Part shown: positions 1-64,000 of the stretch, piece by piece
Layout: every line of letters begins with the position of its first letter
How positions within the stretch are numbered: the first letter of the stretch is position 1
Assembly (NCBI GenBank): GCA_016932045.1
Contig: JAFGDO010000032.1
Coordinates: 21,599-85,598 of the forward strand
Direction: 5' to 3'
Source: Candidatus Dojkabacteria bacterium
GTDB lineage: Bacteria > Patescibacteriota > Dojkabacteria > JAHIVN01
DNA length: 64,000 bases
Translations under genes and position numbers: made by a program
The notes under the pieces: model-generated
The model's database searches: none
What the model saw: only the letters and a program-made list of their open reading frames with translations
Told to the model about the DNA's origin: nothing

Positions 1-2140
1 CCTCTTTATCAGGTCTTTTGTCTTCACGCCCTTCCTTTGAATCCTGCTCTTTTACTCTTTTCATAGAAAAACTGATCTTTCCTTCGTCATCAATCCCTAT
101 AACTTTTACTTTAACCCTTTCTCCCTTTTTTACAATCTGAGAAGGATCTGAAACAAATTTGTCAGCCATTTCGCTAATATGAACCAGACCGGATATGGCT
201 GGTGTGACATCTACAAAAACCCCATATGGTGCCAAAGTGGCAACCTCCCCCTCATAGACTTTTCCTACTTCAGCTTCCTCTACAATGCTATTTATCATCT
301 CCAGAGCCTTCTCTTTTGCCTCCATATCAACAGCTGCTACATGCACTAAACCGTCATCCTTAATATCAATTTCAACACCGGTTTTTTCAATTATATCTTT
401 AATTACCTTACCTTGTGGACCAATAACATCTGCTATCTTTTCAGGATCAATCTTTACGGTTGTAATCTTAGGTGCATATTTGGATAGTTCTTTTCTTGGT
501 TCAGGAAGAACAGCCAACATCTTTTCTAGAACAAAAAGTCTTCCGATTTTTGCCTTTTCAAGAGCTTCCTTTAAAATCCCTACCTTTATTCCATTTAATT
601 TGTTGTCCATCTGTATTGCTGTAACACCTTCCTTTGTACCTGTTACCTTGAAATCCATATCACCATAAAAATCTTCTAGATCCTGCATGTCTGTAAGCAA
701 GGCATATTTCTTCATATCGTCGCTAGTTACAAGCCCAATTGCAATCCCAGCTACTGGACTTTTTATAGGTACTCCAGCGTCCATAAGGGCAAGTGTAGCG
801 CCGCAGGTTGATGCCATAGAGCTAGATCCTTGCTGTGACAGGATTTCAGATACTACCCTAATAGTATAAGGGAATTGTTCCTCTGAAGGCATCATCGGTC
901 GTAAAGCTTTTTCAGCCAAGGCTCCGTGTCCAATCTCTCTTCTTCCCGGATAGTAGTTGTACCTGCCAGCCTCACCCAAGGAAAAGCTCTGGCCATTATA
1001 ATGATGCATAAATCTCTTTGTTTCTTCACCTTCAAAACTTTCTAGAGTTTGCTCAAGCCTTGTTGATGCAAGAGTGACAATTGAAAGAGCTTGAGTTATA
1101 CCTCGTGCAAAAAAAGCACTACCATGGGTTCTGGGAAGTATTCCTACTCTACAATCGATTTCACGAATCTCGTCAAATTCTCTACCACTAGGTCTTTTAT
1201 TCTTATCTAGCACACCTTCTCTTACCTTTCCCTTAATTATCTTCTCTACAAGACCTGCAACTTCGGCCTTTGAATACTCACCCTCTTTCTCTTGAGTAAA
1301 TTCTTCCACAATCTTGGCTATCGCTTCACTACGTCTCTCACCTGGGATATTCCCTTTGAGTTCATAAATTGTATTCTCAAAATCCTTATCATATTTACTT
1401 GTAAGCTTCTTCACCAAGTCTTCATTTACCTCTTTTTTCTCGTAAGGAACTTTTTCAATTTTGATTTCTTTTATTACCTCCTTCTGGAACTTTATAAGAT
1501 CTGGGAAATTAGAAATTGCAAAGTCAAATACCTCTGCAATTTTTTCCTCAGTAACTTCATTTGCTCCGGCATCGATCATCATAATATCCTCGCCCTTACC
1601 TGATACTACAAAATCAAGATCACTTTTTTCTAGATCACCATTCCCCGGATTAAGTAGAAACTTCCCATCCTTTAAGCCAACCCGGATCCCTGCAATCGGA
1701 CCATTAAAAGGTACTCCACTTATACACATGGCCAGGGAAGCCGCATTAATACCTAGTATAGCAGGATCGTTCTCATCGTCATAAGAAAGAACGGTGACAA
1801 CCACTTGAACTTCCCTTCTAAAATCTTCCGGGAATAAGGGACGAAGAGAACGGTCAATCATTCTTGCTTTCAGAATAGCTTCCTCTGAAGGAAATCTTTC
1901 TCTTTTTATAAAACGTGAACCCGAAATAATCCCTCCAGCATAGAATTTTTCAATAAATTCCACTCCAAGTGGAAAGTAATCTTTATCAGTACTTTCTGAA
2001 GAAACTGTAACTGTCGTCAAGACAACAGTTTCACCCATTGAAGCCACTATTGCAGCTTTAGCGCGTGGAGCAAATTCGCCAATTTCGAAAGAAATCTTTC
2101 GATCCCCGTAGTTGCATGACTTTACTATTTTGTTTTCCAT
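1..2140 (-). CDS. pnp: Polynucleotide phosphorylase (PNPase), partial. The window edge cuts the extreme C-terminus; no stop reached at position 1
   Basis: Minus-strand translation from ATG (plus 2138-2140) gives MENKIVKSCNYGDRKISFEIGEFAPRAKAAIVASMGETVVLTTV...RSLRPLFPEDFRREVQVVV, the typical PNPase RNase-PH N-terminus. The reading frame stays open to coordinate 2 and has an S1-like basic tail. Plus-strand ORFs in this region are antisense artefacts. It is absent from the ORF track because it is edge-truncated. Confidence 0.9.
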   Translation of the reverse strand, partial: MENKIVKSCNYGDRKISFEIGEFAPRAKAAIVASMGETVVLTTVTVSSESTDKDYFPLGVEFIEKFYAGGIISGSRFIKRERFPSEEAILKARMIDRSLRPLFPEDFRREVQVVVTVLSYDDENDPAILGINAASLAMCISGVPFNGPIAGIRVGLKDGKFLLNPGNGDLEKSDLDFVVSGKGEDIMMIDAGANEVTEEKIAEVFDFAISNFPDLIKFQKEVIKEIKIEKVPYEKKEVNEDLVKKLTSKYDKDFENTIYELKGNIPGERRSEAIAKIVEEFTQEKEGEYSKAEVAGLVEKIIKGKVREGVLDKNKRPSGREFDEIREIDCRVGILPRTHGSAFFARGITQALSIVTLASTRLEQTLESFEGEETKRFMHHYNGQSFSLGEAGRYNYYPGRREIGHGALAEKALRPMMPSEEQFPYTIRVVSEILSQQGSSSMASTCGATLALMDAGVPIKSPVAGIAIGLVTSDDMKKYALLTDMQDLEDFYGDMDFKVTGTKEGVTAIQMDNKLNGIKVGILKEALEKAKIGRLFVLEKMLAVLPEPRKELSKYAPKITTVKIDPEKIADVIGPQGKVIKDIIEKTGVEIDIKDDGLVHVAAVDMEAKEKALEMINSIVEEAEVGKVYEGEVATLAPYGVFVDVTPAISGLVHISEMADKFVSDPSQIVKKGERVKVKVIGIDDEGKISFSMKRVKEQDSKEGREDKRPDKE

Positions 2141-2426
2141 AAAATTTCTGAGCTTGGAAAAAGGAGAGGGTTAAGATACTGGAATTAGAATATAATTACT
2201 TCCAAAACTTTTTTTTCATATTCTGATTTCAATATCTAACCAACCGCGAAGCGGAAATTCTCCTTTTCTCAGCCCTCTTAAAAATTTAAATATATATTAA
2301 GTTAAACTCTATTATAACAGAAATGCTCACCGAATCAAACTTAACCCCTAAGGCTCGTAAACTCAATAAAACTTTATACGTCCTTGAAAATTTGAAAACT
2401 TTCAAAAAGCTGGTATTATCATCAAG

Positions 2427-2759
2427 TTGAATTTATCAATTTTAAACATGTCACAAGTTCGGTACAAAAAAATCTTTGAAGACACATGGAAATCTAACGA
2501 GAAACTTTTTCAAAAATTTTTTCTCCTTAACAGCGAGTATATCGACCCAAAGAATAGACAACATTTAGAGCAAGAGTTTCAAGAGGTGGGAAAGAAGGTA
2601 CAAAATCTTCTAAAGGAAGGAGAGAACGAACTTTGCCGCCATATGGAAAAAAGTGAACACAGAGTTTTTAGTTCAAAACTTGCAGATAAGTATTGGGATG
2701 AAGTTAGAAAGTATTTTAAGTATATTGATCTTGTTGGGGTTGTAACAAGAAGAGCCTAG
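2427..2759 (+). CDS. hypothetical small protein (110 aa)
   Basis: Intact ORF in an intergenic position between pnp and the dipeptidase gene; no recognisable motif. Confidence 0.35.
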   Translation: MNLSILNMSQVRYKKIFEDTWKSNEKLFQKFFLLNSEYIDPKNRQHLEQEFQEVGKKVQNLLKEGENELCRHMEKSEHRVFSSKLADKYWDEVRKYFKYIDLVGVVTRRA

Positions 2760-2770
2760 CTTTTTTATCG

Positions 2771-3727
2771 TTAAAGTGAATTCCGCAATACCCTCAACCA
2801 GTTATCATACATAATCTTCTTTACCTCTTCTCTTGAGCATTTCGTTAGCAGGAAATCTTTTAGTGACTTCATAATGAGAATATCTTTATGATCACCAATA
2901 AACGGATACTCCGGCAATGGATAAATATCTGAACTAAAAGCAACATAGTTATCTCCCCACTTTCCTGCAATATACTCAACATGCCGGTAGAGATCTTCAA
3001 AAGTCCCTTTCCCACCTGTATCCGCAACAATAGGAAAAAGGGATACAACTCCATCTCTTTCAACAATAATATTGATTTCATCATCTGTCAGATTGTGATT
3101 CTTATCACAAACCTTTCTCACATTACTGTGTGTTGACACAATCGTTCCCTTGAAGTATCTATCAAGGTCTTTTACAGAATTTTCACTTAAATGAGCAATA
3201 TCAAGGATCAATCGCCTCTCGTTCATTTTCTTTACCAAAAGTTTTCCCTTAACGGTTAGCCCTTCATCTTCTTCTACTTTTCTTGCGTAAGCATAATCAT
3301 TGACATAATCCCAAGTAAAACCAAATACTCTTACTCCAAGATTATAAAATTCATCAAAATCCTCAAGTGTTCTGAAACATTCAAAGCCCTCAATAGAGTA
3401 AATGAAACCGATGCATTCTTCTGATTTGTTTTCCAAATCATCTTTTGAACTTATCCTATGTAACTTATCTGTCTTTCTGAGAATTTTCTGGTAAAAATCA
3501 TAAAAACCCTTCACACCGTCATAGAAGGTAGTCTTCAAAAGGCTTTTATCAAAGTAGAGGCTAAAACCAACTATATCAATATCTGCATCTTGCAGTTTCT
3601 TAAGTGTTACGGGCGCATCACTCTTCTCGTCCAGAAAGTCTGTATATTTATAGTTAAAACAAGCATACATGTCTGGTATATCAACATGAGCATCGACAAT
3701 TTTTATCCTATCCTTTTGAGAATTCAT
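2771..3727 (-). CDS. membrane dipeptidase-like (peptidase M19 family) metallo-hydrolase
   Basis: 318 aa ORF with an HVDIP start motif, an internal DIAH...STHSN motif and amidohydrolase-fold metal-ligand spacing typical of M19 dipeptidases. Recognised by motif memory, not by search. Confidence 0.6.
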   Translation of the reverse strand: MNSQKDRIKIVDAHVDIPDMYACFNYKYTDFLDEKSDAPVTLKKLQDADIDIVGFSLYFDKSLLKTTFYDGVKGFYDFYQKILRKTDKLHRISSKDDLENKSEECIGFIYSIEGFECFRTLEDFDEFYNLGVRVFGFTWDYVNDYAYARKVEEDEGLTVKGKLLVKKMNERRLILDIAHLSENSVKDLDRYFKGTIVSTHSNVRKVCDKNHNLTDDEINIIVERDGVVSLFPIVADTGGKGTFEDLYRHVEYIAGKWGDNYVAFSSDIYPLPEYPFIGDHKDILIMKSLKDFLLTKCSREEVKKIMYDNWLRVLRNSL

Positions 3728-3827
3728 AATAGGGTATTATATATAAGTGCAAGAGTAAAAAACAAACTATTTTAATATTTAATCAAAAGAACTTTACCTT
3801 GCGATTTTTTAAAAGACATTACTAATT

Positions 3828-4643
3828 TTATTTATCTAATGCATTCTCAATAAAATCTCTTAAAAATTCCCGATATTCTTTCTGTAATTTCTCGAAATTT
3901 CCAATCTTTCTTTTTAGTATCTTATTATACTTATAGGTAAATCGCGGTTTGCCATTATTAAATTCCTTAACCGGTTGATCCAGTAATACGTTCATCATTG
4001 CCTTTGATTCCAGTTCTGTATCTTCATATATCTTCCTAATTGGAGAGTATATTTTATATGGAATATTATATGAGACTATATTATTTAAACCCTTTATCTC
4101 CGATGCAAATGGATAGAATTCTACTCTAACACCCAGTTTAATGCTATCCACCTCAAAGCCCTGATCTTCCGCCACAATCACATACAATAGTTTTTCTTTT
4201 CTTAATTCTAGACACTTAAGTACACTTAAAATTAATTCTATGGATATTCGTGCAGTATTCCCTTGTCCAATCTCATCATCCACAAATAAAATTTCTTCAA
4301 CTCTAGAAATTCTATTAAGTTGCCTTTTCAATTCCGGTATTAGATGGTCATTATCAAATTCATTTTTCTCCAATTCCTCGCTTCCAGGATAATACCTATA
4401 AATGGGGAACTTTAGAACTTGAGGAAAGGGTTTTCCCAACCTCTTATAAATAAGTTTTGTAATCTCAACCATCCCAATACCTGAATCTCCAGCTGCGATG
4501 ATTAAATCGAATTTATACTTCTTCTCATGAATAAGCCAGCAGATCTTCTCTATGTACTTCTTTAAGTGCTCTAGAGAGATCTCTCCTACCCTATTCCAAA
4601 GTTCATCTACTGAAAGATGTGAGTACTTATTATCAATATTCAT
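3828..4643 (-). CDS. phosphoribosyltransferase-like domain protein (hypothetical)
   Basis: 271 aa ORF containing ILFVDDEIGQGNTARI, which resembles the PRTase PRPP-binding loop (acidic pair followed by small residues and T). Function not assignable. Confidence 0.4.
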   Translation of the reverse strand: MNIDNKYSHLSVDELWNRVGEISLEHLKKYIEKICWLIHEKKYKFDLIIAAGDSGIGMVEITKLIYKRLGKPFPQVLKFPIYRYYPGSEELEKNEFDNDHLIPELKRQLNRISRVEEILFVDDEIGQGNTARISIELILSVLKCLELRKEKLLYVIVAEDQGFEVDSIKLGVRVEFYPFASEIKGLNNIVSYNIPYKIYSPIRKIYEDTELESKAMMNVLLDQPVKEFNNGKPRFTYKYNKILKRKIGNFEKLQKEYREFLRDFIENALDK

Positions 4644-4744
4644 AATAAGTGATTTTATTATGTTGGAGGAATAATGTCTAAAAGGATTATTTAGTACTCA
4701 TACCGAGAGAATCAAGAACAGTATTGTTGATATATCTCAGTGAA

Positions 4745-4798
4745 GGCAAGAGGACTCGTTTGTCCGCCTCGGGTGGAAACCTCGAACCAATGGCTTAA
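4745..4798 (-). other. degenerate partial duplicate of the tRNA-Lys 3' half (pseudo-tRNA fragment)
   Basis: Plus strand reads aagaggactcg...aacctcgaaccaatggcttaa. The tRNA shows gagaggactcgaacctccaaccaatggcttaaaagg about 50 bp away. It has an internal insertion, so it cannot fold as a tRNA. Confidence 0.5.
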
Positions 4799-4847
4799 TC
4801 ATAATTTAGATTAGTAAATCCTTCTTTTGTAGTGACATTTTAAGAAG

Positions 4848-4919
4848 TGAGGGCGAGAGGACTCGAACCTCCAACCAATGGCTTAAAAGGCCACTGCTCT
4901 ACCATTGAGCTACGCCCCC
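4848..4919 (-). tRNA. tRNA-Lys (anticodon UUU)
   Basis: Reverse complement reads GGGGGCGTAGCTCAATGGTAGAGCAGTGGCCTTTTAAGCCATTGGTTGGAGGTTCGAGTCCTCTCGCCCTCA. It has a 7-bp acceptor stem, GCTC/GAGC D-stem, anticodon stem GTGGC/GCCAT with loop CTTTTAA (anticodon TTT), T-arm GGAGG-TTCGAGT-CCTCT and discriminator A. No CCA is encoded. The plus-strand ORF 4847..5146 overlapping it is spurious. Confidence 0.85.
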
Positions 4920-5058
4920 ATCGTAATAAACGAATGACGAATTACGAAATAATCCAAGTATGTTTGATTTCTGCATTCGTAACTCGAAGTTTAGCTATTA
5001 TATCAAAGATCTTTGGGATTATAAATCGCAGGACTATAAAAATCAATCCTCTATACAA

Positions 5059-5442
5059 TCACTTCCTCCTCAAATTCCTTACCAACGTTATTGCAATTAT
5101 TAGGGCGAATACAGCAAGAACTGCTCCTACTGCTATTATTAGCTGAGGATTCTGCTTAAATACCGTCAGATTAACCTCTTTATTTACTAATGGTATTGTA
5201 AGCATTAAAGGCGAATCTGTGTCGTAAGTTTCAATTTTCAGGCTCTTGAGAACCAGAGAAAATGTCTCATCAACAGGCTTTCTGTCTGGATTGAGAAGGT
5301 AACTAATGGTAGAGGGAATCAAGATAAACAACCCCAGTATACAAGCAATTACAAAAAGTTGTTTGCAATTCACCTGGATAGACGGACGAAAAGAAACTTT
5401 TTTCTTGGAAGGTTTTTTATCTTTATCGGGCATGTAAATCAA
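5059..5442 (-). CDS. hypothetical membrane protein (two predicted TM segments)
   Basis: 127 aa ORF with a Lys-rich N-terminus and hydrophobic stretches (LFVIACILGLFILIP; IIAVGAVLAVFALIIAI). Confidence 0.4.
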   Translation of the reverse strand: MIYMPDKDKKPSKKKVSFRPSIQVNCKQLFVIACILGLFILIPSTISYLLNPDRKPVDETFSLVLKSLKIETYDTDSPLMLTIPLVNKEVNLTVFKQNPQLIIAVGAVLAVFALIIAITLVRNLRRK

Positions 5443-5611
5443 TAATCAATTAACAATGATCAACCTTCAATTATCCAATTATTCAAAGATACAAAGGTTC
5501 AATGATATAAAGATAGAAGGTATGAAATAACCATCCGACTATCCAGCTATCTAGCTATTTTTGTTTAGTACTTATTAAGAATAGTTTTATCTATTTCTTT
5601 CCATCTCTCCC

Positions 5612-6679
5612 TTATAGACAGTAGTCCTGATTCTTATTTATATAACATCTCTGATTGTTTGTCTGTTCTTCGAGAGTCTTCGCATAGTGTACGTTGCCTT
5701 CCTCATCATGAAGGTAATAAAAGTAATCATTTGCCTTGGGATTTAATACTGCCTTTATCGAATCCAGCCTTGGATTGCATATAGGTGTTGGAATAAGCCC
5801 AACATTTTTGTATGTATTGTAAGGAGACTCTTTCTCTTTCAACTCCTTCGTTACAACAGCCTCCCAGTCTTTGAGCTCGTAAAGCAACGTCGCATCTGCT
5901 TGCAAGAGTCTCACACCATCCATATCACCATTCAATCTTCTCTGCAATATATCCGATATCATATATCTCTCCTCGCTCGTTCGTGCCTCCCTTTCTATGA
6001 TTGATGCAAGTATTATAACCTCATAGGCACTAAGATTTTTATGAGACTCTAAATTTATTTTCTCCGACTTTATTTTATTTTCAAATGTTATAAGCAAGAA
6101 TTTAACTAGCTCTTCAGCCGTTATATCTTTTTTCACATTGTATGTATCTGGAAATAGAAAGCCTTCTATACTCTTTCCTTCTGACTTATAATCCAGTATT
6201 TCGACATCAAGATCATAATCGTCAGGATTCCGACAAATGTCCAAAAAGGTCTCCTTATCAAACTTGGTATTATCTTCTTTTAAGAAATACTCGTCCAATA
6301 TTTCTGCTATTTCATCGTATCTCAAACCTTCCTGTATAGTAATCCAAACATCATTTCCCGCTGCTCTCTGGATAAATTCTGCAACTTCGATTACCGTAAG
6401 GTTTTGAGGTATCTTAAATTTACCAGCCTGTATCTTAGGAGCAAGTTGATTAATTTTTATATAAAAATAGAATACATCAGAACTCTTTATGACACCTGCT
6501 GTTTGTAGTTTAACGGCTATATCTTTAACAGCCTCTCCCTGTTCGATCTCAACTTCTACAATACTAGAAGAATCACTTGTCTGAGTGTTTATCTGTTTGT
6601 TGTACCAAACATAGGCCCCCCCAGCAAGAATTGCAGCAATTACAATTAAAACTACTATTATTATAAATATCTTTTTCAT
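5612..6679 (-). CDS. mltG: endolytic murein transglycosylase MltG (YceG-like)
   Basis: 355 aa with an N-terminal TM segment plus motifs GFLFPDTY, ASIIEREA, LQADATLLY and PYNTY..GLIPTPICNP, all characteristic of the YceG/MltG family. Confidence 0.85.
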   Translation of the reverse strand: MKKIFIIIVVLIVIAAILAGGAYVWYNKQINTQTSDSSSIVEVEIEQGEAVKDIAVKLQTAGVIKSSDVFYFYIKINQLAPKIQAGKFKIPQNLTVIEVAEFIQRAAGNDVWITIQEGLRYDEIAEILDEYFLKEDNTKFDKETFLDICRNPDDYDLDVEILDYKSEGKSIEGFLFPDTYNVKKDITAEELVKFLLITFENKIKSEKINLESHKNLSAYEVIILASIIEREARTSEERYMISDILQRRLNGDMDGVRLLQADATLLYELKDWEAVVTKELKEKESPYNTYKNVGLIPTPICNPRLDSIKAVLNPKANDYFYYLHDEEGNVHYAKTLEEQTNNQRCYINKNQDYCL

Positions 6680-6752
6680 GCTTTTTTGTTCGTCGAATTT
6701 AAATTTTATAGGCCGATTTTATTATTAACTGAAGTCTTAGTCAATAGAACCC

Positions 6753-7214
6753 TCATTTTAGGAACGCGCTATATTGTGGCAAAAAAGATGTACTTACCCT
6801 TGCATCCTCTTTCCTTATTTCTCTAGAATCCAAATACTCCTGTAATATTATTCTAGCTGATTCACTATCAATATTTTTGGGGTTATTTCTTTTCCTCCTT
6901 TCATATTGCCTAGCCTGTACTGTTGAGAAAGCTTCGTTCCAGAACTCAACTTCTGCTCCATTTGTTGACTCAAGAGTTCTTGCAAAGTATCTTGTTTGAA
7001 TTGATTGCTGAGTTTCTTCATTTTTCGAGCCGAGAGGCAGACCAACAACCACAATATCAATATTTTGTGTTCTCACAATCCTATGTATCTTTGAGACTGC
7101 ATCTGCAAGCGATTTCACTTTTAGAGCTGAAATAGCCATAGCTATTATGCCGGTTTCATCAGATATTGCTAAACCTATTCTTTTTTCTCCATAATCTATT
7201 CCCAAATATTTCAT
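6753..7214 (-). CDS. ruvX: Holliday-junction resolvase-like nuclease RuvX/YqgF
   Basis: 153 aa with the N-terminal GIDYGEKRIGLAISD motif and IDIVVVGLP, typical of YqgF/RuvX. Confidence 0.85.
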   Translation of the reverse strand: MKYLGIDYGEKRIGLAISDETGIIAMAISALKVKSLADAVSKIHRIVRTQNIDIVVVGLPLGSKNEETQQSIQTRYFARTLESTNGAEVEFWNEAFSTVQARQYERRKRNNPKNIDSESARIILQEYLDSREIRKEDARVSTSFLPQYSAFLK

Positions 7215-7443
7215 TGATTTACAAAAAGGCTTGAATTAATAATGAAATACTCAACAAGTTAGCTAATTATAACATTATATATTTCCGTTTGTAAGTTTTT
7301 TTCTTGAGAAGCAACGTTTAATATATAAAAGCTTATATACTAGTTGCTAGTCAAAAACTAGTATATATACCCTTGTTGACTGATGTTTCTTATGCTATAT
7401 TTTATGTAATTATTATAATCTATAAAAGAAAGGAGTTTATCCT

Positions 7444-7713
7444 ATGACTGACCTTAAAGTCGAAAAAAAAGACGGCAGACTCGAGAGTTTTGATAGGAAC
7501 AAAGTAGTAAGCAGCGCCACTAAAGCTGGAGCCAGTAACGAACAGAGTGAAAGCATAGCTTCTCAAATTGAAACATGGGCCTACGAAACAGCCGTTGACA
7601 GTGTAATTAAAACAAGTAGCATTCGGGAAAAGGTACTAGAGTTACTACGTCCGATGAACCCACAAGCTGCAACCGCCTTTGAAACATACATAAAAGAAAA
7701 AAATCAGCAATAA
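7444..7713 (+). CDS. ATP-cone domain protein (stand-alone)
   Basis: 89 aa containing KKDGRLESFDRNKVV, the ATP-cone signature seen in NrdR and RNR N-termini. An upstream TTGACT...TATATT looks promoter-like. Confidence 0.55.
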   Translation: MTDLKVEKKDGRLESFDRNKVVSSATKAGASNEQSESIASQIETWAYETAVDSVIKTSSIREKVLELLRPMNPQAATAFETYIKEKNQQ

Positions 7714-7842
7714 TATATAAAAGGATATTTTGCTCTCTGATTAGATTTATATGACTTTGGAATACTGCCTAACAAAATGAAGACAGCATACATTTTCAAA
7801 GAATAATTATAGAATTGTTATGCTATATCATAAGCAAAAAAC

Positions 7843-8001
7843 ATGAAAGAATTTCTAAAGAAAAATTGGACCCTAATAATAGTACTTCTATACTTTATCG
7901 CACCCGATCTCATTCCAGGATTATTTGATGATGTTGGACTATTGGTTGTAGAAAGAATTCTCCACTCATTTTTCAGCAAAAGAACAGAACAGGAAAAATA
8001 A
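7843..8001 (+). CDS. small membrane protein, DUF1232/YkvA-like (52 aa). It is below the ORF-track length cutoff
   Basis: Hand translation gives MKEFLKKNWTLIIVLLYFIAPDLIPGLFDDVGLLVVERILHSFFSKRTEQEK. The PxDLIPxxxDDxGLL pattern matches DUF1232. The stop TAA at 7999-8001 was verified by codon counting. Confidence 0.5.
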   Translation: MKEFLKKNWTLIIVLLYFIAPDLIPGLFDDVGLLVVERILHSFFSKRTEQEK

Positions 8002-8625
8002 AACTACCCCCAACAATTTGTGATTAAATGTCCAAAGCCGTATCTACTGCTCCTTTGGTCAACATTAATATCATAAATTACTTCACCCACTAACACAGAG
8101 AAGTACTCGCCAAACATGCGGTAATCCATGCGATCCATAGGTGTCCTTCCTAGATTTATTGTCTAAATCCCTCCCGCTAGAAATTTCCATCCCAAAAACT
8201 AATGAGTATTTGAGAATCTAATCGCAGAGGAACATTACATCTATATAGTCCAAGAAAAAGAATTTATAACATAAATAAAGATCGGAATACTAATACACTC
8301 TCATTCTATCATGCCCTTCCGATAAATCCCTCAATGCTCCTAGTCCTGTTAAAATTCAGCATTGCAATTTCCATACAAACATTTAGAATATTAGTACCTA
8401 TTATGCCTTTACATCTCAAAGGGAAAAGACTCGGAAAAATGTATGTAGAACAACAATGGATTTATCCGAAGTGACTCAAAATGTTACGTATTCCGGCTAA
8501 TTGTCGCCAAACCGTAACATCCGGTTATTTAAAGTGCCTTACTAATGAATTTAGTCCGAAAAAACATACTCCTAAGTAAAATCTTAATAGCACTAATCGA
8601 CTATATCACTTTTTAGATTTGATCA

Positions 8626-9126
8626 ATGTCCAAAACACCCTCCAAGTTTATTGAAAGTATTATCTTTTTATCAAAAAGGCTAAAAAATACCACTTTTGCA
8701 TTCCGGGGAACTACCAGTCTTGTTATTCAGGGAATTGATATGAATGTAGATGACATTGACATTCTTTGCAATAAAAAAGCGGCTTCACAAGCCAATAAAT
8801 TACTTCATGACTACTGTGTAGTGAAAGTTAGCTATAAAGAGTCCGATAAATTTAAATCATACTATGGAAAGTTTAAGATCAACGGTATACAAGTTGAGGT
8901 AATGGGAGAATGGCAAATTAGAGATTCAAAGGGAAATTGGTCTGACCCATTTAACGCCTCCAAAGATACAATTACCTTTATTCAAACGAAGGGACAGCTT
9001 GTCCCAGTTACCAGAATAGAGACAGAACTTAAGATGTTTTCACTAATGGGACGGTGGAATGCTTTTCACAAGATCAAGAAGCAAGTCACACAGATGCAAG
9101 GTACAAAACAGCAAAAACTGCTCTAG
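8626..9126 (+). CDS. minimal nucleotidyltransferase-fold protein (hypothetical)
   Basis: 166 aa containing GTTSLVIQGIDMNVDDIDIL, which fits the Pol-beta-like NTase G[SG]-x(9-13)-DhDh motif. Confidence 0.4.
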   Translation: MSKTPSKFIESIIFLSKRLKNTTFAFRGTTSLVIQGIDMNVDDIDILCNKKAASQANKLLHDYCVVKVSYKESDKFKSYYGKFKINGIQVEVMGEWQIRDSKGNWSDPFNASKDTITFIQTKGQLVPVTRIETELKMFSLMGRWNAFHKIKKQVTQMQGTKQQKLL

Positions 9127-9364
9127 ATGTATAATATTCAATCTACAATCGTCAATTCTCGATTATCCAATTACTCAGAAAATACTGAAATCAATTAATA
9201 ATCACAGCATTAAAATTAACAATATGGCAGTATAATAATATAGCCCATGACGCTTAACCTTTAGCTATCAGCTTTTATGCCTGTCATTTTTTCTCGGGTT
9301 ATAACCCTTGACTTACTGACTAGTAATAATAAAATATAGTATTAATCCTTTAACAAATTAAATT

Positions 9365-10648
9365 ATGCCCGATACAAATACAGCTTCTCAAACTCCTCCA
9401 AAGGATAAAAAGAAAAAGTCTCTAATTAAAACCTTTTTTTATATGCTTGTTGTACTAGCAATCGGATACTTTCTTGGCATTTCTTACTGTCCTGAGTCTG
9501 AAACCATCATCTCCGAAGAAGAGCTGACAGTAAAATCAAAGGGAATTATGATTCTTATTGAATATAAAGACACCGAAGGTCTTGTAAACTTTGTGAACGA
9601 ACTGTACAAAAGAGATATTCATTCTCTACTTCTGGCAAGCCCCGAATTCATAACAGAAAACTGCTACACAATAAAGAAGTTAACTGATTATAATATGGAG
9701 ATAATCGGGTCAAATATTGATGAACCTTTTTGGGACATACCGTATGAACAGCAGTATGAAAGAATCAAGACTATGAAAGAGCAAATAGAAGGATGCACAG
9801 AGAAACCTTTAAAATTTATAGGCTCAAGATACTTTGCATCTGATGAAAATACAGTTAAAGCTGCAGAAGCTTTGGGGATACCATATGTAACTGCAAGAGG
9901 AACTACAGATCTTGCAGCAACTGTTTATAAACCTGAAGAATATAATGTTCGCATTCTTTCAGTTTCAAATATTCCGAGAATCGAATTTAAATATGGGACT
10001 TTGTGCGATTACAGCTTTTATCAAAGAGCAGGAACGCCAGATGACATGTATCAAGAGCTTAGTGAAGCTATCAAAGAGGTAAAATTTACTCCAACATCCC
10101 ACACGAATATCGGTGGCTATAAAAAACAATGGTTTGAGATGTGGACTGAATTCTTTGACAACCACGAGATAGACTGGCAAACATTGGAAGAATTCATGGC
10201 AATCGATAAAACGCTTCCCATGTGGCAGATACCGATAAATAAAAACGCTCCATATACGCCAGAAAAGATTAGACCTCTCATACCCTATGAGGAGGAGGAG
10301 AATGTTCTAAATCCCTGTGCTGTTGAAGATTTACCCGAAGCAAGTAGCACCGAAACTATAGACAGTTATGTCGGAGAAAAATTTGTAATGTATCATAACG
10401 GGAAAGGAACTATGTGTCTGGAAGCCCTTGAATTCTTAGACACGGTTAATTACCCAATGGAACAACATCTTAATACTGAAGACGATTTTGAAGATGGTCT
10501 CAGGTCACTTAAGTCAATTTATGGTTCGAGTTCTGGAGTTTCAGATTCTTACGAATATTACCCTATCATTTTCATAAAGGATAGGGCATTTTCAGGATTT
10601 AACGACGACATAAAGCAGGAAATCCTTAAGCTTATTGAAGAATCTTAA
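9365..10648 (+). CDS. hypothetical membrane-anchored protein (427 aa)
   Basis: Long intact ORF with an N-terminal TM segment (FFYMLVVLAIGYFLGISY) and a large soluble domain. No confident family assignment; a polysaccharide-deacetylase-like fold is only a guess. Confidence 0.5.
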   Translation: MPDTNTASQTPPKDKKKKSLIKTFFYMLVVLAIGYFLGISYCPESETIISEEELTVKSKGIMILIEYKDTEGLVNFVNELYKRDIHSLLLASPEFITENCYTIKKLTDYNMEIIGSNIDEPFWDIPYEQQYERIKTMKEQIEGCTEKPLKFIGSRYFASDENTVKAAEALGIPYVTARGTTDLAATVYKPEEYNVRILSVSNIPRIEFKYGTLCDYSFYQRAGTPDDMYQELSEAIKEVKFTPTSHTNIGGYKKQWFEMWTEFFDNHEIDWQTLEEFMAIDKTLPMWQIPINKNAPYTPEKIRPLIPYEEEENVLNPCAVEDLPEASSTETIDSYVGEKFVMYHNGKGTMCLEALEFLDTVNYPMEQHLNTEDDFEDGLRSLKSIYGSSSGVSDSYEYYPIIFIKDRAFSGFNDDIKQEILKLIEES

Positions 10649-10888
10649 GTAAACTGCCTTGACTTTTATATATTTAAATGATATTTTTAGCGTGGTAGAT
10701 GCTTGTTGAAAGACTAAAGTGTGAGGAAGGATGCTTTAGCCTGGAATTTATTTAGTAATAAATAAATTTTGGTTCCTCAACTGTAAATAAGCGTCTACCA
10801 TTTTTTAACACTCCCACTACCCCACGAATCCGAACTGTTGAAAAGGCCATATTACAAGGGTTACTCGACCCGATATGCATAGATTTGA

Positions 10889-10918
10889 TTGACAAAAAAG
10901 GAGAATAAAAAGTATAAT
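10889..10918 (+). promoter_or_regulatory. near-consensus sigma70-type promoter (TTGACA, 18-bp spacer, TATAAT) upstream of the 10954 ORF
   Basis: TTGACA at 10889-10894 and TATAAT at 10913-10918, read directly from the sequence. The ORF starts about 35 nt downstream. Confidence 0.45.
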
Positions 10919-10953
10919 GTGAGCACTATTTAGAGATTAAAGAAGGATGCTGA

Positions 10954-11715
10954 ATGATTAATTTACAAGATACTTCGGGTTTGCCCCTTCTTTTAAACAC
11001 CCAAGACAATACATTACAACCAGCAGGAGAAATCGATTTTAATTCACTGGAAAGAGTGAAATTGGACAACATACGTCCTGTACTCCTGAATAAGACTTTG
11101 CGTTATCCTCTAGACGTTTACTCTGAGTACTACGATATATGCCTAAAAAAACATACAAAACTATTTGAAAAGCACAAGTTACACTATAACGTTATTCTCT
11201 TGCCTCCTGGCTTACTTGGCATTGAATATAATAAAACACATATTTTTGCTCCAGACAAGGACCAAAATGACATAACTGCTATCGTCGACATATTGCAAGG
11301 ACGCGGAATGATCCTTATTCAGAAAGTAAAGGAAAAAGGGGAATTAGACTTTGATACTGAAGTCAGTTTAGCTACACAATTTAAAGTAAAAAAAGGTGAT
11401 CGCGTTCCAATTCCACAGAAATACATGTATACCTTTATAAACTCTAGTGGTTCTACGCTTGTAATCGGAAGATTATTTGAAGATGACGGCAAGATTGATT
11501 ATAGAAGCATGAGACGGGAACGAGGAATGTCCTACTACTTTATCAGAAAAAATGCCAGACAGGAAATAGTAAGAAATCCACACTACAAGGAAGTTCCAAC
11601 TTTAAAGAGGAAGAAAGCAGACTATTATTCAAGAAAATACAGACTTACCTCATCAAAACCCATCTACACACAATTTACACAAAACCCTCAAAGATTCAGT
11701 TCAATGCTTGTTTAG
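10954..11715 (+). CDS. hypothetical protein (253 aa)
   Basis: Intact ORF directly downstream of a consensus promoter; no recognisable motif. Confidence 0.5.
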   Translation: MINLQDTSGLPLLLNTQDNTLQPAGEIDFNSLERVKLDNIRPVLLNKTLRYPLDVYSEYYDICLKKHTKLFEKHKLHYNVILLPPGLLGIEYNKTHIFAPDKDQNDITAIVDILQGRGMILIQKVKEKGELDFDTEVSLATQFKVKKGDRVPIPQKYMYTFINSSGSTLVIGRLFEDDGKIDYRSMRRERGMSYYFIRKNARQEIVRNPHYKEVPTLKRKKADYYSRKYRLTSSKPIYTQFTQNPQRFSSMLV

Positions 11716-11761
11716 GTATCTCTTCACTTTGATAAATATAGATTTATGCTATAATACAGCA

Positions 11762-12172
11762 AGATTAATATTAAAAGCATCCGACCTCAAAATCATTGGG
11801 GAAAGCTGCAGGAAGAACCGATTCATTGTTCAGTACTTGTACTGAGTGAGTCCTGAGTTTATCGAAGGACGAGTCGAAGTAGAACCTGCCGGGTAAGCCC
11901 GTTAAGGCTGCCGTGCCCTGCTTGTCCTGATCCTGAATTTAATGAAGGAGAAGGAAGCGAATCCCGCTTAGCCAGCCTAGTCGGCAGACAGGCGGGAGGA
12001 GTCAAAGGGAAGAGCGATTAATATGATTAAACTATCGATCCGATAAGATTAATCAATATAATCGAATTTAAGGTGGTACCACCTGAATTCAACTAATGAT
12101 TATTAATTAGGTAAAAAGGTCCTTGTATTAATATCAATATTGGTATTAGTACAAGGACTTTTTTTACTGTAT
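11762..12172 (+). promoter_or_regulatory. putative T-box riboswitch leader of ileS. It contains a GC-rich core shared with the serS leader
   Basis: Long untranslated leader with a possible promoter (CTTTGA/TTGATA ... TATAAT at 11750-11755). It is GC-rich and structured inside an AT-rich genome. It carries AATTTAAGGTGGTACCACC at 12066-12083, matching the T-box consensus AANNNGGGUGGNACC. Immediately after comes the intrinsic terminator hairpin ggtccttgta...tacaaggac plus a T7 run (about 12118-12165). It lies upstream of an aminoacyl-tRNA synthetase gene. Confidence 0.5.
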
Positions 12173-12339
12173 GACTAAATTTCCGAAACACAATAAATGC
12201 TATACAAACCATTAGATAAAAAAGGTCAAATATTCGTTGAAATTGATGGCGAAAATTAAAAAGTATAAAAAGTTTAAACCAATCTCAAAGATGTTAGAGT
12301 AAATAAGTGAAACTTAATTAAATTATAAAATTCTTAAAA

Positions 12340-15261
12340 ATGTTCAAGATACAAAATTATAAATCAGTTTCAGAACGAGAAGACAAAACAACTATATGGT
12401 GGAAACGTGAAAAAATGTTTGAGAGATCAATTGATGCTCGACCAGAAAATAATAGATACTCATTCCTCGATGGCCCTCCATTTGTAACTGGAATACCGCA
12501 CTATGCATCTCTTCTTCCAAGAATGGCAAAAGATGTTATCCCAAGATTTAAAACAATGCAAGGATACAAGGTAAGACATGTCTGGGGATGGGATTGTCAC
12601 GGTTTACCAATAGAAGAAAAAACCGAAAAAAAAGTAGGCCTGAAGAATAGAAGGGAAATTGAGACGTATGGCATTAACAAGTTTATTGAAGCATGCAGAA
12701 AATACGTTGAGGAAACATCCAGTGAATGGGGATGGTATGTTGATAAGATAGCCGAATGGGTAAATCTGAAAGATGCCTATCGTACAATGGATACAGACTA
12801 CATGGAATCTGTGCTTTGGGTATTCAAAACTCTTTACGACAAGGGCCTCATTTATGAAGGAGTTAAAACACTGCTTTACTGCACAAGATGTGGCACACCC
12901 GTATCCAAATTTGAAATAGCTATGGACAATAGCTATGCTGACATGGAGGATCCTGCCGTAACGGTAGAATTTCCCATAACAACATCAGGAAATTTTAAAG
13001 GTGCACAAATACTTGCATGGACCACGACCCCATGGACTTTACCTTCAAACAGAGCTCTCGTCATTGATCCAAAAGAAACCTATGTCCAATTTTCAGGGAA
13101 CGTCCCTGGAAATACATATATTGTCGCTAAAAAAAGATTAAAGAAAATTATGAGGAAGGATAAATATAAAGTGATCAGAGAATTCAAGGGGAAGGAATTA
13201 TTGGGATTAGAATACGAAGCACCTTTTGATTATTTCCCTCCGAATAAAAATGACTTTAAAGTATATGCATACAAAGGCATGGTAACAATGGAAGAGGGAA
13301 CCGGAGTGGTTCATTCTGCTCCTGGATTTGGAGAAATTGATACAGAGATGGGAAAGCACTATAAACTCACTACGATGTTCTCTGTTGATGATGAGGGTAA
13401 GTTTATTGATAAAGTCAGAGATTATAAAGGAATGTATGTCAAGGATGCAGATAAGAAAATCATCGGAGATCTCGAAAAGGAAGATAGGCTTTTTAAAGTG
13501 GAAAAAATCGTGCACAGCTACCCTTATTGCTGGAGATGCCAGACACCACTCATTCAAAGAGCCCAGAAGTCATGGTTTATAAATGTTCAAACTCTGAAGC
13601 CGTTGCTTCTTAGACAAGCTAAAAAGATAAATTGGGTACCAGCTAAATTTGCCAAGCGATTTGAGAATAATATAAAAGATGCACCCGACTGGTGTATCTC
13701 AAGAACACGTTACTGGGCAACTGCAATGCCTGTATGGAAGTGCGACAAGTGTAAGGAAATAGAAGTCTTTGGATCAATAAAAGAAATTGAAAACCGCTCA
13801 AGACAAAAAGTGAAAAACCTGCATAGGGATGGGGTTGATCCGATCGCATTTCCTTGTAAGAAATGTACAGGGATCATGAAAAGAATTCCTGAAGTCTTAG
13901 ACTCCTGGATGGATGCAGGATCCATGCCATATGGTCAGATCCACTATCCATTTGAGAATGAAGACTTGTTTAAAAAAACATTCCCTGCCGACTACATTAT
14001 CGAGTATGTTGCTCAAATACGCGCTTGGTTTTACGTAATGCACGTACTGTCAAATGCACTTTTAGGGGCAAATAGCTTTAAAAACGTCGTTGTAACGGGG
14101 GTTTTATGGGGAACAGATGGGAGAAAAATGAGTAAAAGCTTTGGGAACTATCCGGATCCAAAAGCAACACTAGAAAAGTACGGAGGGGACGCCATGAGAC
14201 TTTACTTCATGTCAAGTCCAATCATGCTCGGAGACGACATGAATTTCAATGAGCAGGACCTGAGAAATCAAGTCTCGACAGTAATTTTCCCTTTCTACAA
14301 CAGCTTTAAATACTTTGTTACCTACGCAAATCTTCACAAGTTTAAGCCAAATAGTGGACTAGTAGCAGGACTCAGTAACTCAAAACCTAAAAGCTTCTTA
14401 GATAAATGGATTCTTGTCCGTTTAAAGAAATTTCACCAAGAAATTGCAGGCTATCTTGAAAAGTACGAAATGCCTCCTGCCACAAGAACTGTTGCACCAT
14501 TTATCAACGACCTTTCAACTTGGTATATAAGACGAAGCAGAAACAGATTTGTAGAAGGAGACAAAGATGCACTGCAAACACTCTATTACGTACTCGTGCA
14601 AACAGCAAAGATAACTGCGCCGATTATACCTTTTGTTTCCGAAGAGGTTTATGGAAGACTCATCGCAGACCTAAATTTAAAAGCTAAAGAATCAGTACAT
14701 CTGTGTGACTATCCGGAGATCAAAAAGCTGACAGTCTCAGAAAAGAATCTTCTGGATGAGATGCAACTTGCTAGAGATCTTGCCTCACTTGGTCAAGCAA
14801 CTCGAGTTGATGCGAGGATAAAGGTTCGTCAGCCGCTGGAAAGTCTAAGGGTAAAAGGAAAAAGGTTAAAGGTTTGGATGGTTGATATCTTAAAGGAGGA
14901 ATTAAATGTAAAAAAAGTTGAAAACGCAAGAAGCTTGAGGAAAACAAAGGGCTGGAGTGTACAAGAAAGCAAGGGGTTAAAGGTTGCTCTTGACACCACT
15001 ATTACGGATGAGCTTCGACAAGAAGGACTGGTTAGGGAGCTTGTAAGAGCGATTCAAGACACACGAAAGAAATCGGGCTTTAAGCAAGAGGACAGAGTAG
15101 AGGTCTCTATTTCAACAGATAGTGAAGAAATACGAGAAGTCATCAAGAAATGGAATAAAGACATTCTCCAACAGACAAATAGCTTAAAAGTTGCTTTAGG
15201 ACAAGGTCAAAAAGAGGCAAAAGTAAATGACCACAAGGTAAGTATAAGCATAAATAAGTAA
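12340..15261 (+). CDS. ileS: isoleucyl-tRNA synthetase
   Basis: 973 aa class I synthetase with PPFVTGIPHYA (HIGH region), KMSKS (KMSKSFGNYPDP), an editing-domain-sized insertion, and Zn-finger-like CWRCQ/CDKCK/CKKC motifs. The alternative start M at 12415 cannot be excluded. Confidence 0.93.
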   Translation: MFKIQNYKSVSEREDKTTIWWKREKMFERSIDARPENNRYSFLDGPPFVTGIPHYASLLPRMAKDVIPRFKTMQGYKVRHVWGWDCHGLPIEEKTEKKVGLKNRREIETYGINKFIEACRKYVEETSSEWGWYVDKIAEWVNLKDAYRTMDTDYMESVLWVFKTLYDKGLIYEGVKTLLYCTRCGTPVSKFEIAMDNSYADMEDPAVTVEFPITTSGNFKGAQILAWTTTPWTLPSNRALVIDPKETYVQFSGNVPGNTYIVAKKRLKKIMRKDKYKVIREFKGKELLGLEYEAPFDYFPPNKNDFKVYAYKGMVTMEEGTGVVHSAPGFGEIDTEMGKHYKLTTMFSVDDEGKFIDKVRDYKGMYVKDADKKIIGDLEKEDRLFKVEKIVHSYPYCWRCQTPLIQRAQKSWFINVQTLKPLLLRQAKKINWVPAKFAKRFENNIKDAPDWCISRTRYWATAMPVWKCDKCKEIEVFGSIKEIENRSRQKVKNLHRDGVDPIAFPCKKCTGIMKRIPEVLDSWMDAGSMPYGQIHYPFENEDLFKKTFPADYIIEYVAQIRAWFYVMHVLSNALLGANSFKNVVVTGVLWGTDGRKMSKSFGNYPDPKATLEKYGGDAMRLYFMSSPIMLGDDMNFNEQDLRNQVSTVIFPFYNSFKYFVTYANLHKFKPNSGLVAGLSNSKPKSFLDKWILVRLKKFHQEIAGYLEKYEMPPATRTVAPFINDLSTWYIRRSRNRFVEGDKDALQTLYYVLVQTAKITAPIIPFVSEEVYGRLIADLNLKAKESVHLCDYPEIKKLTVSEKNLLDEMQLARDLASLGQATRVDARIKVRQPLESLRVKGKRLKVWMVDILKEELNVKKVENARSLRKTKGWSVQESKGLKVALDTTITDELRQEGLVRELVRAIQDTRKKSGFKQEDRVEVSISTDSEEIREVIKKWNKDILQQTNSLKVALGQGQKEAKVNDHKVSISINK

Positions 15262-15385
15262 GGTATAATATACAGTGAATTAAATCAAATTATTTCTGAA
15301 GCTCTGGATTATGACTCAAAAGGTACTAACTACTCTTAAGTGGCTCCGCATCTACAACGTTTGTCTGGCATCTTTATAAACTGTT

Positions 15386-15685
15386 TTGTTACTGCTTTAT
15401 TGCGGATGGTCAATATTTGTAATTACGCAGTCTGCTTTGGGAGGAGAAGATAAACCACCGATTATTTATACAATATGCGTGACTGTAATGCTTCTTCCCA
15501 TGATAGCTGTGGCTATCACTTACATCATAGGAGCATTGAAGGTTTACACACAAAAGAAATCCGTATGGGTACTTCAGATCGTACTTGTTGCAATCGGCAC
15601 GAGTTCTTTACTTACCTTAGTTCCTTGTATATTTTTGCTCATGAGTCTTTTGTCAGATGAGGTACAGGATTACTATAAAAAGTAA
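15386..15685 (+). CDS. hypothetical small membrane protein (99 aa)
   Basis: ORF with two to three hydrophobic helices (IFVITQSALGG...; VMLLPMIAVAITYIIGA; LVAIGTSSLLTLVPCIFLL). Weak support. Confidence 0.3.
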   Translation: MLLLYCGWSIFVITQSALGGEDKPPIIYTICVTVMLLPMIAVAITYIIGALKVYTQKKSVWVLQIVLVAIGTSSLLTLVPCIFLLMSLLSDEVQDYYKK

Positions 15686-15894
15686 CTGAATCTTTTGCTA
15701 TAGTAAAACCATAGCAGTTTCCTTTTTATAAATCTATAAAGTCTTTTCAGCATTTCTAGAGAGCTCAGAATTAAATTCCTATAAATTTAACGCTACACTC
15801 TAAATAAGGTAACAGAAATTGCTTTTTCTCCCTTTTTTGTGGTAAAAACGGATATAATTAAATATTTATTCTGAGGAATAGTAGGTTTTTTCAG

Positions 15895-16175
15895 GTCTTA
15901 AGCAAACCTTGCAGCTGAAAGAAGGCAGATGTGCAAAAAACCAAACGCGCTTCAGTGAAACACTACAGAGAACTCCCTTCGGGACAGTACTTGTAGGGAC
16001 ACAATTTATTGTGTCCACAAGGAATAATTAGTAATAATTATTCACAAATGAGTGGTACCACGAGGGTAAACCAGATCAAAGATCGGTCCACCCTAAAAAG
16101 CTCTCGTCTCATAACAATCCAGCCAAAGGCTGACAAACAATTGTTAAGAGACGAGAGTTTTTTGTTTTGGAAGGA
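15895..16175 (+). promoter_or_regulatory. putative T-box riboswitch leader of argS
   Basis: Stem-I-like region gcagctgaaagaagg...; CGC (an Arg codon) in a candidate specifier context; and agtacttgtag, which also occurs in the ileS leader. The T-box motif AAATGAGTGGTACCACGAGGG sits at about 16047-16067. The terminator hairpin gctctcgtctc (16100-16110) / gagacgagag (16148-16157) is followed by TTTTTT. The ORF-track start at 16009 lies inside this leader and is rejected. Confidence 0.6.
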
Positions 16176-16212
16176 ATACTGTAAAATAGTTAATATTATA
16201 AAACTAAAAAAA

Positions 16213-18783
16213 ATGAAATTTAAAGTTTCACCGGAAATATTTGAAAAGTACCCGAATCTCATAGAGGCTATCGTCATTCTTAAAAACATTGATAATACTG
16301 TGGACGGCAAAGAGATAATTGAAATATTAAGGAACGAAGAAGAAAAAAAGAAGAATACATTATCAACAATTCAGCTGTCTAGCCATCCGGCTATCCAACC
16401 ATGGCGAGACGCATTCAAATCTTTCGGCTCTAAACCGAACAAATTCTCCTCATCAGTTGAAGCATTGTTAAAGAGGGTAGTTAAGGGGAACGAATTGCCA
16501 GATATAAACCCCCTTGTAAATCTCTACAACTACTGCTCTGTTAAGCACATCCTACCTTTCGGAGGCGAGGATTTCTCAGGAGTTTATGGAAATATGGAGC
16601 TCAAACATTGCGCTGGTGACGAGGAGTTTATTCCTATCATGTCAAAAGAGAACGAACCTCCAGATAAAGGTGAGGTCTCCTGGCTGGATGATCAAGGGGT
16701 AACTTGTAGAAAGTGGAACTGGAGACAGTGTGATAGAACAAAAGTTACAGAAAAAACAAAAGAAGGGTACTTCATTATTGATGGAATTCCCCCCGCCAAG
16801 AAAGAAGATATCAATGAAGCAGCTGAAGATTTCATCAAGCTGGCTAAGAAATATTTAAATGCTCGTGGAGAAATATACTGGCTGGATAGGAAAAATCCGG
16901 AGGTTGAAGTTAACATAAAAACCAAAGTAGCTGAAAGCTCTCAGCTGCCAGCTACCAACCTAAGAAAAGAAATGATAAAAACTCAAAAGATAAATAAGTC
17001 AACAAAAGATTTCTACAAAAAGAATCCGCTTGAAGATATGGTTGATGAAAGTCTAGTAAAGTACAAAGTAAGAGACCTTGTCTGGGAAGCAATAAAAAAA
17101 GCTAAGTATGGCAAGTACTTAAAGAAAGAAGATATAAAAGTCGAACATCCGCAGAATGAAGAATTCGGTGATTTTTCAACAAACGTGGCAATGGTTCTAG
17201 CGGGTAAATTAAAGAAAAAGCCAAACTTCGTTGCCGACGTGATTCAAGAACACATACCATCAAGAAACGTTATTCAGCATGTCTCGCTCAAAGAAGCTTT
17301 TATAAACTTCCATCTAAATCCAAAGTGGCTTGCAAATGAGATAAACAAAATACTTAAAGAAAAAGACACATACGGGGACTCATTGAAATCAAGAGAATTT
17401 AAGCTAATTGTTGAATTTGGACAGCCAAACACTCATAAGATGCCTCATATAGGTCACTTATTTTCATATATGTATGGAGAAAGTATAGCGAGATTAACAA
17501 AAGCAATGGGCCTTGAGATTTTTAGAGCTAACTATCAAGGAGATGTAGGTCCTCATGTTGCAAAATGTATCTGGGCTTTTATGAAGAACAAACCAGGTAT
17601 TCCAAAAACTCTAAGAGAAAAAGCAGGGCTATTACAAAAGATGTATCAGGAAGGTGCCACCGCTTATAAAGAAGATGAAAAAGCTAAAGAGGACATAGAT
17701 AGAATTAATAAAATGATTTATCTAAAGGACAAAAAGATCGATGCTATATACAAAGAGACAAGACAGTGGAGCGTAGACTTTTATGAAGAATTCGAAAAAA
17801 GCATCGGTGTACACTACGATAGATACTATTTTGAATCGGAAGTCGCAGAACTTGGGGAAAAAATCGTTAAGGACAATATCGGCAAAGTTTTCAAAGAGAG
17901 CAAAGGAGCGGTTATATTTGAAGGAAGCAAATTTGGTCTTCATGATAGGGTATTTATCACCAAAAGAGGTACGCCAACATACGAAGCAAAGGACATGGGG
18001 CTTCAAACTATAAAGTATAAGGAGTGGCCTTTTGATTATATGATGATATTTACAGCCCATGAACAAAGTGAATATTTTAAAGTGGTTATCAAAGCTCTTG
18101 AAGAGCTTAACCCAGTATTTCAAGATAGAATAAGACACTACGGTTTTGGAATGGTAAATCTAAAAAGTGGAAAAATGTCTTCAAGAACTGGCAATATTAT
18201 TACAGGAATAGGTCTTGTTGAACAAGCGATAGAAGCTGTAAAAAAATTAATCAAAGATAAAAACGATTTATCAGAAAAGGAGAAAGAAAAAATAGCTGAA
18301 AAAGTTGCTATAGCAGCAATAAAATACTCTTTCTTAAAAAATAATCCTTTTCAAGACTCAGTTTTTGATTTTGAAGAGAGCATAAACTTTGAAGGGAACT
18401 CTGGCCCATACCTTCAATATACTTATGCCAGGGCAAAATCAATTCTCAAGGAAATCGAACAATCTACAATCTACAATCTACCTTCCTCGCCGGCAGGCGG
18501 GCAATCTTCGAAAGATTTTAACACTGAAGAACTTCTAATTCTAAGAACATTATACAAGTTCCCTGAAGTCGTCTTCGAATCGGGCATGAATCTTGCCCCT
18601 AACCTACTCTGCTCCTATCTATTCGACCTAGCTCAGAAGTTCAATCTGTTTTACAAGAAACACAAAGTATTAAAAGCTAAAAACGAAGAGCGAAAAGCAA
18701 GACTCGCAATTACTGCAGCTACAGCACAGGTGATAAAGAATGGCCTTGGTTTGCTCGGGATAGAAGCACTTGAGAAAATGTAG
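16213..18783 (+). CDS. argS: arginyl-tRNA synthetase with an N-terminal B3/4-domain extension of about 290 aa
   Basis: Preferred start MKFKVSPEIF at 16213, after the T-box terminator. N-terminal region PWRDAFKSFGSKPNKFSSSVEALLKRVVKGNELPDINPLVNLYNYCSVKHILPFGGEDF...CRKWNWRQCDRTKVTEKTKEGYFIIDG matches the B3/4 domain (PheT editing-like, Pfam B3_4). The ArgS body follows, with the HIGH motif PNTHKMPHIGHL and the C-terminal DALR anticodon-binding region. One continuous ORF. Confidence 0.88.
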   Translation: MKFKVSPEIFEKYPNLIEAIVILKNIDNTVDGKEIIEILRNEEEKKKNTLSTIQLSSHPAIQPWRDAFKSFGSKPNKFSSSVEALLKRVVKGNELPDINPLVNLYNYCSVKHILPFGGEDFSGVYGNMELKHCAGDEEFIPIMSKENEPPDKGEVSWLDDQGVTCRKWNWRQCDRTKVTEKTKEGYFIIDGIPPAKKEDINEAAEDFIKLAKKYLNARGEIYWLDRKNPEVEVNIKTKVAESSQLPATNLRKEMIKTQKINKSTKDFYKKNPLEDMVDESLVKYKVRDLVWEAIKKAKYGKYLKKEDIKVEHPQNEEFGDFSTNVAMVLAGKLKKKPNFVADVIQEHIPSRNVIQHVSLKEAFINFHLNPKWLANEINKILKEKDTYGDSLKSREFKLIVEFGQPNTHKMPHIGHLFSYMYGESIARLTKAMGLEIFRANYQGDVGPHVAKCIWAFMKNKPGIPKTLREKAGLLQKMYQEGATAYKEDEKAKEDIDRINKMIYLKDKKIDAIYKETRQWSVDFYEEFEKSIGVHYDRYYFESEVAELGEKIVKDNIGKVFKESKGAVIFEGSKFGLHDRVFITKRGTPTYEAKDMGLQTIKYKEWPFDYMMIFTAHEQSEYFKVVIKALEELNPVFQDRIRHYGFGMVNLKSGKMSSRTGNIITGIGLVEQAIEAVKKLIKDKNDLSEKEKEKIAEKVAIAAIKYSFLKNNPFQDSVFDFEESINFEGNSGPYLQYTYARAKSILKEIEQSTIYNLPSSPAGGQSSKDFNTEELLILRTLYKFPEVVFESGMNLAPNLLCSYLFDLAQKFNLFYKKHKVLKAKNEERKARLAITAATAQVIKNGLGLLGIEALEKM

Positions 18784-18826
18784 ACTATTACAGTTGTAAA
18801 TCCCCAGATAATTACCCACCACTTAT

Positions 18827-19198
18827 GTGATATTTAGTCTTGAAAAAATGAGACATACATGTCACAATAGCATTAGTTACTATCTCTTTGAAGAAAAAGT
18901 TTACATTGATAACAAAGCCGAAAGAGAGCTTAGAAGGTTCAATACAGAATTAAGAGCTGAATTTAAAGCTCTCATCGATAAATTAGCAAAGGAAGGACAT
19001 CTGAAAATACCTTTTGCCAAGAAAATTGATAAAGAGCTATTTGAAATGAGAGTAAGAATCGAGGGAGCTTGGAGAGGATTTTACTCTTATATTCAAAAAG
19101 ATACAGTAATAATTTTACATTTCTTTCGTAAGAAGTCGCAAAAAACACCTAGAAAGAAAATAAATACAGCAAGAAAAAGGTTAAGATATTACAAGTAA
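18827..19198 (+). CDS. higB: HigB-like toxin (phage Gp49/DUF891 family, RelE/ParE superfamily)
   Basis: 123 aa whose C-terminus LHFFRKKSQKTPRKKINTARKRLRYY matches the DUF891/Gp49 signature (GF.KKTQKTP..EI..A..R...Y), plus an LFEMRV core. Confidence 0.65.
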   Translation: MIFSLEKMRHTCHNSISYYLFEEKVYIDNKAERELRRFNTELRAEFKALIDKLAKEGHLKIPFAKKIDKELFEMRVRIEGAWRGFYSYIQKDTVIILHFFRKKSQKTPRKKINTARKRLRYYK

Positions 19199-19202
19199 AA
19201 GA

Positions 19203-19511
19203 ATGAACTCTAAACTTAAAACAAAACTAAGAAAATACGCAATACCCTACGAGAAAGCTTTTGTCCAGGACATGAAGAAGGCGCAGTTCAGAAGACTTGT
19301 AAGAGCAAAGAAGAGGTACTTTGAAACATTATCTTCTATTAAGAAATTGCGTAAGCAAAAGGGCTTTTCACAGGAAAAGCTTGCTAAACTTGCGGGTCTT
19401 CCACGACGTACCATAGTTCGTATAGAATCGGGTCAAAAGAATACAACTATCGATACCCTCATCAGCATCGCCTCGGCTATGGAGGAGGAGTTGGTAATTA
19501 GGTTGAAATGA
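19203..19511 (+). CDS. higA: HTH XRE-family antitoxin (HigA-like)
   Basis: 102 aa with a classic HTH_XRE, LRKQKGFSQEKLAKLAGLPRRTIVRIESGQKNTTIDTLISIASAM. It begins 4 nt after the toxin stop, in toxin-first HigBA order. Confidence 0.65.
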   Translation: MNSKLKTKLRKYAIPYEKAFVQDMKKAQFRRLVRAKKRYFETLSSIKKLRKQKGFSQEKLAKLAGLPRRTIVRIESGQKNTTIDTLISIASAMEEELVIRLK

Positions 19512-19792
19512 AGAATCCTTTTATCTATTCTCAATTAAATGAATATACTCATCTTTTGTATCCAGTATTCTAACTAATGTCGTAATATCTAGCGGTGAAT
19601 CCCAAAATAATTCTCTTCCTTTGCCAACCAACTAAATTACTCTTATAATACTTCTGTCTCTGGTTTCTGATTTTGAATTTAAGATTTGTTTGGAAATTAG
19701 GATTTAGAAATTAGGATTTTAATAGATTTACTATAGTTCAACGCTCACTTTGACAAGCTCAGTGCAAGGGGCATTGAACCAACTTTATTGCA

Positions 19793-20263
19793 ATGAAAGC
19801 TATCATCTGGGACTTCTCCGGAACCCTTTACAACAAAAAAGAAGATAAACTATTTGAAGGAGCAAAAGAGATTCTTGTAAAATGCTCAAAGAAATATAAA
19901 CAGGCAATTGTGACTACTAAGTTGTCGGACCCTGAGGGCCGTATACAACTTATGAAAAACTTGGGTATTTGGAAATACTTTAATATCGTCGAAATAAGCC
20001 TAAAGACCGAGGGGCTCTTCTTGGACATTTGTAAACGTTTTAATTGCAAACCCGAGAAAGTTTATGTAATTGGTGATGGTTATAAGTTTGGACCCGCATG
20101 GAGCCCATATCCTCGGGAAATATTCACAGGCGAAAAACTTGGAATGAAAACAATTTGGTGTGACTTTCATAAAACTCCAAAACTAAAACAGCTGATACTC
20201 GGGATTAAGTACTGGAAGAAGATCTCGAGTTTGAAAGATCTAGAAAATGTCATAGACCTATAA
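19793..20263 (+). CDS. HAD-superfamily-like hydrolase (divergent)
   Basis: N-terminal IIWDFSGTL resembles HAD motif I (DxDGTL) with the third Asp replaced; VIGDG near the C-terminus resembles motif IV. Confidence 0.4.
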   Translation: MKAIIWDFSGTLYNKKEDKLFEGAKEILVKCSKKYKQAIVTTKLSDPEGRIQLMKNLGIWKYFNIVEISLKTEGLFLDICKRFNCKPEKVYVIGDGYKFGPAWSPYPREIFTGEKLGMKTIWCDFHKTPKLKQLILGIKYWKKISSLKDLENVIDL

Positions 20264-20344
20264 AGCTATGGCCCCAATTTCCATCTAATAAAAATAAATG
20301 CTAAAATTAACCACTAGCCCAAATTAACATCAAGCGACCAGCCT

Positions 20345-20761
20345 ATGCTACACCTTGCCATCTTTACTCCTGGCTTTATAGACAAGATTTTCACTGGACA
20401 AAAGACTATCGACGGCCGTTTCTCTAAAATTAAATGTATGCCGTTCGGTTCTATCGAAACAGGAGACCTGGTACTTATGAAAAAATCCGGAGGGAAAATA
20501 GTAGGCTATTTTGTTGCTGGTAAAGTAGAATTCTTTCACGATCTTACCCCCGAAAAGCTAAGAAAAATTGTAAAAAGGTATTGGGATGAACTTTCTTTAT
20601 CTAACTCTTTCTGGATTACTAAAAGACATTCTAAATATCTGACTTTGATTGAAATTAAACGTCCCACTAAATTTAGAATTCCAATAACTGTAAGGAAGAA
20701 GGATCTGTCAGGCTGGGTAAGTCTTGGGGGAGAAAGTCAGAGGCAGATACAGCTATTTTAA
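20345..20761 (+). CDS. ASCH-domain protein
   Basis: 138 aa; IFTGQKTIDGRF resembles the ASCH GxKxxExR core. Confidence 0.45.
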   Translation: MLHLAIFTPGFIDKIFTGQKTIDGRFSKIKCMPFGSIETGDLVLMKKSGGKIVGYFVAGKVEFFHDLTPEKLRKIVKRYWDELSLSNSFWITKRHSKYLTLIEIKRPTKFRIPITVRKKDLSGWVSLGGESQRQIQLF

Positions 20762-20895
20762 GAGTTCTAATTGCAAACAGCTGAATAGCAAATAGTTAAA
20801 TAATTGCATAGTTATCTAGCTAGATAGTTTAGCCGCTTAACATATATATCATTGGACCAATTAAATCGTTTTATCGATTAGATCGTTTAGATCCC

Positions 20896-22746
20896 TTAGT
20901 AATACGGATTATCTGGAACATCATGACTTGCCGGTTTTGCGTGTACAAAATTCTTTGAGAAAAGCTTTTTCACAAACTTTACGAGTGACGTGAAAATTGA
21001 GAAAAGAATAAGAAGTACAAGTAATGTGGGTACACCCAAGAATAAAATCTTTCCATAGATGTTTAACTGGTCTACTTTCTCAGTAAGGCTATCTCTTGGA
21101 GTATAATTGTATTGGGCTAATAATTCTTTTAAAGGAGTTAAATTTTCTAGATTCACTTCTTCAACAGCTTCGATCTCAAATTTCGGGGGTTCTAAATCTT
21201 CCTCGTCAAGAATTGAGTACTTAGTAACCGAACTTGGAGTGTCAACGTTGAGACTTGCAACACGCCAGAGCACATGGTCAATATCTCCGCCAATATAATT
21301 TTTGCGTCCAGTATCGCCCCAAGTTGGATCAATCGGCACCCAACCAACATTTGGTACATATGCTTCAACCCATTGATGCCCTTCCTGATTTTGACCTTCT
21401 GACTTAGGATCAAAACCATAGCCAAATGCTGCACGTGCAGGAATTCCTTGGGCACGCAAAAGGGTAATCAGTAAGTCAGAATACTCCATACACACGCTAC
21501 TTCCTCCTTCAAGAGTTTTTAAAGCACCCTGACGTTCATTAAAAACATCTGTCTTCAGATTGTCGTAATCAACACTTTCTATGACAAAATTATAATCAGA
21601 TAAAATAATTTCGTATACATTCTCTTCCTTCCCTTTTAGTTCACTTGCTTTTTTGCTTATATTCACATCATTCACCTCCCAGTACTCAGCCTGACTTAAA
21701 AGATCCTTGAATAGAACCTTCATGTTTTCTATCTCACCATAATCCTTTTCAAGGTCGATATCTTCAATATTACCGACTTCACTGCTGTTTATCTTGTTTG
21801 GAACATTTGTCACAATGTAACCCTTCACCGCTATTTCAGTACCCTCATCTTTCGGAAAAGAAAAACGAGCAATGACATTACCCTCACTATCTTCACGTAC
21901 ATAGTCCGGTTCTGGAGTTATAGATTCAAAGTAAACATTTTGACTCTCAAGATCGTTCTCTCGCGGTAATGCGAGATCATAGAAAATATTAAACATCTTT
22001 GAGCTTAATCCTTCTGATTGTTGAACTTTCTGAGTAATTTGAAAGGAATAATACTGCCTGTCACCAATCTGTATCCATGCCGATTGTTCCACAAGTGAGG
22101 ATGAGTCAAAGGTATAAACAAGATTTCCGTTCTGTCTTACAAATGATGAAGGTTCCGGTAAAACAAAATTGGCTTCGCCCAGCTTATCTTCAATTTCAAG
22201 CACGACACTATAGCTTGTTTTCGTCTGTGCACCTGACTCAGAAGTAATAATCTGATCAAAATTCTCTGGCATACCGGGTATGTATATGTTCCAAATATTG
22301 CCGACTTTTTCAGCAAGTTCAAAATTATCATATTCCAAAACAAAGGTCTTCTCCATCCCTCTAGTGATATCCTCTCTGTATGGAACTTTCAACTCAATTC
22401 TTTCATCGTTAATTTGCATTTCAGGTTCGAGACTGTTTCCTTGTCCATCAGTCAACACTATAGTTTCTGCCACTTTTTCGAGATCCTCTTTCTTTGTCTC
22501 TGACCTCACCTTAAAACTTGAAATGATAAAAGTCTCCTCAGATGATGCTGGAATATAGTATCTAAATGCATTATTCCGGATCTTTCTGACTTCTTTTATA
22601 TGCATCAAACCACTTTGATCTACCGAATATGTAAAACTGATTGAGGTCTCAAAGTGCGCAGCACTTACTGGAGAGACGTAAACATAGGGGAATACTGAAA
22701 TTCCTAGAAGCAACCCTACAATTATCTTTTTAAGTAACTTTTTCAT
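20896..22746 (-). CDS. secreted transglutaminase-like cysteine protease-fold protein with a C-terminal TM anchor
   Basis: 616 aa. Has an N-terminal signal peptide; a transglutaminase core GGSSVCMEYSDLLITLLRAQGIPARAAFGYGF...GHQWVEAYVPNVGWVPIDPTWGD (Cys...His...Asp); and a C-terminal hydrophobic segment ILFLGVPTLLVLLILFSIF. Confidence 0.7.
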   Translation of the reverse strand: MKKLLKKIIVGLLLGISVFPYVYVSPVSAAHFETSISFTYSVDQSGLMHIKEVRKIRNNAFRYYIPASSEETFIISSFKVRSETKKEDLEKVAETIVLTDGQGNSLEPEMQINDERIELKVPYREDITRGMEKTFVLEYDNFELAEKVGNIWNIYIPGMPENFDQIITSESGAQTKTSYSVVLEIEDKLGEANFVLPEPSSFVRQNGNLVYTFDSSSLVEQSAWIQIGDRQYYSFQITQKVQQSEGLSSKMFNIFYDLALPRENDLESQNVYFESITPEPDYVREDSEGNVIARFSFPKDEGTEIAVKGYIVTNVPNKINSSEVGNIEDIDLEKDYGEIENMKVLFKDLLSQAEYWEVNDVNISKKASELKGKEENVYEIILSDYNFVIESVDYDNLKTDVFNERQGALKTLEGGSSVCMEYSDLLITLLRAQGIPARAAFGYGFDPKSEGQNQEGHQWVEAYVPNVGWVPIDPTWGDTGRKNYIGGDIDHVLWRVASLNVDTPSSVTKYSILDEEDLEPPKFEIEAVEEVNLENLTPLKELLAQYNYTPRDSLTEKVDQLNIYGKILFLGVPTLLVLLILFSIFTSLVKFVKKLFSKNFVHAKPASHDVPDNPYY

Positions 22747-22833
22747 ATAGCAAGTGACAAACTTTTTAGCAATTTGTTATATTTAAGATACCAAAGTTTA
22801 GCCAAAGTGTTAAGTTTTAAATAGAAAGAAAAA

Positions 22834-24597
22834 GTGCTAGATCGTCAGCAAAGAATTGCAGTGGAAACAATTCATGGGCCAGTTCTTGTTTGTGCAGGCC
22901 CTGGAAGCGGTAAAACTCGAACGTTGGTTGAGCGTGTCCTACACCTTCTAAGAAAAGGCGTAAAGCCCTCAAATATACTTATACTTGCATTTACAAACAA
23001 AGCGGCAAAGGAAATAAAAGACAGACTAGAGCAAAAAGTACAATCGGAACTCTCTCTTACAATTCAGGTTACTCCTTACACCATTCATTCTCTTTGTTTG
23101 AAAATTCTGAAAAAAGAAGTAGATAAACCATTTCTAATTCTTGATGAACATGATCAACTAAATGTCATTCAATTCTTAAAGAAAAAGTTGAAAGCAAAAG
23201 GCTTCAAGCAGAAAATCCTAAGCTTAATTAGTAATTACAAGAATCAAAGTTTCACCCAACTTCCTCAAGAATCTAAAACACTCTATAAAGAGTATCAAAA
23301 GTATTTGAATAAAAATAACCTATACGACTATGATGACATATTGATCAAAACACTAGAGTTACTTGAGAACAAAGAATTGATAAGAAAAAAATACCAGGAA
23401 ATGTACAAGTATATTCTCGTCGATGAGTATCAGGATATAAATGAGGTCCAAAATAAATTAATCAAGCTTCTTGCTTTGCCACAAAATAATACCTTTGTAA
23501 TAGGTGATGCTGATCAGTCAATCTATAGTTTCCGAGGCGCTAACTTCAAGCTATTTTTAGAATTTAATCAAGAATTTAAAGATGCCAAAACTATAAAATT
23601 AAGAACAAACTACAGATCCACCCCATCTATTGCTAATGCATCTTTAAGTTTAATTCTTCACAATAAAGATAGGCTAAGCAATAACTATAGGTGTTTCACC
23701 GAAATAGATTTTCCTGTCTTCGTATGCAAATGCGGAAATGAAAAAGACGAAGCAAAATTAGTTTCTGATGAAATTGAAAAAATAATTGGAGGGACTACCC
23801 TACTCCACATGGATAGTGACGTTGCAGAACAAAACGAAAACAACGAATACCAGTTCAACGACTTTGCAGTTCTTTATAGGAAGAATTCATTTGCAAAATA
23901 TTTGGAGCAGGAATTTCTCCATAAAGGAATTCCTTACCAGATCATTGGAATAAACAGCTTTTGGAATCTTCCTGAAATTCGCGATGTTATTTCAGTTATT
24001 AAGTATCTCGTTCACAAAAATAACTTTGTTTCAAAATTTCTAAATCCTCCAAATATTGATTTAGACCAAATAAAAAACATAACTGATGGTGGTCAGATTG
24101 ATGTAGAAGAATTTGTCGAGGCAAGCGGGTTAAAGACACATTATCGGGATGACAAAGAAGCACTAGAAAACTTAAGTACACTTATAGATCTTTTAGAAGA
24201 ATACAAATGCAAGAATCTCGAGGAATTGTCCTCTAGAATTGCATTGCAATCACGGGAAACTTATATAGATGAACGTGCAAATTGTGTAAAGCTTTTGACA
24301 TTTCACCAGGCAAAAGGACTAGAATTTGCAAATGTTTTTATAGCTGGTTGCGAAGAAGGTAATACACCGCTTCTTAAACATGACGCAAATATAGAAGAAG
24401 AGAGACGCTTGTTTTATGTCGGCATGACAAGAGCAAAGAGCCGTCTATACTTATCATACACACAAAACCGTTTAATTTGGGGTAAAAGACAGAAACAGAA
24501 ACCCTCAAGATTTTTGAAAGAGATTAACCAAGAATATGTGCATAAGAAAGAATTTATAAAAAGGAGAAAGAAGAAGGAACAAACTACTCTCTTTTAA
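22834..24597 (+). CDS. UvrD/PcrA-family (superfamily 1) DNA helicase, short form
   Basis: Walker A AGPGSGKTRTLVERV, motif Ia ILAFTNKAAKE, motif II ILVDEYQD, motif VI VGMTRAK. The ORF track uses a GTG start at 22834. Confidence 0.85.
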   Translation: MLDRQQRIAVETIHGPVLVCAGPGSGKTRTLVERVLHLLRKGVKPSNILILAFTNKAAKEIKDRLEQKVQSELSLTIQVTPYTIHSLCLKILKKEVDKPFLILDEHDQLNVIQFLKKKLKAKGFKQKILSLISNYKNQSFTQLPQESKTLYKEYQKYLNKNNLYDYDDILIKTLELLENKELIRKKYQEMYKYILVDEYQDINEVQNKLIKLLALPQNNTFVIGDADQSIYSFRGANFKLFLEFNQEFKDAKTIKLRTNYRSTPSIANASLSLILHNKDRLSNNYRCFTEIDFPVFVCKCGNEKDEAKLVSDEIEKIIGGTTLLHMDSDVAEQNENNEYQFNDFAVLYRKNSFAKYLEQEFLHKGIPYQIIGINSFWNLPEIRDVISVIKYLVHKNNFVSKFLNPPNIDLDQIKNITDGGQIDVEEFVEASGLKTHYRDDKEALENLSTLIDLLEEYKCKNLEELSSRIALQSRETYIDERANCVKLLTFHQAKGLEFANVFIAGCEEGNTPLLKHDANIEEERRLFYVGMTRAKSRLYLSYTQNRLIWGKRQKQKPSRFLKEINQEYVHKKEFIKRRKKKEQTTLF

Positions 24598-24653
24598 TTA
24601 ATATTTCTTTAACTATGTAACTACAAACCTCAATAGATACTTTGAATACTCTT

Positions 24654-25262
24654 TTATACCTTAATCCCCAGCTCACTGAACTTTTGTACTAGATCCGAGT
24701 AGTCCTTATACAATACGGCAATAAGACCAAAGGACCTTGCATGGGCTACATTCTCAATTCCATTATCAAAAAGGAGAATCTCCTCTGCCTTCAAACTTGA
24801 TCTTTTTAGCACTTCTTGGAACATATCAAAACCTTCAAGCTTCAACCTACCCACCTCATAGGAGAAAATTTTAACACTAAAGTCTTGCAGAAAATTATAT
24901 TTCTTATCAAGACCATTAACTCTTGCATGAAAATTATTGGAACAAAGAGCTGTAACAAGCCCTCTATCAAAAAAGCCTCGCATAAGATTTACTATATTCT
25001 CATCTTGAGAATAGCCGTTCAAGAGAACTTGAATTAGCTCATCTATTGATGCCTCAATACTCAATCTCTTTCTAAATTCATTCCAATAGTCGCGATCACT
25101 TATCTTTCCTCTTTTATAATCCATCATTGCATCTGACGAAAAGAATACAGTTCGAAGATCTCTTTCCGGGACATCATATCTTGCGACGATATTCTTTATA
25201 AAGTTCTCCTTACCATTTATAAAATAAGCCCCATCAAGATCACAAATTATACCTTTGACCAT
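24654..25262 (-). CDS. HAD-superfamily hydrolase
   Basis: GIICDLDGAYF (motif I DxDG) and downstream HAD-like motifs; 202 aa. Confidence 0.55.
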   Translation of the reverse strand: MVKGIICDLDGAYFINGKENFIKNIVARYDVPERDLRTVFFSSDAMMDYKRGKISDRDYWNEFRKRLSIEASIDELIQVLLNGYSQDENIVNLMRGFFDRGLVTALCSNNFHARVNGLDKKYNFLQDFSVKIFSYEVGRLKLEGFDMFQEVLKRSSLKAEEILLFDNGIENVAHARSFGLIAVLYKDYSDLVQKFSELGIKV

Positions 25263-25547
25263 ATTTCAGAAGTGACAATTAATGTTGAGACAATATTACA
25301 TGAATAGGAGCATAAAGTGAACTATACCATAATATAGCAATCTACAATCCTCAATTTTCAATCTACACTCTTCAACCTGCTTGCTATCCTCTACTTGTCC
25401 TGAACATAGTCGAAGGATCTGGCTATCGGTCTGTCTAGCCACTTATCAATCGTCAATTAAAAACAAGATTATCCGACTATGCCCCACCATAAGCGAATTC
25501 GCTCTACTCTATATTTTGTGGTAAAATCTTAAATCGGAATTACAACC

Positions 25548-27137
25548 ATGCCAAGAAAAACAAAAAAACAGCCAAAAGCTGTAAAAACCAAAAGTGAATA
25601 TGAGATTGCAAGACCGCCGGTAGTCACTATGCTTGGACACGTTGATCACGGTAAGACTTCCATACTCGACGCTATAAGAGGGACAAAGGTTCAAGCCTGT
25701 GAAGCTGGAGGTATAACTCAAAGCGTACGGGCTCATAAGATAAAGTATAAAACCGAAAAAGGAAATGAATATCAGATGACATTTATCGATACACCTGGAC
25801 ATAAAGCCTTTACTGAAATGCGGTCCCGAGGTGCACATGTTACAGATATAGCAGTCCTTGTCGTAGCCGTTGATGATGGAGTTAAGCCTCAAACAAAGGA
25901 AGCCGTTAAATTTGCAAAAGAAGCCAACGTTCCGTTTGTTGTCGCTCTCAATAAGGTAGATATTAAGGGAACAGATAAGAATAAAATTAAAAGGGATCTT
26001 GCAAATTTGGGCGTTCAGGCAGAAGAACTTGGCGGGGATGTAATGTTTATTGAGACATCAGCTAAAAAGCGAACAGGTCTTGAAAACCTACTTGAGGCAG
26101 TCCTGCTTACTGCAGAATTGGCAAATCTAAAGACGATAAAGCCAAAACAGGGTAAGGCTGAGGTAGTCGTACTTGAGTCAACAACCGATAAATCACTAGG
26201 AACTATTTCTTTTTGTCTTGTTAAAGCAGGTGAGATAAAAGTTGGCGATTTTGTTGCGTCAGGTGACGAGTGCTCAAAGATCCGCTCTATACTAGATGAA
26301 AATCTCTGCAACCAAACCGGAGCCAAAACTTCAGATCCTGTCTGGTTAACTGGAATAGACAAAGAGATACCTATAGGACAAACTCTTTATCTTTATCCAA
26401 GTATTTCTGATATCAAGGTAGAAACCAAAAAAATCAAAAAAAAGGAAGCAGAGAAAGAAGAAGATGAAGAATTGGATGAGGAAATCCTCGCAAATTTACT
26501 TACAGCAAGGGAGGAAGAAGGCAAAGCTGAACTGAATATAATCCTAAAATCCGAAAGTTGTGGAACTTTAGAAGTAGCTTCAAAAGAATTAGAGAAGCTT
26601 TCTACAGATGAAACAAGAATAAACATCATTGACCAAGGAACCGGAGATATAAATGAAGATGACATTATAAAAGCTAAAACATCAAAGGGGATAGTTATTG
26701 GCTTTAGATCAAAACTATCAAAGAAAGACGAGAGGATAGCAAGAATTGAAAAAGTACTTGTAAGGAACTATGAAATCATCTATGAACTTTTGGATGAAGT
26801 AGCTGAGGTTATTGAAAGTATGCGCGAGCCGGTGGAAAAAGAAGTGGAAGTCGCAAGAGCGCAAGTAAAAAAAGTCTTTAAATTATCAAACGGTGAGATA
26901 GTTGCAGGTTGTAAAGTAACAAAAGGAATAGTACTTAAGGGTTATCAGTGTTATGTGGAACGACCGTCTCTCAAAAAGGACAAAAGAATTGGTGAGGGTA
27001 AAATTACTTCACTAAAGTATCAAAAGGAAGAAATCCGAGAGGCCGGGAAAGGAACCGAGTGCGGAATTCTTCTCTCACCCCAGGTAGATATACAAAAGGA
27101 CGATGAGGTTATCTGCTTTAAGATTGAAAGGGAATAA
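25548..27137 (+). CDS. infB: translation initiation factor IF-2, short form lacking the long N-terminal region
   Basis: G-domain [28 protein letters not shown]; C-terminal beta-barrel domains; 529 aa. Confidence 0.93.
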
Positions 27138-27264
27138 TACCTCTGACACACATAATATCTTCTGAAACTAGGTGTGAATTGTATCCTCTCTTGACTTACC
27201 CCTTACCCCATGCCATAATACCCACAAGAAATCTAAATTCTCTGCCCCGGAACCTTTTTCAACA

Positions 27265-28635
27265 GTGAAAGATCTAATAAAATCATCAAAACATATCCTC
27301 ATATTGTTGCCTGAAAAAGTTTGCCTAGATACAGCAGCAGCAGCACTAAGTCTTGCACATATTGTCTCCAGCGAAGGCAAAGAATTAAAAATCGGCTCAA
27401 CTTTTCCTATTCCGCAGGAATTTGAAAAAATTCTGGATTTTACCCCTTATGAGAGTATAAATAGTTTACAGAAACGAGAAGTTGTTCTGAGTATAAATAA
27501 AAAGAAGGGTGAAGTAAAAGCCGTAAGATGGAGAGAAATCGATGATCAGATCCAATTCATCATTACGCCTGAAATGGGAGAATTTGAGTTCAATGATGTT
27601 GACCTTGAAAGTGTCGGAGGAGCTTTTGATCTCATCATTACTATCGGATGTGAAAAACTAAGCACTGCCGGAAGCATTTACTCTTCAAATCCTTCTCCTT
27701 TTTTTGATACAAAAATTCTAAACATCGACATAAACCCAGCTAATGCAAACTTCGGCAGTACAAATAAGGTTGGTTCAGAGTCATCTTTGTCAGCATGGGT
27801 TTTGAAACTTGCAGGTGAAGAAGATTTGACAGTTGACCAAAGAACTATAGAAACTCTGTTTAAAGGTATATTCTGGTCAAATGAAGGGTTTAGAAAAGAT
27901 TCCTCACTTGAAAAAGCTGTTGAAAAATTGGCAGCTTCAGAAGGAAGTCTAACCTCAATAGTTACCCAGATGTCTGACACTCTGACTGTTGCGGAGCTTC
28001 GCTATATAGCAAAAATGATCTCTAATATGGAAGTAGAAACAGAAGGCATCATACATACAAAGATCCAAAACTCAGATCTTCAAGGTGTCAGTCTAGATAG
28101 AATTATTTATCCCGAAGTCAATATATTATCAAGACTCAGTGACTACACTGTGGTTTTTGTACTTACAGAATACGAACGAAATAAGGTACTTGTACGTGTT
28201 TATGCAAGGGATGAACAAAAGGATGTCTTTAAATTATTCTCGGACTATACTCCGTTCGGGAATTCTAGAAATATTACTTTTACTGTAAAGGGAGAATTAG
28301 ACTCTATTGAAGAAAAGTTGCTCGAAAGATTAAGAGGTGCAAGCACAGGTGAAGACGATGATAGTAGGCAAGTTTCACAAGGACCAAACGATAAGGAAGT
28401 CAAAAAGGAAAATAACACAAGAAAAGAAATTAATAAGATAGAAAAAGATAAAGAAAAAACTGAAACTTATAAAGACCCACTTCCTGAGGCAATAGAGTTT
28501 CCGGAACCAGTTGAGGCTCCACCCGTTGAGTTTACGCCACAAATCAGCCCTATGTCCCAGCCCTCACCTCTTCCACAACCTCCTATAAGTCCAATTTATC
28601 CAACGCAACCTTTGCCACCGGTTCAGATGATGTGA
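27265..28635 (+). CDS. DHH-family (NrnA-like) protein, apparently catalytically degenerate, with a Pro-rich C-terminal tail
   Basis: Sits downstream of infB, where NrnA/DHH genes commonly lie. N-terminal HILILLPEKVCLDTAAAALSLAHIV resembles DHH motif I (NPDGDAIGSsLAL) but lacks the Asp pair. The tail PLPEAIEFPEPVEAPPVEF...PLPQPPISPIYPTQPLPP is low-complexity. Confidence 0.4.
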   Translation: MKDLIKSSKHILILLPEKVCLDTAAAALSLAHIVSSEGKELKIGSTFPIPQEFEKILDFTPYESINSLQKREVVLSINKKKGEVKAVRWREIDDQIQFIITPEMGEFEFNDVDLESVGGAFDLIITIGCEKLSTAGSIYSSNPSPFFDTKILNIDINPANANFGSTNKVGSESSLSAWVLKLAGEEDLTVDQRTIETLFKGIFWSNEGFRKDSSLEKAVEKLAASEGSLTSIVTQMSDTLTVAELRYIAKMISNMEVETEGIIHTKIQNSDLQGVSLDRIIYPEVNILSRLSDYTVVFVLTEYERNKVLVRVYARDEQKDVFKLFSDYTPFGNSRNITFTVKGELDSIEEKLLERLRGASTGEDDDSRQVSQGPNDKEVKKENNTRKEINKIEKDKEKTETYKDPLPEAIEFPEPVEAPPVEFTPQISPMSQPSPLPQPPISPIYPTQPLPPVQMM

Positions 28636-28791
28636 AACGGTGTACTCTGGTTCCAGGCTCTGTATGGAACTAAATTGACATAGTGCAAGCTATATAGCTA
28701 TCTAAATCTATTGAAGCACCCAGTCCATTTGACAAACAAAGCCCCTAGTCTGATATAATCAGCAGAGTTAATTTAAGCTAGAAAATATTAG

Positions 28792-29052
28792 ATGGCAGAA
28801 CAAGAAGCCGAAATAGATGGACATTATGCTCAAGTTACATCTGGATTACATGCATTAGCTCAAGAGCTTGGTGTTGAATTTACTGACTTGCAAACTCTCT
28901 ACCTTTATAGTGGCGCACAAGGCTACGGTCCAACAATTCAAGAAGCAGAAGAACGGATCGCAGCAGTAGTCGGAGGTATAGATGAGGTCGCAAACGTTCA
29001 TGCAAGGATCGAACAAATCATTGACAAAGTCAGTGAAACACTAGACGAATAG
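28792..29052 (+). CDS. hypothetical small acidic protein (86 aa)
   Basis: Intact ORF with good coding appearance; no motif. Confidence 0.4.
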   Translation: MAEQEAEIDGHYAQVTSGLHALAQELGVEFTDLQTLYLYSGAQGYGPTIQEAEERIAAVVGGIDEVANVHARIEQIIDKVSETLDE

Positions 29053-29105
29053 ACACCCAACCTAAAAAGCTACAGGCCATAAGTTACTAGATATGACCTA
29101 TATAC

Positions 29106-31334
29106 TTATTCCTCCTCCTTCTTTGATCTAGCCAGAAATTCTTCAGGATCACCAACTAGAACTTTGCGAGGTTTGCTTCCTTCCTGCTCCCCTACCACAC
29201 CGTGCTTTTGAAGCTCATCAAGAAGCCTCGCTGCTCTATTGTAGCCGATACTTAATTTCCTTTGCAGAAGTGATGCTGAACCTTTTTTAGCATTACAAAC
29301 AATCCTTACTGCATCTGCAAAATGCTCATCATCTGAAAACGCAACCGATTCAAAAGCCGAAGGAGAAGCATTCGGATCAGCTTGTCTTTGAGTTACTTCG
29401 GATGCATAATGAACTTCTTTTGCCTGGGATCGCGCAAATTTCACAACTCTTCTCACCTCATCCTGTGATACCCATACACCCTGAACCCTATATGGTTTCG
29501 CCTTATCCGGTTCCTTAAATAACATGTCTCCCCGTCCAAGAAGAGTCTCAGCTCCAACCTGATCAAGAATCACTCTTGAGTCAATCTGGGTAGCAACACT
29601 CATCCCGACTCTTCCAGGAATATTTGCTTTTATGAGTCCCGTGATGACATCTACGGATGGCCTCTGTGTTGCAAGAACAAGATGAATACCAGTTGCTCGA
29701 GCCTTCTGGGCAAGCTTTACAACAGCAGTCTCAGTCTCGGCACCCGAGGAAAGCATAAGGTCTGCCATCTCATCAATAACAATCATGATATACGGCATAG
29801 CTGCAAATCCCATCTTGTCATTGTAGTCGCTTATATTTCTTACATGCGAATATCTAAATATCGTATACCTTTTTTCCATTTCTACTATGGCCCATTTAAG
29901 AGAATTTAAAACTTTCTGCATATCGGTTATTACCGGAGTCAGAAGATGCGGTATCCCATCATAATCAGAAAGCTCCACTTGTTTTGGATCAACCATAATC
30001 ATGCGCACTTCATCCGGAGATCTCTGCATAAGAAGACTGATGATAAAACTGTTTGTAAGCACTGATTTACCCGAACCGGTTGCCCCAGCAACGAGAAGAT
30101 GCGGCATTTTCTGTAAATCCGTAATGACAACTCTGCCGTCTATTCTTTTTCCTACTGAAACCGGGAGTTTCATATTGTTTGATTTCATCTCCGAGGATTC
30201 TACAAGTTCCCGGATGTAAACCGTTTCTTTTTCGACATTCGGGATTTCAATACCTACATAACTTGTTCCGGGAATTGGAGCTTCAATTCTCACCGCTCCT
30301 GTAGGAGCTGCAAGAGCCAGTGCAAGGTCGGTTTTAAGATTTGAAATTCTTGCTACTTTTGTACCTAGTGCAATGTTTAATGCATACTGTGTTACCGTGG
30401 GACCGACCATTACATCTACAACCTTTGCCTTTACACCAAAGCTTTGCAACGTCTGTTCAATAATATCCGCGTTCTTTTTAACATCCTCAGTATCCTTTTT
30501 GGTTTTAACTGGTGGCGAAAGCAGACTTACAGGCGGCAGTTTCCAGTTCGGATAGTTCAAGGATTTATTTACAAGAGCCCCCTCTATTATTTCTTCCTTC
30601 ACCTCAGTTTTTGTTTTGATATCTTCACCTTCATCGTCTTCCCCCATTGTTTCTTCTTCCGGGATACCCTTCCCTGTGTCTTCCTCTTTTACTTCCTTTT
30701 CCTGTTCTTGTCGCAAGTCACCAATCATCCTATCTTCACTATCCGTCCTCTTCTCTTCAAGTTCCAACTGCTCCTTTTGTTTATCTTTAATCTTTTGATC
30801 CATGTTTTGAAAGGCCTCCCTAATCTTTGAGACACCTTTACCGATAAATGTAACCATCTGACCGATTGATATACCAAGAGTAAGGGAAACAGATATAACT
30901 GATAAAAGGATAAGGATTAGAAATCCTCCTTCCCTGGCAAATATATCTATTAAATAGACATGGGTAATATAATACCCGAGTATCCCTCCGCCACTACCCA
31001 CTTGAGCTTCAGCTATAGCAACATCACTATCAATAAAAAAGTGGAAAAAACCAGCAGCAGTCAAAAAAAGAAGTAGTTGTCCAACGAGCGAACTTGTTTT
31101 GGTTAATTGATATTCAACCCTAAACATTTTTAATGCAAGATTCCCAAAGAATACGAATGCAACAAGTGTGGCCTGACCCAAATACCTGCGAATCAGATCA
31201 AGTCCTGGAGAATCAATGAAGTAGCTGAGCGCCAGAAGCGCAGCTGCAATAAGACTTAGGATGCCTATCACATTCTTTGTTTCATCACTTTGAATTGTTA
31301 TCTCGCGTTTTCTTGGTCTTCCCCGTCGTGCCAC
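29106..31334 (-). CDS. ftsK: DNA translocase FtsK/SpoIIIE
   Basis: 742 aa. N-terminal TM helices, an acidic linker, Walker A GATGSGKS, and a C-terminal gamma winged-helix LLQRKLSIGYNRAARLLDELQKHGVVG. Confidence 0.9.
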   Translation of the reverse strand: MARRGRPRKREITIQSDETKNVIGILSLIAAALLALSYFIDSPGLDLIRRYLGQATLVAFVFFGNLALKMFRVEYQLTKTSSLVGQLLLFLTAAGFFHFFIDSDVAIAEAQVGSGGGILGYYITHVYLIDIFAREGGFLILILLSVISVSLTLGISIGQMVTFIGKGVSKIREAFQNMDQKIKDKQKEQLELEEKRTDSEDRMIGDLRQEQEKEVKEEDTGKGIPEEETMGEDDEGEDIKTKTEVKEEIIEGALVNKSLNYPNWKLPPVSLLSPPVKTKKDTEDVKKNADIIEQTLQSFGVKAKVVDVMVGPTVTQYALNIALGTKVARISNLKTDLALALAAPTGAVRIEAPIPGTSYVGIEIPNVEKETVYIRELVESSEMKSNNMKLPVSVGKRIDGRVVITDLQKMPHLLVAGATGSGKSVLTNSFIISLLMQRSPDEVRMIMVDPKQVELSDYDGIPHLLTPVITDMQKVLNSLKWAIVEMEKRYTIFRYSHVRNISDYNDKMGFAAMPYIMIVIDEMADLMLSSGAETETAVVKLAQKARATGIHLVLATQRPSVDVITGLIKANIPGRVGMSVATQIDSRVILDQVGAETLLGRGDMLFKEPDKAKPYRVQGVWVSQDEVRRVVKFARSQAKEVHYASEVTQRQADPNASPSAFESVAFSDDEHFADAVRIVCNAKKGSASLLQRKLSIGYNRAARLLDELQKHGVVGEQEGSKPRKVLVGDPEEFLARSKKEEE

Positions 31335-31664
31335 TCAGAACTAATTAAAAATTAAGAATTATAAATGAACAGCATAACAATACTACAATGGAACAATGAA
31401 ATAATACTACAATCTAGCTATCCAACAAATTACCTGCCTAACTATTTATCCACTATCTGTTCGCTGTTTACCTTCATTATAACAGTCAGGGCAAACTAAT
31501 CACAAGAACTACTGCTGGCATTTGAATCATAGGCCAAGTGATAATTTTTGTCTAGTCGAGAAAGGATAAACAAATGAGTCTATTTGTAAAAAAAAGATGA
31601 ATTGATTATTATAGTCGCATAAAGTAAGTTAGTTGCGTAAATATCATTACATAATTTCTTCTTT

Positions 31665-33452
31665 ATGAATCCTAAACTTATGAAAAAAAGAACTGTCTTC
31701 CCACTTCTTCTAATAGTAATTGGAGTATTAGGACTTGGGACAGCTATCTATATAGTACTAAGTCCTGAAAGTTTAGATATCAGAGAAGAGGCTGCTGGGG
31801 GAAGAATTATCAGAGTATGCTCAACAGGCTGTGATTTTGGTGATATAAACCAAGCCTTTGCAGCTGCACAAGATAATGACACCATATTTCTAGATACAAA
31901 CACATACGATGGCATGGGAGTACTCTCAAGTAGTGCCTCACTTAAGCTTCCCGATTCAGTAACGAATTTAACCATCAAGGGGAAAGGCAGAGATTCAACT
32001 ACATGGAAACTATCCTTTGATGCAGGAGGCAATGGTCATCTTTTACACATCGAAAAGTTAAACGGAGTAACGGTAAATATTCAGGACATTACGTTTAAAG
32101 AGAACAAACATTCAAACTCAAGTGTTCATATCTATGGGGACAATGCTAACTGTACTTTTAACTTCTCCAGTGTTGCAGTTACAGGAAGTAAAGCTGCAGG
32201 CATCTACTACGATGGAAAAAATACTGGAACAGTCTCGAGTTCTTACTTTGCTTCAAATGAATGGCCTGGTGTTTCTATTCATGGACAAGCCAGGGTGACT
32301 ATTACCGATAGTACGTTTGAGAAACACGAGCACCAGGGTGTTGATGTGAAGGATAGTGCCAATGCTGACATTTCAAACTGTGAGTTCACTGGAAACAATA
32401 AAAAGTATGATGAAAAAGACGCAGATAATAACACTTTTACATCTGGAGCAATTCAATTCTATGAGAACTCAAAAGGATCAATCAAAAACAATAATTTAAA
32501 TAATAATCTTGGCTATAATATAAAGATTGGCAGGGGTTCATACGGCAGCATTACTGATAGTTGTGTTGTAGAAATAATGGGAAATCGTATTTCAAATGCC
32601 AAAAATAAAAGCGGAATTACAATAAATGGCCGTTCTCAAGTTGAGGTAAAGCACAACCTAATTCTAAATAATAACGATTCCGGTGTTAATATAAGTAACG
32701 AATCAAACGTAAAGATTATTAACAATACAATCTATGCTAATGGCGATTCAGGTATATTAGTCTGGGACAACTCTGTAACTCAGGTAAAAAATAATATCAT
32801 TGTGAACGGTCAAGAATATGGAGGAATTTGTGGATGGGATTTTAGTGGTTCGATAGATATTTCCTATAACGACGTTTGGAATAACAAAGATGTGAACTAT
32901 TGTACAGGGGGTAATTCCTCGACAACTGTTTCAGCTGGTACTGGAGATATATCAAAAGATCCCAAATTTGTTTCAGCTAGTGACTTTCACTTACAATCAG
33001 ATTCCCCAGCTATTGACACTGGAGATCCTGACCCTCAGTACAATGATCCTGATGGAAGTAGGAATGATATGGGCGCATATGGGGGACAAGACGCTTGTAA
33101 ACTCGATCCAAATCTTTCCGGCTGTAGCTGTACTCCAAGCTGCACGGGTAAACAATGCGGCCAGGATGATAGCTGTGGAGGTAAATGTACAGGCTGTCCT
33201 TCGGGTCAGACCTGCAATACTACTTCCTGGCAATGTGAAGCTGGAGCAAGTAACTGTCGTATGGCTGATGTATGGGGACCAGACAAAAAGCCCGATGGGA
33301 AGATTAATATCTATGACTTTTCTTACATACAGGGAAAATGGAAAACAGCTGACACAAAAGCAGATATCTGGGGACCCGAACAGAAAGCCGATGGAAAAGT
33401 TAATATCTATGATATTTCTAAAGTTTCTGGCTGCTGGAAGGCAAGTATATAA
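31665..33452 (+). CDS. secreted right-handed parallel beta-helix protein with a Cys-rich module and a C-terminal dockerin-like duplicated Ca-loop segment
   Basis: Signal/TM VFPLLLIVIGVLGLG; repeated N-x-I/V beta-helix rungs (NNNDSGVNISNESNVKIINNTIYANGDSGILVWDNSVTQVKNNIIVNG); Cys-rich SGCSCTPSCTGKQCGQDDSCGGKCTGCPSGQTCN. The extreme C-terminus holds two tandem segments, DKKPDGKINIYDFSYIQGKW and EQKADGKVNIYDISKVSGCW, each fitting the dockerin/EF-hand-like 12-residue loop D-x-x-x-D-G-x-[IV]-N-x-x-D plus a helix. Confidence 0.6.
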   Translation: MNPKLMKKRTVFPLLLIVIGVLGLGTAIYIVLSPESLDIREEAAGGRIIRVCSTGCDFGDINQAFAAAQDNDTIFLDTNTYDGMGVLSSSASLKLPDSVTNLTIKGKGRDSTTWKLSFDAGGNGHLLHIEKLNGVTVNIQDITFKENKHSNSSVHIYGDNANCTFNFSSVAVTGSKAAGIYYDGKNTGTVSSSYFASNEWPGVSIHGQARVTITDSTFEKHEHQGVDVKDSANADISNCEFTGNNKKYDEKDADNNTFTSGAIQFYENSKGSIKNNNLNNNLGYNIKIGRGSYGSITDSCVVEIMGNRISNAKNKSGITINGRSQVEVKHNLILNNNDSGVNISNESNVKIINNTIYANGDSGILVWDNSVTQVKNNIIVNGQEYGGICGWDFSGSIDISYNDVWNNKDVNYCTGGNSSTTVSAGTGDISKDPKFVSASDFHLQSDSPAIDTGDPDPQYNDPDGSRNDMGAYGGQDACKLDPNLSGCSCTPSCTGKQCGQDDSCGGKCTGCPSGQTCNTTSWQCEAGASNCRMADVWGPDKKPDGKINIYDFSYIQGKWKTADTKADIWGPEQKADGKVNIYDISKVSGCWKASI

Positions 33453-33509
33453 CAACCTGATTTGAGATTAATTTACACTTTTTGATCTATACTTTATAAT
33501 GAAATAATA

Positions 33510-34136
33510 ATGAAAAAGATTCTGCTCACTACAACACCCTTTATCATTGTCTCTCTGTTCTTGCTCTCGCTTGCTACTGATGTCTGGGGGCAAAGTGCCT
33601 CACTTTACTTTTCACCCTCATCACAATCCGTTAGTTTAAACCAAGAATTTTCAGTGCAAGTTATGATAAATACTAGCGGAGTTAATGTTAATGGCGTTAC
33701 AGCAGATTTTACCTTTCCAACTGATCGCCTGCAGGTTGTAAGTATTGATGATGCAGACAGTGAATTTACACAGGAACTCGAGTCAACTTTTAGTGGCGGA
33801 ACAGTCTATATCTCTCGAGGTACTCCTGGAGGTGAAAGTTTTAATGGAACCGGAAATGTTGCAACTGTTAATTTCAGGGCAACTGGATCGGGAACAGCTA
33901 CTTTAGAATTTACTTCTGATGCTACTGTAACTGATACTGGGGCAAATAATGTTCTGGGAAGCACTTCTTCTGCCACAATCGCCTCTGGATCTTTACCGGC
34001 AGCCGGAGTTTTTGATAGACCGGTAACAATTATTATTGGTGCCTTTGCTTTGATACTTATCTGTATCGGAGTCATAGCTATATTACAGTATAAAAAAGAA
34101 AAAAATCATCAACTTGAGCTGACATCAACCGGTTAG
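33510..34136 (+). CDS. cohesin-like domain surface protein with a C-terminal sorting-signal-like LPAAG + TM + basic tail
   Basis: Signal peptide. Domain NQEFSVQVMINTSGVNVNGVTADFTFPTDRLQVVSID...GTVYISRGTPGG...GNVATVNFRATGSGTATLEFTSDATVTDTGANNVLGS resembles the cohesin (PF00963) pattern. C-terminus SLPAAGVFDRPVTIIIGAFALILICIGVIAILQYKKEK. Confidence 0.45.
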   Translation: MKKILLTTTPFIIVSLFLLSLATDVWGQSASLYFSPSSQSVSLNQEFSVQVMINTSGVNVNGVTADFTFPTDRLQVVSIDDADSEFTQELESTFSGGTVYISRGTPGGESFNGTGNVATVNFRATGSGTATLEFTSDATVTDTGANNVLGSTSSATIASGSLPAAGVFDRPVTIIIGAFALILICIGVIAILQYKKEKNHQLELTSTG

Positions 34137-34165
34137 AGAAATATATTATTCATTAACAAATAAAA

Positions 34166-34894
34166 ATGCTAAACAAAATTAGAGCAGTTATAGTCATACT
34201 CACCGCCATAGTATTTTTAGGCCTCATGCCGATAAATACTTTTGCTTCTGAAGCAAAGCTCGAGTTTAAACGAGTTGAAACAAATAACTCCACTTTAGCA
34301 GTCGATATCTATCTAGATACTGGCAGTATAAATATCAACGCAGTTACCGCCGATTTCACTTACCCTGCTGAAGTACTAAAAGTGAAAAATATCGATATTG
34401 AGAATTCTCTATTTTCTCAGTTTATAGAAAAAGATTATTCACAATCCGGAACTGTTTATATCTCATGTGTTTCCTTTAATGGCATATCAAGAACAGGCGT
34501 AGTAGCAAGGGTAACCTTTGAAATACTTGGGCCTGGCACAGCACAACTCGAGTTCACTCAGGATGTTGCTGTTTTAGACACGGATAGGTCTGTAAACGTT
34601 CTTGGAAGTGCTGAGCCGGTACTCTTCAACGTATCAGAGGACCTTGCTGTCCTTCCACAAACAGGCACAGAAGAACAGATTGCACTTGCAACAGGACTCA
34701 TAGCCTTACTTACTTTAGTAATGATTGCTTTGTTTGCAATTTTCGGTTTTACGATATGGGGAGGCGTATATTTCTCGCTCGGGAAATGGCAAGTTAAAAC
34801 TGAAGGGGGAATAGAGCTAGGCAAAAAAGACGGTAAGGGAAAAGGCGTCAGAAAGGCCACAGCAAAGTCACAGAAAAAGAAAAAAACAAAATAA
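34166..34894 (+). CDS. cohesin-like domain surface protein with an LPQTG sortase-type sorting signal
   Basis: Paralogous to the preceding gene (VTADFTYPAEVLKVKNIDI...GTVYISCVSFNG...VARVTFEILGPGTAQLEFTQDVAVLDTDRSVNVLGS). C-terminal LPQTGTEEQ, then a hydrophobic segment IALATGLIALLTLVMIALFAIFGF and a Lys-rich tail. Confidence 0.45.
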   Translation: MLNKIRAVIVILTAIVFLGLMPINTFASEAKLEFKRVETNNSTLAVDIYLDTGSININAVTADFTYPAEVLKVKNIDIENSLFSQFIEKDYSQSGTVYISCVSFNGISRTGVVARVTFEILGPGTAQLEFTQDVAVLDTDRSVNVLGSAEPVLFNVSEDLAVLPQTGTEEQIALATGLIALLTLVMIALFAIFGFTIWGGVYFSLGKWQVKTEGGIELGKKDGKGKGVRKATAKSQKKKKTK

Positions 34895-35097
34895 CAAAAG
34901 TAATAGGCAAAAGGTATAAGGTAAAAAGTAACCATCCAACCATTTAATTATTCACTACTTTACGACTTCACTATTCAATACTAGTCTGTTCCACTCTTTT
35001 TCTGCTTCCCTGAGTCTACCAAGGGGTTTGCTCTCTCCCATTTGCTATCATTCTCATTCTCATCTACAATTCCACTGATACTAATTACACAAAGTGA

Positions 35098-36132
35098 ATG
35101 AACAAAATCCGCAGTATCCTACAAACATATATTATTGTCGCTTTAGGAATTTGCCACGTTCTACTTATTACGAGATTTGCAATCGACTTTTTAGGAACTG
35201 ATTATAATCATCCCCTACTATTACCAATCTACAACGTCTCTAGCATATTGATAAAACCCTTTGAAGGATCTTTTACGGCAACTGAAGTCGATGGAAGTAT
35301 CCTAAATTATGCTGCCGCTTTGTCTATAGTTGCCTTCATTTTCGTCACTGTTTTTTGTCTCTCTATTATCAGAATAATCTTCAATGAGGACCTCACCAAA
35401 AAAACTTCCAAGCTTGTGAATTTAATATTCATTTCTCTTGAAGTTCTATTGCTCCAGAGAACTGTACTAGAACTTCTAAATGCTCAAACAAGTTCTTATC
35501 TTAGTTTCCTCACAGCAATATCCACTATCTTTACAACACCCATCTCGTTATTAGCCTCAATAACAGGAGAACTTGTAATCGAACTGCAACTTGCGCTCTC
35601 CATGTTACTTTTGGGACTTGTGTGGTTCACAGTCTACAAGTTAGTTGAAGGCGCAGTTCAGGCAGCAGAACGGCTTAAAGAAGAGAAACCCCAGCAAAGG
35701 AAAGTTGTGTATAGAGGACGGGAGATAAGTACTCCAGCCATAGTTGAACCCGAAAAGCCCGCTCCAGAAAAATGGGAACCACAAAAAGAAATACAACCTA
35801 CTCAAGTTCCAGAAGCTCCACAAGAGGTTGAGGAAGTACAGGAAATTGAAGATATAGAACCCGAGAAACCGCTTATTCTTGATCCGACACAAATCCCACA
35901 AGAACCTCAGATATCTTCTGAAGCACCCTTACAGGAGACAAAAGTAAAATTTGTCGAAGAACCTGAACCTAAAAAGAAAAAAGAAATACCTTTCCTTGAG
36001 AAACTTAAGGAAATAAAAAAATCGATCGATGAAAAGATCATATCTGATTCAGAGCCAGAAACGACTAGCCCATTCGAGAAAAAAGGAACCAGCAAAAAGG
36101 GAGACGACACTCAAAAAAGCCCCTTGGGATGA
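35098..36132 (+). CDS. YggT-family-like integral membrane protein (two repeats) with a Glu/Pro-rich C-terminal extension
   Basis: RFAIDFLGTDYNHPLLLPIYNVSSILIKPFEG resembles the YggT motif; a second hydrophobic repeat follows; the tail is EPEKPAPEKWEPQKEIQPTQVPEAPQEVEEVQEIEDIEPEKP. Confidence 0.4.
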   Translation: MNKIRSILQTYIIVALGICHVLLITRFAIDFLGTDYNHPLLLPIYNVSSILIKPFEGSFTATEVDGSILNYAAALSIVAFIFVTVFCLSIIRIIFNEDLTKKTSKLVNLIFISLEVLLLQRTVLELLNAQTSSYLSFLTAISTIFTTPISLLASITGELVIELQLALSMLLLGLVWFTVYKLVEGAVQAAERLKEEKPQQRKVVYRGREISTPAIVEPEKPAPEKWEPQKEIQPTQVPEAPQEVEEVQEIEDIEPEKPLILDPTQIPQEPQISSEAPLQETKVKFVEEPEPKKKKEIPFLEKLKEIKKSIDEKIISDSEPETTSPFEKKGTSKKGDDTQKSPLG

Positions 36133-36221
36133 AGTAATTTTTACTCAATAACTGCGTTATAAATTTTATAAAGTTAAATATCCCAAACTCAGCATCCTTT
36201 AATTTAGTTAATAATTCTTTT

Positions 36222-36413
36222 ATGACTGAAGGATATTATCCAAGGCGTCAACCCACGCGAGAAGAAGCAGCTGCCGCCAAACAAGCACAAATGGAGAAAG
36301 CTCGTGAACTCCTAATCGCACAGTTACAAGCTGAAAATCCAGGATGTGAAATAGTATTCAGTGGAGGAATGATTCAAATCATCCCTCCTGAACAAAACCC
36401 TCCACAGGAATAA
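36222..36413 (+). CDS. hypothetical small protein (63 aa), paralogue of the next ORF
   Basis: Shares the L-Q-x-x-NPGC-x-I pattern (LQAENPGCEIVFSGG) with 36482..36760 (LQKLNPGCRISVWRG). Pro/Gln-rich C-terminus. Confidence 0.35.
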   Translation: MTEGYYPRRQPTREEAAAAKQAQMEKARELLIAQLQAENPGCEIVFSGGMIQIIPPEQNPPQE

Positions 36414-36481
36414 ACTCATCAGAAACTTCCTTCCTATAGTCCATATATTAATATTCTGATCTTTCCATGCTGTAATCTTTC

Positions 36482-36760
36482 GTGCTTAAGAGCGTTAAAC
36501 AGGCAACTATTAAAAATATGGGATTAACTATGACTGAAGAAGGGCCTGACAATGAACAACCTACTCTACCAGAAGGAGCTGTCCCTAGTATGGTAGCTTA
36601 CTTACAGAAATTAAACCCGGGATGTAGAATAAGTGTTTGGCGGGGTGTTGGAGACGAAATGCTGTATAAAGCCATTCCCCTGCCCTCGGAACCTCAGCCT
36701 CCTCCAGAGCCTTCTCAAGGGGAAGGTAAGAAAGGTCCAATCTATATACAAAGGGAGTAA
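36482..36760 (+). CDS. hypothetical small protein (92 aa), paralogue of the previous ORF
   Basis: NPGC motif and a Pro-rich tail PSEPQPPPEPSQ. Confidence 0.35.
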   Translation: MLKSVKQATIKNMGLTMTEEGPDNEQPTLPEGAVPSMVAYLQKLNPGCRISVWRGVGDEMLYKAIPLPSEPQPPPEPSQGEGKKGPIYIQRE

Positions 36761-36800
36761 GTAGGACCCACTTGTCTCACCACCCTGACATACCAACTAA

Positions 36801-38327
36801 TCACTTCACTTTTCGCTTATCTTCATTTCTCTTTCGCCATAGTCTCCAATAAAAGAATACAGGAAACACGACAGTCATAAGAGACATACAGCAAAACCCA
36901 TCAATAAAAACAACCGCTTCATCCTGAGATAAGAATGCAACAAGTATCCCAAAAGGTACAGCTAAGAATAATGAAAGTGTAAGCGAAACTAGCCATACCG
37001 AAGGTATCTGAAGCATGTAAAGAATCACACGGACAGATTTTCTCCTTGCCTTTTTAAGAAGTATTGTTGAAACAGCTATCCATATTGCACTTCCCAAGAA
37101 CAAGAATAACCCTACGCCTATAAACCAAACCATTCCAAACTCGTATCCACCATATCCACCATAATCAACAAGGTCCAAAAATCCCCCAAGAACTAAATAG
37201 GGAAGATACACAAGCAAAACAAAAGGAAGCTCAACCCACTCAGCAAAACTCATGCTGCCATCATTTACTCCTTGATTATCCTTCGCGTCTGCAAATAGTA
37301 CATCATCATCCATCACCTCATATGATAAGTACCCGGCATATAGTTTTGAAATGTACATATCTTTTTCTGGAGTATACCAACTCCCCTTCCCCACCTCTTT
37401 TGTTAATTCTTCAATCTCACTCTTTTTAATCTTTGCGGCATAAGATGTATCAAAATAAGAGCATTCCTCATCATTTTCTCCGTTGCAATAGTCCCTATCA
37501 TAATTATCAACATAAACTTTATGATCATCAAGCACATAGAGCACAACAGATATATCGCGCGAAGCGAGGCCTGTCATCTTCATAGGGTAAATCATATCCG
37601 TCGTCTCGAATGTAAATCGCAAAGGATCCACGGCTCCCTCCTCAAGTTGCTTTTCAACACCGCCCGAGTCAGAAAATTTATTGTTTACCTTAACTGTAAC
37701 AAAGTACCAGTCATCGTCGATATAATCTTGAAAGATTGGTAAAGCATCATCCCACAATTCAGACTGAGATTTTGTAGAACTGAATGGATAATAATCGCCA
37801 TCAGTTTTCTCTCCACTTGGAAGGTTATAATTATTATCTTCCATCCAGTCCCTCAAATCCTCAGGATCCCCGGCTTTCAAAACTGCATAGTCATAAATTC
37901 CTATACTCTCCTCTTCTATAACTTCAACCGTCGTTTCCTCTCTACCAGCATCCAAAGGTGCAGCAAATTCTGCGACACCATACATGGGACCAATGTATCC
38001 ATCACCTCGAATCTTATCAAGTAAATTCTCTTTCGGTCTTGTCAGCTCAGAAAGGTCCTTAAATACAGATGAATCTACCTTTGATATTTCAGGCCTTTCA
38101 GGTAAAGGTACTACCCATCCAAAATCCGAGGCTTTCCCTGAAAAGCTAATGGAAATAACCAAGTCTTCTGTGCCGTCTTTGTAAATAATAAGTGCCTTCT
38201 GTTCAGTTTCATAAACAGGATAATAATCAGGAGGAAGAATCATGCCGTCGGCTCGTACAGGAATTCTAAGTCCTAGAAAAAGAACCCCTGCTGCAAGAAG
38301 AATGGAAACAAGCTTTTTCGCTTTCAT
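36801..38327 (-). CDS. secreted/membrane protein with an N-terminal signal peptide and a C-terminal polytopic membrane region (hypothetical)
   Basis: The ORF track starts at 38381, but the likely start is MKAKKLVSILLAAGVLFLGLRIPVRADG (signal peptide). Acidic extracytoplasmic domain; C-terminal TM helices GMVWFIGVGLFLFLGSAIWIAV, VWLVSLTLSLFLAVPFGILVAFL and MSLMTVVFPVFFYW. Confidence 0.5.
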   Translation of the reverse strand: MKAKKLVSILLAAGVLFLGLRIPVRADGMILPPDYYPVYETEQKALIIYKDGTEDLVISISFSGKASDFGWVVPLPERPEISKVDSSVFKDLSELTRPKENLLDKIRGDGYIGPMYGVAEFAAPLDAGREETTVEVIEEESIGIYDYAVLKAGDPEDLRDWMEDNNYNLPSGEKTDGDYYPFSSTKSQSELWDDALPIFQDYIDDDWYFVTVKVNNKFSDSGGVEKQLEEGAVDPLRFTFETTDMIYPMKMTGLASRDISVVLYVLDDHKVYVDNYDRDYCNGENDEECSYFDTSYAAKIKKSEIEELTKEVGKGSWYTPEKDMYISKLYAGYLSYEVMDDDVLFADAKDNQGVNDGSMSFAEWVELPFVLLVYLPYLVLGGFLDLVDYGGYGGYEFGMVWFIGVGLFLFLGSAIWIAVSTILLKKARRKSVRVILYMLQIPSVWLVSLTLSLFLAVPFGILVAFLSQDEAVVFIDGFCCMSLMTVVFPVFFYWRLWRKRNEDKRKVK

Positions 38328-38559
38328 GTAAGAATTTATAAGAAGTAGAGTTAATAATTTGTAGCACAGGTAAAGAAACATTACAAGAAGAAGAAAGAAT
38401 AGCTAGATAGTTGAATAGTCCCACTTTTAATTATTAATTTTTCATTCTTAAATTAAAATGTTTAGCACTCACTTGACACGAGTGCTAAAATTTATTAAAC
38501 TAAAAATGCTGGTAGTATCAACTATTAGCATATTTATATAAAATTTTATCCTTAATTCC

Positions 38560-38988
38560 ATGAACAGATTATCCGTATGGAATCCTTGGAGACATCTTCC
38601 AAGAATGAGAGACCTAATGGACGAAGACTGGGATATAGTAGAATTTCCGGAAAATGAAATTGATATGTATGAAGAGGGAGATAATGTCGTAGTGAAGATA
38701 AAGGCTCCGGGGTTTAAAGAAGAGAATATTGACATCACAATTGAGGATGGAACAGCTGTCATAACAGGAAAGATTGAAGAGGAAGAAGAAGAAAAGGACA
38801 AAAAAAGGAAATATTACAGAAAAGAATTCCGCTCTCAATCTTTCACAAGACGAGTAGATCTTCCTGTAAGAGTAAAGGCCGATCAGGCAGAAGCAGACTA
38901 CGACAATGGCGTTTTGGTTCTAACTCTTCCAAAAGCGGAGGAAGCAAAACCTCAGGCCGTTAAGGTAAAGACAAGAAAGACGAAGTAG
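38560..38988 (+). CDS. small heat-shock protein (Hsp20/alpha-crystallin family)
   Basis: 142 aa. VVVKIKAPGFKEENIDITIEDGTAVITGK ... FTRRVDLPVRVKADQAEADYDNGVLVLTLPK is a typical alpha-crystallin domain. Confidence 0.85.
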   Translation: MNRLSVWNPWRHLPRMRDLMDEDWDIVEFPENEIDMYEEGDNVVVKIKAPGFKEENIDITIEDGTAVITGKIEEEEEEKDKKRKYYRKEFRSQSFTRRVDLPVRVKADQAEADYDNGVLVLTLPKAEEAKPQAVKVKTRKTK

Positions 38989-39067
38989 AAAAAAGCATAA
39001 AAAATCTAAAGCCACTAGCTGTGTACAAAATTACTCGAAGAGGATCTTATCTTTAAATGTATCCGTT

Positions 39068-39247
39068 TTAGGTAATAGTTGCATTCTCTTGTGCAATTCT
39101 AGCTGCCTCATCTGACATTAGCCCTTCTCCCTCTCGAGCAGCATCTATAACCCTATCTATATTTTGTTCTGTAACAGGAACACCCATTCCTTCCAACGCA
39201 GCAACGGCAGATTCACGTGCAGGATCTTGTCTTACTTCTTCTGTCAT
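39068..39247 (-). CDS. hypothetical small protein (59 aa; just below the ORF-track cutoff)
   Basis: Hand translation MTEEVRQDPARESAVAALEGMGVPVTEQNIDRVIDAAREGEGLMSDEAARIAQENATIT. Co-directional with, and just downstream of, the sigma/anti-sigma pair. Coding-like composition. Confidence 0.4.
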   Translation of the reverse strand: MTEEVRQDPARESAVAALEGMGVPVTEQNIDRVIDAAREGEGLMSDEAARIAQENATIT

Positions 39248-39275
39248 ATCGGTAATTATTTAGATATAAAATAAA

Positions 39276-41114
39276 TTAATACTCTACTCTCTTCATGCTG
39301 GAAACAACTGCATCTATGAGCCTGATTTTACTTTCTGTTTCATCAGGAACATTAGTCAATTCTTCAATATTTCCAACATCTCCTACAAACATTATCACAA
39401 AATACTCACCACCAATTGATACCTTTGGATCCACTACTGTAAGATCACCTCCAAAATCACCATTGATATAAAAGATTCTACTAAGTGAATAATTACCTCC
39501 CCAGTTAATCCAGGCTTCAATTCTCTTATATTCGAGTCCATCAATTTTTATAGTCGAAGTTCTATACTCTAAATTCTGAGAGTCATATGTTGAAGCAAAA
39601 TCTGTCCAGCTACCCTCAACATCTTTCCACTTAAATATTTTTACAATACCATACTCACCGGAAAGCCCGGCATAATAAACTCCATAAAATTCTACTTCAT
39701 TTATCTCTGTTGAATACGTCCATACCTTCGGAGCCTTAAGTGAATACATCCAGGTATAGTCATAAATTTCTTGGAATGAATTCTCTTTCGTAATTTGAAA
39801 ACTATTAATAATCTCCCCAAAGACTTCATTCACATCTGCATCACTGGTAAGCTGATAAATTATGAAAAGTCTATTCGGATAGGCATAAAGATACTTACCG
39901 TCACAAGCTGGAGAATTATACTTGTCAACACTCACTCCACCAATAACTTCAGTTGCCTCAAATGAAAATTCATTCTGCTCATCAAAGTATCCGTAAGAAT
40001 AAATTACTCTAAGCGGGTCATCTGTACTGTTGACCTTCTTAACCCCATATTCTGCATAATATTCTGAAACGCTCCTTTCCACTACAATCCAATCTTCTTT
40101 CGGATACCTAAGACTAAATCCAAAATCATCCCTCGTGAATTTAATCCACGAGGTAGTTTGGCTATCATCTTCACTCCTTTTATGTACCTTCACAGTGGAC
40201 TTTATAAAATCATAGATTTCTAGTCCCTCCAGATCCTGCGTATAAAAAACCGATTTCACGAAGTTAGTTTCATCTTCATCCTTAAACTCATCCAAAACCA
40301 CATACTTGTACCCATCGGTATCTTCAAGCCCTCTATATTGTACACTCTCAACTGAAAATACCTCTGCTTTCTCTTCGATCTCCAAAGTACCAAAGTAGAT
40401 GAACATTTCAGAATTTTCATTGTATATTCTCACTGCTCTATGCAAAGGATCCTCACTGTCAAGATCACTGACACTTTCAAATTTCCAGTTCAATGGATAA
40501 GTAAACTCAAAACCCCGCTCAAGATCTGTATAAGTCTTCCATTCCTTTATTTTCTCAAGAGCCGTTTGTTTCTTTTTAAGATTAATATCAAGGTTTACTG
40601 ATTTCCCGGCTTCAAGTTCAAAGGTTGTTATATACTCCTCGTACTTTTCCAAAGTAACTCTCATCTCATACTTACCAGCCTTAATCTCCCTCTTAATAGG
40701 CACCTCACCTAAAAGAGTAAAGTCCACGTACTCTCCCCCCCTTAATTCGATCTTGGCTCCCTCCGGATCAGAGCTAACATATAGAATTCCTTTAGTCGGA
40801 GCTACTATCTCCCTAAGCTGTGGGACTGCAGCAAAGGCCAAACCGCCAAATAACAACACCCCAAGAAACGAAGTCAGAAGTGCAACCTGCCACTTTGCTC
40901 CTGTAAAAACCATTTCCAAAAAGCCTTTCTTCTTCTGTCCCGTACGCTCAAGAATAGCTTGCTTTTGATCAAGTTCTTTAGCTTTAATAGTATTCTCAAC
41001 TAGCTTGTCCAGGTTCTTCTTAAAGGTGTGATCCATGGTTGCTTCCTGTCTAAAAGATTCTCTTAAAGCTTCCTCGAGTCTTTTTAAGTTGTTGTCTTCT
41101 TTTGCATTATTCAT
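39276..41114 (-). CDS. membrane protein with a PEGA domain; putative anti-sigma factor partner of the upstream ECF sigma
   Basis: 612 aa. Cytoplasmic N-terminus, one TM (WQVALLTSFLGVLLFGGLAFAAV), PEGA domain GILYVSSDPEGAKIELRGGEYVDFTLLGEVPIKREIKAGKYEMRV, then a large extracytoplasmic domain. It sits immediately downstream of the ECF sigma gene on the same strand. Confidence 0.55.
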   Translation of the reverse strand: MNNAKEDNNLKRLEEALRESFRQEATMDHTFKKNLDKLVENTIKAKELDQKQAILERTGQKKKGFLEMVFTGAKWQVALLTSFLGVLLFGGLAFAAVPQLREIVAPTKGILYVSSDPEGAKIELRGGEYVDFTLLGEVPIKREIKAGKYEMRVTLEKYEEYITTFELEAGKSVNLDINLKKKQTALEKIKEWKTYTDLERGFEFTYPLNWKFESVSDLDSEDPLHRAVRIYNENSEMFIYFGTLEIEEKAEVFSVESVQYRGLEDTDGYKYVVLDEFKDEDETNFVKSVFYTQDLEGLEIYDFIKSTVKVHKRSEDDSQTTSWIKFTRDDFGFSLRYPKEDWIVVERSVSEYYAEYGVKKVNSTDDPLRVIYSYGYFDEQNEFSFEATEVIGGVSVDKYNSPACDGKYLYAYPNRLFIIYQLTSDADVNEVFGEIINSFQITKENSFQEIYDYTWMYSLKAPKVWTYSTEINEVEFYGVYYAGLSGEYGIVKIFKWKDVEGSWTDFASTYDSQNLEYRTSTIKIDGLEYKRIEAWINWGGNYSLSRIFYINGDFGGDLTVVDPKVSIGGEYFVIMFVGDVGNIEELTNVPDETESKIRLIDAVVSSMKRVEY

Positions 41115-41188
41115 TAAATCTTCTAAATATTTAACTTAATATAATTTGCTAAGTAACAAGTAAATGAATCAGTGTTGCACAACTTTTG

Positions 41189-41746
41189 CTATATACACAC
41201 CAGTCCCTTCAAAATCTCAAGTCCACGGTAATACTGCATTTTCACCGCGCCCTCCGTCCTTCCAAGTAATTTTGCAATCTCTGAAAAGGTTAAATCCTCG
41301 GTATGTCGCAAGGTAAAAATATTGTTCAGTTCTTCAGGCAAATCTCCAGTTTTCTTATTTATCCTCTCTATAAGATCTTCTTTTGTTACTTTCGAAAGCA
41401 CATCTTCTTCCTCTTGAGCAGGAGGAAAAGGCAAAGAATCTAAAGAAACATCTCCCCTTTTATTTTTCCTATAGTAATCAATAATTAAGTTATGGGCAAT
41501 CGTGTAAAGCCAAACAACAAATGGCTTATTTTGATATTTGAATTTCTCAAAGTTTTCAATCGCTTTTACAAAAGTTTCACTTGCCACATCTTCTGCCAGC
41601 TCCTTGTTTTTACCTAATCTGTGGTATGAGTATCTATAGACGGCCTTAACGTATTTCTCGTAGAGAAACTTAAAATTGCTTATATCCGCACGTGCGGCCT
41701 CAATCAATTGTTTTTCGTTAACTTGGTCGTTTTGCACTGATATCAA
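41189..41746 (-). CDS. ECF-type RNA polymerase sigma-70 factor
   Basis: 185 aa. Region 2 (FKFLYEKYVKAVYRYSYHRLGKNKELAEDVASETFVKA...VWLYTIAHNLIIDYYR) and region 4 HTH (LTFSEIAKLLGRTEGAVKMQYYRGLEIL). Confidence 0.85.
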   Translation of the reverse strand: MISVQNDQVNEKQLIEAARADISNFKFLYEKYVKAVYRYSYHRLGKNKELAEDVASETFVKAIENFEKFKYQNKPFVVWLYTIAHNLIIDYYRKNKRGDVSLDSLPFPPAQEEEDVLSKVTKEDLIERINKKTGDLPEELNNIFTLRHTEDLTFSEIAKLLGRTEGAVKMQYYRGLEILKGLVCI

Positions 41747-41963
41747 TAGTGATAATGCTGTTATTATATCCGAAAATTCGGTCTATTGCTATTATATTTT
41801 TAACGAGAAAACACACCCCTAAGTAACAATCCACAAGGAATTACAGCTCTATAGCCATCCAGCCGACTTACAATATACCTATTTACATTCTCAAGCTGGC
41901 TTCTATAAGTTAACCCCTTCTTCTAACCTTCCCCTTATTTACATCAGATGTTAATATGTTTAT

Positions 41964-43217
41964 ATGCAAAAATACAGTTATAAGAAAAAAGAAGTAGACA
42001 CTCAAGACGTATCAAATTCTAATAAAGATGTAGACAAGAAACGTCATATCTTTAGGATCGCCTCATACTTCTGCATTGGGATTCTCGGCATAGGCACTGG
42101 ATTTCTTGCAAATTCTCTATATTGGAAATACGTTGTTCTAAAGGATAAGGAAAAAGTTAAAGGTATACAACACAGCATAGAACAGATACTTGCAGAAGAC
42201 GAAGAGGAACAAGAACTTATAAATTTAGACGATGGTCCCATCCGCTCACCTTTAAATGGGATAGAACTTACAGATGCAAAATACGAAAAAATAAGCCAGC
42301 ACATACCTCATGCTGTCATGATTTCAAACAACCAGTCTGCACGAGTCGAGCAGTACGGCCTAAATAGCGCAGATATTGTGTATGAAGCCGAAACCGAAGG
42401 AGGGATAACACGGTTTATGGCTATTTACTGGAGTAACCAGGAAGGATATATCATCAAGCCAATAAGGAGTGTACGAAAGTACTTTTTTGACTGGGCTATT
42501 GAATACGGAAACATTCCAGTTACTTTTACCGGTTTTGCAGATACTGATAATTACAACACAGATGCTTGGGGATTTTATATAGAACAGAAAATTAGAGTCA
42601 CCTACTTTGACTGGCCATTTTTATGGGATGACGCTTGTATTTCTCAACATCCCAGAATGCACTGTAAGAGAACCGCCCCTGAGCTTCTTTACCAAGTATT
42701 TGACAAGTATGGCTGGTCTTTTGAAAGTTGGGAAGGTTTTGTAAATAAAAGCGAATGGAGTTTTGACAAAAATCTACCCGGCAACGCAGAGTATATAGAT
42801 ACAACCGAATTCTCGTATGATTTCACATGGCCCAATGAATGGAGCTCCCGCTGGACCTATAACCAGCAAAAGAATCTGTATGAAAAACACGATCCAGATG
42901 AGGCACACATCGATATGCAAGACAACGAGGTTATCACAGCATCAACAGTAATAATTCAAAAAACAAAGAGAACATATACATACGATGAAGAACAAAGAGT
43001 TGAATATGAAACTGTCGGTTCCGGGGAAGCCTATATCATAAGAGATGGCAAGCGTATCGAAGGCGTCTGGGAGAAAAAATGTCATAAATGTAGAACCAGA
43101 TTTTTTCACGTGAAACACCCCTCTGGCAATTCTATAAATATAGAAATACCTCTTAAACCAGGAAAGATATGGATCGCCGTTGTCCCCCAAGACAAAGAAA
43201 TTCAATGGATAAACTAA
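41964..43217 (+). CDS. DUF3048-family (YerB-like) membrane-anchored protein
   Basis: N-terminal TM; SPLNGIELTDAKYEKISQHIPHAVMISNNQSARVEQYGLNSADIVYEAETEGGITRFMAIYWS matches the DUF3048 N-domain signature. Confidence 0.6.
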   Translation: MQKYSYKKKEVDTQDVSNSNKDVDKKRHIFRIASYFCIGILGIGTGFLANSLYWKYVVLKDKEKVKGIQHSIEQILAEDEEEQELINLDDGPIRSPLNGIELTDAKYEKISQHIPHAVMISNNQSARVEQYGLNSADIVYEAETEGGITRFMAIYWSNQEGYIIKPIRSVRKYFFDWAIEYGNIPVTFTGFADTDNYNTDAWGFYIEQKIRVTYFDWPFLWDDACISQHPRMHCKRTAPELLYQVFDKYGWSFESWEGFVNKSEWSFDKNLPGNAEYIDTTEFSYDFTWPNEWSSRWTYNQQKNLYEKHDPDEAHIDMQDNEVITASTVIIQKTKRTYTYDEEQRVEYETVGSGEAYIIRDGKRIEGVWEKKCHKCRTRFFHVKHPSGNSINIEIPLKPGKIWIAVVPQDKEIQWIN

Positions 43218-43301
43218 ACACCATACACATATTTTAATGCAAAAACACGCCTGTAATTTTGTAGTGTAAGTTTTTCATTAAGACTTTGTTAAGTCTTCGG
43301 T

Positions 43302-43943
43302 TTGAAAAGCAAATTTGGTTTTAGTATAACTATAGTAATATTGACTGTTAATTATTTCCGTGCCTTGAAAGAAACACTAGATAGAGATCAACAGCATAAC
43401 TACACAAGGAAACCTGAAAAGGGAGTATATACTGAACTGCAACGTGCATTTGGTATAGCACTTCTTGCTATCACTGCAAGTATAATAATATCTTGTACTC
43501 CAATTGACATACAACCAAGTAAGATTACACCGACATTGAGACCTCCAGTTCAAAAACCTACTACTCCACTTATCCTTCCCACACCTACCATACAGATTCA
43601 ACCGGTATTGATTCCAACAACTGTTATAGTGCCCACTTCAACTCCACAACCAACTGCTATAGCACCTACTTCAACTCCACAACCAACTGCAACATTAGAA
43701 CCAACCAAAACACCCTCTTTTTCCGATGAAATTATATCAATCATGGAGGAAATGAGCACAGAGGAAACGATATCTGCGCTTATTGGATCAAAAGTTCATC
43801 TTACAGATTCAGAAACGAAAATAGTACACGGCGCAGGAACTTTTCTTTTTCTCAATGGAAAGTTCGTGATAGCTTCACTTGAACATGTTTTGAACAATTT
43901 GAAGGGAAACGTATGGAATCTGCGAACCTACAACAGTCGGTGA
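43302..43943 (+). CDS. hypothetical lipoprotein-like protein with a Pro/Thr-rich linker
   Basis: Hydrophobic segment ending in IISCTP (lipobox-like) and repeats VPTSTPQPTAIAPTSTPQPTATLEPTKTP. The true start is uncertain. Confidence 0.4.
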   Translation: MKSKFGFSITIVILTVNYFRALKETLDRDQQHNYTRKPEKGVYTELQRAFGIALLAITASIIISCTPIDIQPSKITPTLRPPVQKPTTPLILPTPTIQIQPVLIPTTVIVPTSTPQPTAIAPTSTPQPTATLEPTKTPSFSDEIISIMEEMSTEETISALIGSKVHLTDSETKIVHGAGTFLFLNGKFVIASLEHVLNNLKGNVWNLRTYNSR

Positions 43944-44058
43944 ATTCTGCACAAGGGCTTCTGAAACCGTATTTGGAGTTAGTATAGACAAATTTGAGCA
44001 AGGGGGAGAATACGCAACTCTACCAAGCGGCACTAGCGACGTAATTAAATATATCACC

Positions 44059-44442
44059 TTGACAGATGAAGAAGTCTTATCGTTATTAGAACACGGTATA
44101 TACCCCCAATTTCCGGGAACCTCGGTTAGTGAAGGCGACCTAGTTGCTTTTACTTATTCGTGGAACCGGAAAACGGCTATGGAGATTTCCAGAGTGATAT
44201 CTGTTCAACATGGTAAGATTGAAATGGAGGGATTATCTGCGGAATCTGCTTGGGAAGCGTACGTTCTTGGGCGTGCTTCAGGAGCAGCAGTTTACAGAGT
44301 CGTAGAAATTGATGGCAGTTATTTCCCAGTTAAGAATTCTTGCATCGGGATGGTTGCAGGCGGCATAATGGGGGGAAACGATCCAGTTATAGCAACTGTT
44401 TTGACTTTTTCAGATTATTACTCTGAGAATAGTCAAGAATAA
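44059..44442 (+). CDS. hypothetical protein (127 aa)
   Basis: Intact ORF; no motif. Confidence 0.4.
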   Translation: MTDEEVLSLLEHGIYPQFPGTSVSEGDLVAFTYSWNRKTAMEISRVISVQHGKIEMEGLSAESAWEAYVLGRASGAAVYRVVEIDGSYFPVKNSCIGMVAGGIMGGNDPVIATVLTFSDYYSENSQE

Positions 44443-44800
44443 TATAAACAATTGGAGTAAATTTCAGTAAAGATCATTCAGTCAAAACCTCAAAAAAACA
44501 AGAAGAAACTACTTTGGAAATCCGCTTATCTGGTTGCAGATAGCGAAATTAAAACTAGGTCCATCGGGATAAGATAATTACTAAATCAAAACATTTTTTA
44601 TTTCCATCGGCAATCTTCTGGGAAGTCAATAAGTCTAAGTCATGTGTATAAGCCGCAAAGTTTCCCTTTTTTTAAAATAGTAATGGTAATTTAATTGTGA
44701 ATTTCACTCACATTACTCATATTGAATATACCATCTGGTAACGGCATCTGCTATAATAATCGTAAACATTACTGCAAAATAATTACTTCGAATTTCCAAT

Positions 44801-45814
44801 ATGCTCAAACTAGGCGATTTGTTTAAAAGTGAAAGAAAACAAAAAGGCTTGAGTCTCTCTCAAGTAAGCGAAAGTACAAAGATACCTCAAAGACTCATAA
44901 AAGCTCTGGAAAATGGTGACTACGATCAATTTTCATCCGAAGTTTATCTCCAAGGATTTTTAAAAAATTATGCCAAATTTCTAGGAGTTAGCATAAACAA
45001 AGCACTTGCAATTTATAGAAGAGAACGGAAAACTCTCAATGAGGAATCACTTGACGACGCGCAGAAACCCATTCAAGAACAGAAACCCATTATCACTCCC
45101 GGACGATTAGTACTCACCTTAACAGTTCTGATCATCGTATCTGTTATTTCTTTTATTGTGATACAAATCAACAAGATAGCACAGCCCCCAAACTTAGAAC
45201 TAAGAGAACCCATAAGTGGCACGGCACCGTCTGAACTTTATGCTGAAGTTACAAAGAACAGTATCACTTTATCTGGCAAGGTCGAGGTAGGTAGCAAATT
45301 GCTTATAAACGGAAGTGAGGTCAATACGAACAACCTACAGGAATTTCGAGTTGATAATTTTAAACTTAACCCGGGAAGTAATGAAATTTATATCGTTGCA
45401 GAGAGTTATTATTTTTCTAAAAGAAGCGAAATAAAGCTTACTGTCCTTGCAAAATACACAACAAGTGAACAGGACGAAACAGAATCCGAACCCGACACAA
45501 CTACCGAAGAGACAACAGAAAGTGGAGGAGATGGTAATGAGCCGACAGACGTAACACAGCACGATAAGATGCAAATAGAAATTGAGGTTGGACCCGAAAA
45601 CGCGTGGATTGTTGCCACTGTTGATGAAGTAACAAAGATATCCGACGTAGTTCAACCAGATACTACTTTTTCATTTGAAGCTAAAGAAGTATTCACAATA
45701 TATTCTCCAAGGCCACAGATGGTAAAACTTAAGATTAATGGAGAAGAGTATACTTTTGGCTCACAAACTGCCGCTATTTTTAAACTTGTGAATGGTAAAA
45801 TAGTACAGGAATAA
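44801..45814 (+). CDS. rodZ: RodZ-like cytoskeleton-associated protein (HTH_XRE + TM + C-terminal domain)
   Basis: N-terminal HTH LKSERKQKGLSLSQVSESTKIPQRLIKALENGDYDQF...YLQGFLKNYAKFLGV; a single TM LVLTLTVLIIVSVISFIVI; a beta-rich periplasmic C-terminus. Confidence 0.65.
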   Translation: MLKLGDLFKSERKQKGLSLSQVSESTKIPQRLIKALENGDYDQFSSEVYLQGFLKNYAKFLGVSINKALAIYRRERKTLNEESLDDAQKPIQEQKPIITPGRLVLTLTVLIIVSVISFIVIQINKIAQPPNLELREPISGTAPSELYAEVTKNSITLSGKVEVGSKLLINGSEVNTNNLQEFRVDNFKLNPGSNEIYIVAESYYFSKRSEIKLTVLAKYTTSEQDETESEPDTTTEETTESGGDGNEPTDVTQHDKMQIEIEVGPENAWIVATVDEVTKISDVVQPDTTFSFEAKEVFTIYSPRPQMVKLKINGEEYTFGSQTAAIFKLVNGKIVQE

Positions 45815-45895
45815 AGCTACCATGAAAATAAAAATTCGCTAAATTCTGCCAGTATTAGGCCCGAAACCTATGCCTTTTAGTTCTGAACAAATATC

Positions 45896-47677
45896 ATGTC
45901 CAGGAATCAAATTGAAGAAATAAAAGACCGACTAGACATACTTGAAGTCGCCAGATCTTACATTACAAACTTCAAAAGAAGCGGAACAAACTATTTTGCG
46001 CTTTGTCCATTTCATCAGGAAAAGACTCCTTCCTTTTCCATAAACCCTGAACTTGGGATATATAAATGCTTTGGCTGTGGCGAGTCCGGAGATGTCTTCA
46101 CACTTATTGAAAAGATGGAGGGAGTAGAGTTTTCCGATGCCTTAGAGATAGCTGCTAAAAGAGCTGGAGTCAAGCTAGAACGCAATTATTCCGAGAAAGA
46201 CAAACATATTCACGAAGAACGACAGGAAATACTTAAGATAAATGCCCTTGCTGCAGAATATTACAATTATATCTTATGCAAACACGGCCAAGGAAAGAAG
46301 GGTAGAAAGTATGCTCGAGAAAGAAAAATTACAAAAAAGCTAATTGATGAATTTAAGATTGGGTATGCGCCGCGAGCCTATACCAATTTATTAAAGTTTC
46401 TAAAAACAAAAGGTTATACACAGCAGAATCTCATAAAATGGGGCTTAGTAGTGTCTGGTAGTGGTAGAGTGTATGATAAATTTAGAAGCAGACTTATTTT
46501 TCCCCTGATAAATCATAGGGGAGACATTGCCGGATTTTCCGGAAGGACAATTCTTAAAAACACGAAGGCTCCAAAGTATCTTCACAGTCCTCAAACATTA
46601 GCATTTGACAAGGGAAAGTTTTTGTTTGGTTTAGAACAATCAAAATCTGCAATAAGAAAAAGTAATTTCGTTGTGTTTTGCGAGGGACAGCTTGATGTTA
46701 TCTCCTCTCACAAGACTGACGTCAAAAATATAGTTGCTTCTCTTGGGACATCATTGACAGATGACCAGCTAACACTAGCCAAAAGATACACGAAAAACAT
46801 CTACTTCTGTTTTGACAACGACTCAGCAGGCGAATCCGCTTTAATCCGTGCTGCGAACATGGCTCATAAATTAGATTTCAATGTTAAGGCTGTAAATATC
46901 CCTGAGGGAAAAGATGCTGATGAACTCATTAATACAAACAAAGCCGAGTGGATAAGAACGGTCAAAAAAGCAGAGCCAATAGTCGACCATATGATGAGGA
47001 GGTTATATCGGCGGCTCGATCTTTCAAAACTCGAAGATAAAGAGGAATTCTCGAAAATTATCCTCCCGCTGATTGCAACAATACCTCAAAAAATAGAACA
47101 GGCACATTACCTGCATAGAGTCTCACTGATATTAAACGTTGATGACAATATACTTGCTGAGGAACTAGAGTCTATACAAAGAAGTTCTGATATAGTACCC
47201 AAGGTAAATACAGAAAAGATAAAGGCAGTACTGAAGTCTCCTGTCAGCGTAAAGGAAGAATATTTACTCGCACTCATACTGCAGCATTTACAATTTCTTG
47301 AAGCTTCATTAAAGAACATAAATCAAACCTGTTTCTCTTCTCCTCTAGCCAGAGAAGTATTTTCAAAACTTAAAAGGTACTGTGCCGAAAAAAAACGTTT
47401 TTCTCTAAAAAACTTCACATCTGGCCTTGAAGAACATGAGGTCAGTTTTGTTCAAAATTTACTACTTAAGAATCTGGATAAGTATTTTGAAGTTGAAAGT
47501 GAAATTTTAGCCGAAATAGAGGGAATTACTAAAATTCTTACTAAAAGTTTTCTGCAAAATGAAATAAAAAAAATGAAGGCACAAATAGAACAGGCAGAAA
47601 TCACAGAAGATAAGGCCGAAGTAAGAAATCTCATAAAAAGACTCCTTGAGGTTACAGAAAAAATAGGAAGTTCATAA
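45896..47677 (+). CDS. dnaG: DNA primase DnaG
   Basis: Zn-ribbon CPFHQEKTPSFSINPELGIYKCFGCGESGD; TOPRIM region VVFCEGQLDVIS...DNDSAGESA; 593 aa. Confidence 0.9.
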   Translation: MSRNQIEEIKDRLDILEVARSYITNFKRSGTNYFALCPFHQEKTPSFSINPELGIYKCFGCGESGDVFTLIEKMEGVEFSDALEIAAKRAGVKLERNYSEKDKHIHEERQEILKINALAAEYYNYILCKHGQGKKGRKYARERKITKKLIDEFKIGYAPRAYTNLLKFLKTKGYTQQNLIKWGLVVSGSGRVYDKFRSRLIFPLINHRGDIAGFSGRTILKNTKAPKYLHSPQTLAFDKGKFLFGLEQSKSAIRKSNFVVFCEGQLDVISSHKTDVKNIVASLGTSLTDDQLTLAKRYTKNIYFCFDNDSAGESALIRAANMAHKLDFNVKAVNIPEGKDADELINTNKAEWIRTVKKAEPIVDHMMRRLYRRLDLSKLEDKEEFSKIILPLIATIPQKIEQAHYLHRVSLILNVDDNILAEELESIQRSSDIVPKVNTEKIKAVLKSPVSVKEEYLLALILQHLQFLEASLKNINQTCFSSPLAREVFSKLKRYCAEKKRFSLKNFTSGLEEHEVSFVQNLLLKNLDKYFEVESEILAEIEGITKILTKSFLQNEIKKMKAQIEQAEITEDKAEVRNLIKRLLEVTEKIGSS

Positions 47678-48336
47678 GCCTATAAAGATACTGTTTTCAC
47701 GATACTGGGACATTCTGCATATCAATGCACCCCTGTCTTATTTTCATAAGAAATTCCCGTAGTTTCTGTCTCAGCGACGATTGTGCTTCAGGTTCACCGT
47801 CCTCAGGTATGCCAACATTATCCAAAAGTACCTCAAGTTCTTCTTCGCTTACCTGCAAATTGACAATCTCCTCATCCCCTTTGACTGCCTGCAACTTTTG
47901 GGCTAACGGAGTACCTTGCTGTGATTGAGTAATAAGATTTAAAGCCTCTCGGGCTTCGCTTGTCGTGATACTTATAATACCGCGTTTAATTTGAATACTT
48001 GAATAAACTAAGTTTTATGCAAATATTCTACTAGTTTATTCCCAAAAAACAAAGTCGCGGAAACATACTCTTTATACAACAAGCCACCCATCGGGAAGTA
48101 AGCAAGTGTCTTTAAGCCTCGTCGGTAAACCGATTTTCCTAAATTGCAGAACTATCTTTCCAGTTGTATAATCTGGTAACCCCAAAGTATTTTCCCCAGA
48201 AAAAAACATGATTAGGTTATCTGAATAGTCCAATTTTGAAAAGGGTTATTCGGTATGCTGTCATCTGTTTGCTGTTTTCTTTTTAATTAGAACCAAATAG
48301 TCTCACTTTTAATTATTTAATTCTTAATTAATTAGA

Positions 48337-49857
48337 GTGGTTTCAAAAGTTCTATCCGCTGCAGTTATCGGACTTGATGCTCAGCTTGTGCATGTTGAGA
48401 TACACTTCTCTAAAGGAAAAAGTAAGTTCTTTATTGTCGGACTTCCTGATAAGGCATGCTCAGAATCAAAAGAGCGTGTCAGTGCAATTATTCAAAACTT
48501 TCTTGGAAGAAGACTCCCCGCAGGTACGTTTACAGTGAATCTGGCTCCCGCTGATATTCAAAAATCCGGACCCGTTTACGATTTGCCAATTGCCGTTGGG
48601 ATTTTAAATTGCATTGGTGAGATAAACCTTAAGCCGCAGAACAAACTTTTCATTGGAGAGCTCAGTTTGGATGGAAACACAAGACACACCAACGCAATAC
48701 TTCCAATAGCCGATCTTGCAAAAAAGAAAGGAATAAATGACTTGTTCGTGCCCAGCATAAATGCGGAAGAAGCAAGGCTTATCCCTGGCCTAAACGTTCT
48801 TCCAGTAAAGAATTTAAGTGAGACTGTTAAACATTTAAATGGAATAAACACTATTCAAAAACCCAAGTCATATCCCCGGAGTGTTCCACCGGAACAGGGA
48901 TGGGGTGAGTATGATATGTCATACATCCGTGGTCAGGAACAAGCAAAAAGGGCACTTGAAATAGCAGCAGCTGGGAGACACAACTTTCTGATGTCCGGCT
49001 CGCCAGGATCAGGCAAAACAATGCTTGCTCGAACTTTACCAACAATTCTTCCTCAAATGACCGTTGATGAAAGTCTTGAAGTAACAAGAATATACTCAGT
49101 AGCAGGAATGCTAGAAAAAGACCAGGGGTTATGTATGACAAGACCTTTCAGAAAACCGCATCATACAATAAGTCACGTCGCACTTGTTGGCGGCGGAACT
49201 GTACCAAGACCAGGAGAGATTTCCCTTGCACATAGGGGAGTTTTATTTCTTGACGAATTCGCGGAATTCTCAAATAAAGCCCTAGAATCGCTCCGTCAGC
49301 CCTTAGAAGATGGTCTGATAACAATTTCAAGAGCAAAAGGCACATTAACTTTTCCCGCAAATCTTATGATGGTTGCAGCAATGAATCCATGCAAATGCGG
49401 CTGGCTTGGCGACTCAAAACGAGAATGTACTTGTACGCCAAATGATGTGACAAGATATCGGAAAAAAATATCCGGTCCAATCCTTGACAGGATAGATATA
49501 AAGATAAATGTAGAGAGGGTAGAGTATGATAAACTCAGTAGAAATCAAATCACGCAAACATCAAAGCAAATACAAAAAAGAGTAAGCAATGCAAGTAGAA
49601 TTCAATTCAAAAGATTCAGGGGAACAAAATTAAAATCAAACAGCGACATGAGCCAAAGAGAAATAAAAAAATATATAAATCTTGATAAACAGTGTTTACT
49701 CCTGCTTGAGAAGGCTATGAATTCTTTTAATTTTTCTGCCCGCAGTTATTTCCGTCTTCTTAAAGTTGCACGAACTATTGCCGATCTAGAAGGGTGGGGA
49801 AGCGTACAAGAACAACATATTGCCGAATCACTAAGCTTTAGAATGGATGAACTTTAG
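48337..49857 (+). CDS. YifB/ComM-family Mg-chelatase-like AAA+ ATPase
   Basis: 506 aa. N-terminal Lon-like domain AAVIGLDAQLVHVEIHFSKG...GLPD; AAA+ Walker A SGSPGSGKTMLAR; Walker B VLFLDEFAEF; C-terminal Mg-chelatase region. Confidence 0.8.
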   Translation: MVSKVLSAAVIGLDAQLVHVEIHFSKGKSKFFIVGLPDKACSESKERVSAIIQNFLGRRLPAGTFTVNLAPADIQKSGPVYDLPIAVGILNCIGEINLKPQNKLFIGELSLDGNTRHTNAILPIADLAKKKGINDLFVPSINAEEARLIPGLNVLPVKNLSETVKHLNGINTIQKPKSYPRSVPPEQGWGEYDMSYIRGQEQAKRALEIAAAGRHNFLMSGSPGSGKTMLARTLPTILPQMTVDESLEVTRIYSVAGMLEKDQGLCMTRPFRKPHHTISHVALVGGGTVPRPGEISLAHRGVLFLDEFAEFSNKALESLRQPLEDGLITISRAKGTLTFPANLMMVAAMNPCKCGWLGDSKRECTCTPNDVTRYRKKISGPILDRIDIKINVERVEYDKLSRNQITQTSKQIQKRVSNASRIQFKRFRGTKLKSNSDMSQREIKKYINLDKQCLLLLEKAMNSFNFSARSYFRLLKVARTIADLEGWGSVQEQHIAESLSFRMDEL

Positions 49858-49981
49858 CTGAACTTCAAAACTTAAATACAGGCCAAAGGGCTTAAGCCCC
49901 TTGGTCTTTTTATAAATAAATCTCACCAAAAAATACATTTTCTGGTAAAATAAGGATAGATTACAATAATTAAAAGCTGAA

Positions 49982-50563
49982 ATGGATAAAGTATTGCAAA
50001 TCGGAGAATCTAACCTAGAGAAAAAATCAAAACCGGTTAAAGACATAAGATCAACAGATACTCAAAAACTGATAGATCAGCTTTTGAGCATCTGTCAGAG
50101 TGAGGAGAAAAAGACCGGAGGATTGGCTGCACCTCAAATTGGTGAAAACATCCAAATTTTTGTTGCAAGAAGGGCTGATATTGAAGACAAGTATCTAGAC
50201 AAAGATAAAAAAGTCCCTAAAGAAATTCGGGAAAACTTATGGGAAGTAATTATCAACCCCGAAGTATTGGAACTAGGGAAGAAAAAAAGTACTTATTGGG
50301 AGGGATGTTTAAGCGTAAAAAATGGAGAAGTATTTGGCCCGGTGAAAAGGCCATCTATGGTTAGAATCAGGTACAAGGACCGCACAGGAAAAGAAAAGGA
50401 ACTAACTGCAAAGAACTTCTTTGCACATATAGTCTTGCATGAACTAGATCATTTGAAAGGAATCTTATTTGTTAAGTATATTGATAAGCTAACAAATCTT
50501 TGGAAAAGCAGAGACCTGGATAAATACTTAGAAGAGTATGGTGACTTTCCTGAGGTAATCTAA
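49982..50563 (+). CDS. def: peptide deformylase
   Basis: Motifs GLAAPQIG, EGCLS and HELDHLKG (metal ligands). Confidence 0.9.
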   Translation: MDKVLQIGESNLEKKSKPVKDIRSTDTQKLIDQLLSICQSEEKKTGGLAAPQIGENIQIFVARRADIEDKYLDKDKKVPKEIRENLWEVIINPEVLELGKKKSTYWEGCLSVKNGEVFGPVKRPSMVRIRYKDRTGKEKELTAKNFFAHIVLHELDHLKGILFVKYIDKLTNLWKSRDLDKYLEEYGDFPEVI

Positions 50564-51021
50564 TTCCTATATATCAAACACTATTTCAAATCGTAAAAAG
50601 ATTCATTAGCACTTCGCTAAAATACATTAAAATTTAGTCATTTTCTCCACACCATCTCAACTATAGGGTAGAAGTATTAGTATACATTGCATCGGTACCT
50701 TGTTTGGTTAATATGTCTCCAGTGATAGATGTCTTTGTATAACCAAGCTTTTACTTTTTAGAAAATACTTAACAATATAAGCTTGTTACAAAAACACAAA
50801 TAATCATATTCTTTTAAATCGTCCATAAATCGCCTATTTATGGCAACTTTCCCACCTTTATGCGTATCTTGAGTTAAAATCTTACTATCTTTAAATTTAG
50901 CTGTTTAATGTAGTAAAGTATACGAAACCCTGATGTTCAATCATAATCCCATCAAAATTATCCTTATAATATAGGCACTATTAATTTACAATTGAGAAAG
51001 ATATTGATACTATAGGGATTC

Positions 51022-51050
51022 TTGACATAAATCGAGTTTACGCCTATATT
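51022..51050 (+). promoter_or_regulatory. sigma70-type promoter (TTGACA, 17 bp, TATATT) upstream of hup
   Basis: TTGACA at 51022-51027 and TATATT at 51045-51050. The RBS GAAAGGAGGA lies just before the ATG at 51169. Confidence 0.45.
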
Positions 51051-51168
51051 ATAGTATAAACCCAAAGTCCTTTATAAGGACCTTAAAGAATTACTGTCCG
51101 TTTGGGCACCGTGCATTTTAATTAATTTTCAAATGCATGGAATACTAGAGAAAGGAGGATAAGCACAT

Positions 51169-51441
51169 ATGAATAAGCAATCGCTTGTAAACATGTTGGC
51201 TGATAAAACCGGCATGACAAAGAAAGGTGCTGCTGAGGCATTAGACACAGTTCTCAATGCAGTAGTTGATGCACTTCGAAAAGGTGAAAAGGTAACCATA
51301 ACTGGTTTCGGAACCTTTGAAGTACGAAGCAGGAAAGCACGAACTGGTCGAAATCCTCAAACAGGAGCTGAGATCACAATTCCTGCAAGGAAAGTAGCAG
51401 CTTTCAGAGCCGGAAAAGCTCTTAAAGACGCAGTTAAATAA
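51169..51441 (+). CDS. hup: DNA-binding protein HU
   Basis: 90 aa. [28 protein letters not shown]...[44 protein letters not shown] is a canonical HU/IHF fold. Strong Shine-Dalgarno. Confidence 0.9.
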
Positions 51442-51462
51442 AAGCCTTTAGAATAAAGACTT

Positions 51463-51498
51463 TTTTTGACCCTGTAAAAAAGCAGGGTCTTTTTTTTG
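51463..51498 (+). terminator. rho-independent terminator after hup
   Basis: Hairpin gaccctg-taaaaaag-cagggtc (51468-51489) followed by TTTTTTTT (51490-51497). Confidence 0.6.
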
Positions 51499-51523
51499 TA
51501 TGAAGGGAAATATGTAAATCGGC

Positions 51524-52603
51524 TTAGGCAAGCCCCCTAAGAAACGCTGGGTGACAAAAATTACCAAGCATTGAGTGTGTTCCTTCACAGGCAGTCCAGC
51601 AGTTAGGACATTTCTTAAGATATATAGTCTTAAGTAAATTTTTGTACTTCTTGCTACTTATAATCTTCCTTAAATCGTAATCAAAGTCTCGGATATTACC
51701 CAATTTTGAATTCCAAATAATACAAGGATATAAAAAGCCTTGAGGATCAAGAAATACTGAAGAAGCTAATGATTTACAGGGTAGGGGAGTAGTGCCACTT
51801 TCCAGGTATTCAATGGCTAAATTTTGAAATATCCTCTCTGCCATTGCAGCTACACCACCCATTGCGTTGTAATGTTTCAAAAAAAATCTCAGGTCCCGCG
51901 TTGCTAGTTTTGTATACTTATTCTGAACTTTTTTAGCAGTGTTATCACCATAATAATGGCTTGAAGTATTAAATGTATTTATATGAATATCGTTGACTGA
52001 AAAGTCTGATATTTCCTCACTCATCTTATTTACAAAACTTTCAAACTTCCCGGCACTCTCTGGATAAATAGTATATCCGATCTGTGCCTTCACTCCAGGC
52101 AACTTTCTTAATTCCTTGTAAGAGGTTACGGCTTTTGTATACGCCCCTTTTAAGCCTCTAAGTTTGTCGTGAAGAATACGTTCACCATCCAAACTTACTG
52201 TAACCATAAGAAATGGAATTTGCTTTTTGCTGAGTTTCCTGGCCATATCTACTATCCTCTCCGTTAACAACCCATTTGTTGTCATTGTTAGCATATACAG
52301 GTCCTTATTAAATTCAGTAATAATGTCAAAAACCTTTTCTATGTCCTCTCTCAGGAAAAGCTCCCCTCCCGTTAGTGTCATCCAGTTAAATTGATAGTTC
52401 TTAAAAAATCTCTCTATTTCATACAACACTAGTTCATCTCTGGGTTTAAGCTTCCAGATATTGCAGTTCAGACATCGGTGGTTGCATCTATATGTCAAGG
52501 CAAAGTTTAACTTATAGGGCCTTGAAAGAGGCAGATTCGATCTAAAAACTTTCCTATAGAATCTAAAAGTTTTGTTCATTCTTTTATTCTCTAACTCAGG
52601 CAA
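51524..52603 (-). CDS. radical SAM enzyme with a C-terminal SPASM/twitch-like Cys cluster
   Basis: CNHRCLNCNIW (CxxxCxxC) near the N-terminus and C-terminal cysteines (...PLPCKS...YPCIIWN...CPNCWTACEGTHS). 359 aa. Confidence 0.75.
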   Translation of the reverse strand: MPELENKRMNKTFRFYRKVFRSNLPLSRPYKLNFALTYRCNHRCLNCNIWKLKPRDELVLYEIERFFKNYQFNWMTLTGGELFLREDIEKVFDIITEFNKDLYMLTMTTNGLLTERIVDMARKLSKKQIPFLMVTVSLDGERILHDKLRGLKGAYTKAVTSYKELRKLPGVKAQIGYTIYPESAGKFESFVNKMSEEISDFSVNDIHINTFNTSSHYYGDNTAKKVQNKYTKLATRDLRFFLKHYNAMGGVAAMAERIFQNLAIEYLESGTTPLPCKSLASSVFLDPQGFLYPCIIWNSKLGNIRDFDYDLRKIISSKKYKNLLKTIYLKKCPNCWTACEGTHSMLGNFCHPAFLRGLA

Positions 52604-52642
52604 AACAAATCATATCAATTTAATCTGCAGATTGGAAATCGA

Positions 52643-54169
52643 TTAAGGAGCACAATAAATCTTGGGATTGTAGAATCCATAGGCATCTTCACCAGGACCA
52701 ACTATTTCTAAAAGTAACTCCCAATTTTCAGGGATTTCATGATTTTGTATAAAGAGAGGAAACCTGCCCATCGTTTCTAAATGCTCAAATGATACTCTCG
52801 AACCATCAACTATCACGTAAGCATCCTTAATGTCCTCTGGCAAATTAACCGAATCAATATTGTATGTCTCATATCTATATCCACTATAGGTGTCTATATA
52901 GGCAAGTGTGCCCCAATCAGTATAGATCTTCCTTCGGGGCTGAGTTTCAAGATACTCATAAGTCCTGTGAAAATCATAAAAAGAGATCTCGTAGACTTTC
53001 CACGACTTAACTAAATAGTAGGGAGTAGTAAATATCGTTACAGTCAATGCGAATAAAGAAACGTACCAATAATAAACTTTATGAGCTTTGAATTTAAAAT
53101 CCTTCAAAAGAAGCACTACTGCTCTAGATATCAACAGTACAGTGAACGGAACAAATCGAATCAGATACCTCATCCACTTAATCATAGGCCTTCCGGTTGT
53201 TGTCATAATCCCGAACTGCATATAAGCAAATATCGATAAAACAAAAACCGCAAATACAAGAGATTTTTTATCTCTTCTGTAAATCAAATATGGTAAAAGC
53301 AAAACAAATAGATAGGCAAATAAACCAAAATGGCCCTCATGTGAAAAGAAATTTGGATCAATAACACGGAATAAAACTCGCGGATAATAATTTAGCGCTG
53401 TATTCGTATTTACTCGTATCTCCTCCTCATGCCCGACTTTAAGCCGCCATAACCATTCATGCCTATAAAAATAATAAAGAATATTTTCTGCCATAAAAAT
53501 AGGTAAGAAGCCTACTAATATGAGAATATACTCTTTCCTAAACTTCCTATTGAGTATTATATATATGACAAAGAATGGTGCTAAAAATACACCTGAAATA
53601 TTCGCAAGATAACTGCAGCCCCAAAATACTCCAGATAGTAATAGCATAATGTTTGAGGAAATTCGGAGCCCCAAAAATGGTGATTTCTTTTCAGCACATA
53701 AAAATGAATATATACTCAAAAGCCAGAATAAGGTTAAGGGTATACTTGGAACAAGTTGAGTTGCATAAACAGCTTCAAGAGGAAAAATCGAATACAAAAA
53801 AGCCGACAACAATGCCGTCTTCTCACCAAAGATAAGCTTTCCAATTTTATAAGTAAGAATAATGCTAAGTAGAGAACAAAAAAGCGGGAAAGTTCCAGCA
53901 TTGACATTAGAAGCTCCAAAAATTCTATAGAGAATGCTTAGTGGCACAACTACCATAAGTCTTAAAGAAGCCATAATTTCAAAGGGGTAGGCTGAAAAAC
54001 CATGATTAGCAAAATTCCAGGCTGTATTAGAATAAACAAAATCATCATTACCCCCGATACCAACAAAGAAGTACAGACGTAAAAAAAGTGCAAAAGCCAA
54101 TATAACTATTAGCTTAAAGTCTATATTTTTTAATTTAATGAGAATTTTTTTAGTCACTTCCTTCTTCAT
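52643..54169 (-). CDS. GT-C fold membrane glycosyltransferase (PMT/ArnT-like, GT39/GT83-type)
   Basis: 508 aa and polytopic. The first periplasmic loop carries GGNDDFVYSN (acidic DD/DE motif), and the architecture matches PMT_2-type dolichyl/polyprenyl-phosphate-sugar-dependent transferases. Confidence 0.55.
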   Translation of the reverse strand: MKKEVTKKILIKLKNIDFKLIVILAFALFLRLYFFVGIGGNDDFVYSNTAWNFANHGFSAYPFEIMASLRLMVVVPLSILYRIFGASNVNAGTFPLFCSLLSIILTYKIGKLIFGEKTALLSAFLYSIFPLEAVYATQLVPSIPLTLFWLLSIYSFLCAEKKSPFLGLRISSNIMLLLSGVFWGCSYLANISGVFLAPFFVIYIILNRKFRKEYILILVGFLPIFMAENILYYFYRHEWLWRLKVGHEEEIRVNTNTALNYYPRVLFRVIDPNFFSHEGHFGLFAYLFVLLLPYLIYRRDKKSLVFAVFVLSIFAYMQFGIMTTTGRPMIKWMRYLIRFVPFTVLLISRAVVLLLKDFKFKAHKVYYWYVSLFALTVTIFTTPYYLVKSWKVYEISFYDFHRTYEYLETQPRRKIYTDWGTLAYIDTYSGYRYETYNIDSVNLPEDIKDAYVIVDGSRVSFEHLETMGRFPLFIQNHEIPENWELLLEIVGPGEDAYGFYNPKIYCAP

Positions 54170-54182
54170 ACCTTATCACTGT

Positions 54183-55829
54183 TTACTCTAAATTATCAGT
54201 TGACTCACTTTTAATTCCTTTAATCTCATATAAAACATATTCTGTTCCCCTCGTTTTCTGTTGGATGACACTTTCAAGCTCAAAATTCTGTAGAACATAA
54301 TTTTGGCAAAAATCAGCAATACTAGATTGTTCTGGTGAAAGAGAACACCAAAAGCCAAAGTGAAAATAATATTTCTCGCCTTTATTGGTATCTAAATAAC
54401 TTTGAACTAAAGCCTTATCATAAAGAATATCCGTTGATTTTGTGTTAATTTCATCAATATGATAACTGAATCCAGTATTTGTAAAAACGTAGTCATCTTC
54501 ATCTATATGATTCTTTATATCGTTACCTATAAACTCTATATCCCAAAGTGCCTGCCAACCTTCTTGACCTCGATATTTCATTCTCGGAATCAAAAGTACT
54601 CCATTAACTAAAATTGGGATAACAAGAAATAAAATTGTCCTTGTATCTCCGAACTTTTTCATAATGTTAAATAATCCTATTGAGAGACTGACAATAAACG
54701 GCGTTATGGAGGTAAGAGCGTAACGTATGTCCGCACCATATCTATAGGAACCTGCATAGAAGAAGAGGTATACACCAAAACTAAATATAAATGCCAAGGA
54801 AAAGAATTCTATAATCCTAGATCTTTTCGAGATGAAAATACCTAAAATTAATAATAGTGCTAATATAGGGAATTCTTTATTTTGAATAAAAAATCCTATA
54901 TTTGCATTAAAATTTCGAACAAAGTAAGCAGTGCTAAAGGTAGCCCCATCCGTGGCTCCCCACGGATCGTTTCTGACATGTAAATAGTGAATTAGAATTG
55001 GTATCAGTAACAAGAAACCTAGTAGCAAATATGACATTGGGACGAAGGATTTCTGCTTAATTATAGAGAGTGAGATCTTATGATAACTAACAAGTAGATA
55101 GATAATTGGAAACACAAGAAGCACAAATTCGTATCTTGTGTAAACTGATAATACGAATAGAAAAATTCCAAGTCCTAAGAAGTCTGCCTTTCGAGTTTTT
55201 ATAAATACCAAGAATGCAAGTAAAGTGGCCGTTAAGTACAAGGAACTTATCGGCTCTGCAGCTGCAGAATTATGCCAATGTGCAACAATAGGAATGAGAG
55301 AGTATAAGAAAACAGAAAATATACCAACTTTAAAATCCTTTGTTACTATATATGTAGTAATAAATATCAAAATTATAGAAACAGCAAAAACTATATTGTT
55401 AAAAAGAAATGCGTTTGCACGAGATACATCAAAGATTCTAAAAAACATAGAAAGAGAAAGAGCATATCCTGGAGGTTGCTTATTTAACAACCATGTATTA
55501 CAGAAATATTCACCGTTCAAAAAATTACCATCAGTACAATACTGATTACGTTCGAACGCAATAACATTTTGTGCAGTATTTATATATATATCCTCGTCGT
55601 ATAAGATTCTCTCAGATTTCGGCGAAATAAAACTATTAAAAAAGACCAATCCCGTAATTATTAGTAACAAAAATATCAACTGTCTCTTTGTAAAATTCTT
55701 TGTAAAAAAATTCACAATCAATCGGCTATTCTTTAGGAAGATTATAAGAATAAGCGTGATAAGGATGTAGAAAATTAGAGGCTCATACTTTTGCAAAAAA
55801 TCTCTAACAGCGAGGCTTTCGAAATTCAT
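54183..55829 (-). CDS. second GT-C fold membrane glycosyltransferase (PMT/ArnT-like)
   Basis: 548 aa and polytopic. An early loop carries ILYDEDIYINTAQN (DE motif). Similar topology to the preceding gene. Confidence 0.5.
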   Translation of the reverse strand: MNFESLAVRDFLQKYEPLIFYILITLILIIFLKNSRLIVNFFTKNFTKRQLIFLLLIITGLVFFNSFISPKSERILYDEDIYINTAQNVIAFERNQYCTDGNFLNGEYFCNTWLLNKQPPGYALSLSMFFRIFDVSRANAFLFNNIVFAVSIILIFITTYIVTKDFKVGIFSVFLYSLIPIVAHWHNSAAAEPISSLYLTATLLAFLVFIKTRKADFLGLGIFLFVLSVYTRYEFVLLVFPIIYLLVSYHKISLSIIKQKSFVPMSYLLLGFLLLIPILIHYLHVRNDPWGATDGATFSTAYFVRNFNANIGFFIQNKEFPILALLLILGIFISKRSRIIEFFSLAFIFSFGVYLFFYAGSYRYGADIRYALTSITPFIVSLSIGLFNIMKKFGDTRTILFLVIPILVNGVLLIPRMKYRGQEGWQALWDIEFIGNDIKNHIDEDDYVFTNTGFSYHIDEINTKSTDILYDKALVQSYLDTNKGEKYYFHFGFWCSLSPEQSSIADFCQNYVLQNFELESVIQQKTRGTEYVLYEIKGIKSESTDNLE

Positions 55830-55843
55830 TTTTCAGAATGAGT

Positions 55844-56539
55844 TCAAAAGAATAAATACTTAACAAGAGAAAACAGATACCTGTGTGCCTGTTTTAATAC
55901 ACTGATTCTTGAAGTTCCATACTTCCTTTTATATTCGTGAGTAGGAACTTCGTCAATTCTATACCCCTTTTTAAGTGTTTTCATAATCATTTCCTGTTCA
56001 ATTGTCGTAGAATCCTCCTTAAGGTCTAATTCCTTCAGAACCTTTCCCTTAACAGCACGAAATCCATTCTGGCTGTCACTTAGACGAACATTAAATCGCG
56101 CGTTAATGCACCAAGTCACAAAAGCCGATCCTGCAAGACGTAAGAATTCATCAAAAGTTCCATGAAGTTCATCAGAGCCGCCAAGCAATCTGCTACCAGT
56201 AACATGATCCGCCTTGGATTCAAAAATAGGTTTAACCAGTTTAGGAATTTCATCTGGATCATGCGAACAATCTGCATCCATAAAAACAAACACCGGATAA
56301 TTCTTCTTTTTAACTGCAATTCGTATCGCATTCCCTTTTCCTTTACCTTCATCATATAAAATGCTAGCCCCAGACTTACGTGCTATCTGAACAGTCTTAT
56401 CTTTTGAATGACCGTCCACTATACATACCTCAGAAGCATATTTTTTAGCACGATTCACAAGATCCCCAATAGTCTTTTCCTCATTAAGAGTGCAAATGAC
56501 AACCCCAATATTATTTTTCCACTTGCATGACCTAGGCAT
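55844..56539 (-). CDS. GT2 polyprenol-phosphate sugar synthase (Dpm1/Ppm1-like; dolichol-phosphate mannosyltransferase family)
   Basis: 231 aa. VVICTLNEEKTIGDLV ... VCIVDGHSKDKT ... VFMDADCSHDP (DxD) is the typical GT-A DPM-synthase pattern. Confidence 0.7.
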   Translation of the reverse strand: MPRSCKWKNNIGVVICTLNEEKTIGDLVNRAKKYASEVCIVDGHSKDKTVQIARKSGASILYDEGKGKGNAIRIAVKKKNYPVFVFMDADCSHDPDEIPKLVKPIFESKADHVTGSRLLGGSDELHGTFDEFLRLAGSAFVTWCINARFNVRLSDSQNGFRAVKGKVLKELDLKEDSTTIEQEMIMKTLKKGYRIDEVPTHEYKRKYGTSRISVLKQAHRYLFSLVKYLFF

Positions 56540-58267
56540 TTACTTCTTTGTTATTAAGTAATTGTTCATTATCAAGCAATCAACATCTGATTCGACAAGC
56601 ACCTCGAGGGCATCAGAAGGGCTATTCACAATCGGATACCCGTGCAAATTAAAACTCGTATTTAGAATCACACCAAGGCCAGTTCTCTTCTTTACCTCCC
56701 TAATCAATTCATGGTAAACCTTGTTATGGCTTAATACAATTTGCGGTCTACAAGATCCGTCAATATTTATTACACCATTAAGATCTTTTCTTTTTTTATA
56801 TTTAACAAAATACCCCATTGTCATGAACTCGTTTGGAGTTCCCTTTAACTCAGTAAATAACTTTTTTGCATCTGCAAGTAACATGGAGGGACAAAATGGT
56901 TGATACCAAACACGTTTTTTTATCTTTAGATTTAAGTCGTCCTTTATGCTCTCAGAACCAGGAAGGGCCAAAATAGATCTATGCCCAAGCGCTCTTGGAC
57001 CAAACTCCATGTTACCTTGATACCAAAGAACTATATTCCCCTTTGCTACCAAAGAGGCTCCTGTCTTTACTGGATCAACTTCCCGTAGATTCACTTTATA
57101 TCTTTCTATTTCCTCTCGGATTTGATCCTCTGGAAATTCTGGTCCCAGAAAGCAATCCCGAAATTTTACCTTTCTTATTCCCTGATGTTTATAAACGTAA
57201 AATGCTACTGCACCAAGTGCTAGACCTCCATCTCCCATATGTGGGAAGATAAACATATCTGTAACCTCATTTAGTGACATTATTTTATGATTCAACTTTA
57301 TATTTGCAGCAACTCCACCAGCAAAAACAATTTTATTATAACCCGTCTTTTTAAGCCAAAATCTTACAAATTTTAATGCATAATATTCCAAGGTCTTTTG
57401 AGCCAAATACGCGAATCTTTCAAACGGGTATTTCCACAGTATCCTTTTCAACTCTTTATACATACAGTTAGAACTATATTTAGCTCTAAGTTCTCCTTTC
57501 TGAAAAGTAAAAAAGCTCATGAGCGGATTCTCTTCTTTTTTAATGGGTATAGAATAATCTGCAAGGGCCATAGCCTTTCCCTCATCTTCAAGCTCTCTCA
57601 TATTAAGCAGATTTGTCACATGCTCGAAAAATATTCCCAACGAATGACGACCAGACTGCTTATGCACCAAATTAAGCTCTTTTCCGTCCGCCTCCCAAAC
57701 AGAACCGGACAAACCATCGCCAATACCATCAAGTGTTATCACGAGACACTTTTTAAATTTAGAAGACATATAAGCACCATATGCATGAGCAGTATGGTGA
57801 TCAACGTTTACTAGTGTTTCTGGATCTATTCCCACGTTCTTCAGGTTCTTTTTAATAATGAAATCTGAAATAGCCCTAGAGAGCAAATTAGGCGAGAGTT
57901 CAGTAAAAAAGTACTTAAATCTTTTTTGAAAATTCGTAAAAGACCCTGGATAGATTTTTTTTCTTCTTATCAGATAATATTTTTCTTTAAGTCCTGGAAT
58001 TAGCCTTGTAAGTGTTTTGGCAGGATCAGAAGTAGAATATGCTGCTATTTGAATTTCACCTGGATCTATCTCCAAATACTTTAAGCCTCGTTTAATGGAG
58101 TTGAGCGGGAACCCAACCTCAAGTTTCCTTCTCGTAAATCTCTCTTCATTAGCTGCAAATAATATCTCACTACCTCGTAAGAAAGCAGCTCCTGAATCAT
58201 GTCCATCCCATATCCCAAGTGTTATATTTTGTTCTATATTTTTCCGCTTCATAAAGGATAAGTACAA
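56540..58267 (-). CDS. carbamoyltransferase (NodU/CmcH family)
   Basis: 575 aa. N-terminal NITLGIWDGHDSGAAFLRGSEILFAANEERFTRRK is the ASKHA/Kae1-like carbamoyltransferase N-domain; the C-terminal YrdC-like part contains LNTSFNLHGYPIV. Confidence 0.75.
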   Translation of the reverse strand: MYLSFMKRKNIEQNITLGIWDGHDSGAAFLRGSEILFAANEERFTRRKLEVGFPLNSIKRGLKYLEIDPGEIQIAAYSTSDPAKTLTRLIPGLKEKYYLIRRKKIYPGSFTNFQKRFKYFFTELSPNLLSRAISDFIIKKNLKNVGIDPETLVNVDHHTAHAYGAYMSSKFKKCLVITLDGIGDGLSGSVWEADGKELNLVHKQSGRHSLGIFFEHVTNLLNMRELEDEGKAMALADYSIPIKKEENPLMSFFTFQKGELRAKYSSNCMYKELKRILWKYPFERFAYLAQKTLEYYALKFVRFWLKKTGYNKIVFAGGVAANIKLNHKIMSLNEVTDMFIFPHMGDGGLALGAVAFYVYKHQGIRKVKFRDCFLGPEFPEDQIREEIERYKVNLREVDPVKTGASLVAKGNIVLWYQGNMEFGPRALGHRSILALPGSESIKDDLNLKIKKRVWYQPFCPSMLLADAKKLFTELKGTPNEFMTMGYFVKYKKRKDLNGVINIDGSCRPQIVLSHNKVYHELIREVKKRTGLGVILNTSFNLHGYPIVNSPSDALEVLVESDVDCLIMNNYLITKK

Positions 58268-58343
58268 TTGTATGGTATTATATAAAAACGCAAGAAAATA
58301 TTGAAATAAATTTGAGGGCAGACAGAAGGATATATATGAAGTA

Positions 58344-59468
58344 CTAATTCCTTCTTATCTTTTTAAGCAGTTTCTTTTCAAACAACTCTTTTTTCTTACC
58401 CTTAGAAAATAATGATAAGAACCTTAGTCCACCTACTGCAACTTTTTCTCCAATAGGAACAAAAACTGTCCTTCCAAGATTAAAAACATAAGTGACTACT
58501 CCTAACATAATAAGTGTGACAGCAACAAGTGAACTATCTCTTGCATCATCTAGTACACCTGTTGGTGGAAGAGAAGTAATAGCAGTTGTTAGAGAAGTTG
58601 TAAAGGTAGTTGTTAAAGATGTCGTTCCTGGCGTTGTTGGTATAGTTGTTCCTGGTGTTGTTGGTATAGTTGTTCCTGGCGTTGTTGGTATAGTTGTTCC
58701 CGGTGTTGTTGGTATAGTTGTTCCCGGTGTTGTCGGTATAGTTGTTTGCCTAGTTGTTGTGCTGGTTGTTGTTGTTGTCGTTGTAACCTGCAAAGGACAG
58801 CAGCACCCTACATATGCATTGTTGCAATCAGAACAACCTCCAACTGCTCTTCTTGCTCCTGCTGTACTGCAATCACATTTGTATTCATCTGAATTACAGC
58901 TATAGTCGCAGTTACACAAATTTCCTCTACATGTCGGGCCGCCACTCCCACAGAAAAGCATCCCTCCATTTGGACATACAGATGTCGGATTTGCATCCCA
59001 TATGATGCTGTGAGTACAGTTGCCAGCAGTACAACTTGCTGTTGTAAGACAACATCTATTGCCAGGGCTACCGTTCCAGCCACAAGTGCAATCCCCTCCA
59101 GCTGTCGTTGCTTGAGTAGTCGCAGCAGTCGTTGCTTCAGCACACATACCACCTGCACCTGTAGGCTGACAGTTGTGCACATTATCGGTACACCAATCAT
59201 TATTATCATTCTGCCACGCATCTCTTTCGCACGTTTCGCAGCAGTTTCCATCCGGTTTAGGATCACTACAGAATGTTTCTGTGTATCTAAAATGGGTATA
59301 GCCTGCATCTTGACAAGCACCAGCTGCACTAAGTTCCGGCGTAACTGCTTTCTCCTGGCTCAATCTCCAGCCGATATAAATAGCAGCACCGGCAAGTCCT
59401 GCAGTAATAACAAAAATGATAATTAATACTAATCGTGACTTCTTACTCATAGGAGTAGGTTCTGACAA
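58344..59468 (-). CDS. Cys-rich secreted surface protein with a (T)TIPTTPG tandem-repeat linker and a C-terminal LPPTG + TM sorting-signal-like segment
   Basis: 374 aa. N-terminal TM/signal; roughly 40 Cys in CxC/CC-rich modules; a poly-Thr run; six-plus PTTPGTTI repeats; then SLPPTGVLDDARDSSLVAVTLIMLGVVTYVF followed by a basic tail. Overlapping plus-strand ORFs (58492..58905, 58814..59005, 59010..59426) are alternative-frame artefacts of this gene. Confidence 0.6.
   Translation of the reverse strand: MSEPTPMSKKSRLVLIIIFVITAGLAGAAIYIGWRLSQEKAVTPELSAAGACQDAGYTHFRYTETFCSDPKPDGNCCETCERDAWQNDNNDWCTDNVHNCQPTGAGGMCAEATTAATTQATTAGGDCTCGWNGSPGNRCCLTTASCTAGNCTHSIIWDANPTSVCPNGGMLFCGSGGPTCRGNLCNCDYSCNSDEYKCDCSTAGARRAVGGCSDCNNAYVGCCCPLQVTTTTTTTSTTTRQTTIPTTPGTTIPTTPGTTIPTTPGTTIPTTPGTTIPTTPGTTSLTTTFTTSLTTAITSLPPTGVLDDARDSSLVAVTLIMLGVVTYVFNLGRTVFVPIGEKVAVGGLRFLSLFSKGKKKELFEKKLLKKIRRN
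58627..58746. repeat. 24-bp tandem repeat (about 5 units: cctggYgttgttggtatagttgtt) inside the Cys-rich protein gene
   Basis: Direct reading finds units at 58627-58650, 58651-58674, 58675-58698, 58699-58722 and 58723-58746, with degenerate flanking copies. Each encodes TTIPTTPG on the minus strand. Confidence 0.8.
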
Positions 59469-59653
59469 TAATTCAATATAGCAAATTCTTTAACTTCACA
59501 CAAGTAAAGTACTTGTGTCATCACTGATATGTTATTTGTGCTAAGATATTAGCACTGATAAAAACTTTATTCAAGACTTAAATGAGTGATCTAATTGATT
59601 AAGATAATTTAAATGACCCGAATCATCCAGATCACATAGATCCTTTTGATCTT

Positions 59654-60955
59654 CTACTTTCCTCTTGGCTTAATCACTTCCTGGCTGACCCATTTCTGTA
59701 ATACTTTAGGGATCTTTACGCTCCCATCTTCTTGCTGATAGTTCTCAAGTATTGCGATAAGAATTCTTGGTGAAGCAATCGCTGTATTATTTAAGCAATG
59801 CGCATACTTGATATCCCCCTTTTTATTTTTGTACTTAATATTCAATCTCCGCGCCTGCCAATCACCCAAGTTAGAACACGAATGCGTTTCTCCATAAGCT
59901 TTCCTGCTCGGCATCCAAGTTTCAATGTCATACATCTTGTATTTTCCAGCCCCCATGTCACCTGTACACATCTGAATTACCCTATGTGGTAACTCAAGGT
60001 CATTCAGGATCTCTTGAGAGATATCTCGAAGTTTTTCAAACCATTCGTTCGAAGTTACATAATCATTCTTACAGATAATCACCTGTTCAACCTTTGCAAA
60101 TTCGTGAATTCTGTACACACCCTTCGTATCTTTTCCATAGCTTCCGATCTCGCTTCTATAACACTGAGAAAATCCGCACAGTTTAATGGGTAATTCTTCT
60201 TCATCTAGAATCTCATCTGCATGATATCCGCAAAGTGTAACTTCGGCTGTCCCGATAAGGTTTGTACCCTCTTCTTTTTTCTCGTCCAATTCCAATTTTC
60301 CTGCAGGTAAAACCCTGTAAATATTATCTCTGTCAAAGGGAAACCAGCCTGTACCAAATAAGGTAAAATCTTTTGCAAGGGTAGGAGGGATCATTGGAGT
60401 AAAGCCATTTCCAAGCAATTTCTCCAGAGCATACCACAAGACTGCAAGATGAAGCAGCACACCTTCATTCTTCAGAAAGTATCCTCTAAATCCTGAAACC
60501 TTTACTCCTCTATCTAAATCCAGAATATCCAAAATCTTTCCAAGCTCAATGTGATCTCTTGGTTTAAATTCGAATTTAGGTAAATTCCCGACCTTTTCAA
60601 CTTCAACATTCCCACTCTCGTCTTTACCAACAGGAGTATCTTCGGAAGGAATCTGCGGAACATACCACATCAGATTTTCATACTCTTTCTTTACCTTCGA
60701 GAACTTTTCTTCAAGACCAGCTAGTAACTTTTTAATCTCTTGTCCGTTTTTAATTAGCTTCTCGTCTCGTTTCCCTTTTTTCATAACCTGAGCTATCTCA
60801 TTTCTTTTCTGTCTAAGCTCGTCAATCTCGGTCTTCAAAGTTCTTCTCTTTGTATCTAGATCCAGAAGGTAATCCAGATTCAGGTCAATGTTTTTATCTC
60901 GAATCGCATTACGAACTTTCTCTTTATTTTCACGGATGAATTTTATATCCAGCAT
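59654..60955 (-). CDS. serS: seryl-tRNA synthetase
   Basis: 433 aa. N-terminal coiled-coil MLDIKFIRENKEKVRNAIRDKNIDLN...; class II core with FSQCYRSE (motif 2 region) and GETHSCSN...R (motif 3 region). Confidence 0.93.
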   Translation of the reverse strand: MLDIKFIRENKEKVRNAIRDKNIDLNLDYLLDLDTKRRTLKTEIDELRQKRNEIAQVMKKGKRDEKLIKNGQEIKKLLAGLEEKFSKVKKEYENLMWYVPQIPSEDTPVGKDESGNVEVEKVGNLPKFEFKPRDHIELGKILDILDLDRGVKVSGFRGYFLKNEGVLLHLAVLWYALEKLLGNGFTPMIPPTLAKDFTLFGTGWFPFDRDNIYRVLPAGKLELDEKKEEGTNLIGTAEVTLCGYHADEILDEEELPIKLCGFSQCYRSEIGSYGKDTKGVYRIHEFAKVEQVIICKNDYVTSNEWFEKLRDISQEILNDLELPHRVIQMCTGDMGAGKYKMYDIETWMPSRKAYGETHSCSNLGDWQARRLNIKYKNKKGDIKYAHCLNNTAIASPRILIAILENYQQEDGSVKIPKVLQKWVSQEVIKPRGK

Positions 60956-61159
60956 GTTAATTTAATTAATAATTTAGAATTAAGAATGAATAACAAGACT
61001 ATCTAACTATCCAGCTATCCGACCGTTCAGCCATCAATAATACTCAATTTTCAATCTATTTTTCCTGAGCTCTTGACATGAGCTTGTCGAATGTTGCCGA
61101 AGAACAATCTTCAACATACCTTATGATAATTTAAAGCACTGTCTTTCTCCTTCCATAAT

Positions 61160-61450
61160 AACACAAAAACCCTTGTCAAAATACCGATATCCGATATTTA
61201 AACAAGGGTTCTTCGATTTACTCAGAACGGTGCCACCTTTATCTTGATTGTTTAATCGCTCTTCCCTTCGACTCCTCCCGCCTGTCTGCCGACTAGGCTG
61301 GCTAAGCGGGATTCGCTCAGGGCACAGCAGCTATCTCGGGCTTACCCGTTGACTTTCATCAATTACACTTAGTAGTAAATATTACCAAGCTTGAGTGGAT
61401 TCAAGAGAACTTGACTACCTAATCACAGTAAAAAGGCTTTCTGAAAGTGA
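61160..61450 (-). promoter_or_regulatory. putative T-box riboswitch leader of serS; shares the GC-rich core with the ileS leader
   Basis: On the minus strand: the conserved core GGGTAAGCCCG...CTGCTGTGCCCTG-AGCGAATCCCGCTTAGCCAGCCTAGTCGGCAGACAGGCGGGAGGAGTCGAAGGGAAGAGCGATTAA; then AAAGGTGGCACCG (plus 61228-61243), a T-box-like motif; then terminator hairpin aacccttgt...acaaggg + TTTTT (plus 61165-61210). It lies about 190 nt upstream of the serS start. Confidence 0.45.
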
Positions 61451-61547
61451 AGTTCAATTTACTAGCTCATTTAAGAATATTTAATTATAATGCTATTATA
61501 ACAAACCTGTAATTAAATAAACAATTTAATTAAACTATTGTTTCCTT

Positions 61548-62837
61548 ATGAGATTTTATGCTGATCTTCATATACACTCGAGATTTTCGAGGGCGTGCAG
61601 CAAACAACTGACCTTGTCCGAAATCTACAAATGGTGCCGATTAAAAGGAGTTTCCGTTATCGCTACAGGTGATTATACGCACCCTGAATGGCTAGCGGAA
61701 ATTAAGGAACAACTATCGGAGAATAATAATGGGTTATATGAACTTGATAAGAATCTAGCAAAAGAGATCGATAGCTTAATTCCTGAGTCTTGCAAAGGAC
61801 CGGTTAGATTTTTACTGAGCACTGAAATCAGTTTGATCTACAAAAAGAAAGATCGAGTGAGAAAAGTGCATAATGTAATATTAGCACCAAGAATTGAAGT
61901 CGTTGAAAAATTGAATAAAAAACTTGCCAAGATCGGCAATCTTCAAGCTGACGGTCGACCAATCCTGGGTCTTGACGCAAGGGATCTTCTGGAAATCGTG
62001 CTTGAAACAAGTGAAGAATGCATACTCATCCCGGCTCATATCTGGACACCCTGGTTTTCAATCTTCGGAGATAAATCAGGATTTGATTCAATTAAAGAAT
62101 GTTTTGAGGACCTTTCGGATCATATTTACGCAATTGAAACTGGTCTTTCCTCAGATCCCGCGATGAATTGGATGATTAAAGAGCTAGACAATATTACTAT
62201 TATTTCAAATAGCGATGCCCATTCCCCTGAAAAAATTGCACGGGAAGCAAATATATTCGACTGTAAATTATCGTTTACAGAAATAATAGATGCGATCAAA
62301 AAGAATGATAAACGTTTCAAGGGCACCTTGGAATTTTATCCGGAAGAAGGTAAATATCATTATGATGGACACCGATCCTGCAATGTAAGACAAGATCCAA
62401 AAGAAACGATTAAAACTCAAGCGATTTGCCCAAAATGTAAAAAAAGACTAACTGTAGGAGTACTGAATCGCGTCTTCCAGCTTGCACAAAGGAAACGGGG
62501 TGAAAAAAGTCCTAACGCAAAACACTACTTCAATATAATTCCTCTAAAGGAAATTCTTTCAGAAATAATGGGGAAGGGGCCGGCTACAAAAACTGTAAAT
62601 GATGAGTATTTTAAAATTCTTGCAAGATTCGGCAGTGAGCTTGGAGTGCTACAAGAAATTCCTGCAACAAAACTATCTAAACATTCCGATATCCTCGCTC
62701 AGGCTATCAGTAGGATGAGAGCAGGTAGTATAGATATACAACCTGGCTACGATGGATTATATGGCGAGATTTCCATTTTCGATACTCTAGAAAGAGAGCA
62801 ACTCGAAAACCGGAAGCAATTGGGATTAGCAATATGA
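61548..62837 (+). CDS. EndoQ-like nuclease (PHP domain + zinc finger; TIGR00375-type)
   Basis: 429 aa. N-terminal MRFYADLHIHSRFSRA (PHP metal-binding HxH), further His/Asp motifs (ATGDYTHPEW; IPAHIWTPWFS; SNSDAHSPE), and a CPKCKK Zn-ribbon embedded near the C-terminus, as in archaeal/bacterial endonuclease Q. Confidence 0.5.
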   Translation: MRFYADLHIHSRFSRACSKQLTLSEIYKWCRLKGVSVIATGDYTHPEWLAEIKEQLSENNNGLYELDKNLAKEIDSLIPESCKGPVRFLLSTEISLIYKKKDRVRKVHNVILAPRIEVVEKLNKKLAKIGNLQADGRPILGLDARDLLEIVLETSEECILIPAHIWTPWFSIFGDKSGFDSIKECFEDLSDHIYAIETGLSSDPAMNWMIKELDNITIISNSDAHSPEKIAREANIFDCKLSFTEIIDAIKKNDKRFKGTLEFYPEEGKYHYDGHRSCNVRQDPKETIKTQAICPKCKKRLTVGVLNRVFQLAQRKRGEKSPNAKHYFNIIPLKEILSEIMGKGPATKTVNDEYFKILARFGSELGVLQEIPATKLSKHSDILAQAISRMRAGSIDIQPGYDGLYGEISIFDTLEREQLENRKQLGLAI

Positions 62838-62996
62838 CAATTTTTGGTCTCTTCTTGCTGTTCGCTAGTCGCTATTCTTCTATAGCTTAAAGCCGATAGC
62901 TATAAAACTATTTAGCTGTACAATTATGCAAAAAAAACCTATGGCTTTTTTTGTCTTTTGCTTCCTTTTTCAATATACTGTTGTCTAAACACTGCC

Positions 62997-64000
62997 ATGA
63001 AAACAGGTTTTGATCAAACACTAAAATTCTTTAAAAGTTTCACAATAAGCGATATCATCGGCTTTATTATTTTCTTATTGATTCCGCTTGGCCTTTTCGC
63101 TACTGACTTTATATCTCAATACAGAATCTACTTTTACTCTTTGCTCGCTGTTTTTGTTGCTATCTATACGCTTGTCGGCCAATTCTTTTTTGAGGATAAA
63201 ACAACGGGGAAAATTGGAAAAAAATTCTTGTCACTTACTGTCATAAATACACTAATTATTTCTTTTATAAACTTTACAGGGAATATTACAAGTCCGTACT
63301 TCTTCATCCTTTACTTCCTAATCTTTACAGTCTCGATATTTACATCTGTTGAAATGCTGCTTTTTGAATGTTTGATCATTTTCCTTTCCATTTTAGTTTC
63401 CGAAACGTTCAAATATGATTCAATTACCATCCTCCTGCAAAGTATAAGTTCGCAGGAACTTTCAAATCTTCTTTCTATTGTCGCCTCCCTGCCCTTGGCA
63501 ATAGTGATTTCAAGCTTTACCCGAAGCCTGCAGAGGAAGCAGGAACTGCTACTCCTGTCACGGAAACTCCTTATGATAAGAGACATAGAAGATGAGGTTC
63601 TGCTTGAAGAGATAAATCAAGGTATCATAGTACTTGACCAAGAGCTGACCATTGTAAAGATTTCCCGCTGGATAGAAAATAAGTTTAACCTTACTGCGAA
63701 ACTAATTCTGGATAAAAAAATTACCGAACTGACTTTCTTTGATCCGGTTTCAAACAGGAGACTTCTTCCATCAGACAATTTCTATAAAAATCTCCTAACC
63801 ACGACTCCGAATGAACTTAACTGGCGAATTCTTTATAAGAATCAGTATGGTAAATTCATCAAATTTGTCATAAAACAAACTCCGCTTCTTGTAAATAATA
63901 ATAAGCCCATTGGTTTTTTGCTTCTTGTAAAAGAGCCTCCCAAGACTGTGCAGGACTTGGTTTCTTCTTTTAACCAGGTACTGAGTTTCCGTTTGAGTTC
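62997..64000 (+). CDS. membrane sensor-type protein, partial (continues beyond the window end)
   Basis: ATG at 62997. The frame stays open to 64000 without a stop (checked codon by codon over the last 300 nt). There are four hydrophobic helices, then a coiled-coil/PAS-like soluble region (LLLSRKLLMIRDIEDEVLLEEINQGIIVLDQELTIVKISRW). The minus ORF 63311..63586 is antisense noise. Confidence 0.5.
   Translation, partial: MKTGFDQTLKFFKSFTISDIIGFIIFLLIPLGLFATDFISQYRIYFYSLLAVFVAIYTLVGQFFFEDKTTGKIGKKFLSLTVINTLIISFINFTGNITSPYFFILYFLIFTVSIFTSVEMLLFECLIIFLSILVSETFKYDSITILLQSISSQELSNLLSIVASLPLAIVISSFTRSLQRKQELLLLSRKLLMIRDIEDEVLLEEINQGIIVLDQELTIVKISRWIENKFNLTAKLILDKKITELTFFDPVSNRRLLPSDNFYKNLLTTTPNELNWRILYKNQYGKFIKFVIKQTPLLVNNNKPIGFLLLVKEPPKTVQDLVSSFNQVLSFRLS

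Follow-up and report, generated by a model that had tools for sequence, protein, structure and literature searches.

All three aminoacyl-tRNA synthetase (aaRS) genes in the stretch of DNA analysed here, 64,000 nucleotides from Candidatus Dojkabacteria (Patescibacteria/CPR) that we call the window, are preceded by leaders that are very probably tRNA-sensing T-box riboswitches controlling aaRS synthesis through transcription attenuation. T-boxes are a textbook case of RNA-RNA sensing; they are usually ascribed to Firmicutes and also occur, as offshoots, in Actinobacteria, Chloroflexi, and Deinococcus-Thermus. In CPR/Patescibacteria, genomes are very small and known regulators few. The three genes are ileS (12340–15261, + strand), encoding by Pfam a type-2 IleRS with a C-terminal DUF5915 and having an NCBI homolog of identical length; argS (16213–18783, + strand), encoding by Pfam an ArgRS with an N-terminal B3_4 domain; and serS (59654–60955, − strand), recognized by Pfam and identical to an NCBI Dojkabacteria SerRS. 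Pfam revealed no further aaRS among the other large ORFs of the window. The preliminary description, made from the letters of the window, had moved the argS start from 16009 to 16213. This correction is right: the resulting 856 aa equal the length of the NCBI protein (100% identity and coverage), the closest full-length homologs have 841–895 aa, and 16009 lies upstream of the leader's terminator.

At the Rfam gathering threshold, none of the leaders in the window was reported and only a tRNA was found; permissive Rfam scans were therefore used. The preliminary description had proposed a search with the T-box model RF00230 as a check. On both strands at E ≤ 5, this search gave exactly three matches and nothing else in the window, all directly upstream of, and in the same sense as, the aaRS genes. 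All three scores (serS 42.0, argS 34.1, and ileS 20.5 bits) are nevertheless below the gathering score of 93, and the ileS match, with a window-wide E of 2.2, is not significant alone. What exceeds chance is the co-placement of the three sole RF00230 matches with the three sole aaRS genes. RF00230 was the best Rfam family for each leader, and the model was covered end to end. Because the scores fall far below gathering, membership rests on the anatomy of the leaders and on eight orthologous leaders, six of which match RF00230 with 30–83 bits. The sub-gathering scores are a shortfall of the model's reach; the anatomy is intact.

Each leader carries the A-rich motif followed by GGTGG[TC]ACC that had been pointed out before: AATTTAAGGTGGTACCACC upstream of ileS (12064–12082, + strand), AAATGAGTGGTACCACGAGGG upstream of argS (16046–16066, + strand), and AAAGGTGGCACCG upstream of serS (61240–61228, − strand). 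All three are in place, but the argS core reads AGTGGTACC and not GGTGG. The bare 9-mer GGTGGNACC is not enriched in the window (18 matches with at most one mismatch vs 15 expected). This lack of enrichment and the sub-gathering scores speak for an alternative in which the leaders are leader-peptide or protein-mediated attenuators whose likeness to T-boxes is fortuitous; the comparative evidence below weighs heavily against it.

The comparison covered 11 leaders, three from the window and eight orthologous ones, in small sets of three to four per class: ileS from the window, L034, L006, and L018; argS from the window, L030, and L034; and serS from the window, L003, L005, and L028. A 7-nt UGGNACC bulge between helices A1 and A2 is present in 11/11 leaders, and in all of them, by computation and inspection, the 3' strand of the antiterminator overlaps the 5' strand of a terminator, by 8–10 nt. 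In the antiterminator alignment, 98.7% of cells are paired, a percentage inflated by the choice of strands by eye for complementarity. Six of the seven pairs have changed on both sides; the covariation is 0.925, compared with 0.32 in shuffles (0/500 reach the observed value), and the signal is lost at every register shift. The predicted energies range from −4.7 to −12.6 kcal/mol for the antiterminators and from −24.7 to −33.5 kcal/mol for the terminators, a pattern like that of thousands of T-boxes (TBDB preprint 10.1101/2020.06.17.157016). Folds were computed with ViennaRNA in place of a simple terminator scan that excludes loops of more than 8 nt, a rule by which the argS and serS terminators were missed. 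The hairpin and U-tract expected after each motif are present in all three leaders of the window; the earlier wording that they follow immediately is loose, as a 32-nt loop intervenes in ileS and argS. The terminators with their U-tracts lie 50–205 nt upstream of the start codons and therefore cannot sequester the ribosome-binding site.

The specifier is cognate to the downstream enzyme and followed by a purine in 11/11 leaders: AUC-A in 4/4 ileS, CGC-G or CGA-G in 3/3 argS, and UCC-A or UCC-G in 4/4 serS leaders. The proposed match of Ile, Arg, and Ser codons to their genes thus holds in the window, with AUC, CGC, and UCC. The variable base of the bulge is U in 4/4 ileS and 3/3 argS leaders and C in 4/4 serS leaders. 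The usual bacterial discriminator bases are A73 for Ile and Arg and G73 for Ser. The U/C choice tracks the amino acid and is consistent with these bases, and tRNA-Arg(UCU) of L034 has A73. A search for cognate tRNAs in the window and 18 loci found only Lys, Asn, Leu, and Arg(UCU). Attenuators of any other type would not be expected to have cognate specifiers in every leader, to vary the bulge base with the amino acid, or to show covarying A1 and A2 helices on either side of an invariant UGGNACC. Leader-peptide attenuation was also rejected for want of a suitable ORF: downstream of the ileS promoter, we found no plausible Ile-codon-rich leader ORF on the sense strand. Together these observations leave the chance-resemblance explanation with a negligible probability, and the T-box arrangement suggested by the preliminary description for all three genes is upheld by A1/UGGNACC/A2, the overlapping terminators, and the cognate specifiers.

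Upstream of argS and serS, the leaders conform to the ordinary Class I T-box plan. In the argS leader (+ strand), Rfam aligns a long Stem I at 15871–15955, with the base helix CUGAGG/CUUCAG, AAUAGUA on the 5' side of the specifier loop, and a distal region comprising an AAGCAA bulge and a GCAGCUGAAAG loop. The codon CGC, previously noted at a plausible specifier position, does occupy that position (15946–15948) and is followed by G; it is retained in L030 and replaced by the synonymous CGA in L034. Across the three orthologs (specifiers CGC/CGC/CGA), 9 of the 22 predicted Stem I pairs have changed on both sides. Rfam alignment and sequence place Stem II (15963–15996, with a GAGAA/AGUA S-turn), a hairpin where IIA/B is expected (15997–16016), and Stem III (16023–16042) downstream, spanning 15963–16042. 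We tentatively regard the hairpin as the IIA/B element; this element and the purine string are less evident in sequence than in ileS and serS. In the argS leaders, the base of Stem I shows no clear K-turn (GA motif, UGA/GA pair); in L034 the corresponding model positions are deleted. The antiterminator (16048–16112), supported by folds and orthologs, consists of A1 (AU)GAG, the bulge UGGUACC (16053–16059), and A2 ACGAGGG (16060–16066), with the 3' strands CUCUCGU (16101–16107) and CUC(AU). Its A2 loop of 34 nt (32 nt with an 8-bp A2) holds a hairpin of its own. The orthologous strands are AAG[..]ACGAGA..UCUCGU CUU in L030 and GAG[..]GUGA..UCAC CUC in L034. The intrinsic terminator (16095–16163, −33.5 kcal/mol) ends in U6 and lies inside the ORF that begins at 16009.

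The serS leader (− strand) is preceded by a promoter-like site, ATTACA and TATAAT separated by 18 nt (61484–61513), proposed from a 10/12 consensus match. Its long Stem I (61392–61469, Rfam alignment) has the base helix UGAG/CUCA and carries CUAGUAA on the 5' side of the specifier loop; the specifier UCC (61399–61397) is preceded by GAA and followed by A. Eight of 12 predicted pairs have changed on both sides, and GAAUCC[A/G] is present in 4/4 serS leaders. In argS and serS alike, the Stem I bulge and distal loop align to RF00230 positions and are kept among orthologs, a correspondence at the level of sequence. Stem IIA (CGGG-UAAG-CCCG) and the linker strand AGCUG occupy 61328–61348, and the same motif occurs in L003 and L005. 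The discriminator (61204–61263) begins with AAGAG (61263–61259), Stem III (61257–61246), and A1 AAGG (61239–61236), and continues with the bulge UGGCACC (61235–61229), A2 GUUCU (61228–61224), and the 3' strands AGAAC (61212–61208) and CCUU (61207–61204); the antiterminator is predicted at −4.7 kcal/mol. The A2 loop of the L028 serS leader contains an insertion of ~140 nt. The terminator (61161–61213, −24.7 kcal/mol) ends in U5 followed by GUGUU, ~205 nt upstream of the start codon.

The ileS leader (+ strand) differs in its decoding domain. A probable promoter, TTGATA and TATAAT (11750–11755) with a 15-nt spacer, was read at 11729–11755; a consensus scan did not flag it because of the length of the spacer. 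A canonical long Stem I was rejected for this leader, as an ultrashort hairpin, recovered in the MFE fold, lies farther upstream (11776–11807). In this Stem I, an internal loop separates a lower helix, AGC/GCU, from an upper one, CCUCAA/UUGGGG, which closes the pentaloop A-AUC-A; the specifier AUC lies at 11792–11794 and is followed by A, and a tRNA-elbow platform (IDTM) is absent. AUC-A is kept in 4/4 ileS leaders on unlike helices. L034 has CUCC[AAUAUCACU]GGAG with a heptaloop and a lower helix GGC/GCC, and L018 has GAAGGGG[AAAUCA]CCCCUUC with a hexaloop. In L006, the specifier appears to lie in a side bulge, AUAUCA, an arrangement that reads as Class IV-like in sequence and whose MFE fold is no better than shuffled (z = 0.20). 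Where a K-turn was sought in the ileS leaders, an internal loop beneath the specifier hairpin carries GA on its 5' side and AA on its 3' side.

Stem II of the ileS leader (11809–11855) has a base helix CAGGA/UCCUG that covaries among orthologs, being AAGA/UCUU in L034 and L006 and UGGG/CCCA in L018. The base helices of both Stem I and Stem II differ in all four orthologs, and AUC-A remains constant. Stem II contains a purine-rich 5' strand AGAA, a 3' AGUGAG, and AGUACUUGUAC within its apical hairpin; AGUGAG probably takes the position of the S-turn as described in PMC7583486. Between Stems II and IIA lies an additional, lineage-specific hairpin (11857–11885), which the Rfam alignment pressed into the place of Stem II; L034 and L006 lack it, and their Stem II directly adjoins Stem IIA. 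Stem IIA (CGGG-UAAG-CCCG), with the F-box CCCGUUA and the linker strand GGCUG, follows at 11890–11910; CG(G/U/C)GUAAGC(C/U)CG followed by AGCUG or GGCUG is found in six leaders (ileS from the window, L034, and L006; serS from the window, L003, and L005). Only the ileS leaders retain the F-box UUA after Stem IIA. By analogy with the linker of the Mycobacterium tuberculosis ileS leader (PMC11297988), a IIA/B pseudoknot may arise here through pairing between the GCU of the GGCUG strand and an AGC of the IIA loop. Farther downstream (12010–12066) are the purine string AAGAG (RRRxG, 12010–12014), Stem III (12015–12064), and AA (12065–12066); AAGAG is common to the ileS leaders of the window and L034 and the serS leaders of the window, L003, and L005. 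At the level of sequence, ileS and serS therefore share CGGGUAAGCCCG, AGCUG/GGCUG, and AAGAG-Stem III-AA.

The ileS antiterminator (12070–12124, −6.9 kcal/mol) covaries in the set of 11 leaders. It comprises A1 AAGG (12070–12073), the bulge UGGUACC (12074–12080), and A2 ACCU (12081–12084), with AGGU (12117–12120) and CCUU (12121–12124) as 3' strands after a 32-nt loop. The intrinsic terminator (12113–12168, −28.9 kcal/mol) consists of a perfect 24-bp stem and U7, the 5' strand of the stem overlapping the antiterminator 3' strand. A leader length of 250–400 nt had been given for the three genes. It holds for the T-box elements, which span ~390 nt (ileS), ~300 nt (argS), and ~310 nt (serS), but the complete 5' UTR is ~580 nt for ileS and ~520 nt for serS because spacers of 172 and ~205 nt follow their terminators. 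A motif shared by the spacers, TTGATGGCKRAA, was discarded as not beyond chance, and the spacer alignment was uninformative.

An element previously proposed to be shared by the Stem I regions of ileS and argS, AGTACTTGTA, is not a functional motif of that kind. Its copies at 11832 and 15986 both lie in Stem II, in unlike contexts (the apical hairpin in ileS; the 3' strand, with the AGUA S-turn and helix, in argS). It is kept in no ortholog, it was found in 0/34 related loci, and a third exact copy is located in the infB CDS at 26753.

The decoding domain of the ileS leader is Class III-like, with an ultrashort Stem I lacking the elbow platform, a Stem II, and the putative IIA/B pseudoknot, yet the leader ends in an intrinsic terminator; it joins features assigned to separate classes in the T-box literature consulted. 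In that literature (PMC7583486, PMC10482949, PMC11297988), all described T-boxes with an ultrashort or intermediate Stem I are translational, and the ileS leader might accordingly be thought to act on translation like other short-Stem-I (Class III/IV) ileS T-boxes, with a hairpin that is not the decisive output. The position of that hairpin makes this very improbable: the competing 24-bp stem and U7 end 172 nt before the start codon, the hairpins of L006 and L018 end ~30–35 nt before theirs, and the start-proximal sequence takes part in neither alternative helix. U-tracts follow the terminators of L006, L018, and L034. Attenuation of transcription thus remains the reading we favor for ileS, with one point against it: according to a review, transcriptional T-boxes generally need the elbow-binding platform of Stem I for rapid capture of tRNA (PMC7583486), and this leader lacks it.

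The missing platform also bears on a second explanation, in which the T-box upstream of ileS is a relic in decay, its insertions having disabled tRNA sensing and left a leaky constitutive terminator, with the argS and serS leaders functional. Its Rfam score is the lowest of the three; it has three insertions not found in L006 (the 29-nt extra hairpin, a linker insert of ~100 nt, and the 32-nt A2 loop); and the leader has been lost in many related genomes. Yet all core elements are present in order, from the AUC-A loop through Stem II, IIA/F-box, the AGCUG-type strand, AAGAG, Stem III-AA, and A1/UGGUACC/A2 to the terminator. The short-Stem-I plan with AUC-A persists, through compensatory helix changes, in L034, in L006, and in L018, a distant one, which indicates purifying selection on the architecture. 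Furthermore, a 24-bp terminator that could not be bypassed would block an essential single-copy gene. We consider decay improbable on these grounds, if somewhat less so than a translational output. An IleRS-based scan of genome contigs gave 18 loci, several with doubtful taxon labels, and T-boxes only in L006 and L018. Counting against the T-box reading of the three leaders in general, leaders are often wholly absent from closely related genomes, so the regulation is dispensable within the clade.

The ileS and serS leaders share a segment of ~97 nt from IIA to Stem III, containing a hairpin of 60–95 nt in the inter-domain linker. In ileS (11911–12009, + strand), the base of this hairpin is CCCU/AGGG (11916–11919 with 12006–12009), and the insert includes a 35-nt side hairpin (~11921–11955) and a 66-nt core (11956–12021); the serS copy (61264–61327, − strand) is 64 nt long. 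The core is 98% identical between ileS and serS (61252–61317); for the 31 nt next to it, the identity is 84%. The insert is absent from the serS orthologs L003, L005, and L028, in which one nucleotide joins AGCUG to AAGAG, and L034 ileS has a short hairpin stub at the same site between the same flanks, GCUGCCGUGCCCUG...CAGGGAAGAG. Searched alone against Rfam, the insert matched no known RNA family or T-box sub-module. A metagenome scan with the pattern GCGAATCCCN{18,46}GGAGTCRAAGGGA, which demands exact flanks and misses diverged relatives, gave no homolog; its four matches were dismissed as chance occurrences within GC-rich coding sequence. We found no described precedent in the T-box literature consulted for an insertion in the inter-domain linker. 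The insert is a lineage-specific enlargement of the linker that separates the decoding domain from the discriminator domain; within-genome recombination most likely carried a copy from the ileS leader to that of serS. Its fold is weakly better than shuffled (z = −1.69), and its internal loop contains paired T-loop-like pentamers, GCGAA and UCGAA. It seems unlikely to us that the insert, instead of being a neutral expansion, is a T-box module with a function not seen before, perhaps as an auxiliary domain that contacts tRNA or binds protein, and that recombination has spread it from leader to leader. If it were such a module, the pentamers could replace the missing elbow platform of Stem I, and a Class III decoding domain would then be workable under the kinetic constraints of transcription termination.

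The sequences show how each leader is laid out, how it can fold in alternative ways, which positions covary, and that each specifier fits its gene; from this we infer that the leaders bind tRNA, discriminate its charged from its uncharged form, and regulate their genes as follows. During transcription of the leader, the anticodon of the cognate tRNA would pair with the specifier AUC, CGC, or UCC. If the tRNA is uncharged, its 3' NCCA would pair with the UGGN of the 7-nt bulge, and this pairing would stabilize the weak antiterminator (A1 and A2, aided by the purine string of Stem III) so that polymerase continues into the gene. With charged tRNA, or with none, the stronger terminator would capture the 3' strands of A1 and A2, and transcription would stop at the U-tract.

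The argS and serS leaders resemble Class I transcriptional T-boxes (B. subtilis tyrS type; RF00230) in the Stem II region, Stem III, UGGNACC between A1 and A2, the overlapping terminator with its U-tract, and the cognate specifier followed by a purine. They differ in their divergence (34–42 bits vs a gathering score of 93), in having no clear K-turn, in the 32-nt structured A2-loop insertion of argS and the 64-nt inter-domain linker hairpin of serS, and in their CPR/Patescibacteria host, which is absent from the T-box surveys PMC2494555 and the TBDB preprint. In Class III T-boxes, Stem I is short and without IDTM, and its apical loop of five or six nucleotides holds the specifier (PMC10482949); their Stem II domain and IIA/B pseudoknot are needed to bind tRNA. 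The ileS leaders resemble the actinobacterial Class III/IV ileS T-boxes of Nocardia farcinica, Mycobacterium tuberculosis, and Actinomyces odontolyticus in the short Stem I without a double T-loop platform (IDTM); in AUC followed by A in a 5–7-nt apical loop (window, L018, and L034) or a side bulge (L006); in Stem II and the predicted Stem IIA/B pseudoknot; and in the regulated gene, ileS. In contrast to those T-boxes, the expression platform of the window leader is an intrinsic terminator far from the start codon and not a Shine-Dalgarno sequestrator, and the leader has the extra hairpin after Stem II, the ~100-nt linker hairpin, and a host of another phylum. The insertions at the A2 site (32 nt in ileS and argS; ~140 nt in L028 serS) are located where the staphylococcal glyS T-box has its "stem Sa" (helix A2), a lineage-specific insertion which illustrates that T-boxes tolerate and can exploit lineage-specific structured insertions.

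The mechanism itself is already known; what the ileS leader combines is a short, platform-less Stem I and a terminator. It would be a natural counter-example to the platform requirement, making the kinetic argument directly testable. Annotation at the Rfam gathering threshold misses the T-boxes of a whole clade. The T-box scaffold appears modular in these leaders: both the linker and helix A2 have taken up insertions, a segment has apparently passed from one leader to another in the same genome, and sister lineages have frequently lost the leaders. For the organism, T-boxes before every aaRS gene in a 64-kb stretch suggest sensing of tRNA charging by RNA only.

Pfam searches located ileS (12340-15261, forward strand), argS (16213-18783, forward strand), and serS (60955-59654, reverse strand), and no further aminoacyl-tRNA synthetase gene was found among the remaining large ORFs of the window. 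The encoded IleRS, ArgRS, and SerRS are identical to NCBI-annotated proteins of a Candidatus Dojkabacteria MAG (Patescibacteria/CPR). Each gene has its own upstream leader, that of ileS spanning 11762-12172 on the forward strand. The preliminary description read all three leaders as T-boxes, a reading that sequence anatomy and covariation show to be correct. The motifs quoted for them are all present, and a strong hairpin with a U-tract follows the motif in each leader. The covariance-model test proposed there succeeds only below threshold. At the curated gathering score, the Rfam scan detected no T-box in the window. Permissive scans with the Rfam T-box model RF00230 aligned end to end with the three leaders, and with nothing else in the window, at 42.0 (serS), 34.1 (argS), and 20.5 bits (ileS) against a threshold of 93. 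The whole-window E-values were 6.6e-6, 7e-4, and 2.2, respectively; serS and argS are thus significant window-wide, whereas ileS alone is not. Sequence divergence, together with large insertions that have to be skipped in the alignment to the model, accounts for the low scores. A separate sub-threshold match (24369-24467; 39 bits, E = 0.008) was to the Rfam family RF03531, an sRNA known from inside a helicase gene of Clostridioides difficile. This match lies within a UvrD-like helicase coding sequence (22834-24597) and therefore probably reflects conserved coding sequence.

All three leaders have antiterminator helices A1 (3-4 bp) and A2 (4-7 bp) on either side of the 7-nt bulge UGGNACC, and the 3' strands of these helices double as the 5' strand of the terminator, as also seen by inspection. 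Constrained folds gave -6.9, -12.6, and -4.7 kcal/mol for the antiterminators of ileS, argS, and serS, and -28.9, -33.5, and -24.7 kcal/mol for the terminators. A like asymmetry between weak antiterminator and strong terminator is found in thousands of T-boxes (TBDB preprint 10.1101/2020.06.17.157016). We compared 8 orthologous leaders from relatives (serS of loci L003, L005, and L028; ileS of L006, L018, and L034; argS of L030 and L034). The antiterminator/terminator arrangement is kept in 11 of 11 leaders, 3 from the window and 8 orthologs, with differing helix sequences. In the antiterminator alignment, whose strands were extracted by eye, a caveat on the pairing and covariation figures, 98.7% of paired-strand cells pair, both-sided changes occur at 6 of 7 pairs, and none of 500 shuffles reaches the covariation score, which collapses upon any register shift. 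At the variable bulge position, all ileS and argS leaders have U and all serS leaders have C, the complements of A73 and G73, the usual bacterial discriminator bases; the tRNA-Arg gene of L034, the only one recovered, carries A73. In the ileS and serS leaders, AAGAG-Stem III-AA corresponds to the purine string RRRxG...AA described in PMC7583486. The anatomy and covariation argue for a regulatory function of the leaders, with predicted tRNA binding. The A2 loop holds structured insertions of 32 nt in ileS (12081-12120) and of 32 or 34 nt in argS (16060-16107), for an A2 of 8 or 7 bp respectively; the serS leader of L028 has one of ~140 nt (about 320-460). All are at the site of the staphylococcal stem Sa.

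Stem I is long in both argS and serS leaders. Rfam alignment to the specifier position placed CGC (15946-15948), followed by G, in argS and UCC (61399-61397), followed by A, in serS. Of the 22 Stem I pairs predicted, 9 show both-sided changes across three argS-type leaders, and the specifiers change synonymously (CGC, CGC, CGA); across the serS leaders, four in number, such changes affect 8 of 12 pairs and GAAUCC[A/G] is constant. Both are Class I T-boxes by the classification of PMC10482949, with no K-turn evident in argS leaders. In L034 (6219-7030), a relative with 75% IleRS, an Arg T-box with specifier CGA precedes a tRNA-Arg(UCU) gene (6626-6699) and a second tRNA-like sequence (about 6715-6850) broken by a ~55-nt insertion, and argS starts at 7030. 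A repeated GC-rich element (...GACCCGCCT.TGGCGGGCAAT...) is associated with both tRNA-like regions. The arrangement may be a tRNA-argS operon under T-box control, or a tRNA with an intron. In the window ArgRS (16213-18783), a B3_4 domain, known as a fold of the PheRS beta subunit, is fused N-terminally to the normal ArgRS domains; among the top Patescibacteria ArgRS homologs, about half share this fusion, and the others lack it and measure about 560-600 aa. Directly 3' of argS (18827-19511), a Gp49-like (DUF891) gene and an HTH_3 gene look like a toxin-antitoxin module.

The ileS leaders have a Class III-like architecture (Class IV-like in L006, by sequence reading) and lack the elbow-binding platform. 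Stem I is a short hairpin (11776-11807) whose MFE fold, CCUCAA[AAUCA]UUGGGG, places the specifier AUC (11792-11794), followed by A, inside the apical pentaloop. The corresponding Stem I is GAAGGGG[AAAUCA]CCCCUUC in L018 (Nomurabacteria) and CUCC[AAUAUCACU]GGAG in L034, and L006 bears AUAUCA within a side bulge. Covariation is seen in the lower helix of Stem I (AGC/GCU versus GGC/GCC) and in the base helix of Stem II (CAGGA/UCCUG, AAGA/UCUU, UGGG/CCCA). The shared AGTACTTGTA, previously taken as a Stem I element, lies outside Stem I and is not conserved. Stem II is followed by Stem IIA with an F-box (CGGGUAAGCCCGUUA) and an AGCUG-type strand able to pair with the IIA loop, mirroring the Mtb ileS linker (PMC11297988). 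Class III/IV T-boxes are translational and mainly actinobacterial in the literature reviewed (PMC7583486, PMC10482949, PMC11297988), whereas the window ileS leader ends in a 24-bp hairpin followed by U7, with 172 nt between it and the start codon, and the L006, L018, and L034 leaders likewise carry U-tract terminators. Since the orthologs share both the short Stem I and these terminators, the combination is conserved, in at least two CPR lineages. The terminator-to-start spacers of ileS (12169-12339; 172 nt) and serS (60956-61160; ~205 nt) are unusually long, and that of serS contains 30-45-nt AT-rich repeats common to intergenic regions 5441-5551, 9133-9177, 25336-25365, and 34916-34952. Secondary promoters or some other element of the UTR are possible identities for the spacers or their repeats.

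The leaders of ileS and serS are unrelated except between Stem IIA and the beginning of Stem III, where they are nearly identical (98% over 66 nt, 84% over 31 nt). What is novel in this segment is an insert in the inter-domain linker, a hairpin with base CCCU/AGGG that is flanked by AGCUG, the pseudoknot strand, and AAGAG, the purine string. A single nucleotide bridges these flanks in serS orthologs; the L034 ileS leader has a short 9-bp hairpin there, and L006 is simpler still. In the simplest history, the linker hairpin expanded in the ileS lineage and was later copied into the serS leader by within-genome recombination. The insert folds only slightly better than shuffled sequence, matches no Rfam family, and had no homolog in a metagenome scan with a gapped pattern.

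Among the relatives examined, T-boxes have a patchy distribution (3 of 6 serS, 3 of 14 ileS, and 2 of 5 argS loci). Close relatives of the CPR-type IleRS (48-55% identity) are encoded at several genome_contigs loci (L008-L011, L019, and L020) whose MAG titles read Gammaproteobacteria or Bathyarchaeia; these labels may stem from mis-binning or mis-classification, or type-2 ileS may have been transferred horizontally. The T-box surveys consulted name Firmicutes, Actinobacteria, Chloroflexi, Deinococcus-Thermus, and a few Proteobacteria (PMC2494555; TBDB preprint 10.1101/2020.06.17.157016), and our literature search found no paper linking T-boxes with Patescibacteria/CPR. The argS and serS leaders are new yet ordinary members of the T-box family, and that of ileS is a variant in which a Class III decoding domain is coupled to a transcriptional output, with unusual insertions.

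Follow-up and report, generated by a model that had tools for sequence, protein, structure and literature searches.

A GC-rich hairpin in the linker of two predicted T-box leaders of a Dojkabacteria genome

Why would two aminoacyl-tRNA synthetase genes for different amino acids carry almost the same GC-rich segment in their leaders? In the 64-kb stretch of Dojkabacteria DNA analyzed here (the window), one copy of this segment, together with its upstream sequences, is found 5' of ileS and another 5' of serS, ~49 kb apart and on opposite strands. The first-pass annotation had located this repeat in T-box leaders of the two genes and had considered the identity unexpected for such leaders. The T-box parts recognized in both leaders bear out the location, and the identity is indeed far beyond the usual conservation of T-boxes. 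The segment is read here, with a probability of about 0.7, as a lineage-specific add-on hairpin that was recently copied between leaders, rather than as a mobile element or a novel class of RNA.

Two T-box leaders of different architecture

The leader on the + strand is followed by ileS (12340-15261; TIGR00392, 813 bits) and that on the - strand by serS (60955-59654; TIGR00414, 465 bits). Their T-box elements are as follows.

11776..11807, + strand: Stem I of the ileS T-box, ultrashort type (sequence; RNAfold of 11762-11812)
11808..11889, + strand: Stem II region of the ileS T-box (sequence; Rfam T-box alignment; comparison with L101, L007, L017 and L018)
11890..11910, + strand: ileS Stem IIA hairpin CGGG-UAAG-CCCG with F-box GUUAAG and GCUG (aligned to Stem IIA/F-box of RF00230)
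12010..12066, + strand: 5' part of the ileS discriminator, i.e., AAGAG (RRRxG) motif, long Stem III (12015-12064) and AA motif
12070..12168, + strand: ileS T-box sequence AAGGUGGUACCACC and antiterminator/terminator (Rfam alignment; terminator scan; folds)
61391..61469, - strand: Stem I of the serS T-box, long canonical type with AG-bulge and distal loop (Rfam T-box alignment; sequence)
61328..61348, - strand: serS Stem IIA CGGG-UAAG-CCCG, serS-type spacer AGAUA and conserved GCUG
61165..61263, - strand: serS discriminator and terminator (Rfam alignment; folds)

By these elements and their fit to the Rfam model, both are T-box leaders, of ileS and serS, respectively, and they are predicted to respond to tRNA. 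In each, the specifier codon fits the synthetase encoded downstream, and the next nucleotide is a purine. Stem I of the ileS leader consists of a base, AGC/GCU, with K-turn-like flanks and a short helix, CCUC(AA)/(UU)GGGG, and exposes the Ile specifier AUC (11792-11794) in its terminal loop, followed by A (AUC-A, 11792-11795). The sequence AUCA occupies the same Stem I position in the ileS leaders of L017, L018, L100, L101, L020, L027, L083, and L095. The Rfam alignment placed the ileS Stem I wrongly, on the next hairpin. In the serS leader, the Ser specifier UCC is located at 61399-61397 in the context GAA-UCC-A (61402-61396).

The Stem II region of the ileS leader is closed by the pair GCAGG/CCUGC and contains S-turn-like elements, GAAG...AGUAGAA. 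Further downstream, the ileS leader reads CGGGUAAGCCCG-UUAA, while the serS leader has CGGGUAAGCCCG but lacks the GUUA F-box. The motif GUAAGCNCG-N5-GC(U/A)G is kept in 13 CPR leaders. The conserved GCUG of the ileS leader is probably a strand of Stem IIB, for which we infer pairing of the loop AGC with GCU.

Stem IIA/B is followed in both leaders by AAGAG, Stem III, and AA, in the order of the RRRxG-Stem III-AA motif (PMC7583486). In serS, these are AAGAG at 61263-61259, a short Stem III, GAUU/AAUC, at 61257-61246, and the AA motif. The T-box sequence with its 7-nt bulge is found in both leaders as well: AAGGUGGUACC with UGGU in ileS (bulge UGGUACC, 12074-12080) and AAGGUGGCACC with UGGC in serS (bulge UGGCACC, 61235-61229). 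The variable position of the bulge would pair with the discriminator base of the tRNA, which in bacterial tRNAs is A73 for tRNA-Ile and G73 for tRNA-Ser.

Mutually exclusive antiterminators and terminators are predicted for both leaders by folding. The ileS antiterminator would consist of A1 (AAGG/CCUU) and A2 (ACCU/AGGU) with a 32-nt insert, and the overlapping intrinsic terminator, predicted at 12116-12161 by a terminator scan, of a 20-bp stem followed by a U-run. This terminator includes CCUU, the pairing partner of AAGG. In serS, A1 (AAGG/CCUU) and A2 (GUUCU/AGAAC) are predicted to enclose the canonical 7-nt bulge, and MFE folds give a terminator stem from ~61210 to 61167, followed by a U-run, the 5' arm of which takes in the CCUU of the antiterminator.

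The scores against the T-box model (RF00230) in searches of 801 nt were 20.5 bits (E=0.028) for the ileS leader and 42.0 bits (E=8e-8) for the serS leader, and no match in the window reached the Rfam gathering threshold, the curated gathering score for the T-box being 93 bits. Related CPR leaders without the insert discussed below are likewise sub-threshold (L005, 44.8 bits; L007, 30.5 bits). Thus, the low scores result from the divergence of CPR T-boxes as well as from the insert, which is of direct relevance for annotation.

A repeated core in the linker between Stem IIA and Stem III

The repeat and the hairpins that contain it are located as follows.

11956..12021, + strand: shared 66-nt core, ileS copy, identical to the serS copy at 65 of 66 positions
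61252..61317, - strand: shared 66-nt core, serS copy, also present in the independent Logan contig L001
11916..12009, + strand: ileS linker hairpin (expansion) (insert in the Rfam T-box model; folds; inverted repeat)
61264..61322, - strand: serS linker hairpin (folds of 98-nt and 69-nt segments; inverted repeat)

Direct reading and pairwise alignment agree on two copies of a core that starts with AGCGAATCCCGC and finishes with GAGCGATTAA. As had been noted in the first-pass annotation, the copies are near-identical, GC-rich and in opposite orientation, and the core contains a single substitution, A12004 in the ileS copy and G61269 in the serS copy. Two further blocks are shared 5' of the core. 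The first, CGGGTAAGCCCG, is identical at all 12 positions (11890-11901 and 61348-61337); the second, GCTGCYGTGCCCTG, is identical at 13 of 14 (11907-11920 and 61331-61318), with C11912 facing T61326. At the RNA level, both leaders thus share CGGGUAAGCCCG and GCUGCYGUGCCCUG, whereas the 5 nt that separate these blocks are unlike (TTAAG in ileS and AGATA in serS). The segment present in ileS alone measures 35 nt (11921-11955) and not 36, and the serS copy of the whole tract starts at 61348 and ends at 61252, which corrects the span of 61255-61365 given before.

A 48-nt pattern of the core, searched with up to three mismatches, occurs exactly twice in the window against none expected in 100 shuffles, which rules out chance as the source of the repeat. 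The GC content of the core (62-65%) exceeds that of the genome (37%) and of the window background (32-41%), in line with the contrast to the surroundings that had been pointed out earlier. In the 64 kb, a GC content of at least 65% over 40 nt is reached by the two core copies and by one coding region at 36.2-36.7 kb. The latter was considered as a related RNA and rejected, as it is Rfam-negative and spanned by two small ORFs.

Metagenome-assembled contigs can be chimeric at repeats, and in the independent Logan assembly of the same organism, which contains the serS copy, the contig stops within the core. That the duplication is an assembly artifact is nevertheless hardly credible. Both copies are internal to a single contig, their flanks differ, the specifier and the UGGN bulge suit the respective genes, and the copies are distinguished by two substitutions and a 35-nt indel. 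A real repeat that exceeds the k-mer length makes an independent assembly stop at just such a place.

Further copies of the core were not detected by blastn-short in the window and 103 fetched loci (together 645 kb, including the window), and the pattern GTAAGCNCGNNNNNGCTGCYGTGCCCTG had no matches in a genome collection from which the source genome is absent. Permissive Rfam 15 scans (E<=10) of both 801-nt regions, which address the match to a known family envisaged in the first-pass annotation, revealed no family over the core besides the T-box, the model of which skips it. These searches also bear on a possible derivation of the core from a piece of some other structured RNA, such as the 3' portion of a tRNA gene. 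Inspection by eye shows that GCGAAUCCCGC-UUAGCCA-G-CC resembles a T-loop, the 3' strands of T-stem and acceptor stem and a discriminator, and the GC content is typical of tRNA and rRNA. However, the likeness spans only about 25 nt, the complementary T-stem strand would lie on the wrong side, and the Rfam models, tRNA included, give no match to the core even at E<=10. In addition, ARAGORN reports only a tRNA-Lys (4847-4919) in the window, and no match of at least 13 nt is found elsewhere in the window or in the fetched loci. Such an origin is highly improbable.

When the Rfam T-box model is fitted to either leader, the core is passed over as an insertion that separates the Stem IIA/F-box positions from Stem III. 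The core is the distal part of an extra hairpin in the inter-domain linker, immediately 3' of Stem IIA and GCUG and immediately 5' of AAGAG-Stem III-AA, with which the discriminator, the domain for sensing aminoacylation, begins. It is therefore not part of a Stem II/pseudoknot region, where the first-pass annotation had placed it, but of the linker before Stem III. In ileS, the base of this hairpin is formed by CCCU (11916-11919) and AGGG (12006-12009), the 35-nt ileS-only segment can form a sub-hairpin (11921-11955), and the distal helix pairs UCCCGCUU (11962-11969) with AGGCGGGA (11990-11997). In serS, the base consists of CCCU (61322-61319) and AGGG (61267-61264), and the distal helix of UCCCGCUU (61311-61304) and AGGCGGGA (61283-61276). 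A perfect inverted repeat of 6 nt, TCCCGC/GCGGGA, is internal to the core.

The fold of the core is ambiguous, with two competing MFE folds and z-scores of only -1.5 to -2.6. The stability of the window hairpins does not differ significantly from that of shuffled sequences (z -1.5 to -1.8), and the core, with only two near-identical copies, displays no covariation. Other structural readings were rejected. K-turn and tRNA-like readings of the junction and the 5' part were weighed by eye; the geometry is not that of a K-turn, and no tRNA model gives a match. The repeat search listed two complementary pairs, one of 21 nt and 71% (11886-11906 with 11967-11987) and CTGCCG/CGGCAG. In local alignments with 1000 dinucleotide shuffles, complementarity was not in excess (p about 0.85), so that it was dropped as evidence and the core was rejected as an inverted copy of, or a competitor for, the Stem IIA region.

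Relatives and a possible origin of the shared hairpin

Comparison of leaders shows, at the sequence level, that the ileS leaders of this Dojkabacteria subclade have the CCCU/AGGG hairpin base by inheritance. Four related ileS leaders, with IleRS 68-75% identical, have a hairpin of 22-41 nt at the same site with this base and a different distal sequence. They read GCUGCCGUGCCCUGAAGU[14 nt]ACUUCAGGG-AAGAG in L018 (IleRS 75% identical), GCCCUGAACC[11 nt]GGUUCAGGG-ACAGAG in L017 (74%), CCCU-A-CUGA[AUUA]UCAG-AGGG-GAUGAG in L100 (68%), and UCCCU...AGGGA in L007 (70%). All four segments fold into hairpins (z = -2.0 to -4.3 relative to shuffled sequences). With pairs taken from these individual folds, L017 and L018 are separated, above the base, by two compensatory pairs (CC/GG versus GU/AC). 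In L017 and L100, ileS adjoins an upstream gene, and the T-box lies 5' of a NUDIX-DUF7768-ileS operon. The related ileS leader of L101 lacks the linker hairpin and reads GCUGC-GAGAG. In an outgroup of distant CPR loci with IleRS identity of at most 53%, taken from a genome scan by IleRS alignment, about a dozen ileS T-boxes among the matches listed likewise lack the hairpin, with only a few nt between GCUG and Stem III.

Among the serS orthologues, L005 has no linker hairpin and reads GCGGGUAAGCCCG-AAAAA-GCUG from Stem IIA onward and then GCUG-AAAGAGCGAUUU; the serS T-box of L004 also lacks the hairpin, and L002 and L103 have no T-box at all. The GC-rich core is absent from every homologous leader recovered, which marks the GC-rich extension, as far as these leaders are compared, as specific to the lineage of the source genome. 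IleRS and SerRS identity to the nearest relatives available reaches only about 75%, and no intermediate stage is seen. Thus, of the lineage-specific structured module proposed in the first-pass annotation, the base of the hairpin stands, as it is common to related ileS leaders, but the core does not. Its other proposal, a recently duplicated or recombining sequence, is the best reading, and the lack of the core in homologous leaders points to a lineage-specific duplication.

According to this reading, the ileS linker hairpin would have been lengthened in the source lineage by about 50 nt of GC-rich sequence, after which gene conversion (non-reciprocal recombination) between the short conserved T-box blocks on either side may have placed a copy of the whole ileS hairpin in the serS leader. 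The serS copy indeed has the ileS-type sequence C(U)GUGCCCUG, found otherwise only in ileS leaders, and has retained its own serS-type spacer, AGAUA. Stem III sequence would have moved in the opposite direction, from serS to ileS. Stem III of the window ileS leader aligns end to end with that of the L005 serS leader (z=12.3), whereas its match to ileS orthologues is confined to the T-box motif; by this alignment, its sequence is of the L005 serS type. The 65/66 identity of the core would be explained by recent recombination between both leaders. As the homology arms of the first transfer are only 12-14 nt long, we infer recombination as the mechanism.

Two near-identical copies on opposite strands, 49 kb apart and of foreign-looking composition, might also suggest independent insertion of a small MITE- or REP-like element, mobile or repetitive, into each leader. 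An imperfect direct repeat, GAGCGAAT / GAGCGATT, noticed by eye around most of the core, and short GC-rich hairpins with CAGGCGGGAG in other Dojkabacteria 5' UTRs (L103) would fit such an element. However, the repeat search of the serS copy gave no direct repeat, and the second GAGCGAAT/GAGCGATT unit is the ancestral flank of Stem III, present in L005. Terminal inverted repeats are absent, the sole perfect inverted repeat being the internal 6-nt helix. Moreover, the shared tract includes the vertically inherited ileS-type base (C[C/U]GUGCCCUG...AGGG), so that the edge of the tract is not the terminus of an element. The two copies in 64 kb lie at equivalent positions of two T-box riboswitches, none is found in the 103 loci, and viral contigs, plasmids, and phages do not match the core. 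A mobile element, which the first-pass annotation had also considered, is therefore very unlikely.

Regarding function, the add-on hairpin would be co-transcribed with the leader. As it is closed at its base, it would leave the effective length of the linker almost unchanged and could protrude from the riboswitch as a tolerated expansion segment. At most, it may tune folding or timing before RNA polymerase gets to the terminator, and tRNA sensing would be left to the canonical T-box elements.

Alternatively, the core could be an add-on functional domain under strong selection, recruited into several T-box leaders, for example as an extra tRNA contact surface or as a binding site for a protein or second ligand; its identity would then result from purifying selection together with recent copying. 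A neutral insert of this GC content is unexpected in a 37% GC genome, which hints at selection for a stable structure or at a foreign or structured-RNA origin, and GC richness is a property of structured RNAs. The 8-bp helix UCCCGCUU/AGGCGGGA is possible in both copies, the differences at 11912/61326 (C-to-U) and 12004/61269 (A/G) lie outside it, and the hairpin base is kept across the subclade. Lineage-specific insertions in T-boxes may contact tRNA (PMC7583486; stem Sa, PMC4574755), and the ileS T-box lacks the distal platform of Stem I, so that an added contact could be useful. Against this stand the distal GC-rich sequence, which is not conserved (the apices in L018, L017, L100, and L007 are short, unrelated, and mostly AT-rich), and the serS orthologues, which do without any hairpin. 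Furthermore, a 35-nt insertion is accommodated at the junction of the ileS copy, and the modest fold z-scores and the lack of covariation described above argue in the same direction. A selected domain of this kind is unlikely. It is distinctly unlikely that the core is a self-contained plug-in domain for the T-boxes of this CPR lineage that spreads by recombination for a regulatory advantage, in which case it could provide a new tRNA-contacting or protein-binding platform that offsets, or adds to, the missing distal platform of Stem I.

Comparison with known T-box leaders

A description of T-box riboswitches in the Candidate Phyla Radiation was not found in the literature searched. The ileS T-boxes of actinobacteria have an ultrashort Stem I and, in the account available through a later review, exert translational control by sequestering the RBS (Sherwood et al., 2015, via PMC7583486). 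The ileS leaders of the window and of other CPR bacteria resemble them in the K-turn, the very short Stem I with AUC-A in the terminal loop, and the order of what follows, Stem II, Stem IIA/B and, after a very short linker, Stem III. In contrast to the actinobacterial leaders, they end in a strong predicted intrinsic terminator 175-210 nt before the start codon, and this Dojkabacteria subclade adds the linker hairpin.

An extra lineage-restricted hairpin is also known as stem Sa in staphylococcal glyS T-boxes, a species-specific intervening hairpin of 42 nt without homologue elsewhere, for which a role in adjusting tRNA fit and termination has been proposed (Apostolidi et al., 2015, PMC4574755). 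Unlike the linker hairpin, stem Sa is located in the antiterminator/terminator domain and is restricted to one amino-acid class.

Ribosomal and other structured RNAs have expansion segments, helices that vary in length but emerge from a fixed point, with their base and the surrounding core conserved. These belong to another class of RNA, and the likeness to the linker hairpin is descriptive only. As for the sharing between leaders, Vitreschak et al. (2008), a study cited in the TBDB preprint, reportedly described the evolution of T-box leaders through duplication and a change of specifier. Paralogous leaders of the same genome would, as here, share ancestry and be able to exchange or inherit whole domains. 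Unlike such whole-domain duplication, the exchange proposed here is partial, comprising the hairpin and Stem III; Stem I architectures, specifiers, and discriminator-matching bulges stay different. [quoted passage not shown] Consequently, sequence identity between leaders is, by itself, not evidence of a shared function. If the insert is functional, it would give access to the way in which T-boxes are tuned.

The closest precedent is the met leader of Staphylococcus aureus, where an insertion of 150 nt with stems L I-III is found at exactly this linker site and processing by RNase III was shown (Wencker et al., 2021, PMC7913692). Both cases are lineage-specific insertions in an otherwise canonical transcriptional T-box, but their sequences are not similar. 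The S. aureus insertion comprises three hairpins in a single leader of a Firmicute, whereas the Dojkabacteria insertion consists of one hairpin of 59-94 nt, near-identical in two leaders of different amino-acid specificity within a single CPR genome. It thus appears to be a second, independent example of an insertion at a site so far known only from the S. aureus met leader.

The repeat and its two copies

The 66-nt core, AGCGAATCCCGCTTAGCCAGCCTAGTCGGCAGACAGGCGGGAGGAGTC[A/G]AAGGGAAGAGCGATTAA, occurs in the leaders of ileS and serS, and direct reading and pairwise alignment showed the two copies to be identical at 65 of 66 positions, with A12004 (ileS) versus G61269 (serS) as the sole substitution. 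The shared segment and its surroundings are composed as follows.

Repeat components and downstream genes
11956-12021 (+) and 61317-61252 (-): core, in the ileS and serS leader, respectively
11890-11901 (+) and 61348-61337 (-): upstream block CGGGTAAGCCCG, identical between the copies
C11912 (+) versus T61326 (-): only difference in the second upstream block, GCTGCYGTGCCCTG
Between the two blocks: 5-nt spacer, TTAAG (ileS) versus AGATA (serS)
11921-11955 (+): 35-nt insert in the ileS copy, without serS counterpart
12340-15261 (+): ileS
60955-59654 (-): serS

A 48-nt core pattern, allowing up to three mismatches, matched exactly twice in the window, versus zero matches expected from shuffles. 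Outside coding sequence, nothing in the 64 kb other than the two copies attains a GC content of at least 65% over 40 nt; the background is 32-41%. Apart from small corrections, the GC-rich repeat reported in the first-pass annotation is real. That the duplication is an assembly artefact is unlikely, as the flanks are distinct, the copies differ by two substitutions and an indel, and a Logan assembly made independently for this organism also contains the serS copy, its contig terminating inside the core, as expected at a real repeat.

Within the ileS-only insert, TCCTGA is repeated in tandem (TCCTGA-TCCTGA), and the insert resembles part of this leader's Stem II (11852-11872, GUCCUGA...GAAGGA), which suggests a local duplication. 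As modeled, the insert can fold into a small hairpin by itself (UCCU-GA-UCCU...AGGA-GA-AGGA), so that the ileS copy would contain a three-way junction. The only other stretch of the window at 65% GC (36222-36413 and 36482-36760, + strand) holds two small ORFs of 63 and 92 aa; with an LQ..NPGC motif and Pro/Glu-rich tails in common, these may be paralogous small proteins; no Rfam match was found in 36222-36760.

Anatomy of the leaders and position of the core

The SerRS and IleRS of the window are 100% identical to NCBI proteins of a Candidatus Dojkabacteria bacterium, which belongs to the Candidate Phyla Radiation (CPR). At the Rfam gathering threshold, RF00230 called no T-box in the window, but permissive scans aligned it to both leaders (ileS, 20.5 bits; serS, 42 bits, E=8e-8). 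Judged by their anatomy, both appear to be complete transcriptional T-boxes.

T-box elements of the two leaders
serS Stem I: long canonical type, specifier GAA-UCC-A
serS T-box sequence: AAGGUGGCACC, bulge UGGC
serS antiterminator (predicted fold): canonical, AAGG/CCUU plus GUUCU/AGAAC
serS terminator (predicted fold): hairpin overlapping the antiterminator, then U-run
ileS Stem I: ultrashort, K-turn-like base, AUC-A displayed in the terminal loop
ileS middle elements: Stem II, then Stem IIA with F-box
ileS T-box sequence: AAGGUGGUACC, bulge UGGU
ileS terminator: 20-bp stem and T-run

The bulge UGGU fits tRNA-Ile, which usually has A73, and UGGC fits tRNA-Ser, which usually has G73. Upstream of ileS, a promoter-like -10 element, TATAAT, was recognized by eye at 11750-11755; upstream of serS, a TATAAT hexamer ends at 61484, and TGTTATAAT was noted by eye at 61503-61495. 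The ileS T-box sequence is part of a near-palindrome, GAAUUUAAGGUGGUACCACCUGAAUUC (12064-12090), whose self-folding, the MFE structure, could hide the UGGU bulge; in this model, it would be a third structure competing with antiterminator and terminator. The AT-rich spacers between terminator and start codon (171 nt, 12169-12339, for ileS; 209 nt, 61164-60956, for serS) contained no identified feature. The equivalent spacers of the homologous loci L005, L018, and L103 contain small GC-rich hairpins, and the one in L103 (1445-1482, CUGCCCGCC...GGCGGGAG) has CAGGCGGGAG in common with the core. No T-box leader precedes argS (16009-18783, + strand), whose 924-aa product joins a B3/4 domain at its N-terminus (residues 132-264), known from PheRS beta, to a complete ArgRS; a relative, L016, has the same domain combination.

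When RF00230 is aligned to either leader, the core falls between the Stem IIA/F-box positions and Stem III and is left unaligned, as an insert. The order from 5' to 3' is Stem IIA (CGGG-UAAG-CCCG), 5 nt, GCUG, 5 nt, CCCU-insert-AGGG, AAGAG, Stem III, and AA. The conserved GCUG is probably a Stem IIB strand, by analogy with the 3-nt loop-to-downstream pairing of this kind in the Staphylococcus aureus met leader (PMC7913692). AAGAG-Stem III-AA corresponds to the RRRxG-Stem III-AA motif that starts the discriminator domain (PMC7583486). The core is, therefore, located in the inter-domain linker and not, as initially annotated, in the Stem II/pseudoknot region.

Other identities for the core were also considered. 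Rfam searches of both leader regions at E<=10 gave no family match besides the T-box, which leaves the core unaligned, and ARAGORN found only a tRNA-Lys gene in the window, the tRNA-Ile and tRNA-Ser genes lying outside; another RNA family or a tRNA fragment is thus very unlikely. Regulatory complementarity of the core to the Stem IIA region did not exceed that of shuffles.

The linker hairpin in related leaders

Homologous leaders were recovered by way of the proteins. At exactly the same site, a linker hairpin is present in four related Dojkabacteria ileS leaders, each fold beating shuffles (z -2.0 to -4.3).

Linker hairpins in ileS leaders (IleRS identity in brackets)
L018 (75%): GCUGCCGUGCCCUGAAGU[14 nt]ACUUCAGGG-AAGAG
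L017 (74%): GCUGCGAAGCCCUGAACC[11 nt]GGUUCAGGG-ACAGAG
L100 (68%): GCUGAAACCCU-A-CUGA[AUUA]UCAG-AGGG-GAUGAG
L007 (70%): GCUGGAAUCCCU...AGGGA

All four share the base CCCU/AGGG, and the tier above it varies with compensation (GU/AC in L018 versus CC/GG in L017); these comparative data support CCCU/AGGG as the likely closing helix. None of the apices is related to the core; they are short and mostly AT-rich. The ileS leader of L101 (68%) has no linker hairpin and reads GCUGC-GAGAG, and among the 80 distant CPR ileS loci listed, roughly a dozen carry the same Stem IIA/F-box and T-box motifs, with only a few nt separating GCUG from Stem III. As for serS, the flanks recur in the leader of L005 (70%) but the hairpin is missing (GCGGGUAAGCCCG-AAAAA-GCUG-AAAGAGCGAUUU), the T-box of L004 (75%) lacks both Stem IIA and the linker hairpin, and L002 (72%) and L103 (75%) have no T-box. 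Hence, the serS hairpin copy is without precedent in these four orthologues, and the GC-rich distal part is seen, among the leaders recovered, in this genome only. By sequence comparison, the hairpin base is an ileS-leader feature of one Dojkabacteria subclade. The earlier suggestion of a lineage-specific structured module thus holds for the base, but not for the GC-rich core, which is missing from all homologous leaders recovered.

Inside CCCU/AGGG, folds of 98-nt and 69-nt serS segments contain an 8-bp helix, UCCCGCUU/AGGCGGGA, topped by a 20-nt apex; this helix includes a 6-nt perfect inverted repeat, the only such repeat in the serS copy. Shorter or longer constructs are predicted to adopt a competing fold, with UCCC paired to a distal GGGA. 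The z-scores are modest (-1.5 to -2.6) and the two near-identical copies show no covariation, so the internal fold is ambiguous. The GC richness of the core and published proposals that T-box insertions contact tRNA (PMC7583486, PMC4574755) would suit a selected functional module, but the distal sequence is conserved in no orthologue, which makes such a module improbable; that the core is a functional plug-in domain of T-boxes is likewise improbable.

The Stem IIA/F-box motif GGGTAAGCCCGT..GCTG was found, by regular expression and eye, ~100-700 nt upstream of ileS in about a dozen of 80 distant CPR loci among the matches listed (L020, L022, L027, L030, L058, L067, L069, L070, L082, L083, L089, L094, L095), including loci labeled Saccharibacteria, Moraniibacteriota, Magasanikbacteria, Woesebacteria, and Parcubacteria. 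A T-box sequence follows in most, and all fall below the Rfam threshold or are missed at it. In L017 (60-350) and L100 (1-335), the T-box leader precedes a NUDIX-DUF7768-ileS operon instead of ileS directly; L102 has this operon without a leader.

Proposed exchange between the leaders and comparison with known T-boxes

The serS copy has kept its own serS-type spacer, AGAUA (AAAAA in L005), but holds C(U)GUGCCCUG, which is elsewhere found in ileS leaders only (CCGUGCCCUG in L018). Therefore, the moved tract begins just after GCUG and its source is ileS. Conversely, Stem III of the window ileS leader (GAGCGAUUAAUAUGAUUAAACUAUCGAUCCGAU...) aligns over its full length to the serS Stem III of L005 (z=12.3 versus shuffles) and matches ileS orthologues at the T-box motif only. 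From these sequences, the two leaders appear to be chimeras of each other. Because each leader still has the specifier and UGGN bulge that suit its gene, we infer non-reciprocal exchange (gene conversion) and not crossover as the mechanism; the conserved blocks usable as homology are short (12-14 nt). Two substitutions in 80 shared nt indicate a recent last exchange, in keeping with the proposal of a recently duplicated or recombining sequence. The alternative of a small mobile sequence is very unlikely: no further core copy was present in the window or the 103 fetched loci, neither matches to viruses, plasmids, or phages nor terminal inverted repeats turned up, and the shared tract includes the vertically inherited hairpin base. 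The ileS and serS terminator hairpins are also alike across genes and genomes (window 12116-12161 and 61210-61167; L004, L007, L017, L100), including loop-proximal parts (CCUUGU..AAUAUC..GGUAUU..ACAAGG) beyond what antiterminator overlap requires, which is further evidence of common ancestry or exchange.

The leaders are best explained as T-boxes with a previously undescribed linker hairpin, common to both via recombination, and not as a new RNA class. The hairpin would be co-transcribed within each leader, between the promoter-like -10 element and the terminator. By joining its ends, the CCCU/AGGG helix would keep the decoding-discriminator linker nearly as short as in hairpin-free leaders, so that tRNA sensing could proceed by the canonical route: the specifier pairs with the anticodon, UGGN captures the tRNA 3' end, and the antiterminator is stabilized. 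The hairpin may thus be a tolerated expansion, one that perhaps gives the leader more time to fold, or more stability, until the polymerase arrives at the terminator.

Within the literature library searched, no paper was found to connect T-box riboswitches with CPR or Patescibacteria. According to a 2020 review (PMC7583486), an ultrashort Stem I is tied to translational T-boxes, and the distal platform is essential in transcriptional ones. Yet, ileS T-boxes with an ultrashort Stem I (AUC-A in the terminal loop) and no distal platform (window 11776-11807; L017 80-330; L018 800-1120; L100 15-330; L101 900-1125) end in strong intrinsic terminators at least 175 nt before the start codon (window 12116-12168) and, therefore, look transcriptional. 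[quoted passage not shown] The S. aureus met T-box leader has a 150-nt insertion at the position of the linker hairpin (PMC7913692). Stem Sa of staphylococcal glyS T-boxes (PMC4574755) is likewise a lineage-specific hairpin, but it is located in a different domain.

Follow-up and report, generated by a model that had tools for sequence, protein, structure and literature searches.

Why does the HIGH motif of an arginyl-tRNA synthetase (ArgRS) appear only after more than 400 residues, and what is the role of the domain that precedes it? These questions are raised by an argS gene located in a 64,000-nt stretch of a Candidatus Dojkabacteria genome (hereafter the window). A sequence-only reading of this locus had proposed a B3/4-ArgS fusion, encoded in one ORF behind a T-box leader, in which the additional domain may serve ArgS as an add-on for trans-editing or tRNA handling. 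We followed up these proposals by profile, structure and homologue comparisons. Our results suggest that the gene probably encodes a housekeeping ArgRS to which a CtdA-type module is tethered for the post-transfer editing of mischarged tRNA(Arg). Both the activity and the substrate of this module are predictions from sequence and modeled structure.

Gene architecture and the T-box leader

The features of the locus are collected in Table 1. According to the ORF listing of the window, the reading frame is uninterrupted from a TTG at position 16009 to position 18783. Since homologues align from the residue encoded by the ATG at 16213, and the T-box and terminator fill positions 16009–16163, the ATG was accepted as the real start and the TTG was rejected. 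The resulting protein is identical to the NCBI entry 'arginine--tRNA ligase [Candidatus Dojkabacteria bacterium]'.

Table 1. Features of the argS locus (positions in the window)
Feature	Position	Strand	Residues, details and basis
T-box leader	15859..16093	+	Stem I, GA/K-turn motif, specifier region, Stem III, T-box sequence; Rfam RF00230
GA/K-turn motif AGUA in Stem I	15880-15883	+	
Specifier codon CGC (Arg)	15946..15948	+	context AAA-CGC-G; Rfam alignment to specifier loop
Conserved T-box sequence	16046..16064	+	AAAUGAGUGGUACCACGAG; read from sequence
Intrinsic terminator	16094..16168	+	long hairpin followed by UUUUUUGUUUU (U-run); RNA fold
CtdA-ArgRS fusion CDS	16213..18783	+	856 aa plus stop; ORF, Pfam, NCBIfam
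CtdA-type aminoacyl-tRNA deacylase module (predicted)	16213..16917	+	1-235; B3/B4 fold with CtdA-specific helices; PDB matches, AF2, Foldseek
Variable linker	16918..17067	+	236-285; AF2 and identity
ArgRS N-terminal additional domain (Add1), Arg_tRNA_synt_N	17068..17316	+	286-368; Pfam PF03485, E 7.7e-17
Class I catalytic (Rossmann) domain, tRNA-synt_1d	17341..18372	+	377-720; Pfam PF00750, E 1.5e-39
HIGH motif	17446-17457	+	412-415
MSSR (KMSKS-equivalent)	18175-18186	+	655-658
DALR anticodon-binding domain (DALR_1)	18412..18780	+	734-856; Pfam PF05746, E 2.4e-32

Pfam searches, which the sequence-only reading had recommended as a check, detected all four domains (B3_4, Arg_tRNA_synt_N, tRNA-synt_1d and DALR_1) in the single ORF, and the proposed fusion was confirmed. 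The B3_4 match covers residues 64–196 (E 8e-22, 78 bits; cut-off 29), a PWRDAF motif is found at residue 63, and the HIGH motif, predicted to lie about 410 residues into the protein, starts at residue 412. The linker is partly disordered in the AF2 model (pLDDT below 50 at residues 242–250), with one predicted helix at residues 247–267, and is followed by Add1, the domain by which ArgRS binds the tRNA D-loop. By Foldseek, the catalytic part matched structures of ArgRS, the highest TM being 0.87, and the fusion protein scored 399 bits against the argS equivalog TIGR00456 (NCBIfam; cut-off 261.65). In the 64 kb of genome seen, the fused locus has the ileS-argS synteny that is common to unfused orthologues. 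Given this synteny, the TIGR00456 score and the intact HIGH and MSSR motifs, the gene is most likely the housekeeping arginyl-tRNA synthetase of this Dojkabacteria (Patescibacteria/CPR) genome.

The claim of a T-box leader was also borne out. No T-box was found in the window at the Rfam gathering threshold, and in a permissive search RF00230 matched the leader with 34.1 bits (E 1.3e-5 on 1.2 kb; gathering score 93). The orthologous leader at the same place in the closest relative (L006) reached 82.6 bits with the same model, and the two leaders align. The T-box sequence motif occurs in L006 and in a further locus, L004, and both have the specifier context GAA-CGC-G, with a purine after the Arg codon as in the window. 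The 5′ strand of the antiterminator (AUGAG and ACGAG, flanking a UGGUACC bulge) pairs with CUCGU-CUCAU at 16103–16112. The terminator has a folding energy of −35.7 kcal/mol, which was matched by 0 of 200 shuffled sequences (z = −6.7). The 3′ strand of the antiterminator and the 5′ strand of the terminator share nucleotides, so that the two helices are mutually exclusive. As the diagnostic parts are all present despite the low Rfam score, the leader is, judged by its sequence, a real T-box.

The N-terminal module and the spread of the fusion

The sequence-only reading had assigned the first ~240 residues to the B3/4 family and considered them PheT-like. The family assignment stands, while the likeness to PheT gave way to a closer relationship: residues 1–235 match CtdA from P. 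canavaninivorans (PDB 9f7e, E 1e-34) and CtdA from S. enterica (9mkl, E 1e-30) in phmmer searches, with an identity of about 30% across the full protein. The AF2 model of the fusion protein has a mean pLDDT of 94 (about 97 for the CtdA module), although the arrangement of domains is uncertain in view of a pTM of 0.74 and the disordered linker. In Foldseek comparisons the N-domain can be superposed over the entire length of CtdA (9f7e_A and 9mkl; 227–232 columns of 226–231 residues, rmsd 2.6–2.8, TM (target) 0.83–0.87). The stand-alone B3/4 protein, thought in the sequence-only reading to be of unknown function, does have a described one: CtdA, reported in 2023–2025, is a canavanyl-tRNA(Arg) deacylase that clears the toxic arginine mimic canavanine off tRNA-Arg and spares Arg-tRNA(Arg) (PMC10018355, PMC12268091, PMC12449066).

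Mutagenesis of CtdA has pointed to the importance of Y104, N105, E118 and E191 (PMC12268091) and of N105, G116, C166, Q173 and I189 (PMC12449066), with C166 being the hallmark that divides CtdA-1 from CtdA-2 (PMC12449066). By residue mapping, Y104, N105, G116 and E118 correspond to Y105, N106, G117 and E119 of the window protein, and C166, Q173 and I189 to C165, Q172 and I188. CtdA E191 is replaced conservatively by D190, a change common to many stand-alone relatives. Sequence and model thus indicate that the N-terminal 235 residues are a complete CtdA homologue with its catalytic and pocket residues kept, and by its full N, G, E, C, Q, I pocket the module is to be placed with CtdA-1. Among 50 fused homologues, the Y, N, G and E of this set are invariant (50/50) and position 191 is always D or E (50/50). 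Position 166 is occupied by C in 29/50, T in 20/50 and Y in 1/50, and this variation at a specificity position implies that specificity may differ between lineages.

The fusion is conserved in related genomes. At least 50 distinct fused proteins, with 35–69% identity, were found among the best 120 matches; the assemblies they come from are independent and cover Dojkabacteria, Woesebacteria and further Patescibacteria, with contigs from four sources (NCBI, JGI, ENA and Logan). In an exhaustive search of representatives (50% identity clustering), from which the fused share was taken, 35 fused clusters were present among the best 150 representatives; a word-index search with the N-domain only returned short proteins only, 0 of them fused. 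A scan of genome contigs with a single N-domain sequence gave three loci. Mean identity of the window protein to other fused proteins is 50% for the CtdA module, 48% for the catalytic core and 19% for the linker. In ArgRS fusions, which occur in many CPR lineages, the CtdA domain is N-terminal and sometimes in tandem, and one homologue (P0013) has a further tRNA_bind domain (PF01588) in the linker. CtdA-like domains are also joined, at either end, to genuine lysyl-tRNA synthetases (LysRS) of class I and class II. The trees used were quick neighbour-joining ones without support values and serve for coarse statements only.

Split and lost forms were seen as well. At two loci (L013 and L014) argS is immediately preceded by a stand-alone ctdA, whose stop codon overlaps the argS start in an ATGA, and at L014 the gene order is argH-argG-argF-ctdA-argS, an arginine biosynthesis cluster. 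Fusions have a dedicated linker of 40–100 residues, which split versions do not have. Since the separate genes are adjacent and overlap by ATGA in such relatives, the fusion likely originated by loss of the stop codon between ctdA and argS; the sequence-only reading had raised both such a stop loss and an artefactual read-through, and only the former is retained. The module has recently been lost in close relatives (P0015 vs. P0004, with cores 86% identical), which shows that it is dispensable.

Proposed function and alternative readings

CtdA acts on tRNA(Arg), and its fusion to ArgRS is therefore mechanistically sensible. We propose that a complete CtdA-type deacylase was acquired at the ArgRS N-terminus and is connected to it by a flexible stretch of some 50 residues. 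The ArgRS core would charge tRNA(Arg), at times with an arginine look-alike, and the tethered module would capture the aminoacylated CCA end, by a presumed route, and hydrolyze the ester bond, whereas cognate Arg-tRNA(Arg) would be spared through the selectivity of the pocket. Such post-transfer editing could take place in cis or in a tethered trans mode. The substrate may be canavanine or another arginine analogue. The leader, as an Arg-specific T-box attenuator, would raise expression in response to uncharged tRNA(Arg), a pool to which editing would itself contribute. The earlier suggestion that the extra domain may edit for ArgS holds in this more specific form, with the predicted module being a CtdA homologue that keeps the catalytic residues.

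Within the CtdA family, activity has been proven on canavanine alone, a compound made by legumes. No canavanine source is obvious for CPR bacteria of groundwater and sediment, which counts against canavanine as the substrate.

A tentative alternative, which we consider less probable than not and yet worth serious attention, is that the module is an active deacylase with a natural substrate other than canavanine, i.e., another basic analogue or an endogenous metabolite mischarged by ArgRS. Candidates include homoarginine, ornithine, citrulline-like compounds and microbial antimetabolites, and the CtdA-like family would then serve the synthetases of long basic amino acids in general as an editing module. 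This agrees with the fusion of closely related CtdA-like domains to LysRS of both classes, the position of ctdA-argS within the argH-argG-argF cluster of L014 and the C/T/Y variation at position 166; action on other amino acids has also been suggested for CtdA of organisms unexposed to canavanine (PMC12449066). On the other hand, the window protein retains the full CtdA-1 pocket of canavanyl-tRNA(Arg) enzymes, and no family member has another known substrate. Somewhat more readily, at close to an even chance, we would accept the broader view that ArgRS and LysRS (class I and II) have repeatedly recruited CtdA-like domains as a module for post-transfer editing, with substrates beyond plant canavanine. 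If so, both synthetases gain cis-editing domains, and microbial or endogenous analogues of Arg and Lys are implied.

It is unlikely that the N-terminal domain is without hydrolytic activity and merely an extra tRNA-binding or oligomerization module of ArgRS. Appended domains of synthetases often bind tRNA only, P0013 carries its additional tRNA_bind domain in the linker, and S. enterica CtdA is a dimer. Yet the sites at which mutations inactivate CtdA are conserved in 50/50 fusions, and the module is conserved like the catalytic core, which a structural role alone would not demand. Less probable still is a PheRS-type B3/4 editing domain with Tyr-tRNA(Phe) specificity, attached to ArgRS by chance. 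The Pfam B3_4 match, which would speak for it, comes from a model based mainly on PheRS beta, whereas CtdA gave the best matches in both sequence and structure and no PheRS chain was present in the Foldseek top 50. Moreover, at every pocket position mapped in the alignment to CtdA the domain is CtdA-like, and PheRS editing is not replaceable by CtdA. Finally, a sequencing or assembly read-through of adjacent genes, for which the separate, overlapping ctdA and argS of some distant relatives could be cited, is refuted by the 50 fused homologues in independent assemblies from four data sources, by the linker that is absent in split versions and by the confident AF2 model over both parts, and can practically be dismissed.

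Relation to known editing systems

In the CtdA literature covered, ArgRS figures only as an enzyme unable to reject canavanine, and CtdA, found in 2023, as the first editing activity for mischarged tRNA(Arg) (PMC10018355, PMC12449066); no other activity of this kind is reported there. According to its authors, CtdA, unlike other trans-editing factors, is not mirrored by a domain of its own synthetase, and only PheRS carries such a counterpart. We found no description of a CtdA-ArgRS fusion in the literature searched, with incomplete coverage of subscription papers, nor of cis-editing domains of ArgRS or LysRS; the CtdA papers (PMC10018355, PMC12268091, PMC12449066) use neither 'fusion' nor 'fused'. 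Judged by its sequence, the fused protein appears to be the first natural example of an ArgRS that includes a (predicted) editing domain. Being natural and conserved, it would supply the missing counterpart, and together with gene-neighbour linkage it lends independent support to tRNA(Arg) as the target of CtdA. It also extends the CtdA family to CPR bacteria without evident exposure to legume canavanine, and the parallel LysRS fusions suggest a wider substrate range of the family than is now thought. The fused enzyme offers a ready system for studying how a tethered deacylase discriminates between Arg and Arg analogues and by what route it receives the CCA end.

In its synthetase part the protein resembles canonical bacterial ArgRS (E. 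coli 5yym/5b63, T. thermophilus 1iq0), with Add1, Rossmann and DALR domains and HIGH and MSxR motifs, from which it differs by about 285 extra N-terminal residues (deacylase module and linker); syntenic orthologues of the window argS without the extra domain exist. The leader resembles T-boxes of the transcription-attenuation type (RF00230) in its Stem I GA motif, Arg codon followed by a purine, UGGU bulge and competing helices, but scores below the gathering threshold, has an antiterminator loop longer by about 28 nucleotides and is found in Patescibacteria rather than Firmicutes.

The module itself shares with the CtdA-1 clade (9f7e, 9mkl) the fold, the CtdA-specific helices, the pocket residues and, as its fusion partner implies, the tRNA species. 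The CtdA proteins described so far are always free-standing single domains, whose genes often lie beside those for canavanine catabolism or follow guanidine riboswitches, whereas the window version is fused in frame to ArgRS, is preceded by a T-box and comes from CPR bacteria, a group that published CtdA surveys do not mention. The relation between CtdA and PheRS B3/B4 has been termed 'unexpected' (PMC12268091), and PheRS B3/B4, with a different amino acid, was so far the sole known cis relative of CtdA. CtdA-ArgRS follows the same evolutionary logic as other cis-editing domains with free-standing homologues. One hydrolytic fold serves both as a trans factor and as a synthetase domain in AlaRS/AlaX, ProRS INS/YbaK-ProXp, ThrRS N2/ThrRS-ed and PheRS B3/B4, and the fusion would be the cis form of CtdA on the matching synthetase.

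Gene layout and identity of the N-terminal module

The gene occupies a single open frame running from a TTG at 16009 to the stop at 18783. Its biological start is ATG 16213, since residue 1 of the homologues themselves aligns to this methionine; positions 16009–16163 are taken up by a riboswitch and terminator. As the sequence-only reading held, one uninterrupted ORF encodes a B3/4 domain joined to ArgS: Pfam places B3_4 ahead of three arginyl-tRNA synthetase (ArgRS) domains (see table), and the HIGH motif, expected about 410 residues into the protein, is found at residue 412, with a KMSKS-equivalent MSSR at 655. The 856-aa protein passes the NCBI argS equivalog model (399 bits vs. a cut-off of 262), and an identical protein, encoded on a 202 kb contig, is in NCBI under the name 'arginine--tRNA ligase [Candidatus Dojkabacteria bacterium]'. 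The two genes that follow argS look like a toxin-antitoxin pair; MazE/PIN pairs stand at the equivalent position in two relatives (loci L004 and L005).

Features of the window and of relatives' loci
Feature	Location	Details
Candidate ORF	15386-15685 (+)	99 codons, TTG start, strongly hydrophobic; between ileS and T-box leader
RF00230 match, argS leader	15859-16093	permissive Rfam search, E 1.3e-5 (1.2 kb searched)
GA-motif		AGUA; argS leader
Specifier	15946-15949	CGC then G; argS leader
T-box sequence	16046-16064	AAAUGAGUGGUACCACGAG; argS leader
Antiterminator		AUGAG-[UGGUACC]-ACGAG paired with CUCGU-CUCAU; argS leader
Terminator hairpin	16094-16164	long, then U-run; fold -35.7 kcal/mol, z -6.7
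B3_4	residues 64-196	Pfam, E 8e-22
Arg_tRNA_synt_N	residues 286-368	Pfam, E 7.7e-17
tRNA-synt_1d	residues 377-720	Pfam, E 1.5e-39
DALR_1	residues 734-856	Pfam, E 2.4e-32
Gp49-like gene	18827-19198 (+)	PF05973, HigB-type toxin; directly downstream of argS
HTH_3/XRE gene	19203-19511 (+)	antitoxin-like; after Gp49-like gene
serS	59654-60955 (-)	
T-box-like element	61201-61483 (-)	RF00230 42 bits, below gathering score; upstream of serS
L004 T-box	2676-2921	Arg-specific (CGC)
L004 tRNA-Arg genes	3005-3080, 3157-3231	anticodons tct and tcg
L004 fused ctdA-argS	6001-8622	
L013	5001-9190	ctdA-argS, ATGA overlap, then class II Asp/Lys/Asn-type synthetase gene
L014	1215-7681	argH-argG-argF-ctdA-argS, one strand, ATGA overlap ctdA/argS
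L016	3001-5193	listed with CtdA-LysRS fusions

When the first 286 residues were compared with all PDB sequences, only two proteins matched significantly: 9f7e ('CtdA canavanyl tRNA deacylase', Pseudomonas canavaninivorans; E 1e-34) and 9mkl (Salmonella enterica CtdA; E 1e-30). CtdA, first described in 2023, is a free-standing hydrolase of canavanyl-tRNA(Arg) (PMC10018355) and was the subject of two structural papers in 2025 (PMC12268091, PMC12449066). An AlphaFold2 model of the window protein, with 109 homologues as input, had a mean pLDDT of 94 (about 97 over residues 1–235) and was of low confidence in linker residues 242–270 only. In Foldseek comparisons with the PDB, the C-terminal two thirds of the model matched ArgRS structures (target TM up to 0.87) and the N-terminal third covered the whole of CtdA (227–232 columns, rmsd 2.6–2.8, TM 0.83–0.87); no PheRS chain was among the best 50 matches. 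Mutagenesis of CtdA has marked Y104, N105, E118 and E191 as relevant to catalysis, the aminoacyl pocket consists of N105, G116, E118, C166, Q173 and I189, and C166, strictly conserved across the characterised CtdA-1 clade, tunes specificity (PMC12268091, PMC12449066). By alignment, the window protein has Y105, N106, E119, D190, G117, C165, Q172 and I188 at these key positions. Because its catalytic and pocket residues map onto those of CtdA, the N-terminal domain, whose active site is intact, is a predicted deacylase of CtdA-1 type and not an editing domain of the PheRS kind. Thus, the B3/4 assignment made from the sequence stands as a Pfam family match, while its description as PheT-editing-like gives way to CtdA in best sequence match, best fold match and pocket.

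Conservation and probable origin of the fusion

Comparison of ArgS relatives, proposed earlier as a check, showed the four-domain architecture to be conserved in 50 of the 120 best homologues (798–1008 aa), with full-length identities to the window protein of 35–66% by BLASTP and up to 69% in a separate alignment. The 50 fusions come from NCBI, JGI, ENA and Logan assemblies, their named hosts being Dojkabacteria, one Woesebacteria genome and one 'Patescibacteria group' genome; the genes are internal to long contigs and have varying neighbourhoods. Averaged over the 49 other fusions, identity to the window protein reached 50% in the CtdA module and 48% in the catalytic domain; it was 56% in DALR, 36% in Add1 and 19% in the linker. 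Judged from these identities, the module is constrained as much as the essential core and the tether is free to vary; both the module and the ArgRS parts are under strong purifying selection. None of the 50 fusions departs from the active-site Y, N, G and E. Position 166 (CtdA numbering) varies, with C in 29 fusions, T in 20 and Y in one. Position 173 takes Q or E, and the active C. perfringens enzyme likewise has E there; I alternates with V at 189, and D with E at 191.

The alternative raised earlier, loss of a stop codon, has to be taken in two senses. As a read-through artefact it is excluded by the comparative data, with 50 fusions across independent assemblies and a constrained module next to a variable linker. 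As an evolutionary origin it is pointed to: because split relatives keep ctdA and argS adjacent with an ATGA stop/start overlap, the fusion probably arose by stop-codon loss between adjoining genes. These relatives are two free-standing ctdA genes immediately upstream of argS (L013 and L014), on contigs of 657 kb and 211 kb; another contig with the first gene reaches 841 kb. CtdA and ArgRS are therefore found as unlinked genes (published cases), as translationally coupled neighbours and as a single polypeptide, and since all three forms occur, this is classic fusion-plus-neighbourhood evidence of a shared function.

The order ileS-argS is conserved in Dojkabacteria, and genes of the HAD family and with a transglutaminase core lie beyond it on the downstream side. 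Among the syntenic argS orthologues, that of locus L006 carries the module and those of L001 and L003 lack it; no separate B3_4 gene was found adjoining the latter two. The unfused P0015 and the fused P0004 are 86% identical from the distal linker to the C-terminus, which indicates a very recent deletion of the module in the P0015 lineage. In quick neighbour-joining trees, which carry no support values and serve for coarse use only, the ArgRS cores of unfused P0015, P0016 and P0023 nest within the fused Dojkabacteria clade, and the CtdA modules form one large fusion-only clade and a second that mixes fusions with free-standing proteins, among them those of L013 and L014. Two fused proteins, P0014 and P0018, share 64–69% of CtdA-module residues and 67–73% of DALR residues with the window protein but only 30–38% of those in the catalytic domain, which suggests possible domain-level mosaicism or recombination.

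T-box leaders

Rfam at its gathering threshold reported no T-box at the argS leader. The permissive match scored 34.1 bits, a low value probably due to about 28 extra nt in the antiterminator loop; all diagnostic parts are present, and the 3′ strand of the antiterminator is the 5′ strand of the terminator, so that the T-box leader claimed from the sequence is confirmed. The leader of L006, the closest relative with a fused argS, can be aligned to it (82.6 bits, GAA-CGC-G), and a third Dojkabacteria locus (L004) has an Arg T-box with the identical CGC specifier. More distant fusions have just 8–56 nt upstream and no T-box, which is also absent in two closer relatives (L010 and L011); the argS riboswitch thus belongs to the window's sub-lineage and not to the fusion as such. 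With T-box-like leaders before both argS and serS, the genome appears to employ this control of synthetases at more than one locus. In relatives, such matches lie upstream of ileS (L001) or of a NUDIX gene preceding ileS (L003). A T-box ahead of tRNA genes is unusual; in L004 one immediately precedes two tRNA-Arg genes, after which come an AstE/AspA-like gene, an uncharacterised 494-aa gene and the fused ctdA-argS.

Predicted editing role and substrate

In the fusion, both ArgRS and the CtdA-type active site are intact, a flexible tether connects the two parts, and the leader has Arg-specific T-box anatomy. Most ArgRS enzymes accept canavanine (PMC10018355, PMC12268091, PMC12449066). The ArgRS core would charge tRNA(Arg), mischarging with the analogue included, and the tethered module would then hydrolyse the mischarged tRNA; its high local concentration would stand in for the tRNA recognition that free CtdA must supply. 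Free CtdA barely acts on Arg-tRNA(Arg), which is protected by ArgRS and EF-Tu (PMC12449066); the same selectivity and protection would limit futile cycling in the fusion. As editing would return uncharged tRNA(Arg), the T-box inducer, exposure to an analogue would be expected to raise expression of the editing synthetase. We consider it probable that the module actively edits mischarged tRNA(Arg). Canavanine as its natural substrate is a more tentative proposal, and a different substrate is a serious alternative, favoured by the C/T/Y variation at position 166 and by the fusion of CtdA-like domains to LysRS.

With the CtdA module as query, HMMER was run exhaustively against 1.84 billion cluster representatives and returned 3028 relatives at E ≤ 1e-3; the 150 best representatives include 35 CtdA-ArgS fusions and seven LysRS fusions. 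The latter show four distinct architectures, with CtdA N-terminal (P0230, P0257, P0267) or C-terminal (P0241, P0280) to class II LysRS, and N-terminal (P0209) or C-terminal (P0232) to class I LysRS. The six full-length fusions scanned (the 390-aa P0257 being left out) exceed lysS equivalog cut-offs. Their CtdA-like domains are closely related to the window module (E about 1e-41 to 1e-52), with the pocket pattern Y-N-G-(G/A)-(E/D/Q)-C-E-(V/Y)-E. The P0241 gene is internal to a 28.5 kb contig; a literature search found no paper joining 'B4 domain' with lysyl-tRNA synthetase. That CtdA-like domains have been recruited repeatedly to the synthetases of both long basic amino acids suggests that the family also acts on substrates other than canavanine. 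Other architectures include P0013 (972 aa; CtdA, then tRNA_bind, PF01588, at 26.2 bits just below cut-off, then ArgS), P0201 (1124 aa; two tandem CtdA modules ahead of ArgS) and P0312 (424 aa; CtdA joined to a GNAT acetyltransferase).

Given its invariant catalytic residues, the module is unlikely to serve only in structure or in tRNA binding. PheRS-type specificity is excluded, as the pocket residues contradict it and CtdA fails, as published, to replace PheRS editing.

The ArgRS and CtdA parts are both known, and fused proteins are already public, annotated simply as arginine--tRNA ligase. The words 'fusion' and 'fused' are absent from the CtdA papers (PMC10018355, PMC12268091, PMC12449066), and the CtdA phylogenetic survey covers Actinobacteria, Firmicutes, Bacteroidetes and Proteobacteria, with CPR unmentioned (PMC12449066). 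Full-text searches beyond these papers returned no description of a CtdA-ArgRS fusion, which thus appears undescribed so far as searchable full texts go. As a predicted editing fusion, it should genuinely interest those who study synthetase fidelity. Whereas the published CtdA is encoded by a gene unlinked to argS, the window module forms one polypeptide with ArgRS, in a CPR host and behind a T-box leader. The PheRS editing domain is its fold-family relative by Pfam B3_4, but in pocket and fold matches the module resembles CtdA instead.
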